64,000 nucleotides of DNA from contig OX597815.1 of the NCBI GenBank assembly GCA_951406725.2, positions 163,556,001 to 163,620,000 on the forward strand, given 5' to 3'. The DNA is from Octopus vulgaris (lineage: Eukaryota). This document shows positions 1 to 64,000 of the stretch, in pieces (the first letter of the stretch is position 1; each line of letters opens with the position of its first letter). A program made the translations under genes and the position numbers. Below the pieces are notes generated by a model. The model ran no database searches. It was not told where the DNA came from and saw only the letters and a program-made list of their open reading frames with translations.

Positions 1-329
1 TGTGCCTATGTAAGAAATCAATATCCAATTAGCTGTTGATAGGATGGTGTCAAACCGGAGACCTCAATTTGAGATGTGATGCAAAACCGAAATTTCTGTT
101 ATTCATTTTGCTTTCGCTTCATGCACACATACGCACGCATGTACGCACGCACGAACGCATGCACGCACGCACGCACACATACACACACGTGCGGGAGCAC
201 ATGCACGTACGAATACGCACATACATTTACGCACACATATAACTTAGTTATGAATGATAGGTCAAATATTACAATTGGTTATAAAGTTTATGTTAAGGGA
301 CATAATTCTCCTGGTGTAGAAGCAAAGGA

Positions 330-442
330 TACATATATGTATATATATATACATATATGTATATACATATATATATATGTATATATACATATGTATATAT
401 GTATGTATATATACATATGCATATATATATGTATGTATATAT
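330..442. repeat. (TA)/(TATG) compound microsatellite
   Basis: Direct inspection. Confidence 0.9.
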
Positions 443-663
443 CCACACACATCCTTCTATGAAGGACATTTAGTGATGGCGAATTGATAATATAAAATGG
501 ACATAAAGTTAAATGCTCTTGGCTTTAGTAGTTGACATTACCGTTGCAAAATCGACAGGCTTCAAAACTATACTGTTTTTGAGGAGATGCCGAGAATTGA
601 AGGGACTGACTTTAGGACGGTTAATGATAGCATAACTGTTTTTTTAACATTTCCCCCCCCCCC

Positions 664-711
<48 letters not shown>

Positions 712-1055
712 TGGAGCCATTGTACCTGTTGGGAAAAGAAATGAGAAAATGAAAATATATACTGTTATTGCATAGTAGCCTTAGAGACAATAGCCAACAT
801 TCTATAGTTGAGGGTAACGGACGCACAAACTCTACAATCTTTGCGTATGTAAGTGTGGATAAGTATGTATGTATATATATATATATATATGTATATATTG
901 GCAGGGCTGGCCTGCTAGGTAGCCGGCCAGAATGCTAGAAATAGATCATAAACGATCAAACTACAAGGGAAATTCTCTAGAGGAAGAATTCAGCGAACAC
1001 CAGAACCAAATTTGGCGGGCAGGACATATGAAAAATTAAATAAAAAACAGACTTA

Positions 1056-1131
1056 AATGCATACCTCGGTTTCGGTCTTAACAAAAGAATTACTTGCATA
1101 ATTCAAGTGTCCGTGACTTCTTCAGTACATT
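1056..1131 (-). ncRNA. Type I minimal hammerhead ribozyme motif (PLE-type)
   Basis: Minus strand reads aaugua-CUGAAGA-aguc...gacc-GAAA-C-CGAG-GUA-ugcauu: 6-bp stem I with one GU pair, intact core boxes, minimal stem III, imperfect base of stem II. Confidence 0.7.
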
Positions 1132-1661
1132 CGGTCCCCGAGATGCAAACCGCAAGACTAACCCCAGCTCTCTGTGTCAAGACAGACACGTGCTTAGTCT
1201 TACTGATTACATCGGGAATAAAATTTCAAATGTCTTGGTTCCGGCGCGCTAAGAGACTCCTGAAGCGATCAAACTACAAGGGAAATTCTGATCGTTTATG
1301 ATCTATTTCTAGCATTCTGGCCGGCTACCTAGCAGGCCAGCCCTGCCAATATACACATATATTTGAATTTTCTCTGACTCCTCAGATTTTTTGAATGCTG
1401 GACTACTGGTTTTAAATTGATATTAAAATTAATATTAATTTATCTCCCTCAATTTTTAAATATTTAAATTAATACGTTCCCTAGTAGTAAGCTTTACCCG
1501 CAGTGAATTATTCACTGCAGCCCTTCGCTTCAGGAGTCTCTTAGCGCGCCGGAACCAAGACATTTGAAATTTTATTCCCGATGTAATCAGTAAGACTAAG
1601 CACGTGTCTGTCTTGACACAGAGAGCTGGGGTTAGTCTTGCGGTTTGCATCTCGAGGACCG

Positions 1662-1737
1662 AATGTACTGAAGAAGTCACGGACACTTGAATTATGCAAG
1701 TAATTCTTTTGTTAAGACCGAAACCGAGGTAGGCATT
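1662..1737 (+). ncRNA. Type I minimal hammerhead ribozyme motif (second copy)
   Basis: aatgta-CTGAAGA-agtc...gacc-GAAACCGAGGTA-ggcatt. Same as the copy at 1056-1131 except a T>G change that breaks the first stem I pair. Confidence 0.65.
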
Positions 1738-1996
1738 TAAGTCTGTTTTTTATTTAATTTTTCATATGTCCTGCCCGCCAAATTTGGTTCTGGTGTTCGC
1801 TGAATTCTTCCTCTAGAGAATTTCCCTTGTAGTTTGATCGTTTATGATCTATTTCTAGCATTCTGGCCGGCTACCTAGCAGGCCAGCCCTGCCAATATAC
1901 ACATATATTTGAATTTTCTCTGACTCCTCAGATTTTTTGAATGCTGGACTACTGGTTTTAAATTGATATTAAAATTAATATTAATTTATCTCCCTC

Positions 1997-2062
<66 letters not shown>

Positions 2063-4462
2063 TTATCTATATGTATATATATTGTTTACTTCATAGAAAT
2101 TTTTTTAACTTTGAGAAAACGTGAAATAATTCTTTTCTGGAGCAGTGAAACTCGGAGCAGATAAAACAATAAATATTGTGTTTAAAAACCCTTTAGATTA
2201 AAAAAAAAAGTCGAAAGCAAGAATAAAGTTTCTAAAATTAACTGAGAAATTCGAAGGATTGCTTTGGTCCGATGGTAGAACGTCTTTCATGTATACAGAT
2301 GCGTATACTACAGGCAGTCTTCGGGGGGGTTTTTCTATCCAAAGGGGATTTTAAACCGATATTTACACGCTATTACTTTAGCTGTTTCGAGTTCCTCTGC
2401 TTTGGCGCCCGCGCACACACACACACACATTAGAGATAAATAGATAGAAAGATAGATAGATCACAAACAGAAAATGGAATACATGAGATTCTTTACTCAA
2501 ATCCACAACAATAGTTTTGACTCATCCTGCACATGTACCTCACCGGGGTTATCCTGTACAATCAATTGTCTTGCATCAAAGGTGTGGATTACAAGTACTT
2601 TACTTCACTTTTTCTCTTCACCACTTCGCTTAGCTCTATAACAATGCATATCTAGATGGCTGCTGCATTCCAGAAGTTCTCTTAAGAAGCTGAGAGGGAA
2701 GACACACTTCTCGTCAAAAGTAATAAAATGCATCCCTATTGTTGCTGACATCAGGTAGCCAATAGCTCTGGATGAGCTTTACACCCGATCATACAAGATT
2801 TCTACCAGAATGTCTTAAATATGTGTGCGTGTGTGCGTGTGTGTGACGTAGGACCCGTAGTGCTAAAGTAATAAACGGAATTTTTTTTAATGAAACCTTA
2901 GGGTAAAAGATAGCATGCATAAACCCTCTTTCAAGCTGCCTTTCATACAAATAAAAGATTTATATTATAATCTGATGTGTTAGTTGCATTCATTTTTATA
3001 ACTTAGAAATGCATTACGTATCTTGCAAACAGGAAGGAAAGGCCAATGACACACACACACACACACACACACACACATCCATGCACACACATACATTACT
3101 TTTATATAATAATTTCGTACTTACACATAATAAGCTGAAGCGCCCATTTAGAAAGTAGTACTAAATTCGAATAAATTTCTTGCACTCATTTAAAGAAAGA
3201 GAATAAAAAAAAATGGAAAAAATATGATAATACATCGATTGATAAATTTCTACGATATCTCATTACAATTATAACAAGATATTTGTAAGAACATTTATAG
3301 AGCATTTATAGAATGCTAAGAGCAATTTCAATAGAATGTAACAGTTATTGTCATCAGCTACAGTTTAGCTCGTGCTAAACCGTACACATCATTCGAGTTA
3401 CTCCTCCGTATGGTCAATATTAAAACGGTAGGTGCATCAGTTTAAATCGGTTTGTATTGTCTTATTTAAAATTTTTTTCTCCGTCTTTGAAAACGCACGT
3501 CGTTTTATTATTGTATTTAGCAACCATTTCAGTAATTAAAAACAAACACAATGGAGAAGAAGAGAACAATTTTACGTTCTTTTATTTTATTCCATTTTAT
3601 AGTTATTTCATTCTATTTTTATTCATTTTGCTAAACGTTATTAATTTAAGTGTTTTTAACCGAAATAGTTAAAACTGTAATTTAATAAAAAGGCAAATAA
3701 AATAGTTACAGAAATATACAATAGCACAAAAAAACCACTAACAGTGCAATATAATAGAGCAAAATACAAGCTAAAGAAATTGAAAAATAATAGCAATAAT
3801 CCATTCTTTATTCGCCACAAGGCCTCTAACATAAAATACAATACGTATAAGACAAAAGAGGCAATAAAACGTGGTGTGATGCATATGTACATAAAACACG
3901 AGGTGGGGGCAAAAAAGCTGTTATACAATGTATTAAGACGGGTTAAAAATTTTGTACGCAAAATGAATACATACAGGTTTTGTATTTATTAGCTATAGTT
4001 TTCTTATATGATAACAAAACATGTCAGGAATTTCGTAGAATTAGAACCTCTTCGTGAGAGGTTTACAGAGTCTTGTTTGACTCTTACTTAAACTTACTTG
4101 ATTAGTTCCTGTTTTTTTTTTTACTGATTCCGACAATTTCCCAACCTCATAAGTCATCATTTTTCTTTGCATTGCTTCACAGTAATTTCAAGTGTTTTTT
4201 TGCTGCAGAAGAAGACATCCTAGGATGCTCACTCGTCATCAGTGAGAGGTGTTGGTGAACTTAAAGACAAAGCTACTATCAGACATGCTACGATGTTATT
4301 CTGGAAACAGTGATAACAACATGCATTGTTTACGTCTCTAGAACGTACTGCTACTGATGCTGTCTACCGCTATCAAACTTATTTTTTTGGAATTTTCTTC
4401 GTCTATTGATCAAGAAACTATCATAGGGCCTTTACTACCACATACGTTGTGACTGCACCTTC

Positions 4463-4950
4463 GGCTCTGCACCATCGGCTCTGCACCATCGGCTCTGCAT
4501 CTTCGGCTCTGCACCATCGGCTCCTCAGCGCCTTTGGTTCGGTACCTTCGGCTCTGAACCTTCGCCTCTACACCTTCAGTTCAGCACCATCGGTTCTGAA
4601 TCTTCGGCTCTGCACTTTCGGCTCTGCACTTTCGGCTCTGCACTTTCGGCTCAGCGTCTTCGACCCTGTACCATCAGCTCTGCACCTTCGGCTCTGTACC
4701 TTCGGCTCTGCACCTTTGGCTCTGCACTTTCAGCTCAGCACTATTGGCTCAGTAGCTTCGGCTTAGCGCTTTCGGCACTGAACCTTCGGCACTGCACCTA
4801 CGGCGTTGCACCTTCGGATCTGCACCACCAGTTCTGCATCTTTAGCTCAGTACCATCGGCCCTGCCTCATCGGCTCTGCGCCTTCAGCTCTGTACAATCA
4901 GATATGTACCTTCGGCTCGGTACCTTCGACTAAGCACCTTCGGCTCAGCA
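4463..4950. repeat. Minisatellite, 14-bp unit (CTGCACCTTCGGCT), ~35 degenerate copies
   Basis: Tandem ctgcaccttcggct/ctgcaccatcggct units; explains the repetitive ORFs 4449-4766 and 4806-5012. Confidence 0.92.
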
Positions 4951-5304
4951 CATCCTGCTCTATCCACTTCACTTTCTCTCCACTCCCTCAGTGGACTAGA
5001 ACTCCTGGATAGCTTTGTAGACATAGGATATCATTAAAACCCCGATCTTAATATAGAGAATACTCGATCGATGTTGTTACATGTGTGGGCAGATTGCATT
5101 GTTGTGCAAGGCCTTACTGTTGTGCTCACTATTATGCAAAGGCCCTTACCAATATCTATGTCACATGTCCATATCAATATGTCTGCAATCCTTATATCCC
5201 GGGAGCCATATGCTCTGGCAACAGCCAATTGGAAGTTGTATTACGCATTAGCTCTATATATCTCTTCACCTCGTACTAAAATGCACAATAGCTGTCACTA
5301 ATAA

Positions 5305-5488
5305 TCCTTTCTACTAAAGGCACACGGCCTGAAATTTGGAGGAGGCAGATAGTCGAGTACATCGACCCCAGTACTCAACAGATACTAATTTTATCGATTC
5401 CGAAAGGGTGAAATACCAAGTCGAACTCAGCGGAATTTGAACTCAGAACATGAACGGCATACTAACGATTCTGCCAACTTGCCGCCTT
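5305..5488 (-). mobile_element. SINE family A copy (decayed)
   Basis: Reverse-complement similarity to 9304-9533. Confidence 0.75.
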
Positions 5489-5679
5489 AACTGTTACTAA
5501 TAGTAACATAACGAAAACAAGCCCAGCCATCAAAGCCAGCACAAGCTTACGAAATAATACTTATTTGGAAAGTAATTCTGTGGCAGTTATGTGGGTGATG
5601 TGTTGTATAATCTCATCGTACTTCCTTCCCCACGCATTCTTAAACCCACGCCTGATATACAGCTTACATTGTTTTATTT

Positions 5680-5963
5680 CTTTGCTTTTATTCTTTTATC
5701 TCAATCCTTTGACTGCGGACATGCTGGAGCACCGCCTGAAAGGGTTTTAGTCGAAGAAATCGACCGCAGGACTTAAACTTTTTAAAACCTAGTACTTATT
5801 ATATCGGTATATTTTGCCGAACCGCTATGTTACGAGGTCGTAAACACACCAACAACGGTCGTCAAGTGATGGTGTACAAACACAGATACAAAGACACACA
5901 CACACATACACACACACACACACACATACACACACACATACACACACATACACACACACACAC

Positions 5964-6019
<56 letters not shown>

Positions 6020-6178
6020 ATATATATACGACGGGCTTCTTTCAGTTTCCGTCAACCAAATCCACTCAGAAAGTTTTGGTCGGCCTGAGGCTATAGTTGA
6101 AGACATTTGACCAAGGTGCCACGCAGCGGTATTGAAACCGTGGTTGGGAAGCAAGCTTCTTACCATACAGCCACGCCA
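5680..6178 (-). mobile_element. SINE family B (tRNA head, CORE-like segment, internal (TA)/(TG) microsatellite)
   Basis: Reverse-complement similarity to 22249-22670 and 15912-16330. Confidence 0.85.
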
Positions 6179-6546
6179 AAATTACCTAAACGGAAAATTC
6201 TCCTACATAATGATTGTGGTGGTACACTGCACCCATGGGCAATAACAGATGCATAAAACACCACAGCCAAAAGTATAAGTTTCAAATCTGGTATGAAAAT
6301 TCTCTTTACCAAAGTATAAACAACTATACGATTGATCCGAAGGAAAATAAAGCTGGAATGCGTAGTTCCATAACTTAGATAAATATATGGTTTCATACTT
6401 TATTCCAGTATATAGTTCCAATATTGTACTTACATGCACAGAATCATTCGTTTTCCCCAGCAGAAACTCTTTGAGATATTTTCCCGTAAGTGTATCATAC
6501 AACATACTAGATTTGTTTTTATGTTATAAAATGTACATGTAAAATA

Positions 6547-7062
6547 AGAGGCGCGTGGCTTAGTGGTTAGGGTGTTGAACTCATGATCGTAAGGTTGTGG
6601 TTTCGATTCCTGGACCGGACGATGCGTTGTGTTCTTGAGCAAAACACTTCATTTCCCGTTGCTCCAGTCCACTCAGCTGGCAAAAATGAGTAATTCTGCG
6701 ACGGACCGGCGTCCCGTCCAGGTGGAGAATTTCTACGCCACTGAAACCGGGAAACCGGCCCTTATGAGCCTGACATGGCTCGAGAAGGAACATTTACATG
6801 AGGAGGCGCAATGGCCCAGTGGTTAGGGCAGCGGACTCGCGGTCGGAGGATCGCGGTTTCGGTTCCCAGACTGGGCGTTGTGTGTGTTTATTGAGCGAAA
6901 ACAGCTAAAACTCTTCGAGGCTCCGACACTAAAACTCTTTCGCCCTACTTTCTCTCATGTTTCTTGAGTAACGCTGCGACGGACTGGCGTCCCGTCCCGC
7001 TGGGAGGAACACATATGCCATAGAAACCGGGCTAGGCGTGAAAAGGGCGCATAATTAAAAAA
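6547..7062 (+). mobile_element. Two tandem tRNA-derived SINEs (family C variants) within one target-site duplication
   Basis: Heads gaggcgcgtggcttagtggttagg (6548) and ggaggcgcaatggcccagtggttagg (6802), each with A/B-box-like motifs. The direct repeat tacatgtaaaataa flanks the pair. Confidence 0.85.
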
Positions 7063-7380
7063 ATACATGTAAAATAACGGGATGTTTTATACAAGTGTAC
7101 CTCTTATGCACCGGAAAATGCGGTAATGGACTATTTTCTTAATCTAGATTTCAGGCCTAGTGTCTAAGTGAACAGTCAGAATCCTTAGAGTGCTGGTAAA
7201 AATAACTTGCTATACGTTTCCTGGCTCTTTACATTCTGAGTTCAAACTCCGCAGTTTGACGTTAATTATATCGACCACGGGTGGTCCATGCAATAACCTA
7301 TCAGGAAAATACTGGGGACGAATATACCGAACTATCTTTTCCTTCTCAAAATTTCTGGACTTGTGCCTAAAATCAGAAAA

Positions 7381-7403
7381 CATCATCGTTATCATCATCA
7401 TCA

Positions 7404-7497
<94 letters not shown>

Positions 7498-7576
7498 CAG
7501 CAGTAGTAGTAGTATTGACGACAATGACAAAAATATTAATAAAAATGCCGATTTCTTTGACGATACTAATAGTATT

Positions 7577-7646
<70 letters not shown>

Positions 7647-7788
7647 GAAGAAGAAGACAAAGAAGAAGAAGAAGAAGAAGAAGACAAAGAAGAAGAAGAA
7701 GAAGCAGAAGAAGAAGAAGAAGAAGAAGAAGAAGAAGAAGAAGAAGAAGAAGAAGAAGAAGAAGAAGAGAAGAAGAAAAAGAAGAAAA
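7381..7788. repeat. Compound triplet microsatellite (ATC/ATT/AGT/AAT/AAG)
   Basis: Direct inspection; source of the poly-I/S/R/F/L ORFs. Confidence 0.95.
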
Positions 7789-8284
7789 ATATCGTTTAAA
7801 GATGCACCAACTTGATTGATATTATATTCAGGAGAAAACAATGAGTATTGATTTCCACCTTTGTCCAATAATATATAATGTGAAAATACTGAAATGTAGG
7901 CGTGAATTATACGTACTAAGCTTTTGTTAAAATTTAGTTGTTGTGTCGTATGAGATTGCTGTAGTTATCTGTTGCCGAATGGGTTGTAACATAAAAAGAG
8001 AGAGAGAGAGGGAGAGAAAGAAAAAGTATGTGGCGGAGTGTATGGGGGAGGGGAGGCGGAGAAGAAATGGAACAGAAATATTGAAGGAAATAATTGGGGG
8101 AAAGAGAGAAATGAAGTAGTAAGAGAAACTATGCAGAAGACTTGTTACAGATGGAAATGGAATCAAAAGCACTCGTGTACACATATGTCGACAAATGCAA
8201 ACATACATACACGCCTCAAACATATATACATTTATGTATGTATATATATGTCTATCTATATATGAATATGTATGTGTATGTGTG

Positions 8285-8328
<44 letters not shown>

Positions 8329-8589
8329 TATGAGTGTGTGTGTATGTATATATGTATGAAGGTGATGCTTCATTTTGTCTCTTTTGTGAGATACTCGTTT
8401 CCGCGCATATTCTAAGTATTATTTTGTTTCTTTTGTCTTTACATATGCAAAATGCTGTCCCTATGTAAGCAAATGAATAAATTCCCACAAAAAAAAAAAG
8501 ATAAAAAAATAGATAAATAGAATAAACACCCATTCCGTATCCAAATGAGGTAAACACGTCATTAACTGTACAGAATTTTGCATTGGGTT

Positions 8590-9060
8590 ATTTTGTATCG
8601 AGTTGTTTTGCATTGAGCGTGATAGATATTACGGATGTAGGATGGGATGCAGCGTAAAAGAGGTACGTAATTTTGTTAAGGTAAATGGAAATGAGCTTTT
8701 TGAAGCAGACGTATGAAGCGACAATATGGAGGCCGGTTTTGTCAGGTTTATGGATTTTCAGGAGGTGGTAGATAGTAGACGTACGTGGGATTTGAATGAT
8801 GGGTTTGTCACTATGGACGGAAGTAGATAAGGGGAGGTGACATGAGGTACGGCTGGGGCTGGAGACAACTTTTTGATTGTAGTGATTGCAGACGTTGGGT
8901 AGTTTTCCGTAGTTTTGTAATGATTGCTCAGATTACGGAAGCACTTCGTCCCTGTATAAGTTTGAACGCCAAACCACGATCGCATCATACTTATACGCTA
9001 GTTCGATGACCATGTGTTGTCAGGGATGGACTGAGCGAGCGGAATTTAGCAACAACTGCA
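8590..9060 (-). pseudogene. Highly decayed Penelope-like reverse transcriptase fragment (N-terminal RT region)
   Basis: Minus strand encodes PRTSTIYHLLKIHKPDKTGLHIVASY, resembling the PLE motif FYxLPKIHKPxxPGRPIVS, followed by a PSYIRN-like segment. Frameshifted. Confidence 0.7.
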
Positions 9061-9303
9061 CAAAGAGACAAAAGCCCACAATCTGAGCTACAATTTTTTT
9101 TTATTTTTTCGAGTTTCAGTTCACGAGCTGTGGCCATGCTGGGGCACCGCCATTTGGTGTTGCTACATAATTTTACTTTGCGAATGCTTCTTAGGATAAA
9201 TAACCAGGTTATTATATACACAGTATATAGTATACTGTACAGTTGTACAATACATAATACACATATACATGCACAAATGCATACATATATAGTATATACA
9301 TAA

Positions 9304-9533
9304 GGCGGCGAGCTGGCAGAAACGTTAGCACGCCGGGCGAAATGCGTAGCCGTATTTCGTCAGTCGTTACGTTCCGAGTTCAAATTCCGCCGAGGTCGAC
9401 TTTGCCTTTCATCCTTTCGGGGTCGTTAAATTAAGTACCAGTTACGCACTGGGGTCGATGTAATCGACTTAATCCCTTTGTCTGTCCTTATTTGTCCCCT
9501 CTGTGTTTAGCCCCTTGTGGGTAGTAAAGAAAT
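9304..9533 (+). mobile_element. SINE family A, full-length young copy
   Basis: Head ggcggcgagctggcagaaacgttagc, B-box-like gagttcaaattcc, central gcctttcatcctttcggggtcg, tail cccttgtgggtagtaaagaaat. Flanking direct repeat tatatagtatatacata. Confidence 0.92.
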
Positions 9534-9890
9534 ATATATAGTATATACATACACGCATACACACACACATACATATATAAATCAAAGAGATAACACCGGA
9601 AAAGCCAAATATCATGAAATGATCGTCATTCGTCTACAGCTGTTTCTGCAATAAGATGTGGTGGATTCTTGGTTGGCCCTTTAGCTTCATCTGAGCCTTG
9701 AATGTGAAGTGCACTTTATTTGGGAAAGTTACATTTTCAGAACATACAGGCGTTATAAGTGAGAAAGTTGATGTTGATGGCTATGGAAAGTTCTATCTCG
9801 AAGTAGAAAAATATGCAAATATGCGCATGTGTTCAGGCTCTCACTGTGCCTAAGCAAAATATTAATACATACATACATACATATATATGA

Positions 9891-10205
9891 AGGCGCGTGG
9901 CTTAGTGGTTAGGGCATTCGGCTCACGAATGTTAAGGTCGTGAGTTCGATTTCCGGCGACGCGTTGTGTTCTTGAGCAAGACACTTTATTTCAAGTTGCT
10001 CGAGTCCACTCAGCTGGCAAAAATGAGTTGAACCTGTATTTCAAAGGGCCGGCTTTGTCATACTTTGTGTCACGCTGAATCTCCCCGAGAATTACGTTAG
10101 GGGTACGCGTGTCTGTGGATTTCTCAGTCACTTGCATGTTAATTTTATGAGCAGGCTGTTCCGTTGATCGTATCACCTGGGACCCTCGTTGTCGTAACCG
10201 ACGGA
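9891..10205 (+). mobile_element. SINE family C variant with alternative 3' tail
   Basis: Head ggcgcgtggcttagtggttaggg and core gtgttcttgagcaagacactt. The tail matches 52560-52700 in reverse complement. Confidence 0.85.
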
Positions 10206-11632
10206 CTACACTAAATAAATTGCATGAATGAATAAAAGACAAAAATAAGTTAGTAAATTTGTTATACAGCGTACGTTAATCGATATTATTTGTGTTACTG
10301 TCCACTAATTGTGTGGAGTGGTTTATTTCCATCAAAACATAAATAATTGAATTGTATAGGAGAGTTCTGACATAGATAAGCCATGCAATATTGGTTGAAT
10401 CATGACAAAAAGATAAGGGTTGTGTACCAGTAATGTATTGTCTATCTCGAAGAGAGCCATCCTATAAAATAATATTTGAAAACTATGCAATTTTAGCCTT
10501 TTCAATTATAACAAAATGTTTGCTGTTTTAATAATAACAAAATCGGCAGAAATTGCTGTGCTTAACTTTCTCGTTACTGCCGTTATCAACTATAATGTAC
10601 ATTCGTACAAGAGAAGAATATGAGATAAGATGCATATTTGGAAAATAGTTATTTTAGTACTATTTTATTTTTATAACATTTTAGGCTATTGTAAAGATTG
10701 CAATTTCTCAAACGATATATGTGGCCTCCGAAGTCTATTCGCTATTCCGTCACCAAGACTGGAATCCCTATTTAACATACTGTCAAGGTATCGAGAGGAA
10801 AACAAAAACCTTCCAAGTTGTTTTGTTGTGTGCTTTGCAAGTACGAGTTTCTGGTTTAGTTTAGTTCCGCTGCGCGACATCTTGAGAGTTTAACTTTTAC
10901 TATACCCTCTGGATCGACCATTGCCTTATAAGGGAACTTGGTAGACATGAACTGAGGAACTGAATGGAAGTGCGTCGGATATGTATGTATATATATATAT
11001 GTGTATGTGTTTATATGTGTGTGTAAGTGTGTGTGTGTAAAGGTAAGATCCAAGGTTCAAGGTGTAGGAAGATAGTAAGCCTCAAGCAGTCCGTAGAAGG
11101 TATAAAAGACAACTTTCAGGCACAAAATGGTTTATTGGCGAAGAAGGTTGGGAATTTTTCCCGTATCATAGGTTATTTCATAGTTGTTGTTTATCCATAT
11201 AAATATCCCAAAATTATGGAAGGAAGTAGATATAATTCAGGTTACATATGCTTCATAGCCAGTGGAAACTCGGAAGTAGTAATTATTCAAACGAAGGGTA
11301 GACCATAAGCTACTCTTCAGGCCAAGGATATTTTGATTACATGAAGTCTACATTGTCGTTAGAGACCCCCTAATTACTACTTCTAACGTTCCACTAACTA
11401 TGAAACAGATGTAGCCTGGATTTTATCTACTTCATTCCCTAATTTTTGTATATATATATATTCTCATTGACAAGAGTAAAAAAAATCGAAACATCGATGA
11501 CTGATATTCCTAACAGATGGCGACACTGAACGAAATGGGTGTTTTCATACCTTTTACCATTAGAGAGACATTTTTCTCCACGGAAACTGCAGTATATTTG
11601 CCTTTTAGCAGTTGAAATATGTGACAAACATA

Positions 11633-11830
11633 TCGCTTGACAACCGATGTTGGTGTGTTTACGTTCTTGTAATCTAGCGGTTCGTCAAAGGAGCCCAATA
11701 GAAAAAGTGTCAGGCTTACAAAGAATAAGGCTTTGGGTCGATTTCTTCGACTAAGAAAAAAAACTTTGAGGCGGTGCTACAGCATGGCCGTAGTAAAAAT
11801 GACTGAAACAAATAAAAGAATAAAAGAATA
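11633..11830 (+). mobile_element. SINE family B 3' half
   Basis: tcgcttgacaaccgatg...ggcggtgctacagcatggccg, matching the 3' parts of other B copies. Confidence 0.8.
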
Positions 11831-11841
11831 CTGCGAAAAAC

Positions 11842-11885
<44 letters not shown>

Positions 11886-12638
11886 TGAGAAGAGAAAGGA
11901 GGTAGATAGAGTAAAACATATCTGAACACAGTTGTCTATGTATGTGCGTGTAATAAATATGTATGTGTTCGTATTTGTGTATTTAACTTCAGTACAAATT
12001 ACGACAAAGGAAGAAAAAAAATTGCTTCAATACGTGCGCGAGGGCAAAAAAACGACAATTCAAAACTTTGTATTAACGCTATTACCACCTCTCATTTCAT
12101 TTCTCTGTCTCTGCATCTCCCTCTCTCCCTGAATCTGTCTCTCTCTTCCTTTCTCTCTTGCCGTTTCTTCATACATGCTTATTTACATACATACGTAGGC
12201 AAACACACACAAATCCAACACATGCAGCCATATACACTTGCATGCACACTCAACAAGCGAAGTACACACACGCCAACACACACACACACACACACATTGA
12301 AAACGTACATTGAAAGGACCATAAGTATGTTACAATATATGAACCTACTTGTAATGCTCTTTTTAACAAAAGAACATATATGAGAAAAGGGAGAAAAAAA
12401 ATTGGTAAAGAATTACTCAAACCAACTTAAAAATGAAACAAACCGTACACTATCATAACATTGTCAATTGCATACAATTAAAGAGAACCGAAACTGCAAA
12501 GAAAGTTTCAGGAATTAAAAAATTAGAAAGCAAGAAAAGTGAAGAGGGTTGCTATTTCAAGAATATAATCGCAAAAGTGTCATGCAGAGAGTATAGTACG
12601 CAAGCAGCAGCAGTAGTAGTAGTAGTAGTAGTAGTTAC

Positions 12639-12698
12639 TTGCCAAATGGTATCTCTTTGATACGTGTTCAGTTTTGAAGGAGTGTTTCGGAAATTCAT
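12639..12698 (-). CDS. Candidate 60-nt symmetric (phase 1-1) exon
   Basis: catttcag|ATGAATTT...GGCAA|gtaact; frame (D)EFPKHSFKTEHVSKRYHLA. Confidence 0.22.
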
Positions 12699-12764
12699 CT
12701 GAAATGGTATTTGTCTTTTGAATTGCCAAATAGTAAAACAATAACAACAAAAGCAATAATATAG

Positions 12765-13630
12765 GAACAAAGCCTGAAATTTGTGGGGAAGGACTAAATC
12801 GATTATATCGACCCCAGTGTTCAACTGGTACTTTTTTCATCGACCCCTAAAGTATGAACGGCAAAATAGACCTCGGCGGGATTTGCACTCAGAACGTAAA
12901 GACGGACGGAATACCTATTTCTTTACTACCCACAAGGAGCTAAACACAGAGAGGACGAACAAGGACAGACAAAGGGATTAAGTCGATTATATCGATCCCA
13001 GGATGAAAGGCAAAGTCAAAAATACTGCTAAGCATTTTGCCTGGGATGCTAATGATACTTTTCTACTTTAGGCATAAGGCCAGAAATCTTTCTGGGGGAG
13101 AGAGCCAGTCGATGAGATCGATCCCAGTACGCAACTGGTACTTTTTCAACGATCCCGAAAGGATGAGAGACAATGTAGGCCTCACCAGGATTTGAACTCG
13201 GAACGTAAAGACGGACGAAATACCTATTTCTTTACTACCCCCAAGGGGCTAAACACAGAGAGGACAAACATGGACAGGTAAACGGATTAAGTCGATTATA
13301 TCGACCCCAGTGCGTAACTGGTACTTATTTAATCGACCCCGAAAGGATAAAAGGCAAAGTCGACCTCGGCGGAATTTGAACTCAGAACGTAGCGGCAGGC
13401 GAAATACCTGTTTCTTTATTACCCACAAGGGGCTAAACATAGAGGGGACAAACAAGGACAGACAAACGGATTAGGTCGATTACATCGAGCCCCCAGTGCG
13501 TAACTGCTACTTATTTAATCGACCCCGAAAGAATGAAAAGCAAAGTCGACCTCGGCGGAATTTGAACTCAAAACGTAACAGTAGACGAAATACGGATACG
13601 CATTTCGCCCGGTATGATAACGATTCTGCA
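12765..13630 (-). mobile_element. Head-to-tail multimer or nest of SINE family A copies
   Basis: About five successive reverse-complement A units. Confidence 0.88.
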
Positions 13631-13908
13631 AATATTCAGCTCAAAACCACAGATTTGCTTATCAGTTGCTTGTCCTTAACCACTTGAGCGTGTCCCTTTG
13701 TGGCTGACGATATGTGCATCTCTGATCTCGAGCAGGAGTAGTGGGGAGCATCGTAGACATGTGTTGAGAGGGTTTCTTTGGGATTTGAATAAATGAAACA
13801 AAAGCAAAGTTTGAAGGAAATATCCATTTCTCATACTTTCTAGGGATTAGCAAATAAGAAATAACAGTTACTACCCAAGAACAAATATTGTGTTACAGTC
13901 TTATAGAT

Positions 13909-14139
13909 GTTTCTTTATTACCCACAAGGGGCTAAACATAGAGGGGACAAACAAGGACAGACAAACAGATTAAGACGATTACATCGACCCCAGTGCTTAA
14001 CTGGTACTTAATTTATCGACCCCGAAAGGATGAAAGGCAAAGTCGACCTCGGCGGAATTTGAACTCAGAACGTAGCGGCAGACGAAATACGGCTACGCAT
14101 TTCGCCCGGCGTGCTAACGGTTCTGCCAGCTCGCCGCCT
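13909..14139 (-). mobile_element. SINE family A full-length with 15-bp TSD
   Basis: Flanked by ttacagtcttataga on both sides. Confidence 0.93.
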
Positions 14140-14289
14140 TTTACAGTCTTATAGAATGGAGGTGAATAGTCAAATATTTCCTTCCACGTCAATACTTAAG
14201 GCAAGTTGCGTTGTTATTCTACATTGTAATTTATTTATTACGTCATGTTACTTCTCACATTATCGACTTTTATCTTTTATCCTATAATT

Positions 14290-14630
14290 GTTTCGGCCTT
14301 GCTCGAACATCGACTTGACAGGTCTACTATTTATTTTTTTCTTTATTTTCAAAGCCTCGTACTCATTATATCGGTTATATTTTTGCCGACCTGCTAAGTT
14401 ATGCGGACTTAAACAAACAAACACCGGTTCTCAAGTACCAGTTTGTGGGGATATACACACACACGCACACATATATTACGGGCGTTTTCTTTTAGTTTCC
14501 ATCTACCAAATCCATTCACGATGTTCTGACCGGCTCGGAGCTGTCATAGAAAAAAAGAACACTTTCCCAAGGTGCCAGACAATGGGAGTGAACCTGGAAG
14601 CGAACGTTTTACCACACAGCCACGCCTGGA
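14290..14630 (-). mobile_element. SINE family B decayed copy
   Basis: Similarity to other B copies (tttccatctaccaaatccattcac, ccacacagccacgcct). Confidence 0.7.
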
Positions 14631-15214
14631 CCCTGGTAACATCATAGATTATAAGACAAACTGTTACACTTCCGATTTAGATTTATGATCATAGTTTTAA
14701 TTTTCATTTGATTTTACCTTTTAGAAAAATATAAAGGTTACAAAAATTTCGCCTCCCCGTCTACTAATTTTTGAATTTCATGAGTTTCATAGAGAAAACA
14801 ACAAAAACCCATTCATGATTCGTCTCTCTCTGGTACTATTATATATTGAAACAGATCTTTTTAAAAAGAAAACACAATGAAGAAATATCAATGAAAATGT
14901 TCTCCTTTTGACACGATAATCTAGCTGTATATTTTTTCGTGACGTTGATTAAATACATTGTGAAAACTATTTCTATATCTTGCGGCAACTTACCGAAATA
15001 TTGGCGAACAAACCACTAGGTAAATTTATAGAAATGTGTATTTGTTGTTGTAAGGAAACATACTTGTTTAAAGAGTAAACAATTCTGAGACATCAGCTGC
15101 ATGATAAGTTAAATGGTAAGTTACCTCTAGGCTGGGTACAAGCCAACCAATAAGAAGCATTGCAAAGTATGATTGCAGCATGTCTGGTGCCTGTTGTTAT
15201 TGAAGGTACAGTAG

Positions 15215-15299
15215 CTTCTTCTTCTTCTTCTTCTTCTTCTTCTTCTTCTTCTTCTTCTTCTTCTTCTTCTTCTTCTTCTTCTTCTTCTTCTTCTTCTTC
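15215..15299. repeat. (CTT)n microsatellite
   Basis: Direct inspection. Confidence 0.97.
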
Positions 15300-15329
15300 C
15301 AATCAGGGTCTGAAAGTTTACCACACCAT

Positions 15330-15559
15330 AGTGGGTTACACCATGGTTCCTCTGCTTTGTGGCAGAATTAGGAAGAAAGAGTGAGAGAAAGTTGTGGTGA
15401 AAGAGTACAGCGGGGTTCACCACCACCTCCCTGCCGGGACCTCGTGGAGCTTGGGTGTTTTTGCTTAATAAACACTCACAATGCCCGGTCTGGGAATCGA
15501 AACCACGTTCTTACGATCTCGAGTCCGCTGCCCTAACCACTGGGCCATTGCGCCTCCAC
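15330..15559 (-). mobile_element. SINE family C variant
   Basis: Ends in ccctaaccactgggccattgcgcctcc, the reverse complement of the tRNA-like head. Confidence 0.82.
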
Positions 15560-15911
15560 GCTGGAGTTGGTGGTGATTTATACTCTCGCTAGAGATATAC
15601 ACAAGCGTACATTTTGCACCGAAAACCCATATGAGAGCTTTTCTTATGGTATCTACCGTAGTAAAATCTGTTCAAAGAGAACCTCCACGTTGAAGTGGAA
15701 ATATATATTACCTCACTTGAAATTAATCCTTCTAATACAATTCTATTTCTGTAACTTCCATTGTCTTATTATTTCATTATCTGTTACTTATTTAAACATT
15801 TCCTTAGCTATTATATTTTAAATTCCATATTTCCCTTCCGTATAAAAATAATATGGAGGCGTGTTATCTCAATATTCATTTCACAAATGGCGATTTATAC
15901 AAAATTATATA

Positions 15912-16076
15912 GGCGTAGGCGTGGCTGTGTGGTAAGTAGCTTGCTTACCAACCACATGGTTCCGTGTTTATTTCCACTGCGTGGCACCTTGGGCAAGTGT
16001 TTTTTGCTATAGCCTCGGGCCGACCAAAGCCTTGTGAATGAATTTGGTAGACGGAAATTGAAAGAAGTCTGTCGTA

Positions 16077-16119
<43 letters not shown>

Positions 16120-16325
16120 ATACGTTTGTGTGTCTGTGTTTGTCCCCGCCAACATCGCTTGACAACCGATGCTGGTGTGTTTACATTCCCGTAACTTAGC
16201 GGTTCGGGAAAAGAGACCGATAGAATTAAGTTCTAGGCTTAAAAAGAATAAGTCCTGGGGTCGATTTGCTCGACTAAAGGCGGTGCTCCAGGATGGCCAC
16301 AGTCAAATGACTGAAACAAGTAAAT
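15912..16325 (+). mobile_element. SINE family B full-length
   Basis: ggcgtaggcgtggctgtgtggtaag head, ccttgggcaagtg CORE-like segment, internal microsatellite, conserved tail. Confidence 0.9.
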
Positions 16326-16679
16326 GTGTAAAGTGTGTAAAGGAATTCAGATAAGTCTAAGGACACAACTTTCTTTTATTCTAGCCAACGAGAATGGATT
16401 CCACAAACAATGCAGAAGCTTTCTGTTAGTAAAATTGGTACAAGAATATTTTTTCTGTACAGCAATTAATCCGGTTAAAACTTGATATTTTACAACGCTT
16501 TGCCATGGCAATCTGACCATTTCAAGATATAATAATACTCATAAAAATAATTTCTATCTTCACCACATGAACAAAAAAAAAAAAAAATAAATAAGAAGAG
16601 GGTTGAATAATTCGTTTGACATGTAATAATGATGAAGTCCCTCTTTTAATCATATTTGTTTCAAATTTTTACATCAACG

Positions 16680-17270
16680 GTTAATGGATTACGTCGCCCC
16701 CAGTACTTGATTTTATCGATCCTGAAAGCATGTAAAGTAAAATTAATCTCAGAACTTAGGGAGCCAGAAGAAATGCCGCTACACATTTTAACCAGCGCAC
16801 TGACTATTTTGCCAGCACTCCGTCTTAATTTATATATATATATATATAATTCTTCCTAATTTTGGCACAAGGTCAGTAATTTTGATGCTCAGTTTGTACT
16901 TATTTTATAAAATCCGAAGCGAAAAAAATAACAAAGTCGACCGTGGCGGGATTTGAACGTAAAAATCCCGGAACGAATACAGAAAAGTATGTTGTTTATC
17001 ATAGTAACGAATCTACCTGCTAACCACCTTATTAATCAAAATAATAAATTTTCTTTCAAATGTGAGCAAAAGACCATGGATTTTAAGGGAGAGGATTAGT
17101 CGATTTCAACGACTCCAGTAACTTGACTGTTACTTTATTTTATCGACCCCGAAAGGATGAAAGGTAAAATCAACTATGGTGTAATTCGAACTCAAAACGT
17201 GAAAACCCAGAATAACTGCCGGTAAGCATATTTTCCGACGCGCTTAATGATTCTGGCTACCCACCGCCTT
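16680..17270 (-). mobile_element. Cluster of old, decayed SINE family A copies
   Basis: atcgaccccgaaaggatgaaagg and aaagtcgaccgtggcgggatttgaac remnants. Confidence 0.65.
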
Positions 17271-17735
17271 AATTAATCTTAATAATAAGTATTCCTAAAA
17301 TATATTTGGAGGCAGAAGTATAAACGATTTTAACGAACCTAGTTTTTTTTTCTGTCTCTTATTAAATTTGGTTTCCAAACACAAACTGCTTTATCTCACT
17401 TCACTAACACTTTCGATATCTCAGACATCGCATTTACATCAGTAATTCTTATTAAAATAAATCCCCTCTCAAATATTGTGTGGCCTTGGGCTATGTTAAT
17501 CATCATTACATATATTTCTATATTCAAATCCGATACTGGTCAAACCTGTATTCTATTGCATCGGAATTTTATAAAACCTAGCAGGTAACCATTTTCCTTT
17601 CTCACACGTGTGCTGAGGCTAACCAAAGGATTTTATATTTAGATATATCTGGGGTACTTGTGTATACTCATGACTTTTGCTTCGTTTTTTTTTTCCATGG
17701 GCGCATGTAAGTATTTCATTTATTTCTATTCGTAT

Positions 17736-17796
17736 TTTCTACTGACGAGGAAAAATCTATTATGAGATTAATTCCGAAATTGATTCAATATAGAAA
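17736..17796 (+). ncRNA. Canonical type I hammerhead ribozyme
   Basis: Stem I tttcta/tagaaa, core CTGACGA, stem II ggaa-a-aatct(attatg)agatt-aa-ttcc, GAAA, stem III ttg(att)caa, cleavage triplet AUA (cut after 17790). Confidence 0.85.
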
Positions 17797-17960
17797 TAAC
17801 GAACTTTTTTTTTTAAATTCTGATGGCTAACTTTCCTCGATTTCAGCACAACGTATTTCTGTAGTGAGTATATAATAATATGTGGAAATTAACGATTTAA
17901 AAAAGTCTGTTATCAGCATATTGGCATAGAAATAATTTTCTTTTGCCCTTGTTTATAAGT

Positions 17961-18013
<53 letters not shown>

Positions 18014-18093
18014 GTGGAAAGGAACACACGAGTTGATATATATGAAAAAACAAGTCAAAAATAGAAAATGCTAAGATGATTTTATAGTGAATC

Positions 18094-18137
18094 TTTCAGT
18101 ACCGGTTTCGGTCATTTTGAGACCTTTTCAACTGTAA
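18094..18137 (-). ncRNA. Minimal hammerhead ribozyme, U3-A8 variant, in the PLE 3' end
   Basis: Minus strand reads cag-UUGAAAA-GGUC(ucaaaau)GACC-GAAA-C-CG-GUA-cug. The C3-G8 pair is replaced by compensatory U3-A8, and stem III is palindromic (ACCGGU). Confidence 0.8.
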
Positions 18138-18485
18138 CGATTAAATAATTAAATTTAGAAAAATTAGAAGAAAAGTTTTTTTAAAAGAATATTTCTGTAG
18201 TAGTGTTCAGATATAAGTAGCATTCTGCTTTTCTCTGACTCCCTTGTTTGCGCTTGTGTGTTCGAGGTCGTTTTGAGTTCTTGGTTGGATAGGTGAAGAA
18301 TAATGAGGCTGATGTGGAGAGGGGTGGGGAAATCTGGGAATGCCTTAATGGTCGTATTTTGAATGGTCAGTGGCTGACAGTGGCTGACAGTAGTCGCAGT
18401 TCAATTCAGGAATTGTTTATGGAATTTGCGTAGGCGTTATACTGAAAGACATTAGTGACAAGGTTAAGGGGTGGAAGGTGGAGAA

Positions 18486-18650
18486 GTAGAAGAAGAAGAA
18501 GAAGATGACGATGTTGATGATGATGATGATGAAGAAGAAGAAGAAGAAGAAGAAGGAGAAGGAGAAGGAGATGATGGTGGTGATGATGATGACGACGATG
18601 ATGATGATAATGATGATGATGAAGAAGAAGAGGAGGAAGAAGAAGAAGAA
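18486..18650. repeat. (GAA)/(GAT) compound microsatellite inside the PLE 3' UTR
   Basis: Direct inspection; gives the spurious poly-E/D ORF 18471-18674. Confidence 0.9.
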
Positions 18651-18776
18651 AAAAACAGAGAAGGGAGAATATGAATGGGTGTAAGTATAGCTTTGATGGG
18701 GCTGATTAGTAATGGATTCTATGGAGTGTAATATTTGTGTGTGTATATATTTCTTTTATTCTAAAGTTGAGGTATA

Positions 18777-21106
18777 TTAATTGTTTGTCGTAGACCCGTT
18801 AAGAAGTGGTTTGTATTTTGTAATAAAGAGATTTTCTTTACTTATTCGTTGTCTCGAGGTTGTATCGTCCCTAAATTGGTAGAGGGGGAAAATTCTGAAG
18901 TTTGGTGTTTTTTTGTTGGCGCAAGTATCTATGTGTTGGCTAAAAGCTATTTTTCTGTTTTGGGGAATTTTTATCTGGGATCTGTGCAGGGCCATTCGTT
19001 TACGCAAACCATTTTTTGTTTGGCCTATGTACTGCTCTTGACACCCGGAGCAGGTTAGTGAGTATATTAGGTTCTCCGAAGCACATGTGAAGTTGCTTTT
19101 CACTGTAAACCGTTGTCCCTGTTTGAAGGAGAACTCTGATCCTTCAATTAGATAGTCGCATATCCCGCAATTGGGTCTTCCACATTTTTTTACTGTCGGC
19201 TTCTGTGTTGAAGAGTGAATTCGGGCTTGTGTAAGGAGACTTTTCATGGATCTAGGCTGTCTTTTGCTTTTTATGATCGTGTGTGTTTGGAGGATTGTGT
19301 TCATTCTGTGGTCTTTTTTTAGGAGGGGTATGTTGTGGAGGATGGTGTCGAAGGCTTCGTTATTGAGAGGGTTGTGTGTGGAGATGTATGGTAAGGCTTT
19401 TGGTTGTAAGTTTTTCTTTGATTTGGGATGTCTCAGTTCCTTGATGTTAAGTTGAAGGGCACGTTGAATGCACTTGTCAATAAGTGAAGGTGGATAGTTC
19501 CTGGTGATAAGGGTATCTTTTAGTTCTTGTAGTCGTGTGTCTCTAGTGTTTGCGTTAGAGACTATAGTGCATATCCTTTTTGCTAAATTGAAGGGGATAT
19601 TCATCCTGGTGTGTCTGGGGTGGCATGAATTGAATGGAAGATATTGCTTAGAGTCTGTAGGCTTATAGTATATGTCTGTTTCTATTATATTATTAGCTTT
19701 CTTAATGAGGATATCGAGGAAGGGGAGTTGTTGTTGGCTATATTCCATCGTGAATTGGATGTTTACGTCCAGTCCGTTTAAAATTTTCTGGAATTCTATG
19801 AGTTTTTCTATATTTTTATGCCAAAGGATGAAACAGTCATCTAGATATCTCTTCCAGTTGTTTTCTATGTAGATAGAGAAAGGACTGCCATATCTTTCTA
19901 GAACCTTACGATACAGACTGATCTCTAGGTATCCTATGACTAGATTGGCAAAGGAGGGGGCCATTCGTGTGCCCATCGCAGTCCCCGATTTTTGTCGGTA
20001 GAAGTTGTCATTGAAGGCGAAGAAGTTATTTTCCAGGATGAATTTAACCCCTTCTATCACAAATTCTTTTTTGATGCGGTGTGGTAGTCGTTGGCGTGAT
20101 TCTCTAGCCAGAATTGGATTGCCTCTAGTCCTAGGTTGTGGGGGATATTGGAGTAGAGGTTGACTTCATCGAAGGATACCAGTATGGTGTTTTTGTTTAT
20201 AGTATTCGGTAGGTGATTGAGCATATCTAAGTCGTCCCTTATATAACTTTTGACATGTTTGAGGAGTGGTTTTAACAGGGTGTCTAAAAAGTTACTGAGG
20301 CGGTGGGTTTCGCATGCGGGACCTGCTATTATGGGTCTCAATTTGAGGTCATTAGGATTAGGGACTTTAATTATTTTGTCTGTAGCTATCTTGCATGCGT
20401 TGCTTATTTTTTCACTTTTGTGGATCTTAGGTATACCGTAGAATTGGCTAGTTTTACTTGTGAAATTGGTCATATAATCATATTCTTTGTCGGTGAGCCC
20501 TGCTTTGTATGGGTTTAATATGGATTTTAGTTCCCTCATTATTTTTTGTTGACTGTAGTTTTGTGCCTTTTCATAGTATGTTGTGTCTTCCAGCATAGAA
20601 AGTACCAAAGTTATGTAAAAAGTCGTATCCATTAAGACAACAGCACTCCCTTTATCGGCCTCTTTGATTGTTATTGTTTTATCTTGTTTTAATTTGTTCA
20701 ACTCAGCCCATTCTTTTTTGCTGAAGTTTGGTTTGTGTTTTTGTTTGTGCATATGTTGATATGGGTAATTAGATATGTGGTCACAGAAATCATCAAGTGT
20801 TTTGTTCTTACCTTTCGAGGGGGTGTAGTTACTCCTATTTCTGGCTAACGATTCGTCCTCGTTGTATTTATCGTATAGCTCCTCAGTAAGTCTTAATTTT
20901 CTGCAGAATTCTGCGATGTCTTCTTTCATTTCGTTGTAGTTGGGGTGTTGTGGGGTGGGTGTAAACTTGAGTCCTTTGGAAAGTATGTTAATTTGGTTTG
21001 CTGTTAGTTCCTTGTGAGTTAGATTGATAATTTTTATTACTTTTGGTTCCTCCTGCTTGTTTGGTGCTATCTTGTGTCTCTGTGTTTGCGTATTGGGTCT
21101 AAAAAA
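18777..21106 (-). pseudogene. PLE RT-GIY-YIG polyprotein, single 1-bp deletion near 20089
   Basis: Motifs IINLTHKELT..LSKGLKFTPTP (upstream of the annotated ATG, same frame), IKEADKGSAVV, FYGIPKIHK, LRPIIAG, LVSFDEVNLYSNIP, QKSGTAMGTRMAPSFANL, RYLDD, FLDI, YYKPTD, CGRPNCGIC, NLIYSLTCSGCQEQYIGQT. Adding one base joins ORFs 20057-20929 and 18777-20060 (..AN(E/D)LPHRIKKEFVIEGVK..). Confidence 0.93.
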
Positions 21107-21369
21107 TGAATGCGGTGGTTGGGACGTTAGCTATTATATAGTTGTTCTTTGTTGATGTGGGGTCTCCTGTTGTGATTTATGGTGTGTGTTCTTGGAGCAG
21201 TATTGAGGAGAGCATCCCGATATCCCATATTCGGGTGTGGTGTTCTAGGAGGCCTTCGTTGGTAATCATTGTAAGTGGCGTGGGTTTGTTGTGCATGGTT
21301 GTTTAACCGGTTTATGGGGCGGAGATTTCGTTGGTAACTCTTTTGGGTGGGGATAAGGTTGCAGTGTCT
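21071..21369 (-). pseudogene. C-terminal remnant of a putative upstream ORF of the PLE
   Basis: Frame reads RHCNLIPTQKSYQRNLRP...MGYRDALLNTAPR...EQLYNS*RPNHRIHFLDPIRKHRDTR*. It is open for ~80 codons from the truncation point, has one internal TAA at 21127-21129, and overlaps the RT frame past a T TTT TTA heptamer. Confidence 0.5.
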
Positions 21370-21582
21370 ATATATATATATATATTCTGTTCAGTTTAGA
21401 TCGTTTAATTTCAATACAAGATTGACTTTCATTATGAGCAACAACCCTTTCTTTCTTTCTTTGCTTCACTTTATTTACATTTTTTATAGATCTGTTACAT
21501 AATTCATACTTATTAATTTGCGAAAACTTTTCTCATATTGTATGTATGTATAATATACTTGCATATGTTACCTCTCCCTTTC

Positions 21583-21627
<45 letters not shown>

Positions 21628-22248
21628 ATATATATATATATATATATAATCACATATGTTTATGCAATGCATATTCTCTCTGTAGTTCCTGCTGCATAGT
21701 AAATGCACAGAAGCAAAACCGGGTTGATATTCAAATGTATTTGATCGAAACTGGGTCATGTGCCCAAGAAAAATACATCTTTTCCATCAAACACGCTGTT
21801 CCTTTTCATATCGACGATTCACTCACAATTTGCCATGGATACCGCTTCTTTTCTACAATATTCGAAGTATTTGCTTATGTCGTTATTCTTATAATTACTA
21901 GACTACCCGAATTGTTAATGATGACGGCGAATATTTTATTTGACTTTCTGATTATTACAATATTTCGGTTTGTATGTATGTATGAATGTTCGATTTTTCC
22001 AATTGGAGGTATTGTTGAAAAATGTACATGATGAAAGTTGCTAATGATGAGAGTATGAGGACGTAAATAAAAGTGCCAAATAACAAGAAAATACGAAAAT
22101 TATATTTATCACTCCCCAAATATTATAGAGGTTTTATTACTTTTAATATGCACGATATGTCGTCGTCAGTGATTTACTCGTTATTCTACATTATGTTATT
22201 TTCTACTATAAATTCTCTGCCTAATTTCACAAATGTTGTACATATATA

Positions 22249-22417
22249 GGCGTAGGAGTGGCTGTGTGGTAAGTAGATTGCTTACGAACCACATGGTTCC
22301 GGGTTCAGTCCCACTGCGTGACACCTTGGGCAAGTGTCTTCTACTATAGCCTCGGGCCGACCAAAGCCTTGTGAGTGGATTTGGTAGATGGAAACTGAAA
22401 GAAGCCCGTCGTATACA

Positions 22418-22470
<53 letters not shown>

Positions 22471-22670
22471 TTTGTGTGTTGTGTTTATCCCCACCAACAT
22501 CGCTTGACAACCGATGCTGGTGTGTTTACGTCCCCGTAATTTAGCGGTTCGGCAAAAGAGTCCGATAGAATAAGTACTAGGCTTACAAAGAATAAGTCCT
22601 GGGGTCGATTTGCTCGACTAAAGGCAGTGCTCCAGGATGGCCACTGTCAAATGACTGAAACAACTAAATG
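22249..22670 (+). mobile_element. SINE family B full-length
   Basis: Closely similar to 15912-16325 and 46793-47190. Confidence 0.92.
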
Positions 22671-22802
22671 AGTATATAGGAATTCAAAGTTACCAAAATG
22701 TGTGCATATTTGTACATAGGTACACGTTCTAACAACCTGGTTGCATGCATTGTCTAAATGTTTTCAAGCGGTAGCAGGTTATATTTATGCAAAAGCAGCA
22801 CA

Positions 22803-23204
22803 TCTTTATATATAAAAGTCAAGTTGTGTGTCTGTCTCCTACGATTTAGATTCCTAACTACTCCCACATTTTGCGGTGCAGTTTAACCAAAACCGGGTAT
22901 CTTATCGTCGTAATTCATATTGAGCCCTTCTGGGTATTAGCGCGCGTCTACGATGAGTCTACGATTTTAAAAAATATTTACCATCATTGTTTTCCATTTT
23001 AATGCATTTTTTCGCTATTATATAAGGGAAGTAACTCTCTAAAAATGTCTACGATGAGTCAACGATCTAAAAACAAATTTACCATAATTTTTTTTTCCAA
23101 TTTTAATGCATTTTTTTTTTGCTATTTTTTGGCTATAACTCTCTAAAAATGCTTATATAGTTATTTCCCTTACAAACCCGAGCAACGCCGGGCGATACTG
23201 CTAG
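22803..23204 (+). mobile_element. Non-autonomous Helitron
   Basis: A|TCTTTATATATAAAAG 5' end, subterminal hairpin cccgagcaacgccggg, CTAG|T 3' end, inserted between A and T with no TSD. Contains an internal ~90-bp direct duplication. Confidence 0.85.
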
Positions 23205-23992
23205 TTTACAATATATTTGACATGTTCATGGAAAAATCTATACATGTACATAATAAATATTATTATTAACACTCATTACAAAAGTTTCTGAAGAAGAATA
23301 TTTCATGCATAGATACGAGGAAACACCAACACATCTTGTCTTTTGAATTTTCAATCTGTAATTTGAAATTATTTCTGTTTTTTTATTTTTTTTGTCCTGC
23401 TTACATCAAGAAGTAATGAATGTAGTATAATAACTGAATAGGCTAAAGTTGAACATACGGTACTTCTCAGTAAGTTGAATATAAAAGTAATAGTGGAATA
23501 TAGTGAAGCCGAGTAATTAATATATAGAGCGTATTAGATATACATTGATGACAACGTATTATATATACTGATTAGATTTACCAAAGAGAAAAATTAGAAA
23601 AGAAATTTGAACATCGGAAATTATGAACATAAAAACATTTGTTGAGTATTTTGAGACAAAGAAGATAGCAGAATGAACTTTTTTGGATTTGGTTTGCAAG
23701 ATTCTTTATGAGTCAAGACTATCGAAAAGCTTGCAAGACGCAACGGAAATTTTAGGAAAATAAAAATAAGAAATAAGTAGAAATTTTACCGGTGAATGTG
23801 TTACATTATAAGGCACAAAAAGAAAATGACTCTCCCCAGACACAACAGAATGAACTTTCTGATACAAAAAATAAACAGAACGACTCCAGTTCATATCGAA
23901 TAAATTAGAACTCGTGTAGAATGATGTAGAAGCATGTCCATATATAGTGGAACATATTCAACAGCTTCAGATGACTAAGTGTTATCTTTAAA

Positions 23993-24280
23993 AGGCGCAT
24001 GGCTCAGTGTTCAGAGCGTCTAGGTTTTGAGCTCGATTCCTGGACCGGCCTGTGTGTTGTGTTCTCGAGCAAGACACTTTATTTCATGTTGCTCCAGTTC
24101 ACTCAGCTTTAGAAATGAGTTGCGATGACACTGGTGCCAAGCTGTATCAGCCTTTGCCTTTCCCTTGGATAACATCGGTGGCGTGGAGAGAGGAGGCTGG
24201 TATGCATGAACAACTGCTGATCTTCTATAAACAACTTGTACCTCGGAGAGGAATATTGTAGGTGCAATCCCATGGTCAAA
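23993..24280 (+). mobile_element. SINE family C variant (tail shared with 37620-37850)
   Basis: ggcgcatggctcagtgttcagagcg head; actggtgccaagctgtatc tail segment also at 37693. Confidence 0.78.
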
Positions 24281-24519
24281 ACAAGTATGTATATGTATAT
24301 ATATATATATATATATCACGATTTGCCTTGTTTTAGTCATTAGACTGTGGCCATTCTGGGGTTACCACTTGATGCAGTACTCTTTTAGCTTCTTATCTTA
24401 ACTGAGATCGAAAGTGTTATCATGTATATATTTTGTCTTGGTATAAACGAAGGCCTACAGTTTGCTTCCAAACCACGTAGTTTTATATTCAGTCGCACTG
24501 CGTGGCAACTTGGAAATGC

Positions 24520-25019
24520 GTCTAGTGGTTAGTTGTGTTGTACTCACGATCGTGAGGTTGTGGTTTCGATTCTCAGACTGCGCGTGAGGTTGTGTTCTTG
24601 AGAAAAACACTTCATTATACGTTGCTCCAGTCCACTCAGTTGTAAATGAGTAATCCCACAATGGACTAGTCCTCTGATCAAGGGCAATGTTGGCCTGCTC
24701 ACCTAGCCAGCGAAGTTCCTTCTTCCTTCCCGAGCCACGCCTGACTCATAAGGGCCGGTTTCCCGGTTTCCTTGGCGTATAGGTTCTCCATCTGGATGGG
24801 ACGCCGGTCCGTCGCAGGTGAGCTGCAAGATGCAGGAGGAAAGAGTGAGAGAAAGTTGTGGCAAAAGAGTCAGCAGAAGTTCGCCATTACCTTCTGCCGG
24901 AGCCGCGTGGAGCTTAGGTGTTTTGCTCATAAACACACACATCGCCCGGTCTGAGATTTGAACGCGTGATCACTCGACCGCAAGTCCGCTGCTCTAACCA
25001 CTAGGCCATGTGCCTCCAC
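24520..25019. mobile_element. Two SINE family C variants (plus ~24520-24710, minus ~24725-25019)
   Basis: Similarity to 6548-6790 and to 45570-45868. Confidence 0.8.
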
Positions 25020-25866
25020 AGCCAGCGGAGTGGCAACATTCAAAAGCTAAAACGATGCAAAGGAGCATTGTAAAGAGCAATGTATAACAAAATTCGATAG
25101 TCTGGTTGATCACATGATATATATATATATATATATTTATATCTTTATATATGCATATATATATGTGTGCATGTGTGTGTGTGCGCGTGTGTGTGTGTCG
25201 CACCACCGCTTGACAATCAGTATGGGTTAGTCGAAGTTTCCGTAACTTAGCAGTTTGCCGAAAGAAACTGATAAAATAAGTAGTACTTATTGCTCCAGTA
25301 TGGCCGCAGTACAGTAGCTGAAACAAATCATCTCTTACCCATTATTGTAGAAATTCTAAAGAAAAAATCAATATGGTTTTCATCCTGGTAGATCAACAGT
25401 GAACGAGATATTAACAATTTGATAATTCATTGAAGAACTAACTCTCTAATACTAGAAGCAGTATTAATAACAGCGGAGTTTAAAAACGTTTCCGATTCAG
25501 TTAACAGAACAAAAATATTTGAGATACAACAGCTGTATGATGCCATTAGAATACACATAGAAATCCACTGTTCTTATTGCCGATGCTGTAACAGACTTTT
25601 CGTGTTGTTACAAGAATGCTTCAAGGCGATAATTTAACGTCCTTTCATTTTGCTATTGTCCTTAGAATATTGGTAAATATAATATATAGTTAAGGTCTTC
25701 AAGTTACTCCTCAACAATGCTCACGCTATTCATTCATATATGAGACTGATATAAAATTTTCAGATCATCTTGAACACATTCCTAATTTCTTACAAATTGT
25801 ACAAAAGCTACTGGTCTCCTTTGCGGCTGCAGCAAAATATGTAAGGCTATACATAAATGATTATAA

Positions 25867-26089
25867 GGCGGCGAGCTGGCAGAAACGTTAGCACGCCGGG
25901 CGAAATGCGTAGCCGTATTTCGTCTGCTGTTACGTTCTGAGTTCAAATTCCGCCGAGGTCGACTTTGCCTTTCATCCTTTCGGGGTCGATAAATTAAGTA
26001 CCAGTTACACACTGGGGTCGATGTAATCGACTTAATCTATCCTTGTTTGTCCCCTCTATGTTTAACCCCTTGTGGGTCGTAAAGAAATA
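25867..26089 (+). mobile_element. SINE family A full-length with TSD
   Basis: Flanked by tacataaatgatta on both sides. Confidence 0.92.
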
Positions 26090-26758
26090 TATACATAAAT
26101 GATTACCTCGCCGCACAAAATATGAATCTTTCGACATCATAAGACAAACTTCAAATTAAAGTCTTCGGCGATATTTTAAACGTGGGAATGATTTTCGATA
26201 CCATGATGAACTCAAAAGATGATTTTCTCATCCAGAAGACAATGTCCTGTGCAGATTGTAACAGATGGGTCAATGCTTGGATATGTGATACAAACCGAAC
26301 TTTTAAAAATCCATACGAGGATTCAAGACCATTAAACGGCTATTACATACAACTAATGGGAAAAAATATATTGTGGACCTCACAAATAAGTATACCTTGC
26401 TGAGTGTCTCTCTTCGACAAAATCATGAGTTAGTACCAATGTTTGTCCCTTCGAGACTTTAGCTTGCTGATGAGAAAAATCGCAGTCTCTTCTAAGCAGA
26501 AATTCACTCCAGAGATGTGACATATAAAGTGAAAGACATTGGTGCGATAATGTAGGGACGTGGGCTTTGGGAAGAAATTGCGACATTTGTCTTGACTAAC
26601 ATCATATTTCGTCTTCAAAGATATGATTTCATATATGTATATATATATATAATAACAAAGGGTAAAATTAATTAATTAAGAAGTAATCAGTAATTTTACC
26701 AAGTAGAATTCGGCATGAAAAAGACCATTTCATGGTAAGCTTAAGTAATACTTAATAA

Positions 26759-27021
26759 TTAGGGTTCAGCAAAGATTTGCTTCATCACATACCGAAGTTT
26801 AGAAATAGCAGTCAAAAAATCTTAGCTATTCCTTCTACTTTAAAAGGGACTCCCAGAAAAACCAAAGTTCTTGACAACAATCCCCTTTGCCTGCGTGGAT
26901 TGTTTTCAAGTACTTTGGCTTTTCTGGGAGTCCCTTTTAAATTAGAAGGAATAGCTAAGATTTTTTGACTGCAATTTCTAAACTTCGGTATGTGATGAAG
27001 CAAATCTTTGCTGAACCCTAA
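26759..27021. repeat. Long inverted repeat (~125-bp arms, 13-nt spacer) in a microsatellite-flanked insert
   Basis: 26759-26883 vs 26897-27021 with few mismatches; mirrored ORFs on both strands. Confidence 0.93.
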
Positions 27022-28049
27022 TTATAAAGTATGTATGTATGTATGTATGTATATGAAATTAATATGTTATCTAAAAAAAGTGGATGGATATATGAATCAA
27101 TAGTATTTTGGCCAATATGACTCGCCGTGTCTGTTACATTTCTTTACGTATTGAATTCAAATCCAACCGGGCTCGACTTTGCCCTTCACTCCTCGGTTGG
27201 CTGACAAGAGCTTGACAAGGACTGTTGTAGATTTAATCAACTTTATACCACCTCCCTCTTCTGCTCACAAAATATGTGGTTTTCTGTCTGTTAGAAATGC
27301 TTAAACTGTTAACTGACAACAATAGGAAGCTAAGAAGCAGGAATGAAATCAGAGAGGAAATAGAAAGAGGAGTGTACATGAGAGGGAAGACACGACAACA
27401 AAGAGAAAAAAAAGAGAGAGAGATGTTCTATCTCCTTTGATAAAGGATAAAGAAATCACAAACTAATGTCAGAAAAGCAAATAAATACATTTCTGTTTTT
27501 CTTTCCTTATTTTTGTATTTTGCTAAGTAAAATAATGTGTGATTCAAATGAACAATAAAAATCAAACAATTGAAAAAGAAGACATTTAAATAAATTGTGG
27601 AATACAAACAATATTTAATATAGACAATATTAATGTTATATATTTGGAAGGTTTATTGTATGATGTTTCTTATTTTATTTTGCACAGTGTACTAATCCTA
27701 TCACACGGTCGGCTGCCGTTTTAATAAAACTTGCAAAATATCCAATTTTGATTTACCGAAATAAATGTAGCAAACAAAATGAAGACTATTTGATGCTTAT
27801 GCACAAAATTAGCCTTTTCATAGATGATGGATGGTGTATAGATGATTAAGTTGCTGGACAGAAAATTACTGATACTTACATGTTATTGAGTTATATGAGA
27901 GAAAGGTAAAATCGAACTGGGTGCAATTTTGAGTCAGGTACTTAGAAATAGATGCAGAGCGTAGCAGAATACACTGGACAATGTGTTCAATGTTATCCAT
28001 AGACACACACAAACGTTACGAAAGTGAATAAATTTCTGTTAGACAAGAC

Positions 28050-28459
28050 GGATCTTTTCGGTTTGAACGACAGTTTTTAACATAATTTCTAGGTAACTAA
28101 AAAAATTTTAAACTTCGTGTACTGGTAGAATGTGTTTATAAAATATCTTTTTCTCTTGGCTTTCTTGAGAAAATTCTATAGTTTGTAAGATATTTCTTGT
28201 TTTTTACTTCAATTTCTGTAATTTCAACCAATCACTGACGTCCATTGAGGTGAAAACATTCTGTGCCGTATGAATATGTCCCTCGTTTAAGAAACAGATT
28301 GGGTTTATTTACATTTGCGAAGACAAAAAGATACCCTTCTCCCCACCCCTAACCCTAACACAGATTAAAATGCAATAGATCGATACTAGGGTCATAATTA
28401 TGGGTGACAATTTCATATGACACCGCTAGAAAAAACTGCCGTTCAAACCGAAAAGATCC
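28050..28459. mobile_element. MITE with ~29-bp TIRs and 8-bp TSD (Merlin-like)
   Basis: TIRs ggatcttttcggtttgaacgacagttttt / aaaaactgccgttcaaaccgaaaagatcc; TSD gacaagac. GG termini with an 8-bp TSD fit the Merlin superfamily. Confidence 0.85.
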
Positions 28460-28532
28460 GACAAGACGAGTTTAATTGTTCCATCAACTAAACTACCTGT
28501 TCAAAAATTCATTCATGATATATAAATGGCTA

Positions 28533-29333
28533 TGGTGGTGAGCTGGCAGAATCGTTAGCATTTTGGGCAAAATGTTTAGTGGCATTTCGTTCATCTTTAT
28601 GTTCTGAGTTCAGATACCATAGACATCGACATTGCTTCTCATCCTTTCGGAGTTCGATAAAATAAGTACAAGTTAAGCACTAAGGTCCATGTATTCGACT
28701 TAACCCCTTGACGCCGGTAATACCCGAAGCATGCGAGACACTGCTCTGGCTTTTTTTTAATCCAATGAAGCCACACAAGTACACAAGTGCCAACGAGCTC
28801 GCGTCTATTTACGTTCTCCGTTACAATAACATAACGTCGTACATTTACGTCGACCGGTTTATGAAAACGAACTATGTGAAGCTATTTATCATTATATGAT
28901 ATGCACGAGTTATTCTGCTCAAGTTAAAAAAATAGCTTGCGTGTGGTACACCTCAAAACACGGTATTATGCATGTAAAGTATCCGCATGTCATTGGTCTA
29001 CTGCTAGTCTCACGACTTGAACGTGACCTAAAATAACTAAGATAATGCACGGGACGGCGAGCGTGCACACCACAAGAGATAAAGTACACGATAGCGAACA
29101 TAAACATACGCCCGCCGGCCGCTAAAATCTTCGTGATAGATGTAAGGCTGCTCTACTTCGTATATTTACGCTAACCGCGGGTAGGCAAGCAAAGGTGTGA
29201 TCACACATTTGCGTCAACTGTTGTCAAGGGGTTAATCCTTCTCCTAAAACTGCTGGCCTTGTGCCAAAATTTGAAACCAAAGAGGTTAATCCTTCTACCA
29301 AAATTGCTGGCTTTGTGCCAAAATTTGAAACCA
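28533..29333 (+). mobile_element. SINE family A interrupted by a piggyBac MITE, with duplicated 3' tail
   Basis: Head at 28533, body to 28703, resumes at 29236. The tail gctggccttgtgccaaaatttgaaacca occurs twice. Confidence 0.8.
28704..29231. mobile_element. piggyBac-type MITE
   Basis: TTAA|ccccttgacgccggt ... actgttgtcaagggg|TTAA; no ORF. Confidence 0.85.
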
Positions 29334-29591
29334 GTATGCACCTATACACTTAATATAATTCTCACAAAGAATCAGCGTCTCAGAGATGGTAGCAAAGGTT
29401 GATTTAGAATTACTGATGCAATCCATCTGATGAGCTCCCAACTATCTGATTTCAGTGATAAAGCTTGGTTCAGCCTGAGGATAAAATAAGACATTGCTCA
29501 AAGTAGTACTCAATGAGATTGAACTCGGTAAATGGTGACTATAAAGCAAACTTAACCGTAACGGGCATAAAACACCATTATTTCCATTATT

Positions 29592-29592
<1 letters not shown>

Positions 29593-29668
<76 letters not shown>
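29593..29668. repeat. (TCTA)n microsatellite
   Basis: Direct inspection. Confidence 0.95.
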
Positions 29669-29669
<1 letters not shown>

Positions 29670-29942
29670 GTTCGAGCGATATCTTTATATTCTATCTTTT
29701 ACTTGTTTCAGTAATCGGACTACTGTCATGGTAAGGCACAGTCAAACAAATAGACCCCAGTACTTTTTAACAATAGACCCCCAGTACTTTTTAAAGTTTG
29801 GTATTTATTCCATCGGTCACATTTGTTGAACCGATTAGTTACGGAGACATAAACAGTCGTCGAACTGTGGTTGGTTTGATAAATGCAGACACAAAGATAC
29901 ACGCAGGCACACCCATAAACACGCATATGATGTATGTGCATG

Positions 29943-30165
<223 letters not shown>

Positions 30166-30311
30166 CATGGACTCTCCCGTCATTAGACGACGTATGAGGG
30201 TTCGGCAATTTCTTGCCGAACAACCACACAGAGGATTTGATTAGAGTGATCAAATGTTTGTGTATGCATAAGCTCACTCCCTCCATCAAATCGACATTAC
30301 CTGTACAGGTA

Positions 30312-30563
30312 ATGTGCCATATGTCAAATGACGAAATGATCGCAGAGCAACGTCAAATGAACTGCTTTGCTCAAGAACACAACGTAACGCCCGGTCTGGG
30401 TATCGAACCCACGAACTTGCAATCGTGAGTGCAACACCCTAACCACTAAACCTTGCACCTTCACACACACACACACACACACGGGCGTTACGTTGTGTTC
30501 TTGAGCAAAGCAGTTCATTTGACGTTGCTCGGCGATCATTTCGTCATTTGACATATGGCACAT
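30312..30563. repeat. 82-bp inverted duplication of part of a minus-strand SINE C, adjoining (CA)n
   Basis: 30312-30393 vs 30482-30563 with one mismatch. Confidence 0.9.
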
Positions 30564-31435
30564 GGTGCACGTGTGTGTGTGTGTGTGTGTGCGTGTGTGT
30601 GTGTGTGCGTACGTGTGTGTGTGTGCGTATGTGTAGATAATTAAGTAGGTAGGCAGGCTGGCAGGCTGGCAGGTAAGTAGGCAAGTAGGTATGTCTACGT
30701 TCATATACAGGCACACATACATACATGCATTTATCAATGCATATAATTATACATATATATGTCTGGATATGTATATCGTATATGTATAGCATTTAGTCAA
30801 CGTATATATTAGCTCAATTTTGCTTCATATTCAAATTACTAGTAGCAAAATCCTTAGTAATACTTCTAAAAATATTGTATTTGCTGATAAAGTGATTTCA
30901 TATTGGCTATGAAGCACTGAGGTGATGCATTCAAACCGAAACATTAGTGTTACTATCAGGATCCCTTCCGATAAAATTCACGTTATTCTGTATATTTGCA
31001 TGAATTAATTCTTATTTTTTAAAATTATCTCCCTTCGTCAGTGAATCAGTAGCCGTATGGAGTTTTCTTGCTGCATGATAATTAAAAAAAAATTTTTTTT
31101 CTTCAAATATAAGGAAAGAATTCTATTCCTTAATACATTTTACACCATTCAGTACATAAACGCTTACTGTGTTTATCTATACACGTACACAAACGCGCAT
31201 AGATGTATATATTTAGAAACACATATGCCTTATCTTACATGCCTAAAAACGTCCAGAGATCTGGTCAAGATCGTACATATGCATAAGAACAACTTACTGC
31301 GCGGAAACGTGGGAGTTATTTAGATATCTCACTCAGTATAAAGAGTGTCTCCTGCATATATTAATATGTCCAGCTTTACTTTACCAATATTACAATTTTC
31401 ATTAAAAATTGTTTCATCTTTGTGCTTTGCGATAA

Positions 31436-31711
31436 ATGTATATGTACACATGTATGTGTGCGCATATAATATATGTATATTTATACGCACATCTAAGGTT
31501 ACATATATATATATGAAAGCATATTTGTATGTATGTGTGCATGTATATATGCATATGTATATACAAAAATACATATACATATATGCGTGTGTGTGTGTAT
31601 ATATTTGTATGCATATGTGCTGGAGTACGTCAAATACACCAGATATGTATATATATTATGTACATGTATGCATGTATATATATCTATGTATGCCTGCCTA
31701 TACACACACAT

Positions 31712-31743
<32 letters not shown>

Positions 31744-31880
31744 TTATATATATATATATGTATATGTATATATATGTATATATATATGTATATGTATATA
31801 TATGTATATGTATATATGTATATGTATATATATGTATATGTATATATATGTATATGTATATATATGTATATGTATATATA

Positions 31881-31921
<41 letters not shown>

Positions 31922-32050
31922 CTATATGTATATGTATATATGTATATATATATATGTATATGTATATATATGTATATGTATATATATATTTATATGTATA
32001 TATATATATATTTGTATGTATATATATACGTATATGTATATGTATATATG

Positions 32051-32133
<83 letters not shown>

Positions 32134-32245
32134 GTACATATGTATATATATAGGTATATATGTATATATATATATGTATATGTATATATATATGTATATG
32201 TATATATATATATGTATATGTATATATATATATGTATATGTATAT

Positions 32246-32277
<32 letters not shown>

Positions 32278-32325
32278 GTATATGTATATATATGTATATG
32301 TATATGTATATATATGTATATGTAT

Positions 32326-32357
<32 letters not shown>

Positions 32358-32457
32358 GTATGTATATATATATGTTTATATGTATATATGTGTATATGTA
32401 TATATGTGTATATATATATATATGTGTGTGTATATATATATGTTATATATATATATA

Positions 32458-32504
<47 letters not shown>

Positions 32505-33166
32505 ATATATATATACATATACACACACACATAATCATATACACGTATGTAAAAATACGTGAATCACTGTGTGTCTCTGTGCGTGCGTCTGTCTATCTGA
32601 AGTGAAGTAACAGCAAAATATTTTGCTTTTTCTTTAAAGCGGAGGTAATTTTATGGCATATATTTCTTAAACTGTAAATTTAATTTCACATTTCTTGTCC
32701 CACTTGAAAACCAAAAATTCAGATTTTACTATAAGATCAAAAGAACAAAATGTGTATTTATTTAATAAAATATGCAAAATATTTAATAAAATACTCATAA
32801 ATCTATCGTGCTTCAACTCCATTTAACTGACGGTTTGACGTTTCATATATTTATATGGACACAATCTACGCATACCTATACATACGCATACGCATAAACA
32901 CGTATATGTGTGCATATATATACGTACATACATATATGTATATATAAATATATATATATATATACACAATAACTTATGGATGTGTACATACATATGTGTG
33001 CGTATATGTGTGTGTGTGTATATATATAATATATATGTATATCATACATATATATATTGAATATATATATATATGTATATAATATATATGTATATTGTAG
33101 ATATATATATAATATATGTATATAATATACATGTATATATATATATATATATGTTGTAAATATATA

Positions 33167-33215
<49 letters not shown>

Positions 33216-33490
33216 ATGTATATATATTATATTAAATATGTATATATAAATACACACGCACACATTAAATATTTTATATAATCTTTATGAATATATGTTT
33301 TGGTTCATTTGAAGCAATATATACTCGCATAGTTACATACACACCCACATATATAAATCTATACGTATACGTGCACATACACACACACACACACACGCGC
33401 GCGCACACACACTTATATATACATATATGTAAATATATTATATACACATGTAGATATATATGTATGTACATTTACGTGTAAGCATGTGTA
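31436..33490. repeat. Very large (TA)/(TATG)/(TG) low-complexity field
   Basis: ~0.8-kb almost pure TA/TG block at 31730-32520 plus flanking arrays; source of the 405-aa and 358-aa I/Y/M/C ORFs. Confidence 0.95.
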
Positions 33491-33810
33491 TGTGTGTGTC
33501 TGATATTTCGTTAATACATTTTTTTGATAAACGATTTAAAACAAGAAAATTACATATATTTGTGTTTCAGCTATTTCTGTCGTGTTTGAAATCATAATAT
33601 TTTTATTTAACATACATTAGATTGTGCTTTATTAGAATGTTTCCAATTCCCGACAACTGTGCTCTGTATGTATGCATCTATGTATGTATGTATGTATGTA
33701 TGTATGTACGTACGTATGTATGTATGTATGTATGTATGTATGTATGTATGTATGTATGTATGTATGTATGTATGTATGTATGTCTCCTTGGATGAATGCC
33801 TATATATATG

Positions 33811-33846
<36 letters not shown>

Positions 33847-33902
33847 TACTTAAATTTTTATATATATGTATACTTTATATATGAATATGTATATATATAC
33901 AT

Positions 33903-33946
<44 letters not shown>

Positions 33947-34261
33947 ATACAAATACACACAGAAATCTATGTATGTGTATATATGTATATGAGAGAGAGA
34001 AATGGCACAAAGATAATAGATATTTATACGTTTTATTCCAGTTAACTAGAATAAAATGTACAAATATCCATTAACTTCGTACCTTGTAACATTATCACTA
34101 ACTACTACTTAGTTTTAATTAGCATAAGCGAAACCGGTCGACTATATAAATATTTTATTTCATAAATATATATTTTTCGAACATAAAATTCCTGTGCATT
34201 TTCCTTTTCTTAATTTTTTGTTACTATAATTGTCCATGAGGAATTTTTCCCCCGAACATTT

Positions 34262-34307
<46 letters not shown>

Positions 34308-34308
34308 G

Positions 34309-34343
<35 letters not shown>

Positions 34344-34439
34344 ATAATATAAATAATATATATGTGCATATATACATACGTATATGTACATACACAATCT
34401 ATACGTATATATATATATATATATATATATGCATATGTG

Positions 34440-35153
34440 GGCACAGGACACCACAAAACGTGTACAACAAAAATACGAAGTACGAGTGGATGGAATATGA
34501 ACTATTTTTCCGAACACCGAAAGACACAAATGAAAAACAAGACAAACAACATAAAGAACAACCCATTGTCAGTTGTTGGCTGTTTTTCTACTTTCATATT
34601 TCGAGTATGTAACAAGATACGCTTTCGATAAAACAGTTGCTTCCGTAAAGCAAATTAATTAAAATTTTGGATTTTGCGGAGGGTCAAAATTGGTAACAAA
34701 ACAGGTCAGTGAAAACAAGCAGGAAGGGCTGCAAAGCCTAATCGAGGTTGTAGTGGAATTGCGTAAATCAAGCTTGAACAGGAGACAGACAAGAACACGT
34801 CTTCCTTGATCCAGCTACAACAGAGAGAAAGAAAGAAATACAAGTGAGAAGAAAGATGGCCGATGGTCAGGTGGGAGCCACATGAACAAGGGAGGAAGGG
34901 TGAGGGAGGGAGAGTGACAGAAAGCGATCTGTGAAGGGGAAAGGAAAGAATTGTACATAGGATAGGACAAAAACAGGAGGGGGAGAAGGGGAGGTTGAAG
35001 AATAAGAGAGAAAAAACGAAAAAGTAATAAGATAGAATAATGGGATAAGAGGAGGTAAAAGAATAGGAGAGAGAAAAACGAAAGAGTAAAACATAGTAGA
35101 GTGCGCATCAGAATTAAGTTAAAACTTACTTGGAAGAGGATGCGTTGCGTTCA

Positions 35154-35160
<7 letters not shown>
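34440..35160 (-). mobile_element. Probable PLE-type 3' UTR/pLTR remnant between (TA)n arrays
   Basis: Microsatellite-flanked, with a strongly purine-rich plus-strand tract like the PLE 3' UTR at 18290-18680, and a degenerate hammerhead-like motif near 34590-34635. Confidence 0.4.
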
Positions 35161-35203
<43 letters not shown>

Positions 35204-35414
35204 TATATACATACGTATATGCACATGCTTACAGCTATACGCATATATATATATCTACATATATATATTATGTATATTATTATATGATTGAACGCCACGC
35301 ACCCTCTTCCAAGTAAATTTTATCTTAATAATTTAATTCTGATGCGCACTCGTACTTCGTATTTTTTGTTGTACATATTTCGTGATGTCCTGTGCCCATA
35401 TAAGCATGTATATA

Positions 35415-36540
35415 CTAGCAGCTAAGCCCCGTTTCACCCGGTCTGTTTGGAGGATGTGGCTGTGATCGTTTTCGGTTAGGCATAATCCATAACAGCGTTT
35501 CTCAACCTTATCAATTCCAGTTCCGTGTTTCGATTGGAGCCTCCAGCTGCATGAAAATTTCCTGATTCCCTCCCACCCCACCCCCACCTCTTGTCAGATT
35601 TTTTCATGGGCCGGCTGGTCTATCTCAAATACATGGGGAGCTGAATTAAATTTTCAAGCAAATACAGTTAGAAAAAATATTTGCCATTTCAAGTCATCAC
35701 TAAAAACAAAGCTCATTAATTTTTTAATGAAATAATAATTTTATTTTTGCAGTGTAAGTTGTAAATTTTGCCCGAGAAATAAAGCGAATTATCACTAAAT
35801 GCATTGTAAAAAAGCTGCAACTCGATAGCAAATATCTCCAAATTGATTAGAAATGCATAAATTTAATAATAATTACGCTAAATAAAATTTGGTCGAGAAA
35901 TACCAAAGAAATTATTTTATATCAACAAAAAACAGACACGTACCTTTATAGAGAACAAATTTTACTCAAATGAAACATACCAAATATATAGAGTTGAAAC
36001 GCTGTTTGATTATTTTTTTCAGCGTTGAATGTTAACCATCACACTTCAATTGCGCGCTCACACGCACGCACAAACACACGCACACACAAAAACACATGCA
36101 TACACACACACACATTCACATACTCCAACCATCCCACTTCCATTGCGCTCGCACACGTACACACAATCACACACCCAAAAACACACACATGAATATACAC
36201 ACATTCACATACCCCCTTTTTACATACACACACATATATATTCAGACATATTTTAAACGCTGTTTCATTTATTTTATTCGGCGTACAATCTTCATCATCA
36301 CACTATTAAGTATGACAACACACCATCCTTCCTTATTCACATATCACCCCTTCCTTTCTCATTCATAAACACAAGATTATGATTATAGTACATTATCTCG
36401 GTAACCATGGAAGCTATGAAGAAAATACAAAGCCCAGCATCACCACCTGATCATTCTACATATATGTATAGATTTTCGCGCACTTCCACCCAGCAGTTTG
36501 ACCGTGAATCTCAAGACAAGAAAGAATCACCCATGTCAAA

Positions 36541-36543
<3 letters not shown>
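35415..36543 (-). mobile_element. Non-autonomous Helitron (minus strand)
   Basis: Minus strand ends ccgggtgaaacgggg-cttagctg-CTAG|T. The other end merges into (TG)(TA)n, so that boundary is approximate. Confidence 0.6.
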
Positions 36544-36609
<66 letters not shown>

Positions 36610-36612
<3 letters not shown>

Positions 36613-36940
36613 CAAAATAAGCAACAAGGATATCCAGAGATAATGCAGTACGATCGTTTCATGTGACTCCATTTAATTGAACAATGCAATCATTTCATTA
36701 CACCAATTTAAAATGTAGAGCAATGTTCAGCTGCACAAAGACATACAATTTAATTAAATTTGAAGGACACATTAGTATAATTTTACCCCAAATCTTAAAG
36801 AGGATAAGGAGATAGACAAATAACATGTTTTACCAACAACATCACAGCTGGAAAAGGAGTATATTTTACAGAATGTTTAAGAAAATATGATCACCGATCG
36901 ATGATTTCGGATTTTATTAATCCTCATAACTCAACAGCCA
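36610..36940 (-). mobile_element. PLE-type terminus with two decayed hammerhead motifs, abutting (TA)n
   Basis: tgcag-CTGAACA-long stem II-GAAACGATCGTA-ctgca (36644-36735), and gttatga-GGATT(aataa)AATCC-GAAA-TCATCGATC (36895-36931). Confidence 0.65.
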
Positions 36941-38439
36941 CAGAAAGCACTATTTTAATGGCTGACAAGCAAGGCAAGCTTGTTTTGACTCTCATTTCTA
37001 GCAATACTACTGCTGATTAATGCCCTTTGTCGATTTCGTGACGTATATATTTCTTTTAGGTTGTAAAATTGTGAATTAGCCACCCATATTATTTATAATC
37101 TTCACTTCTACCGTTCATGAAATCAACGTGTGATTTCAACGGAAGTCATCTATGATATGGCTATATCTATAGCGATAGAGAGCTTGAATCGCTTGTCAGT
37201 CATTAAGATAGTGCTTTCTGTGGCTACTAAGTTGTTTTGACTCTTATTTCTAGTACAGGAACTGAATACAGATAACAATGAACGCTATCTTGTACGTGGT
37301 GTATGTGGCAAATGTATGTGGAGCGGATGAGGATACCTACCACCTTATTTTTTTCTTATCACTTCAGAGTCAGAGAAGCATAAAAAAACTTAAATGGTAA
37401 TAAATTGAATTTAATTAGTGACTCATTCTAGTTCTAAGATAGGGCAGTTATTTTGTCGTAGAAGAAGGAAAGCAATTTGAATCTTTAAAAGAAACAAGGA
37501 AATAGTCGATACGTACTGAAATGGTCAGTCTTAAGTCACTTATTACTTCATTATCTCTTAAAATTTTATTTTACTCTTCATTTTTTTTTCTTCAATAATA
37601 TTTTATTTATCATAATATGACCGGCTCAGTGGTTAGACACTTTATTTAACATTGCTCCAGTTTACTCATCTGTAGAAAATGATTGCGACGTTACTGGTGC
37701 CAAGCTGTATCGGCTTTGCCTTTACCTTGGATATCATCGGTGAGGTGGAGAGGGGAAGCTGATATACATGGATGACTACTTGTCTTCCATAAACAACCTT
37801 GCCCGGACTTGTGCCTCGGAGGGTAACATTTTTGGTGCAATCTCATGGTCTTTAACGTATTTTAGATACAATACAAACTTATAGTCAACCCGACTCTTAT
37901 ATTACCTATGGCTCTTTTTCTTCATTTATATATTTTGTATTTTGATTGTAATTATATTTTGTCTGTCACTATATCTATGGTTATAGTTTTATCTGAAAGA
38001 TGTTCATAATCGCACATCATTCTGGGTATACATTATCAAAGTGAGTGAAATAGAGCGAGGATCTAATAAAGAATTTATTCAAATGATTACCTGAGGAGGC
38101 GTATTCTACACCTTTTATATAAGATAATGATTGTACGTATCACCAATGTATTACAGGTAAAAGAATGTGTTGAAACATTTGTAGCGATTTTAAATAAAGA
38201 ATATCGTTAATTCAATTTTCTTTTATTTATCTATTTACGCATATACACATATGTATATATAGAACAAAAAAACGAACCAATAGAAGTAGGGAGCCAGTGG
38301 AATGAATTAAGACAACAAAGACAAATAAAGATATATTAAATTCGAAACGGGATAAATTCTTGAAATAAGGGGGGACAAATGACTCGTTGTCGACATAGCA
38401 TTTGCCCACACGATCACGATCACGCGCATACATGGGTGT

Positions 38440-38555
38440 TCCACGCAGAAGCCTCTCGGGCTCGAGAAATTAAATACCGGTGAAACACAGGGGACGATGT
38501 AATCGACTACTCCCCTCCCCACAAATTTCAAGCCTTGTGCCTTTAGTAGAAAAGG

Positions 38556-38609
<54 letters not shown>

Positions 38610-39270
38610 GTTTTTGTTTTTGTTGTTGTTCAGGTGGTGAGCTGGTGGAATCATAAGTGTGCCGGGCGAAATGCTTGGCGGTATTTCGTCTGTTTTCACA
38701 TTCTGAGTTCAAATTTCGCCGAGGTCGATTTTGCCTTTCATCATTTCGGGTCGATGAAATAAGTACCAGATGTGTACTGGGGTCGATGTAATCGACTTCC
38801 CCCTCCTCCAAATTTCAGGTCTTGTACCTATAGAAGAAAGGATTATTGTTAGTATTATTGTTGTGATGAGGCAGCGAGCTGGCAGAATCGTTAGCGCGTA
38901 GAGCAAAATGCTTAGCGGTATTTCGTCTGCCGTTACGTTCTGAGTTCAAATTCCGCCGAGGTCGACTTTGCCTTTCATCCTTTCGGGTTCGATTAAATAA
39001 GTACCAGTTACGCACTGGGGTCGATGTAATCGACTTAATCCGTTTGTCTGCCCTTGTTTATCCTCTCTGTGTTTAGCCCCTTGTGGGTAGTAAAGAAACA
39101 GGTATTTCGTCCGTCTTTACATCCTGAGTTCAAAATTCGCTGAGGTCGACTTTGCCTTTCATTCTTTCAGACTCAATAAATTAGATACCAGTAAAACACT
39201 GGGGTCGATGTAATCGACTTGTCACCTCCCTCTAAATTTCAGGCCTTGTGCCTTTTGTAGGAAGGATTAT
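38440..39270 (+). mobile_element. Array of SINE family A copies separated by (TTA)n/(TTG)n
   Basis: Heads at 38632 and 38869; internal restart at 39101. Confidence 0.88.
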
Positions 39271-40072
39271 TATCATAATTGTTGTTGTTGATGTTATTAT
39301 TTTAAGAGAAAAATGGAAACAAAAAATATGTACTTTTAATATGTAAATAAGCATTTCATGATTTGAATATTTTTTTCCTGTTAATAAATTCCAATGTCTA
39401 TGTGTTTAAAAGGCAAATTATATTTATATCTACCGAGAAATATATTTAACTGCAAAGACGAATAGAAAGAATTAGTTAATTACAATTTTGATAATGTCTC
39501 TCAATGATATTGTAAGCAAAGAAAAAAAGTAAGAAAATATCCATAGAAATTGTAAGACAGAATGAAATGAGAAAGAAATAAACGCGATGTTTTTATTCGT
39601 ATATATGTACCTCCATGTTTGAGCGATTGTCTATCTCCGTGTGCATGCGTGTATATATGTGTTTATGTGTGTGTAGGCGTGATATAAGAACTAGTTCAAG
39701 TAATAATGTATATGCACAAGTAGAAGAACACCTAACTGTAAACAAACAAACAAAAAAAAGCATAGTAACATTTTTGGAGCACAGAAAAATCCCTGCGCCA
39801 TCGTCCGCACCCTCAATGTACACAAGTACATATATATATATATATATATGCACACAAACTTGCGTAAATACATTCGTACACTCACATACCCACATAGAAA
39901 CATATATATGTGTGTGTGTGTATCACACATACACGTGCATACATTGTGTATATGCATACACAATTCTACGCATGTCATACCCACCCACACACACACAGAC
40001 ACACACACACAGACACACACACATATATATATATATATAAAATACATCCAACCACGTGCTTTGACATGCCAA

Positions 40073-40118
<46 letters not shown>

Positions 40119-41273
40119 CATACATACATACATACATACATACATACACATATATAAGATACACAATTACAGAAATTATATAAATATAAACATTTATACA
40201 TACAATCATACATACATATATATTTATGTTTGTATGTATGTATGTATCAGTATTTCTGGCAAAACCCCAATTTGTTTTCAACATTTGAAAATTTGTACAG
40301 ATACTATTTGTATTTTAGTAGAAATCACACTCAAGCAGTAGGAAACTAATTGGATGTGACCAGGAAATCGTGCGAGGCCAGCTTCTCGCCTTCTAAACTA
40401 CTCTTGTGCTAAAAAGGGGTGAATTATATATGATGCATAATATGCGATTGCACGATTGCCGTCAATCGCGAACAGTTCTTATCACCATTCAATATGGAAC
40501 GTACATACATACATATATACATTCATACATATATATATAAATACATGGTGCGTGACTAATACACACATAGATGCATGCGTAAATGCATATGTATATGTAT
40601 ACACGCACATACATACATACACGCATACATACATACATATATGCATACATACACACACACTGTCTCACACACACCTATATGTAAAAATACATTGATGCAT
40701 ATATATTCATACACGCACATAGTGATGATAGAAAGGTCGAAAGAGATATAGGGAGAGAGAGAGAGAGAAATGGATGGAGATCATACAGATCTTATCAAAT
40801 ACTTCAGACGCACGATGAATTCCTGAGGTAGTAAGACGTGTGATAGCTTATTACTGCTGACCCACTCACCGTTTCAAATCTTGGCGCTATTTAATTTGTT
40901 CGGGGTCGATAAAATAAAGTACCAGCCAAGTACAGCAATCGATATAATCTTTTGTAATATTTTCACCCTTCTACAAAAAAAAAAAAAAATTGTAGCCTTG
41001 TGCCTCGGTTACAAATCAGTATCATATATATGACACCAACTGCAACCTATTCTTGTTATGCTACTTCTAATTTGTGTGTGTATGCATGCACAAAGTTGGT
41101 GCTCATTTTTTTCATACATGGCCAAGTATATCGACACTCACCTTTTTCTAATTTTCTCTGAGATGATACGTTTCGTGATATCTGATAATATTGTAAGAAA
41201 ATATTAAAAAAACAAGTTTTCCTACTTTGTAACATTTGTTTCAATTTTCTGGGGGATTATTACGTGATTGAAA

Positions 41274-41311
41274 TCTATCTGTCTATCCATCTATCTGTCT
41301 ATCTATCTATA

Positions 41312-41388
<77 letters not shown>

Positions 41389-41399
41389 GCCTGTCTGCC

Positions 41400-41451
<52 letters not shown>

Positions 41452-41478
41452 CGTCCGTCCGTCCGTCTGCCTGCCTGT
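41274..41478. repeat. (TCTA)/(TCTG)/(TCCG) compound microsatellite
   Basis: Direct inspection. Confidence 0.95.
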
Positions 41479-41579
41479 CGATCTTTTCGCCTGCCCTTGT
41501 ACCTCTTTGTATACACGTATGCACACACATATGTACATATGCATACATATATTTCAAAATATATATAAACACGGACACA

Positions 41580-41760
41580 AGATGCTTGGCAGCTGTTCGT
41601 CCGCCTTTAAGTTCTGAGTTCAATTTCCACCGGGGCCCCGACTTTGTCTTTCATCCTTTCGGGGTCGATAAAATAAGTATCAATTGAGCACTGGGATCCA
41701 CATAATCGAATTAGTCCCTTCCTCTAAACTGCTGGCCTTGCGTCAAGATTAGAAACCAAT
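41580..41760 (+). mobile_element. SINE family A partial
   Basis: tttcatcctttcggggtcgataaaataagt core. Confidence 0.75.
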
Positions 41761-42224
41761 ATCTATATAAGCACACACGCATACACTAAACCACAGACAA
41801 ACATATACCACGCATTAGATCTCAGCGACTAAACTTGCTGTTTTTGTTACAGGCCAAATTAATTACTACATTACATACACATTGGCTCCAACCAGTCTAG
41901 GAACGTAATCAACAATGTAGTACTTATTTGGTACTCTTGTAGGCTGTTTATTTCTTTCTACAAATAGATAAATATTCACTGATGAAGTATTTTACAAGAA
42001 CGACCTCTCAAAAGTGGATATAAAGAAAATTCCTTAACATAGACCTCACTGCTAGAGTACACAAACATGCAGAAATAGAAAATGAACTCTTACGCATGTT
42101 ACTTCTCCATTTGACATTAATGTGATTACACATATCAAAAACTTTTTTAATTGACTTGGGAAACATTTTCTCTTACAACGTAAGTACTATATCATATTTT
42201 GAAACTAGAGGCACAATACCTCCA

Positions 42225-42405
42225 TTTGGGAGGGAGGGCTAGTCAATTACATCGACTCCAGTGTTCAACTGGTATTGAATTTATCGATCCCGAAAGATGA
42301 AAGGCAAACTCGACATCGGCAGAAATTTGATCTGAGAACATCACGCTGGAAGGAATGCTGCTAAGCATTTTGCCTGGCGCGTTAACGATTCTGCTAACTC
42401 GCCAT
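42225..42405 (-). mobile_element. SINE family A decayed
   Basis: Reverse-complement similarity to family A. Confidence 0.75.
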
Positions 42406-43039
42406 TAAAATTTCATATTTAACTTTTCCTAAATTTCACCAGAATTTAGTCTCGTGTAATCTTTACAAACTCAGTGAAAACAATAACCACACTGCAATGA
42501 AACCTTGCAGCAACACCATCACTAATATGGACACTTTCACTAACAATATGAAAATCGTATTCACCAAAGAATCATTGATGACATTCCAGTGCAGATACTA
42601 TTATGATTTTCTTATTTGCCTTACTTTTTTATCCATTAATATAATCAATCATTTATTATTTATTCAGTTACATCGCGAACACGAACTCATCTGTTTTTCG
42701 ATTTTGTTACTTTTATTCCTATCTATACATAAGCGTATACACACCCCTACATATACGTATTTGTAGGTCTCCGCAGGGTGAGTAGTTATAAATGTTTGTA
42801 CATATATATATGCAATTATGTGGGTTTTATATTCACGTCTATTAGACATGTATCTATTTTGGACATCTCTGAATTCTGTCGTATATCCGAAAAGCTTTCC
42901 ATGTCATAAAAATCTATACCGTTTATTGTATATTTATTTTTTATATTGTTTTTGCTTTTTCGTTTTATATATTTTCCCGGCCTCTTCATTAGTTGTCCTT
43001 TTTAACCTTCGGTCTAAATCCTTCATCTTTTATTTCTTT

Positions 43040-43720
43040 TATTGAACCTAAATTTATTCGTCCGTGTTCATGCTTGTCTTTCATGTCTGCTCATTTATAC
43101 ACCAAATTCCATACCCATATATTTGCTGAGGAGTTTTACAGTTTGTATTAAAGAATCTATCTATTTTATTCGTACTAGAAAGCTTCAGACCTTACATGAG
43201 GAGCAAATGGTTAAGTTTTCCTTTACTATCTCTCAACTGATACCCTGACTTTGACTTTCTGAATACTAATGTGAGGGGGGATAAACACAACACAAATATT
43301 AAAGGGTATAATGACTCTCCATGGAAAATTCCTCTCTTGATATTAACTTTCCCTAAGACTGTGTCACCCGAGTAAGATCTACTTACCATTTCTTCATCCT
43401 ATAGCTAATTAAACTCCCTTATGTTGTCTGCAATACTAAATATTGTCAATATTTACTTATACATGAGTGTGGAATCGTGTCATAGGCTTTGTTATAATCT
43501 ATCCGTACTATCGTTAAACTATTCTTTCTAGATTTCACTTCTCTTAGAACGGCTTTGTCTATGATTAATAGCTTATGCACTCCTCTTGCCTTATTCCCGC
43601 AGCCTTTCGACTCTTCTGGCATCAAAAGATTTGGATTGTCAATGTCCTCATAAATGCTTTCTGAGAGGATTCCTCTTATGAACTTCCACACTAATTGTAA
43701 GCAAGTGATTAGTTGAAAGG
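43040..43720 (-). pseudogene. Decayed non-LTR retrotransposon RT fragment (R4/Dong-like)
   Basis: LLIIDKAVLREVKSRKNSLTIVRIDYNKAYDTIPHS and IKRGIFHGESLYPLIFVLCLSPL...LNHLLLM correspond to RT motifs 2-5. Confidence 0.85.
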
Positions 43721-43744
43721 ATTATTGTTGTTGTTGTTGTTATC

Positions 43745-43805
<61 letters not shown>

Positions 43806-43806
<1 letters not shown>

Positions 43807-46316
43807 GGAAGACGTCGCATAAAACCCAACATCGTGATGTTGTAGATTGAAGATATTTGTGTACCGGGGAGTTGTACTGTTTGTGATGTCACAACAAGAA
43901 ACTCAGACAGATAATACTTTACGTAGTATGCGTGCAGTTTCAAATAAAGCCTATTTGTGCAATACATCAAGATTGTCTACATCATCAATCCGGCTTCGAA
44001 GTATATACTGTCCATGCGGAGGCCTCTGGATCGACCGATCCCCAATATGTTTCTGTCTGTTCTGTTTTGCAGTCTATTTGATCCGTTTTGTTTGTTTGGT
44101 GGCAGTGGTTTCGGGTTCTTCACCTAATTCAGGGTTAATGCCGAGTCCGTCGCGAATTTGTAAGCTTCCTTCACAATAGAATGTGAATTTCTACTGCTTT
44201 CGTGTTTGCACACAAGCCGCAGCATCCAATACTCTGTACCAGATAAGTACTTGTTCATTGTTATTATAGAGGTCTTATAGCACAGTTCTACCTTCATCAT
44301 TCTTCTTCACCATTACTTCTAGGTAGGTACAGATGATCAACGACTGCTTTTGGGTGGTGCATGTTCTTAGATGTTTGTAGTTTTCTTGTTTTCTTGTCCA
44401 GGAGTTGGAGCTCTGTAAGACTTCAGTTAATGATATTAAAACTGTATTGGACTACTGGAAGTGCCAGGGTGTTAATGGCTTCGATGTGATTTTTGGTGTT
44501 CAGTTTTTAGTATGAGTCTTACTCTCCTGTAATACTCCGTTCTTATTTTTTCCTTCATAATAGCATGTTGTATACTCTCTACTTCGTTTATCCCCAGGTA
44601 TTTATAGCTTTCTCGTGGGTCAATCTCCTTGATGACATTGTCGGTATCTAATTAAATGGAAGATGTTTGTTCGAGCTTGCCTCTTACAAAAGTTGCTTTA
44701 GCACACTTATCAAGGCCAAAATCCACCCCGAAGACTTTGTAGCGTTTACATATTTTCCTATGTAACTACGCTGAACTATTTAACAGTTGTTAACAGCCCT
44801 AGCAGCTCTTCGTCATTTCTAGCAAATAGATTCAGGTCGTCCAAAAAAAAAAAACAGATGGTATACTATAATATTATACACTTTGAACCCATAACTGGTG
44901 TTACTCAGTTCGCTTGAGAGTGGGATCAGGGCGATGCAAAAGAATAATGAGGAGAGGGTGTCACCTTGAGAGATGCCTCATTTGATGTTGATGTTAGATT
45001 GGCTCATCCCATTACTATGGTGTAGAAGGAGCCGCGTATTTCACTTGGTCATGCTACCTTGTAAGAATTTGGAGACATATCTCAAGGGCCTTGAGTAACC
45101 GATTATGTGGGATAATATCAGATGCTTTCCTCTAGTCTATCCATGCCATACTCAGGTTCTTCTTTTTGCACAAGCAATTCTCTACAATTATTTTATTTAT
45201 GAGTAATTGATGTTTGCATCAATAAAAATTCCTTTTACAAACATTTTGAGCTTGTGGAATGGAGTTATGTTCAAGGAAAGTGTATATTATTTCAGTTAGT
45301 ATCGATGTGAGGATCTTGTAGGTGGTGTTGTGACATGTTATTGGTCGGTAGTTCTTCGTGACTTCAGTTTTTGGAAGAAGGTATGCTGTTCCTTCGGTCA
45401 ACCAGGCAGTTATTTGCCCTGAGCTCTGGATGACATCGGCTATGGATGCAGCAAAATGTTGGTAAACCCCTGTCAAACAATTCAGCCAGAAGTTAAGGAT
45501 CCGTTCCAGTCCAATGCTTTCCATTTGTAAGACTTCTTCTACACCTATTGCTCTTCAACTTCATCCACTGTGGATGCACATGTCCTAGTGGTTAGAGCAG
45601 CGGACTCGCGGTCGAGGGATCGTGGGTTCGAATCTCAGACCGGGCGATGTATGTGTTTATGAGCGAAACACCTAAGCTCCACGCGGCTCCGGCTGAAGGT
45701 AATGGCGAACCACTGCTGACTCTTTCGCCACAACTTTCTCTCACTCTTTCCTCCTGCATTTTGCAGTTCACCTGCGACAGACCGGCGTCCCGTTCAAGTG
45801 GGGAACCTATACGCCAAGGAAACCGGGAAACCGGCCCTAATGAGCCAGGCATGCCTCGAGAAGGAACAAACTTCATCCAGTCTCCCTTTCTCACGTTCTA
45901 TCCGGTGTGCTTCTACATTATATTCTTTCTTGTTATTCCATATCTTCTTCCAGAACTCTTCCATTTCCGCAGTCTTAGGTGGTTCCTTTACTTCTATCTT
46001 GCTTTCGCCAATTTCCCTACAAAATTTCTTTGCTTCTGTCTTGAATATCTTGTTCTGTCGATAAAATTTGATTCTTTTGTCATAACTTCTGAGACGTTGG
46101 GCTTGCAGTTGTATCCATAGTTTCACTATTTCCTTGGTTGCAGGGGAGTTTATAAAATCATTGATTTCATCTTTTTGTTCGATTTTTCTAGCGTATTTCG
46201 TCTTAACATTTACTCCCCTAGCAAGTTCTTCGAGAACTGATACATCCGCCCTCAAAAATTAGATCTGTTTTTGTATTGCTACTTTCCACTTAGGAAGTCC
46301 TTTTCTGTGTCGTTTT
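43806..46316 (-). mobile_element. Decayed R4/Dong-like (RLE-type) LINE inserted in a (TTA)n array
   Basis: WLTEGTAYLLPK, NYRPITCHNTTYKILTSIL, FGLDKCAK, YKYLGINE, EYYRRVRLILKTE and C-terminal LFETARILRKVLS. (TTA)n on both flanks (43747-43805, 46317-46392). Dong/R4 targeting of TAA repeats is established. Confidence 0.85.
45570..45868 (+). mobile_element. SINE family C variant inserted in the LINE, with TSD
   Basis: Flanked by aacttcatcca(c/g)t; reverse complement matches ~24725-25019. Confidence 0.9.
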
Positions 46317-46326
46317 ATTATTATTA

Positions 46327-46393
<67 letters not shown>

Positions 46394-46465
46394 CATTATT
46401 ATCCTCTTCGTCATTATCATCCTCATCATCACTATCATTATTATTGTTGTTGTTGTTATCAAGTC

Positions 46466-46672
46466 GGTGAGCTGGCAGAAGCGTTAGCACACCTGGTAAA
46501 ATGTTTAGTTGTATTGCGTCCGTCTTTACTTCTGGAGTTCAAATTCCACCGAGGTTGGCTTTACCTGTCATCGCTTTTGGGCTCGATAGAATAAGTACCA
46601 GTTGATGATCGGGGTCGACGTTATCGAGTTATCAACTTCCCTGAAATTGGTGGTCAAAGTTTTTGAAACCAT
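46466..46672 (+). mobile_element. SINE family A decayed
   Basis: cggtgagctggcagaagcgttagc head. Confidence 0.78.
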
Positions 46673-46792
46673 AATTATTATAGTATGTACATATGTGTAT
46701 ATATGAATAGATGGATGGATGGATGCATGTATGCATCTGTATATGCCTACATATAAATGTATGCGGGTGTGTGTAAATGTTAGATATATATT

Positions 46793-46964
46793 AGGCGCAG
46801 GAGTGGCTGTGTGGTAAGTAGCTTGCTTATGAACCACATGGTTCAGGGTTCATTCCCACTGCGTGGCACCTTGGGCAAGTGTCTTCTACTATAGCCTCGG
46901 GCCGACCAAAGCCTTGTGAGTGGATTTGGTAGATGAAAACTGAAAGAAGCCCGTTGTATATATG

Positions 46965-46997
<33 letters not shown>

Positions 46998-47190
46998 TTG
47001 TCCCCCCCAACCCCCAACATCGCTTGACAACCAATGCTGGTGTGTTTACGTCCCCATAACTTAGCAGTTCAGCAAAAGAGACCGATAGAATAAGTACTAG
47101 GCTTACAAAGCATAAGTCCTGGGGTCGATTTGCTTGACTAAAGGCGGTGCTCCAGCATGGCCACAGTCAAATGACTGAAACAAGTAAATT
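46793..47190 (+). mobile_element. SINE family B full-length
   Basis: Closely similar to 22249-22670. Confidence 0.92.
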
Positions 47191-47952
47191 AAAAAAAAAT
47201 ATGGTGAAGTTCGCTTTCTAGCTAGGCGGTTTCGAATCCAGTCGCACTGTGGGACAATCTGGGTGTCTCCTAAAATTACCCAGTGCTTTGAGAGTGAACT
47301 TGATAAACGAAAACTATATGGAAACCCACTCAGTGTGTGCATGTGTGTATATATATGTATGTGAATCTGTGCATATGTATGTTTACGTGTGCATCCATTG
47401 GCAACATATTTTGTTTCATTTTCCTCACCCTAACTTAGTGATTCGACAAAAGGAATCTGATAGATTAAGTACAAGTTTTAAAATAAGTACAGGGATCGAT
47501 TTGCTCGTCTGAAAATCGCTCGACTTTGAAGGCGGCACTACAATATGGTTGCAGTCCAGTGAATGAAACTAGTAAGAGAATATATTCGTATGCTTAGCAC
47601 GTCTATGTATATGGTAGTGGAATGTGAATTTGCATATTTATGTGTAAATGACAAGTAAATATTGAAATCATTACGATTTTTTTTGAGCCGCAGAACCGAA
47701 AAATCTGTTTTAGATTCACAGATGCATATTTCCTGAATCTGCTTACAATGTGTTTTTATATGCACACACTCACACACACACACATATATATTTATATATA
47801 TTTGTATATACATATATTTGTGTAAATATATATACATACATATACATACACACACATTTATTTTTATATATATGAATATGTGTGCGCACACATGTACCTG
47901 AATGTATGTTTATATAAATGTGTGAGCATCTGAATTCGTGCAGATATGTATG

Positions 47953-48029
<77 letters not shown>

Positions 48030-48084
48030 GTGAACGTATGTACAGGATATACATTAATTAGATACATACATACATATATATATA

Positions 48085-48612
48085 CTCGGAAGAATTCATT
48101 TCATCTGACTCCCATCTTCTCCTTTCATCTCACAGCTACTTCCTCTCTTCACTCCTACCCACTTTCTCCCTTCATCGTTGCCTCCTCCATCCGCATCTCA
48201 CCCCTACACATCCCCACATCCCACCCAAACACTTCCCCACCACACCACAGCACACCACCCCGCACACACTAGCACTGACCACTTCCCAACACTCACACCA
48301 TCATCCACAAACCAGCACATTACAGACGCACACACCCACACATCCACACGTCAAAGTCACCAACCCTATCCACACGTACACACTTACACACTCTCACACG
48401 CACGCGCACCTTCGTTTTGGGATCACTAATACTTTATTATCACCCTTTCTACCCAGCTCTCTCCTATGTAACTACCTCTGTCCAGCCAGCTGAAGAGCGT
48501 AGGCTCGAAACGTGAAAGACTTTCTCACCTTCCCGAGCGTTTAAGTAATACACCTGTTTGTTGTTTATACACCTGTCTTCGTCTTTTGTTTTTCTGTAAA
48601 TTTCAACTATTT
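48085..48612 (+). mobile_element. PLE-type 3' UTR/pLTR remnant with hammerhead-like motif
   Basis: C/A-rich tract, then ctgaagagcgtaggctcgaaacgtgaaagac. The downstream ~80 bp is shared with 55742-55820. Confidence 0.6.
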
Positions 48613-49119
48613 AGATATAAATACATACTTAAAAATAGATGCGTGGCATTCAAATAAATGATAATATAAATAATATATATATATATATGCATGGGCTGTT
48701 CGGGTCTAGCCCGAGTATAAATCTAGTAAAGTGAAAGTGTATTTCAAACTGATTTAATTTTTGCGAAAACTGATTTCAAATACGTAATTGGAGCCAATAA
48801 CTCGAGCTCTTTTTATTGAGCTTGGTCGCAGTTAATTTATTTTCGTTCAGCGTCTGGCGGTCGTCTTAGAGGTGCCCTGTGTCAAAAAATATCATTCGTA
48901 GCAGACGTTCTCAGGACATCGTTTACACGCCGCCTGAACTCGGGCTCAGAAGTTACAGCTCGAGTCGTTATCTATAATTGTAAAAATCCAAAAACCTAAT
49001 ATATATATATATATAAGTAATTCAGAAGTAATATTTTCTTGAAACAATAAATCTCTATAGAGATTAAGATTTAAATTCCAATCTATGAAAAGTTTCCGTT
49101 CTATAATATTCTTAAGGGA

Positions 49120-49705
49120 ACGAAATAAGTACCAGTTGAACATCGGTGTTGATGTTAGCGGTTGGCCCCTATCCGGAAAATTCAGGCCTTGAGCCTCTAG
49201 AGGAAAGGAGTATTTACACTTTTCATCCTTATAGTTTTAATATGTTATAAATCGTTTAAGATGGTGAGCTGGCAGAATCGTTAGCACGCCGAGCAAAATG
49301 CTAAGCGTCATTTCATCTGTCTTTATTTCTGAGTTCAAATTCCGCTGAGGTCGACTTTGCCTTTCATCTTTTCGGGGTTTATAAAATAAGTACCAGTTCA
49401 GCACTGGGGGTCAATATAATTAACTTACCCCACATTTGAAATTGCTGGCCTTGTGCCAAAATTTGAAACCAATATGTATGCTTGCTCATACGGCGGCGAC
49501 TTGGCAGAACTGTTAGCACGCCGAGCAAAAAGCTTGGCCGCATTTCGTATGTCTTTACGTTCTGAGTTCAAATTCCATTGAAGTCGACTTTGCCTTTGAT
49601 GCTTTTGGGGTTGATGAATTAAGTACCAGTTGAGCACTGGGATCGATGTGATCGACTTAGCCCCTTCCCGGAAATTGCTAGACTTCTGCCACAATTTGAA
49701 ACTAA
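49120..49705 (+). mobile_element. Three tandem SINE family A copies
   Basis: Partial copy at 49120; heads at ~49260 and 49492. Confidence 0.85.
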
Positions 49706-49902
49706 TATGCTATAAATCATTTTTAATAGCGTGTTGAATTTAATTGAATTTAAAAGTCTACCTGAGTGGAAAAATTCGAAGTCAAGTGAGAGTGGAACCC
49801 ACGCGCTCCGTAAATATCATAGACATTCAACCAATGTATCAAAGCAATCCTTCAAATTTCTCCACCCATTTTCGAAGGTTTCTTCCAATCAACAACATGT
49901 AT

Positions 49903-50280
49903 GTGATAGGAAGTTTGCTTCTCAACCATATGGTTCCGGGTTCAGTTCCACAGCACGGCATCTGCTGCTATAGCATCCGGCCGACCAAGGCCTTATGGGT
50001 GGATTTCGAAGACAGAAACTGAGAGAATATCGTCGTATGTATGTATATATGTCTCTACGTGAGTGTGTCTTTGTATCTACGTTTATCCCTACCCCGCCGC
50101 CACCTCTTGCTGTTGTGTTTACATTCCCATAACTTAGTAGTTCGGTCAAAAAGAGACGGATAAAATAAGTACCAGGCCTTAAAAAATAAATACTGGGGTC
50201 GATATATTCCACTAAAAATTCTTCAAGGCAGTGCTCCAGCATGGCCACAGTGTAATGATTAAAACAAAAGATAAAAGATG
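49903..50280 (+). mobile_element. SINE family B decayed
   Basis: Similarity to other B copies. Confidence 0.8.
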
Positions 50281-50386
50281 AAAAGTACAATTCTTTTCTT
50301 AATTATGTCGAAATATATAAAATTATCTTAGTGAGAGGGAGCACAAAGCAGTAATAAGTAAACTCTTAATGTTATCAGTACGAACA

Positions 50387-50935
50387 TTCCTATATCACTC
50401 GCAGCGCCATCTACCCAGACTCCCTATATCAGCTCGCAGCGCCACCTACCCATAATTTCTATATCAGCTCGCAGCGCCACCTACGCAGACTTCCTATATC
50501 AGCTCGCAGCGCCACCTATCCAGACTTTCTATATCAGCTCGCAGGACCATCTACGCAGATTTCCTATATCAGCTTGCAGTGTCACCTACCCAGACTCCCT
50601 ATATCAGCTCACAGTGCCACCTACCCAGACTCCCTATATCAGCTTGCAGTGCCACCTACCCAGACTCCCTATATCAGCTCGCAGCGCCACCTACCCAGAC
50701 TCCCTATATCAGCTCGCAGTGCCACCTACCCAGACTCCCTATATCAGCTCGCTGTGCCACCTACCCAAACTTCCTATATCACCTCACAGAACCACCTACC
50801 CAGACTTCCTATATCACCTCGCAGCACCACCTACCCAAACTTCCTATATCAGCTCGCAGCGCCACCTACCCAGACTTCCTATATCAGCTCACAGCGCCAT
50901 CTACCCCGATTTCCTATATCAGCTCGCAGTATCAC
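50387..50935. repeat. Minisatellite, 35-bp unit (CCCTATATCAGCTCGCAGCGCCACCTACCCAGACT), ~16 copies
   Basis: Period 35 visible (tatatc at 50425, 50460, 50495...). Confidence 0.95.
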
Positions 50936-51055
50936 CTTCACACCATTTGTCAACAAACAGTATATATTTCTCGTGACAAAACGCAGTGAGTGGCATGTCC
51001 GCCGGTTCGAACGTGAAACAAGCATATTCAGACTGCTAAAAACATTACAAAAAAC

Positions 51056-51177
51056 TTCTTAGCTCCATGTTGCCTTCTGAGCTCCATGTTGCCTTCTGAG
51101 CGCCATGTTGCCTTCTGAGCTCCATGTTGCCTTCTTAGCTCCATGTTGCCAGCAATCCTCTTAGCTCCATTTTGCCT
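51056..51177. repeat. Minisatellite, 19-bp unit (GAGCTCCATGTTGCCTTCT), ~6 copies
   Basis: Direct inspection. Confidence 0.92.
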
Positions 51178-51763
51178 GCTATGTTCCTTGCATAAATGTA
51201 GCTAGATATTTCGTGATAAATCATACACTTCACATAAATCAATTTATCAATATATTTGAACCAGATGGATTTGTTAAATTTCACACTATTTCAAGACAAC
51301 ATCTCAATTTTATATCAGCCGCTGACTGCTTCATATTTCTTCCCCAACTGCCAACGTTTACTGAGAAGACATACATACATACATACGAACTTAAGATGTA
51401 CTGAAAGTCATACTGAATTTTCTGTCGGTTTGACACGGACACATACTTGAGCGCGCAGGAACCTGCGTGGGCACAAGGTTTTTGTTAGCGTACACATAAA
51501 AATAAATAGGTACGTTGTTTGGAAGATACGGAGTAGAGTGTGTATATGTTTATGTATATAAGCTCTAACACATATACTGAGAGCAAAATATAGACGAATA
51601 CTGTCGAGCGAAACTGGAATTGAGAGAAGGAAAGTCATCTGAAACATACAGTGCATGTATGTATGTGTGTGTGTGTGTGTGATAGAGAGAGCCAGACAGA
51701 TAGATAGATGCTTAGAGAGACAGGCAGATAGATAGATAGATAAGTAGATAGATAAGTAGATAC

Positions 51764-51800
<37 letters not shown>

Positions 51801-52544
51801 TGAATATGAGTTGGTTAATTGCTTATATATGTGTGTGTATGTACATACATACATACATACATACATACATACATACATACATACATACATACATACATAC
51901 ATACATACAGATAGATAGATATAAGCAAGTAGCGAAATCTAAATTCAAATCTCAGCATGCATAAATGCATATATTCTCAATCTTTTAGACGTATATACGC
52001 GTGTCAGTGAATTTATCTAAGATTTCAATTGTTAATATTTACAAGGTAATTTATGTGTTATAAAACGTTGTCACGTAAGTGTGGTCTCTCATTGTCATCA
52101 ACTGTTGTAATAAATCGAATGAACCGAGATACTTTCAGTACGATATATAATTAATTATCATTGTCACGCCCATCAGCTGTTCGGTTTTCAAAACGAAGTA
52201 GAATAACATAAAATAAAGTTTCAGCTTATTAAATATTTCATCGTTGTCTGTGCCAACATTTTCACATGGAATCATTCTCAGTACAACTAGGAAATTTCAA
52301 AGAGAGGGGAAAAGGGTAAGAAAATATAGCAGGAAAAGAGAAGAACTGTGTAATTGGTAAAATTGAGAGGGAGGTGGAGGATGGGTGATGGATAGGAGGA
52401 AAGGGGGAGAATAGGTGACGGAGAAGTGAAAAGGTGGGAGATATGCTGATGGGGTGGTGGGCAAAATGCAAAAACTTTTGTCTGTTTACAGGGAATTTCA
52501 AGAATCGTTTAAGCTTATATAAAACTGGTACTCTATTGGTTATG

Positions 52545-52845
52545 TCAACGAGGGTTCCAGTTGATCCGATCAATGGAGCATCCTGCTCGTGAAATTAACG
52601 TACAAGTGCCTGAGCACTCCACAGACACATGTACCCTTAACGTAGTTCTCAGGTATTCAGTTCGATACTGAATGTGACATATAGTACTGAATTTGAAATA
52701 CAGGTACTACTTATTTTTGCCAGTTTATTTTTGGAACAACGTGAAATAAAGTGCCTTACTTAAGAACACAAAGCGCTGCCGGTAGAGGAACTCACAGCCT
52801 TGCAATTGTGAGTAGAAGACGCTAACCACTAAGCCATGCACCTTC
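52545..52845 (-). mobile_element. SINE family C variant
   Basis: Reverse complement of the 9891-10205 type. Confidence 0.8.
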
Positions 52846-53540
52846 AATTGTATAAGGCATCTGATAATGGTCGCCTCTTCATTTCTGGTCTTGATTTAAC
52901 GAAAACTACACGTAATCATTTTCGTTTGTAATTCGTGGGATAGAATTTAAAAGTAAGACTGAATACACATGAATATGTGTTCGTAGATGCGTGCCCCACC
53001 CCCGCACCAATTGCTGGATGTGGTTAAGGAAGATATGCAGAGATGCAGAGGGGCTGGCACAGGACAATCAGCGATGGAAAATACTGATGGATCCGGTTGG
53101 CTTTACGCATGATGATGTCTCTGGGACCATTAACCTGGGGTCACCCTAGCGTCATCAAGCAAGAGCATGAAGAAGCAGAAGCAGATGCATTAAGTGATAA
53201 TAATGCGTGTTCTTACTGTGATCCGGATGTAACAGATGCGAGTAAACCATCTCTTCAAAGTGAGTTCTTTTTAATAAGGTAACTACATCTTATACAGTTC
53301 TTAAGCTATGAAACAATAGTATCAAGGTTAAAAGAAACTTGGTTGCAAATATATGTATCAGTACCTGACTGAATATCACATTTTAATAAATAGCTTTAGA
53401 AAGGTATGAAGCATAGATACTTCATTGTAAAGGTCACACCTTAAGAGAGATTTATGATTAATAGGTTTCACTCCAGTGGGCGTAATTCGGTTGCTTCGAT
53501 TCCATTCCTTTAATAACTCAATGTTGATATACTCATCACG

Positions 53541-53757
53541 GTGGCGATGAGCTGGCAGAATCATTAGAACGCCGGGAAAGGTGCTTAGCGGCATTTCATC
53601 TGTCTCTACGTTCTGAGTTCAAATTCCGCTGAGGACGACCTTGCCTTCGATCCTTTCAACGGTAGATAAAATAAGTACCGGTTGAGCACTAGGGTCGATA
53701 TAATCGACATACCCCGCTTACCTGAAATTTGGCCTTGCGTCGAAATTTAAAGCCAAT
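53541..53757 (+). mobile_element. SINE family A
   Basis: gtggcgatgagctggcagaatcattag head and core. Confidence 0.85.
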
Positions 53758-55297
53758 ATACACATCACGAGCCAATGAGGAGATCCCTTACGTAGCAGTT
53801 TTATTTGCTAGAAATATTAGCCAATGTCTTCCATATCTCAAAATTCTTAGCTCTTTGAGAGAGAGAAAGGGTGGAGAGAGACATATATACAAACAGAGAA
53901 TGAATGAGACAGGGAGAGAGACAGAGAGACAGACAGACAGACATGATATAGCAATGAGATCACAAAGGAAAATTTCATAAATTCAATAAACAAGCTCCTC
54001 TCCACACTGGTCATAGAATCTGACGAATAAAAACACTTGAACAAAAACACTTGAATAGTTTTCATATTTTCACAACAAAAATGAATTCTTGTTATTCTAC
54101 ATTAGAAATATGCAGCAGGTTAAGGTTATACATCTGTTATTTGTATTCGAAAACAAAATGTCGTTTGTTATCTGTTCAAACCAACGATCTCGAAACACGT
54201 TGCGATTACTGTCTCTTGGTAGTTAAGCTGCAAAATATTGTTTCTGATAGATTTCGTTTTGTTTCACAGTTCGATAGTCAAAATCGGAAAAATTAATTCC
54301 CACTACTACCAACATTTTTGCTTTATAAAGTCAATCCACAATGAATTGGAAGAGATATCAGAAATGATGTGGTAATTAATGATTATAATTAATTATATCG
54401 ATACAAAAGACGATGTAAAACGTTAGAACCACGTCTGTTCAGGCGTAGCACTGAAGATTGATAATAACAAAATGCTGTTTTCTATTTCTTTCTTTCTTCC
54501 TTCCTTCCTTTCTTTCTTTCTCTCTCTATTTTTTGTTGTTGTTTTGTTTCAAGGTGCTAATTTGACCAGAATTAATTGATTGTTCACCGAAAGTATTCTC
54601 TGTGGGTGACATTTTAAACTATGCGGTTTGAACTTTAATGGAGGATTGATTGTTGAAGACTAGCTTAACCGAGGAGTCTTTTTTTTAACGTAGCTACCTA
54701 TGGCGGAGAATATCTGGATTTTTCAGCTCCTCCTTTCATTATTTGTATTCTTTTGATATTTTACTAGTTTCAATCATTGGACTGTAGTCATGCTGGGATA
54801 CGCCTCTTACCAGTTTTCAACGATCTTATCGATCCTAGTATTTTGTCTGGTAGTTATTTTATAGGTTCTGTGTTGGATGAAAACAAGGCAGCCTTTGTCT
54901 AAATGGAGATAGCTCTGACAGAACTAAATACCAAAGAATATACTTGGTAGTCCTACTGATTATGTTCATCTTATAACGACTTATACATGAGTGAAAGCTC
55001 ACACACTCGTATAGCAACATATGATTAACAATGTGTATTTATTTGCTGTCACAGTGAGCGGCTTGTGTGAATGTAAGGAGCTGTCACACCAAAAAAATCA
55101 TAAAAAATAAAAATATGTGTGATTGTAAGTAGAAGTAATATAAAAGAAAGAGGACAATGAGGTTTTATCATTCAACCCTTCTTGCCAAACAAAGTGTGAA
55201 TGAGTGAGTGGCTGTGACAGAGTTAAAAGGAAAGTGGCTTGGGGTAAGATGTTAGCATTACGTTGATATAAACTGGATAAGAAAGAGAAATAATCAC

Positions 55298-55463
55298 GTG
55301 GCTGTGAGGTAAGAAGCTTGCTTCTCAAACATGTGTTCTTGGGTTCAGTGCCACTGTACGCCACCTTATGTCTTCCACTATAGCTCCAGATGGACAATAG
55401 CTTTTTAAGTGGATTTAGTAGATGAAAACTAAGAGAAGCCCGTCGTCTACACACACACACATA

Positions 55464-55526
<63 letters not shown>

Positions 55527-55857
55527 GGAGATGTACTTGCAGCACGGAATTTTGTCAGTGAACAGGTCGCGGTCTCAAAGAATGCGGCGAAAATATTTTG
55601 GCAAATTAAATTTAAATGTTGAAGTGAATCTGACGGTTTTTGTGTGTTTTTTAAATGGCTTATAAACACCTTCTACGCTGCAATTGTTTATATATATTGT
55701 TTCTGTTTTCTCTCCCTGTTTATTTCTGTGTTCCTTTCTGTCGAAGAGCGTAGGCTAGAAACGTAAATGACCTTCTCACTTCCCGAGCGTTAAACTACTA
55801 CATCTGTTTGTTGTTTACACCCCCTTTTTTTTTTTATAAATTCTCACTGTCTCCCCC

Positions 55858-55909
<52 letters not shown>

Positions 55910-56120
55910 CTGAGTATGTCGTTGTGTTTGTCCCTACCACTGCTTGACAATCGTTGTTAATTTGTTTAAGTCCCATCGCCAGAGGCTAGCCAATAGGACA
56001 CCGGTAGAATGAGTAGCAGGTTTAAAAATAAGTATTGAGTTCGGTTCGCTCAACAAAACCCTTCACGGCGGTGTCCCGGCAAACTTGCAGTACAAACATT
56101 GAAGCAAGTAGAAGATAAAA
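55298..56120 (+). mobile_element. SINE family B whose internal microsatellite has captured further inserts
   Basis: Head 55298-55445, tail ~55910-56120, inserts at 55525-55850 including a hammerhead-like PLE terminus. Confidence 0.7.
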
Positions 56121-56481
56121 GATAGGTAAAAGGTACTGATTATAAATAACAATGAAACACGGAAATCTTTATACAAGTCATACTTTTGCAAAGAATAGTC
56201 TAATAAAAGCGTTTATAGAATATCGATAATTACAGGTAAATCTTTTAATGCTTTGCAAACAATATTGTAATTGTTTTGTAAATAGAGTTTTATGATGTTA
56301 TTAAATATTTATAACTACTATTAAATCATCCATTGAATCAGTAAAATATATTCAGTGACAAAAAGCTGTTAATTTTTGGCGTAGCAAGTTTCGGTGAAAG
56401 GAAAATACTATAACATTCACAATTTATTGGTCTCGGCTGCTCGGTTAACATCGAAGTGTAATAGTTTTGTTATATCAAAGA

Positions 56482-57205
56482 GGGCGGGCTGGCAGAATCA
56501 TTAGCGCATCGGATAAAAAACTCAGTAGCATTTCTTTGTGGAGGCGCGTGGCTTAGTGGTTAGGGTGTCAGCATCATGATCGTAAGATTGTGGTTTCGAT
56601 TCCTGGACCGGTCGACGTGTTGTGTTCTTGAGCAAAATACTTCATTTCACGTTACTCCAGTCCACTCAGCTGGCAAAAATGAGTAACGCTGCGATGGACT
56701 GGCGGCCCGTCTAGCTGGGGAACACATACGCCATAGAAACCGGGAAACTGGGCCCATGAGCCTGGCTAGGTTTTAAAACGGCGCATTTGTGGACGCGCGT
56801 GACTTAGTGGTTAGGATGTCAGCAGCATGGTCGTAAGATTGCGGTTTGGATTCCTGGACCGGGTGACGCGTTGTGTTCTTGAGCAAAATGCTTCATTTCA
56901 CGTTGCTCCAGTCCACTCAGCTGGTAAAAATGTGTAACGCTGCAATTGAATAGCGACCCGTCCACCTGGGGAACACATACACCATAGAAACCGGAAAACC
57001 GGGCCCATGTGCCTGGCTAGGCTTTAAAAGGGGGCATTTTACTTTGGTATTTCTTTAGACTCATAACGCTCAAATGTCATTGAGGTCGATATTACTTTTC
57101 ATTCATTTGGGGTTAGTCAATAAAATAAGTACCATTTGAGCACTGGGGTCAATGTTATCGACAAGACTCTTCGCACAGAATTTCAAGCCTTGTGCTTACT
57201 GTAGA
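56482..57205 (+). mobile_element. SINE family A split by two tandem SINE C copies (56538-56788, 56789-57040)
   Basis: A head ends at gcatttcttt, followed by two C units; A resumes after gtatttcttt (TSD-like). Confidence 0.85.
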
Positions 57206-57493
57206 ACGAACATTTTACTATTAAGTACAAAACGAGGAGTCATTCGGTAAACCGTTTGTGAATGCTCTTATGCGTCATTGTGAATAAATGCACCATTGTC
57301 TATTCTGAATAAAGCAAGTCTTAGCATTTTGAGAATCCAAAGTAACGGTAGAAAACTATCAACCTGCCGCGTAAATAGCTTGAATGCGAAACAATGTGTT
57401 TCCGAAGTGTGCATCTTAACTACACGTCAGTGTCTGTCTGTATATAAGATGCTTATTGTCACCGTCTTATTTTTCGTTCTAACATATTTTCAG

Positions 57494-57604
57494 GACTTGT
57501 ATAAAATTATGGATCTGACGCATTTTGAGAACTTGTGTAATTTTACGGATCAGAGACATGTTGAGAACTCATGTGATTTTATGGATCCCTCGTCATTACT
57601 TTAG
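57494..57604 (+). CDS. Candidate terminal coding exon of an unknown host gene
   Basis: Branch-point-like ttctaac plus atattttcag acceptor; open frame DLYKIMDLTHFENLCNFTDQRHVENSCDFMDPSSLL*. Confidence 0.3.
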   Translation, partial: DLYKIMDLTHFENLCNFTDQRHVENSCDFMDPSSLL

Positions 57605-58673
57605 GCGAATTTATGGCGCTATTTTGGATGGAGACACTCATTAATAATCAAATTCTCCATCGCTGAAAACTGACTGTACTATCTGGATCATGCAGTTTGA
57701 CAGCGTACTAGGGAATTAATTTTATTGTTGGTTTTTATCCTCGGTGTAAATTATCTTTGTTATTTCAGCATAAAACTGACACGAACCCTGTTTATATTAC
57801 ACGCCCAGTTCTGTTTGGGGATTATCTGCATTTTAAAGGTTTCCAACAGTTTGAGATTTTATAGTATTTCTGATTACATTTAAGGATATTTTCTTTGGTG
57901 CAGCTCTCTATAATTCGCTTCAATAGGTGTAGAACAAATGCAATTTTCTCTCTAAAATTAATATGTAATATACAAGAGTTTTTAGTAACAGAAAGCAGTC
58001 AATTTCATTAAAAATACTAAATAAATATGACAGACGGCAATGAATGGATTCATACGAACTAAGAACATATTCATAGGTGTATAAGACATATATTTGTATA
58101 CGCAGGGATACGTTAAAATGTGCATGCATGTATATAAAAATGAGCATCTCTGAAATGTATCTACTAAAATGTGTGCCCGTACAGGTCACTATCTAACGAT
58201 AGCCGTCAAAGGATCGATAAAAAAGAACTTTCCTACGAATATGTAAAAATATTAGCAACCCTTTTAAATGTACATTTGTGTGTTACGAATTTAACCATAG
58301 AGAAAATATAGCTGATTAACGATATTATCATGAGGGTGAATCACTACGGTAAAGTCTGATGCATTTAAAATCGAATCGTTAATTATATCGAATCGTTAAT
58401 TATAAAATTTGAGTTAAGTTGTTCATAAATATACTGCTAGGCCACTCACAAGGGGATTATAATTATTAAGTGAACACTATGCTGGGTGAGGCAATGGATA
58501 TTGGGAAGTGCTGTGATTATTCTTAGAAATAACATTTTAAAACCTGTTCTTACATTATAAACACATTTTTATAAAGGAAAAAACACCTATTTTGGTTGAA
58601 TTAGTATATGAGCAAGCCATTGTGCTACCAGCGAGCATAAAGATGAAGAATGGGGCACCCAAATCTAATATAA

Positions 58674-59899
58674 TAAGTTAGAAAGGAAGTTCTTTTGCAT
58701 TTCAAGATAGGAAAGAAACAAATGCTTCTTTGGTCTTAAATTGTATATTCAATCGAAATATATGATATTTGCCTCAATAATCCGATTTATTTAGCAAATT
58801 ATTAATCCCTTGAACGTAAAATTAGTCAGGTTTCAAAACAAAGAAGCATTCAACATACTTTTAAACAATTAATAACGCCGAAGAAATCTGAAAAAATGAT
58901 TGTCAGATGGAGTAAGATCTGGTGAGTAAGGATGATGAGGCAAATCTTCAGTATTTAGTTCTATAATCTTTTCTTGAATAACTTGGCCAATATGTGGCCT
59001 AGCATTGTTATGGATGAACAATACCTCTTTACGATTGACCAATGATAGGCAGTTTTTCTGAAACGCTTTTGCACAATACAATTGACGATAATACTTTTCT
59101 GCAATAATCGTTTCCTTTCGATCTAACACTTCATAATAGACAACATCCAACAAATCTTACCCCACAAACAGCATAACTTTTCTCTGATGTAGCCCTTGTT
59201 CGAGAATGATTCCCTTTTTCATTAGGTGCTAACTATTGTCGGTTTTTGTGATATATGAAACCCACTTTTCATTACTGTGATGATTCTACTAAAGAAAGGT
59301 TCGATAGCAAGTCTACGCCTCAATGACTAGCTGAGAGCAACCCTTTGATTAAGCTGAGAAACATCCAGATAATGAGGGACCTTCTAACCAAGTTTAGGCA
59401 CTCTTTCTTGTTCATGAAGGTGTTTTATGATCTATGCGTGACTTGAATTTAACTATTTTGCAAATTCTCATAGCGTTTCCATTGGATATTCCTCAACTAC
59501 AGCTTTCAAAAGCTTAATATTGACAGAAGTTGGTGGTCCAGATCGGGAGGAAACTGTGAGAAAAAATTTTCCCTGTCAAAATTGGTCAAACTATTGTTGG
59601 CATGACTGGACACTTAAAGCTATATTCCTATAGACAAAACGATTATTTCTTGCCGTTTTCAATGCTGAAGAATAATTCATCTGAATTCATACAGCAAGCA
59701 GTGCGGGATATGAGTATAATCTAATCTCATAATAAAAGGGTAAAATCAATTCGAATTTAACCCTATGGTATAAAATAATCTGCAGAGAAAGTAAAACAGA
59801 AACATTACAATATAAAAATTAATACTTATTTTACGTATTGAAAAAATACCCTCAAAAGATTATGAGAAAAATACCACAGGATTTATTTCTTCCAACCTA
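58674..59899 (-). mobile_element. Decayed near-full-length mariner DNA transposon (~1.23 kb)
   Basis: IHNNARPH and HPYSPDLTPSDNHFF match the mariner motifs HDNARPH and YSPDLAPSD. Degenerate TIRs taagttagaaaggaagttc / ggatttatttcttccaaccta. Confidence 0.82.
58869..59153 (-). pseudogene. Mariner transposase catalytic-domain remnant
   Basis: The second catalytic D is mutated (HNNARPH); there are stops and frameshifts outside this ORF. Confidence 0.85.
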
Positions 59900-60078
59900 C
59901 TAATTTCATTTAATAAGACCTAACCTTTTTTTTTTTAATAATTTCCATAAAAAAATAACATAGGGGCACTAATCTACACTAAAAAGCATCACGCGCTAGA
60001 TGGGATGGGATGGGAAAATATAGATTATAAGCCACTATGCAAAAGTAGCTTCTGTTTGATTATAATAATTGCTGCACC

Positions 60079-60113
<35 letters not shown>

Positions 60114-60556
60114 GCGTCCATGCATGCATATGTATGTATTGGTTCGCTTTTGCAGAACATATGAAAAGACGTTTGCTAAACGTCATTCTGTGAAAGGGGA
60201 TGCAGACTAACAAAAGGCTGACAATCACTGATCTAGATATTCTAATCTGATTTATCTTTCATTCATACATTTGTTGGTATCAATTTTTTTTTTTTATATT
60301 CTATGTGTTGGGAAGGAGGTTTCGGTTTAATTTCAACTTTGATTTCTTTACGATATCGATACTTTGTATTCTTGTATTTCCATTATTTGTTTCGGTGATT
60401 TTTCTGAAATAAAATATCAAAACATTATAGGAACTTTTAGAAAAATGATCGATTACCAATATCAAGGAGAAACATAAAATAAACTAAATCATGTGTCGAA
60501 GATACGATATTTGACTACGGTTTCAGTACTGTTAAATGGATACCATACAAATACAT

Positions 60557-60812
60557 TAGGTTTGAAAGAAAGTCCTGTCGCATTTCAAGATGGAAAAGAA
60601 ACAAAGGCTTCTTTGATCTTAATTGATATATTTAATCTAGATGGTAGTTCTACTCATAATTCATAACAGTCCCATCTGTTCGGCAAATTATTCACCGCTC
60701 GTGCGTAAAATTCTTCAGGTTTTGAAGCAAAATAACACTCAATATCAGTTTAGCTTCTTCACAATTAAAATGATTTCTTTCTAAAGAATGTTGCAACGAT
60801 CTGAAGAAAAAA
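60557..60812 (-). mobile_element. Second mariner 3'-end fragment
   Basis: Aligns with 58674-58895 (gcatttcaagat..aaagaaacaaa.gcttcttt) and starts with TIR-like ttaggtttgaaagaaagtcctg. Confidence 0.72.
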
Positions 60813-61040
60813 ATATGATAGTCAGATATAGCAACGCTTTGAATTTTCTTGAAGTACAATTGTCTGAAGTTTTATATCGACAGAAGTCGGTCGTCCTGAT
60901 AGAAGGTAATCTACAAAGAAAAGTTTCCCTATCAAACCGCCAAGGCATACCTACATACATACACATATATACTTACATATACATCACACACACACACACA
61001 CACACACATACACTCATATATAAATAGATATATATATATA

Positions 61041-61442
61041 GGAGTGGCTTGCTTACCCCACCACATGATTCCGGTTTCAGTCCTACTGCATGGCACCTTG
61101 GGCAAGTGTTTTCTACTATAGCCTCGGGCCGACCAAAGCCTTGTGAGTGGATTTGGTAGACGGAAACTGAAAGAATCCCGTCGTATATGTGTGCGTGTGA
61201 GTGTGTGCGCGTGTGTATGTGTGTGTATATGTTTGTGTGTCTGTGTTTGTCCACCATCATCGCTTGACAACCGATGTTGGTGTGTTTACGTCCCCGTAAC
61301 TTAGCGGTTCTGGGAAAAGAGACTGATAGAATAAGTACTAAGCTTACAGACTATAAGTCCTGTGGTCGATTTCTTCGACGAAAGGCGGTGCTCCAGCATG
61401 GCTGCAGTTAAATGACTGAAACAAGTAAAAGAATAAAAGAAT
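61041..61442 (+). mobile_element. SINE family B
   Basis: Similarity to other B copies. Confidence 0.9.
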
Positions 61443-61699
61443 ACATGATACACACATACACACACACATGCACATATGTGTGTGTATACTTATAAATTAA
61501 TGTTATAATCATTAAAATGATTATATCAGTGGCTAGCGTATAAAAAATGACCCTATCGATAAAATTAGTTTTTAAGTATATGATTATAAAATACAATTAT
61601 AATTAAGGGCTACTTTTGGCGTATAGGCGCTGGCATTACAGAGTTCTTAATTGTAATTACTGGTATCACAAATATAGTTTAATCTTGCTCCATATCATT

Positions 61700-61893
61700 T
61701 ATCTTTTACACTTTTTCCAACCATTAGACTGCGATAACGCTGGGGCACCGCCTTGGAGAACTTATAGTCGAATGAATCGATCCTAGTACTTATTTTTTAA
61801 AGCGTGGTACTTATACAATCAGTCACTTTTGTCCAACCGCTAAATTGCTGGGACGTAAACGCACTAACACCGGTTGTCGAACGGTGGTGGGCA

Positions 61894-61931
<38 letters not shown>

Positions 61932-62152
61932 TACATACTATAGGTTTCTTTCAGTTTCCATTTATGAAATCCATTCAGAAGGCATTGATTGGTCCGAGGG
62001 TATAGTAGAAGACGCTTGCCCAAGGTGCTACGCAGTTGGACTGAACCCAGATCCATATGGTTGGGAAGCAAGCTTCTAATCACACACCCACTCCTGCCTC
62101 TATATAATCACACACCCACTCCTGCCTCTATATAATCACACACCCACTCCTT
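61700..62152 (-). mobile_element. SINE family B with 28-bp tandem triplication of its 5' end
   Basis: taatcacacacccactcctgcctctata x2.7 at ~62077-62150. Confidence 0.82.
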
Positions 62153-62315
62153 CTGAAATACCGCCCGGCTTCATGGTAAATGTTCGCTCACCACCTAAAT
62201 CACACAACCCCCAGACACTTTGATTCTTCACTCATTTTTTATCACAAAAGCTTTTATTTTCTTGCGGTAGTGAGAGGTGCAGCACATGTATTTAAGTTCA
62301 TTTAATACACCTAAC

Positions 62316-62566
62316 GTGGAGGCGCGTGGCTTAGTGGTTAAGGTTTCAACCCCATGATCGTAATATTGTGGTTTCAATTCCTGGACCGAGCTACGCGTTG
62401 TGTTCTTGAGCAAAACACTTCATTTCACGTTGCTCCAGTCCACCCAGCTGGCAAAAATGATTAACGCTGCGATGGACTGGCGTCCCGTCCAGCTGGGGAA
62501 CACATACGCCATAGAAACCGGGAAACCGGGCCCATGAGCCTGGCTAGGCTTTAAAAGGGCGCATTT
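62316..62566 (+). mobile_element. SINE family C full-length with TSD
   Basis: Flanked by ttaa(t/c)acacctaac. Confidence 0.9.
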
Positions 62567-62771
62567 ATATATTTTTTAACACACCTAACAAGTAAACAGA
62601 TTGCTCGTTATCCTATCTCCGTGTTAGTCTTCAGATCTAAGTTCTAAGCATTTTTATAATGTTTTCAACTGCTAAACAACATTCTCAAATTTCTTCCTCC
62701 TCTATGTTTTCCCTATAGTCATCAACTTAAAGATCAAGATGGGTATTTAAATTTTTTTTTCCTTTTCTCAG

Positions 62772-62847
62772 AACATTGAAAATGCTTGTGTATGTTATTG
62801 AACAATTTCATATGTGTGAACAGGGGACTGTAATATCAGCACTGAAG
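62772..62847 (+). CDS. Candidate internal exon (76 nt)
   Basis: Polypyrimidine acceptor ttttttccttttctcag, donor AAG|GTCAGT, open frame TLKMLVYVIEQFHMCEQGTVISALK. Confidence 0.35.
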
Positions 62848-63538
62848 GTCAGTAATTGATCCAAGCAGAGATGTTTCCTATCGATCTTCAGTGTGCGGAA
62901 AGGTCAGGAAAGGTCATGGGCAAAGAAACATAAATAAATATAAATACAAAGGTAACACAACAATAAAAAAGGAACAACAACAACAAAAAACGAATCAGCT
63001 CTTTGCAGGCGCAACTATATTTGTTAGTATTCGTCACAAGAGAAAAAAAAGGGAAAGCACATTAATAATTAATGCAGTTTTAATTAATCAAAATAATTTC
63101 CTTCTTTGCCTCCCTACAGAATAACAAATAATAACAAAGAACAAAACAACAATTTAAATAAAAACAGTTTACCCTGGAGTGAATATTGCTTCGTGGTATA
63201 AGAGCTGCTGCTGTATCGTGTTGCCGTAAAAACAATTTTAATCATCATTATTTTGCGGGTCGTTTGACTATGATTCTTGTCGCTCGGAGACAAAACATAT
63301 ATTGAATCAACTAAACAGGATATGTACACTTTTAAATAATTTTCTGTACGCATGGGTGGTTGTTCACATTGTTAGAAGTGTAATTGTAAGTAAAATTAGA
63401 ATCAAGTATAAGACTGCCATTTTACTTCTAACTTTTTCATGCATATGTCCCCGGTGAGTATACATACATACATATCTGTGTGTGCGTGTGCGTATATATA
63501 TATATATATATATGTACGTATACTCATCTGTCTGTCTG

Positions 63539-63582
<44 letters not shown>

Positions 63583-63608
63583 CATACATACATACATACA
63601 TACATACA

Positions 63609-63642
<34 letters not shown>

Positions 63643-63649
63643 ATTATAT

Positions 63650-63825
63650 TTCGCTTGACAACAGGTGTTGAATAATTCATTTCCCCGTAACTTAGCGGGT
63701 TCGGCAAAAGAGACAGAAATAATCGGTACCGGGTTTAGAAACCAGGTGGTAGGGTCCGTTCGACCGACTAAAAGTTTTACAAGGGTGTGTCCCTGCATAA
63801 CTGCAATCTAATGACTAAAATAAAT
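63650..63825 (+). mobile_element. SINE family B 3' half
   Basis: tcgcttgacaac...ccccgtaacttagcgggttcggcaaaagagac. Confidence 0.75.
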
Positions 63826-63850
63826 ACGATGGTAAAACGATATATGTATG

Positions 63851-63936
<86 letters not shown>

Positions 63937-64000
63937 AATAAATTCTTTTTCAGAATGAGATAAAAATCCAAAGCTGTGGAAGAATTTAGAACATTTATAA

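Follow-up and report, generated by a model that had tools for sequence, protein, structure and literature searches.

Penelope-like elements (PLEs) that lack an endonuclease, namely Athena and Coprina, reportedly join an ORF1 to reverse transcriptase (RT) through -1 frameshifting with a pseudoknot as stimulator, as Gladyshev and Arkhipova in 2007 and Arkhipova et al. in 2017 are said to have described. The heptamer U_UUU_UUA is the slippery site of HIV-1 gag-pol. The stimulator of the HIV-1 frameshift is a stem-loop (PMC8915115). For endonuclease-bearing (EN+) PLEs, the accessible portions of PMC8557442 present the canonical elements as single-ORF. Features of the Neptune clade are its RT, a C-terminal GIY-YIG endonuclease with CCHH residues, a CX2-5CxxC linker motif common to Neptune and Nematis that is defined there, (TA)n flanks, a hammerhead ribozyme motif toward the 3' end, and pseudo-LTRs or tandem terminal repeats. 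The legend of Fig. 1 in that paper also states that ORF1 is separable by a frameshift with a pseudoknot in some PLEs, the clades being unspecified. Neptune-like PLEs with an SGNH-esterase ORF1 upstream of RT and endonuclease have been reported as well (PMC3905857, PMC5408684, and, in killifish, PMC12602865), and the portions of these main texts that were accessible do not mention a frameshift. A stimulator of another kind is known from Escherichia coli reporters, in which a ribosome stalled at UGA promotes a -1 shift in the trailing ribosome, with a peak at a 9-codon spacer (PMC6815119, accessible portion).

The locus described here lies in a 64,000-nucleotide stretch of Octopus vulgaris DNA (the window; contig OX597815.1, positions 163,556,001 to 163,620,000). 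It is a dead, 5'-cut copy within (TA)n and belongs to a young family of endonuclease-bearing, Neptune-like, two-ORF PLEs (Table 1). Features of Neptune are present, including a PLE-type RT with C-terminal GIY-YIG domain, the linker, the CCHH residues (LIY..C-x2-C..YIG followed by two His), and (TA)n on both sides, the latter speaking for target preference from one copy only. The RT tree contains no named reference elements, and the assignment is therefore limited to "Neptune-like". Pfam scores are below the cut-offs in this broken copy (RVT_1, 19 bits, E 0.0012; GIY-YIG, 21.9 bits, E 0.00022). The RT ORF is 55-62% identical to full-length relatives P0001-P0006, which carry RT, and most distant relatives carry both RT and GIY-YIG. 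The hammerhead-like motif reaches 22.9 bits (E 0.031) against a gathering score of 52, and its fold is no better than shuffled sequences. Pseudo-LTRs or tandem terminal repeats are absent from this 5'-cut copy; relatives L003 and L006 have a second ORF1 downstream of RT and endonuclease. A canonical single-ORF EN+ PLE was considered and rejected, as the RT frame is closed upstream, has no Met before its first motifs, and is accompanied by a separate ORF1. The RT-endonuclease ORF now occupies two frames (21130-20057 and 20165-18777); the break inside RT near 20087 is an additional lesion that the sequence-only reading had not recorded.

Table 1. Features of the element copy, in window coordinates
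Feature	Position	Strand	Basis or remark
(TA)n, 5' edge of copy	21369..21385	.	
ORF1 3' remnant, low-complexity tail of ~100 codons ending ..H-F-L + 10 codons + TAG	21067..21369	-	Translation
Stops TAA TAG bounding the RT frame, 8 codons 5' of slip site	21131..21136	-	
TAA, nonsense change private to this copy	21127..21129	-	Contigs read TAC
Slippery heptamer U_UUU_UUA	21100..21106	-	Phase suits a -1 shift out of ORF1 into the RT frame
Spacer of 10 codons between slip site and ORF1 stop, unstructured, 1 U in 30 bases	21070..21099	-	
ORF1 stop TAG followed by C	21066..21069	-	Proposed pause site for leading ribosome
RT-endonuclease ORF entered at slip site	18777..21106	-	One-base loss near 20087 in this copy
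C-x4-C-x2-C linker motif, Neptune/Nematis type	19158..19184	-	Read from translation
GIY-YIG endonuclease with CCHH residues	18807..19070	-	
Degenerate hammerhead-like motif near 3' end	18081..18145	-	Rfam Hammerhead_HH9
(TA)n, 3' edge of copy	17963..18010	.	

The junction between both frames displays a canonical eukaryotic -1 slippery site, i.e., an X_XXY_YYZ heptamer in phase within the ORF overlap. TTTTTTA (21106-21100, minus strand) is the sole XXXYYY-type heptamer in the overlap (21130-21067), and translation confirmed the phase proposed in the sequence-only reading: the upstream frame reads ..R-I-H-F-L, and the RT frame, one base 5', reads ..S-F-F-R-P-N-T-Q. The same reading held that the RT frame is closed by TAA-TAG without a start codon covering its motifs, and indeed its first Met is residue 68, downstream of IINLT and LSKGLKFTPTP. 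The upstream frame is open back to 21369, where 5' truncation of the copy has cut ORF1, apart from the one TAA (21129-21127) already reported. One detail had to be corrected, since the overlapping frame runs on past the heptamer for 10 codons, not 9, before its TAG (21069-21067). Elsewhere in 11 related loci, in-phase TTTTTT[AG] occurs at 2 of 9518 codon positions, or ~0.005 per 25-codon overlap, which argues against a chance occurrence.

Assembled contigs from four runs (X1, X7, X19, and X20; three coded organisms) provided other copies of the family, with the best-supported 40 of 308 differences from this copy listed. The TAA at 21127-21129 had been suspected to be a copy-specific mutation, and a sense codon replaces it in each of the four runs, at or close to full depth (position 21127 differs at 30.4/30.4 in X1, 8.01/8.01 in X7, 48578.5/48674.4 over 35 contigs in X19, and 25.2/25.2 in X20). 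No run has an indel between 20681 and 21420, and three contigs (X1 records 6 and 7, X7 record 28) bridge the slip site gap-free. As a positive control, the break near 20087 appears as an indel, with one extra base in the contigs, in 4/4 runs. Record 6 of X1 keeps the TAA TAG that closes the RT frame, its five differences all lying elsewhere. Contigs extend 284-640 letters beyond the upstream end of this copy. X1 and X7 are guessed to be RNA and may be DNA. The contigs displayed none of the results that the sequence-only reading had named as contrary to it, namely a continuous ORF or local indel, a fixed stop in the upstream frame, or splicing at the AG.

Junction DNA was obtained for 13 related loci (L001-L006, L008, L010, L011, L040, L047, L081, and L101). 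The expected conservation of heptamer and phase was borne out, with in-phase U_UUU_UUA/G inside the ORF1/RT overlap in 11 of them; the exceptions are L101, which has Tyr-Phe at the site, and L040, a decayed copy with five Ts. In the RT tree, which omits L005 and L010 (too short) as well as L013 and L040, the window falls within an 18-row clade (SH-aLRT 99), and every clade row with DNA (11/11) shows ORF1 overlapping RT in -1 geometry. All 12 clade loci, window included, encode Phe as UUU and Leu as UUA/G, with U as the preceding base. The same layout, with its heptamer and phase, is found again in distant relatives. A metagenome scan used 80 of at least 322 confirmed stretches, with the N-terminal motif in 56/87 loci, whereas 187 and 86 pattern matches in viral contigs yielded no confirmed case. 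Among 14 further junctions (two contaminated genome bins plus one more), only L101, which appears twice among them, and L122 have an ORF1 in -1 overlap with a site. These relatives support the gag-pol-like two-ORF strategy suggested earlier, and -1 frameshifting at the site is, in our judgment, highly probable from comparative sequence evidence.

The sequence-only reading had seen no obvious stem downstream, and the window agrees: the 80 nt fold has -0.9 kcal/mol (z +1.06), and the stem-loop or pseudoknot expected 5-9 nt downstream of a canonical -1 site is absent. Nor are stems, pseudoknots, or long-range pairings downstream conserved among the loci. Folds rank at or below 0.07 of shuffles in 3/18 loci, the best long-range duplex is equalled by 2/20 shuffles, and the aligned sites show no evident downstream motif. 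Individual loci do have structure, including hairpins or pseudoknots that beat or nearly beat shuffles in L047, L021, and L011, and a downstream fold with z -2.9 in L001.

The 10-codon distance to the ORF1 stop matches the spacing of collided ribosomes, which suggests a ribosome paused at that stop as the trigger of the slip. In mouse disomes, lagging and leading ribosomes are 10 codons apart in two states that differ by one codon (PMC7397865), and stop codons are enriched for disomes in yeast and human cells (PMC9661723), according to the accessible portions of both papers. The layout here places the slip site one ribosome length before the proposed stall site, with no RNA stimulator. Under the proposed mechanism, the majority of ribosomes would translate ORF1 and terminate at its stop, and a minority would slip back one base on U_UUU_UUA to produce an ORF1-RT-endonuclease fusion in gag-pol style. 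The roadblock, in place of an RNA fold, would be the ribosome ahead, held up on the stop codon of ORF1; at 10 codons, the P and A sites of a ribosome stacked behind it would be occupied by the slippery codons, with translocation hindered. Spacings of 20-21 and 30-31 codons would correspond to positions two and three in such a queue. A C after the stop may slow termination, as C at +4 gives more readthrough in all eukaryotes tested in the accessible part of PMC9661723. A different role for a near stop is also on record, i.e., the removal of ribosomes to let a pseudoknot refold (PMC8168617). We give collision-driven -1 frameshifting overall a probability of about 0.6. Judged from sequence comparisons, its extension to a widespread clade of animal PLEs, with natural programmed shifts, a terminating ribosome as stimulator, and sites 10, 20-21, and 30-31 codons upstream, seems slightly more plausible than not.

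The ORF1 of the relatives is a helical protein of 350-470 aa with a disordered tail. A profile search returned 877 clusters at 50% identity, and the best 150 of these range from 113 to 546 aa, none of fusion length. The tail of the window ORF1 gave nothing in blastp against these 150 matches, and seven candidates among longer proteins included none at E<=10; by inference, the ORF1 of this copy is a member of the family seen in its relatives. Clade ORF1 proteins have no Pfam match at cut-off and no esterase. With an all-helical structure model (pLDDT 74, pTM 0.58), Foldseek returned nothing at E<=0.001 from the PDB and viral libraries, a result that does not show a new fold; the best VIA-align hits (Z 9.1, rmsd 5.6, 147 residues) are generic helical bundles, and the best Atlas value is 0.77.

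The spacing between slip site and stop was read from the best 150 ORF1 matches, of which 104 have a full tail (46 dropped) and 75 have FL within the last 47 residues (29 dropped). The last FL was taken as the slip site in proteins, with a DNA check for the junction loci. FL lies exactly 10 codons before the stop in 27/75 proteins, against 2.2-2.7 expected under geometric nulls, and spacings below 10 occur once in 75 versus 26-43 expected. Further classes, examined post hoc after the data were seen, comprise 11/75 at 20-21 and 5/75 at 30-31 codons; the 20-21 peak (11/47 vs 3.5 expected) has a scan-corrected p of 0.01, in a calculation that ignores kinship. Forty-eight of the 75 are not at 10, and 32 fit none of 10, 20-21, or 30-31. 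The window and 7/12 clade loci have 10 codons, with L002 and L011 among the loci at 10, and DNA-checked loci also include spacings of 12, 12, 15, 17, and 19, while L008 is at 20. A spacing of 10 recurs in L021 (esterase-type) and L069 (endonuclease-less), in 6/13 further ORF1 matches that end in FL+10, and, as Phe+10, in 6 of the 29 proteins without FL. Clustering at 45% identity leaves 13/46 clusters with a 10 and 9/46 with a 20-21. The ORF1 tree was built with a quick method, and one of its rows, P0182, is a tail fragment whose branch is very long. Label "10" takes 10 changes (7 forced) on this tree compared with 22.3 when shuffled, and this clustering indicates that inheritance explains part of the spacing. 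Label "20-21" needs 10 changes for 11 rows. P0172 was scored at an earlier FL (24) rather than at 0 in the tree, the null, and the 45% cluster counts. C follows the stop in 7/9 ten-codon loci versus 0/7 loci spaced 11-20 (background 0.18), a count that rests on seven families, the stops being TAG or TAA, not TGA.

As loss of one base would remove all three stops at the junction, a continuous ORF with a one-base loss near 21130 in a decayed copy was the first null reading; another such loss does sit inside the RT of this copy, and farther relatives (L012, L083, and P0064-P0092) are single-ORF. The contig comparison at the junction refuted it, given the lack of indels, the gap-free bridging, and a TAA that is a substitution, and the two-ORF relatives point the same way; its probability is close to nil. 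The alternative raised in the sequence-only reading, that cattttttag is a 3' splice acceptor joining RT to an upstream exon, draws on the introns possible in PLEs (PMC8557442, accessible portion) and on an AG after the T run in 8/12 clade loci. The AG is missing in the remaining 4/12, or 4 of the 11 heptamer-bearing related loci, and splicing is thus unlikely. The branch-point-like CTAAC is created by the private change of this copy, the putative RNA contigs of X1 and X7 run unspliced, no joint at the AG (~21099) is among the 15 of 23 joints listed, and neither the phase nor the stop spacing would be accounted for. We rate splicing as very improbable. RT translation could also begin by reinitiation after termination, at the ORF1 stop or close to it, on an AUG or near-cognate codon, with FL as a mere protein motif; L1 ORF2 and SART1 are precedents. 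The closest proteins (P0001-P0007, protein calls only) begin M-[V/A/E] 25-41 residues before LxKGL, an RT-frame ATA overlaps the ORF1 TAG in this copy, and L047 has an ATG just past the stop. Gene callers, however, write other starts as M too, as seen inside the NLS motif, and only 1/12 clade loci has an in-frame ATG between the site and the first RT motif. A protein motif would not fix UUU, UUA/G, and the preceding U in all 12, and the RT frame is open from the slip site, not from the stop. Reinitiation appears improbable.

A real -1 slip that needs no collision is possible though unlikely in our estimate. It would operate through slipperiness of the site itself, protein binding, the growing ORF1 polypeptide, or RNA folds particular to single families, with the spacing inherited or kept for other reasons, e.g., tail length. 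All evidence on the site fits it, as do the 32/75 spacings at no multiple, the clustering of label "10", and the structures in L047, L021, and L011. On the other hand, spacer length is kept although its 10 residues differ (mean identity 9.5%), spacings below 10 are almost lacking, the 20-21 class arose repeatedly, and the same 10 appears in L021 and L069 with no evident downstream motif.

Among described systems, Athena and Coprina share the ORF1-RT frameshift and a coiled-coil-rich ORF1, but the window element, which is not telomeric, has an endonuclease. HIV-1 gag-pol, from a different retroelement class, shares both heptamer and ORF1/ORF1-RT logic but has a stem-loop that is missing here. 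Likewise, the frameshift in PMC8557442 has a pseudoknot, unlike the window junction, and the canonical EN+ PLEs are single-ORF there, whereas the clade of the window has a separate ORF1 of an unnamed family with a -1 site. Esterase-type elements L020, L021, L026, and L043 have in-phase slippery heptamers as well, as does killifish Neptune by hand reading of the accessible PMC12602865 supplement. The clade of the window differs in having no esterase, and several esterase types stop 0-1 codons past the site; the stop lies 0-4 codons past it in distant relatives of esterase and other type (L026, L043, L045, and L061). The E. coli reporters share a slippery heptamer that has no RNA stimulator and precedes a stop by one ribosome length, the stop being slow there and proposed to be slow here; they are artificial and bacterial, with a peak at 9 spacer codons (PMC6815119), whereas the PLE arrangement is natural, eukaryotic, spaced 10 codons, and evolutionarily kept, with a predicted action. 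Novelty lies in the ORF1 family and in the spacing to the stop, since frameshifting in some PLEs is already in print (PMC8557442) and older PLE papers may describe it for Neptune. Within the open-access library searched, no natural gene was said to use collision with a terminating ribosome for a -1 slip, and no spacing rule between slip site and ORF1 stop was found.

A two-ORF organization applies to many endonuclease-bearing PLEs, whose ORF1 forms a large, unnamed family that annotation has missed, and the RT proteins listed in databases for such elements probably lack part of their N-terminus. The loci offer independent natural cassettes by the dozen, for which the prediction is clear: peaks at 10 and 20-21 codons. 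If collision drives the slip, a further class of frameshift stimulator would stand beside RNA folds and bound proteins, slippery sites could no longer be set aside for want of RNA structure, and the hunt for cellular frameshifts would turn to one footprint before stops. For the element itself, RT output would rise with the ribosome load on its own RNA.

The window is repeat-rich animal DNA in which a single Penelope-like element (PLE) lies on the minus strand. Its reverse transcriptase (RT)-endonuclease retains the C-x4-C-x2-C linker and CCHH residues, and the closest named proteins to the RT come from bivalves or bivalve symbiont bins. The sequence-only reading, in which ribosomes slip by -1 from an upstream frame into the RT frame, described the element correctly overall; the upstream frame stops 10 codons past the heptamer, however, rather than 9.

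Features of the Penelope-like element and other repeats, in window positions
Feature	Position	Strand	Remarks
Penelope-like element, one copy, 5'-cut	between (TA)n 21385-21369 and (TA)n 18010-17963	minus	
RT-endonuclease, two frames	21130-20057 and 20165-18777	minus	weak RVT_1 and GIY-YIG matches
RT-frame stops, TAA TAG	21136-21131	minus	
TAA inside upstream frame	21129-21127	minus	
Heptamer U_UUU_UUA	21106-21100	minus	
ORF1 stop, TAG	21069-21067	minus	
TCT/TCA trinucleotide runs	18680-18480		3' untranslated part, ahead of hammerhead-like motif
Degenerate hammerhead-like motif	18145-18081	minus	
Inverted repeat, 384 bp	885-1268 / 1525-1908		99% identity
Direct repeat, 182 bp	1289-1469 / 1835-2016		98%; interleaved with the inverted repeat

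Because the RT of this copy is broken, the null explanation was a single base lost near 21130 in a decayed copy, and contigs of other copies reject it. Contigs from four sequencing runs (three organisms) were aligned over 19950-21420. In all four, the RT break corresponds to one extra base behind 20087, so the comparison can detect single-base events. The junction itself bears no local indel, none being among the differences listed between 20681 and 21420 in these runs. The TAA within the upstream frame had been taken for a mutation of this copy, as it proves to be: the base at 21127 is different in 4/4 runs, at full or almost full depth, which turns TAA into TAC. One contig (run X1, record 6) shows five differences over 21008-21357, each of them listed, and is unchanged at the RT-frame stops, the heptamer and the ORF1 stop. 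Two others cross without gaps, X7 record 28 with 8 differences (7 listed) and X1 record 7 with 22 differences in 191 letters. The closest contigs diverge from the window copy by only ~1-1.6%, which indicates a young element family.

Relatives comprise at least 87 loci, all from animal sequences within collections of metagenomes and genome bins; the N-terminal RT motif occurs in 56 of 87 among the matches listed. A quick-search RT tree places the window within an 18-row clade (SH-aLRT 99), and each of the 11 clade rows with DNA has an upstream ORF in -1 overlap with the RT frame. The heptamer and its phase are kept, as in-phase U_UUU_UUA or U_UUU_UUG, at 11 of the 13 related loci with a junction; of the other two, L101 reads Tyr-Phe at the site and the decayed L040 has five Ts. 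These loci include several sister pairs and, with the window, represent about ten families. Elsewhere, an in-phase heptamer of this type occurs at 2 of 9518 other codon positions. The two-ORF junction is real and conserved. A -1 frameshift at this junction is very probable, and the site and its conservation lead us to put the probability of the slip itself near 0.88.

Two other routes to the RT were considered. Splicing would use the AG after the T run, which is absent from 4 of 12 clade loci scored (window included). Reinitiation retains some room, since the seven closest proteins, known from protein records alone, are called with a Met ahead of the first motif; an in-frame ATG ahead of that motif is nevertheless missing from 11 of 12 clade loci (window included).

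Unlike RNA structure, the distance from site to ORF1 stop is a feature common to the loci. A stem or pseudoknot lies near the edge of its own shuffles at only 3 of 18 loci, and a few loci have real hairpins. The window's 30-base spacer contains one U; in 10/12 clade loci, U makes up 0.03-0.13 of the 30 bases past the site (window 21070-21099) and 0.13-0.35 further downstream. At the DNA level, 7 of 12 clade loci have the stop 10 codons past the site (the others 12, 12, 17, 19 and 20), as do 2 of 6 loci scored outside the clade. The footprint idea was set down before spacing was examined in proteins. Among the best 150 ORF1 matches of 877 clusters, the tail is complete in 104, of which 75 show Phe-Leu (FL) near the end. 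FL-to-end spacing is exactly 10 in 27 and below 10 in one, against 2-3 and 26-43 expected under random stops; it is 20-21 in 11 and 30-31 in 5, and the other 31 scatter over 11 to 40. The ten residues after FL average 9.5% identity. The label "10" is clustered on the ORF1 tree, yet requires 10 changes (median end branch 0.66), and "20-21" requires 10 changes for 11 rows. After clustering at 45% identity, 13 of 46 clusters contain a 10. The 20-21 peak, examined post hoc, has a scan-corrected p of 0.01. The base directly after the stop is C at 7 of the 9 loci with ten-codon spacing and at 0 of 7 spaced 11-20 (background 0.18). This geometry and its conservation are direct observations.

Published work, in its available parts, offers a candidate cause. 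In mouse disomes the two ribosomes are separated by 10 codons, or by one codon more in a second, wider state (PMC7397865). In E. coli reporters, a ribosome stalled at a stop promoted -1 shifting in the one behind it, most strongly with a 9-codon spacer, which equals the bacterial footprint (PMC6815119). Yeast and human cells show an excess of disomes at stop codons, and, to judge from readthrough, termination is weaker with a C at +4 (PMC9661723). A ribosome dwelling on the ORF1 stop would obstruct the one behind it; across a 10-codon gap, a trailing ribosome in the wider disome state would have UUU in the P site and UUA in the A site, its next forward step being the hindered one. Several observations, the hairpins at a few loci among them, fit less well. 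In esterase-type relatives the stop often lies right at the site, and 32 of the 75 spacings are no footprint multiple; some of these, not all, are decayed copies, and P0206 resembles P0104 read beyond its stop. The near stop in SARS-CoV-2 was given another explanation (PMC8168617, available part); that model requires a pseudoknot. The 80 bases past the window's site do not fold; the sequence-only reading, too, saw no obvious stem downstream. Overall, the spacing tilts us slightly towards a collision as the trigger.

Four full-length ORF1s could be aligned, and the resulting profile matches 877 clusters (50% identity); lengths among the best 150 range from 113 to 546 aa. The predicted structure comprises long helices, then a disordered tail; family and structure searches returned no family or fold match. 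The window's remnant (tail only) matched nothing in sequence searches, and its RT clade would place it in this helical family. By analogy with other retroelements' ORF1 proteins, the probable role of ORF1 is to oligomerise and package RNA. Of 104 tails, 43 contain a short S/T-Y-A-x-[AVI]-like motif, and a similar GYRDALL stands in the window's 21219-21200 region. Six proteins (P0136, P0137, P0148, P0151, P0161 and P0211) end in x-Phe plus 10 residues instead of Phe-Leu plus 10, and the L101 ORF1 in Tyr-Phe plus 15, a pattern suggesting that other heptamers place UUU in the A site. A second ORF1 follows the RT-endonuclease in L003:3896-5071 and L006:3304-4020, L003 having a tandem unit of ~3.7 kb. 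In P0061, a Mytilus gene model, part of ORF1 is fused to the RT N-terminus, probably through a predicted intron spanning the junction. Animal PLEs inside bacterial genome bins G001-G004 (163 matches in G003), and RT and ORF1 proteins filed under symbionts (P0033, P0257), are host contamination.

Separation of ORF1 by a frameshift with a pseudoknot applies to Athena and Coprina. More distant elements with in-phase sites are four whose ORF1 motifs we take to be SGNH-type, one without endonuclease (A_AAA_AAC) and one from a coral bin; other distant elements are single-ORF. The soil-metagenome PLEs L020:1-3500, L021:1917-5674, L026 and L043 encode a 600-aa ORF1 with a C-terminal SGNH-esterase-like domain (GDSN...DGxH) overlapping the RT frame at U_UUU_UUA or U_UUA_AAC, the stop following after 11, 10, 0 and 1 codons, respectively; L020 carries the linker and GIY-YIG. 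The endonuclease-less L069:67-3341 has an ORF1 of 395 codons, A_AAA_AAC and 10 codons to TAA-C, with no structure, and L045:1690-3579 an ORF1 of 630 codons in -1 overlap at a G_GAU_UUU-type site, the stop 2 codons on. Canonical endonuclease-bearing PLEs are termed single-ORF, and the same paper's Fig. 1 legend has ORF1 separable by a frameshift with a pseudoknot, its available text naming no clades (PMC8557442). Neptune-like elements with two ORFs, ORF1 being an esterase, are already published (PMC3905857, PMC5408684). For killifish Neptune, the available text describes two ORFs without mentioning frameshifting (PMC12602865); by manual reading of repeat CL27 in its supplement, the first ORF is in -1 overlap with the RT frame and has G_UUA_AAU immediately 5' of its stop. 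This first ORF appears to be esterase-type, with an unreported -1 site. Nothing in the text of the open-access literature searched mentions the helical ORF1 family, the 10/20-21/30-31 spacing or a natural collision-driven frameshift. The spacing rule is the unexpected part of the finding, and it is inexpensive to test.
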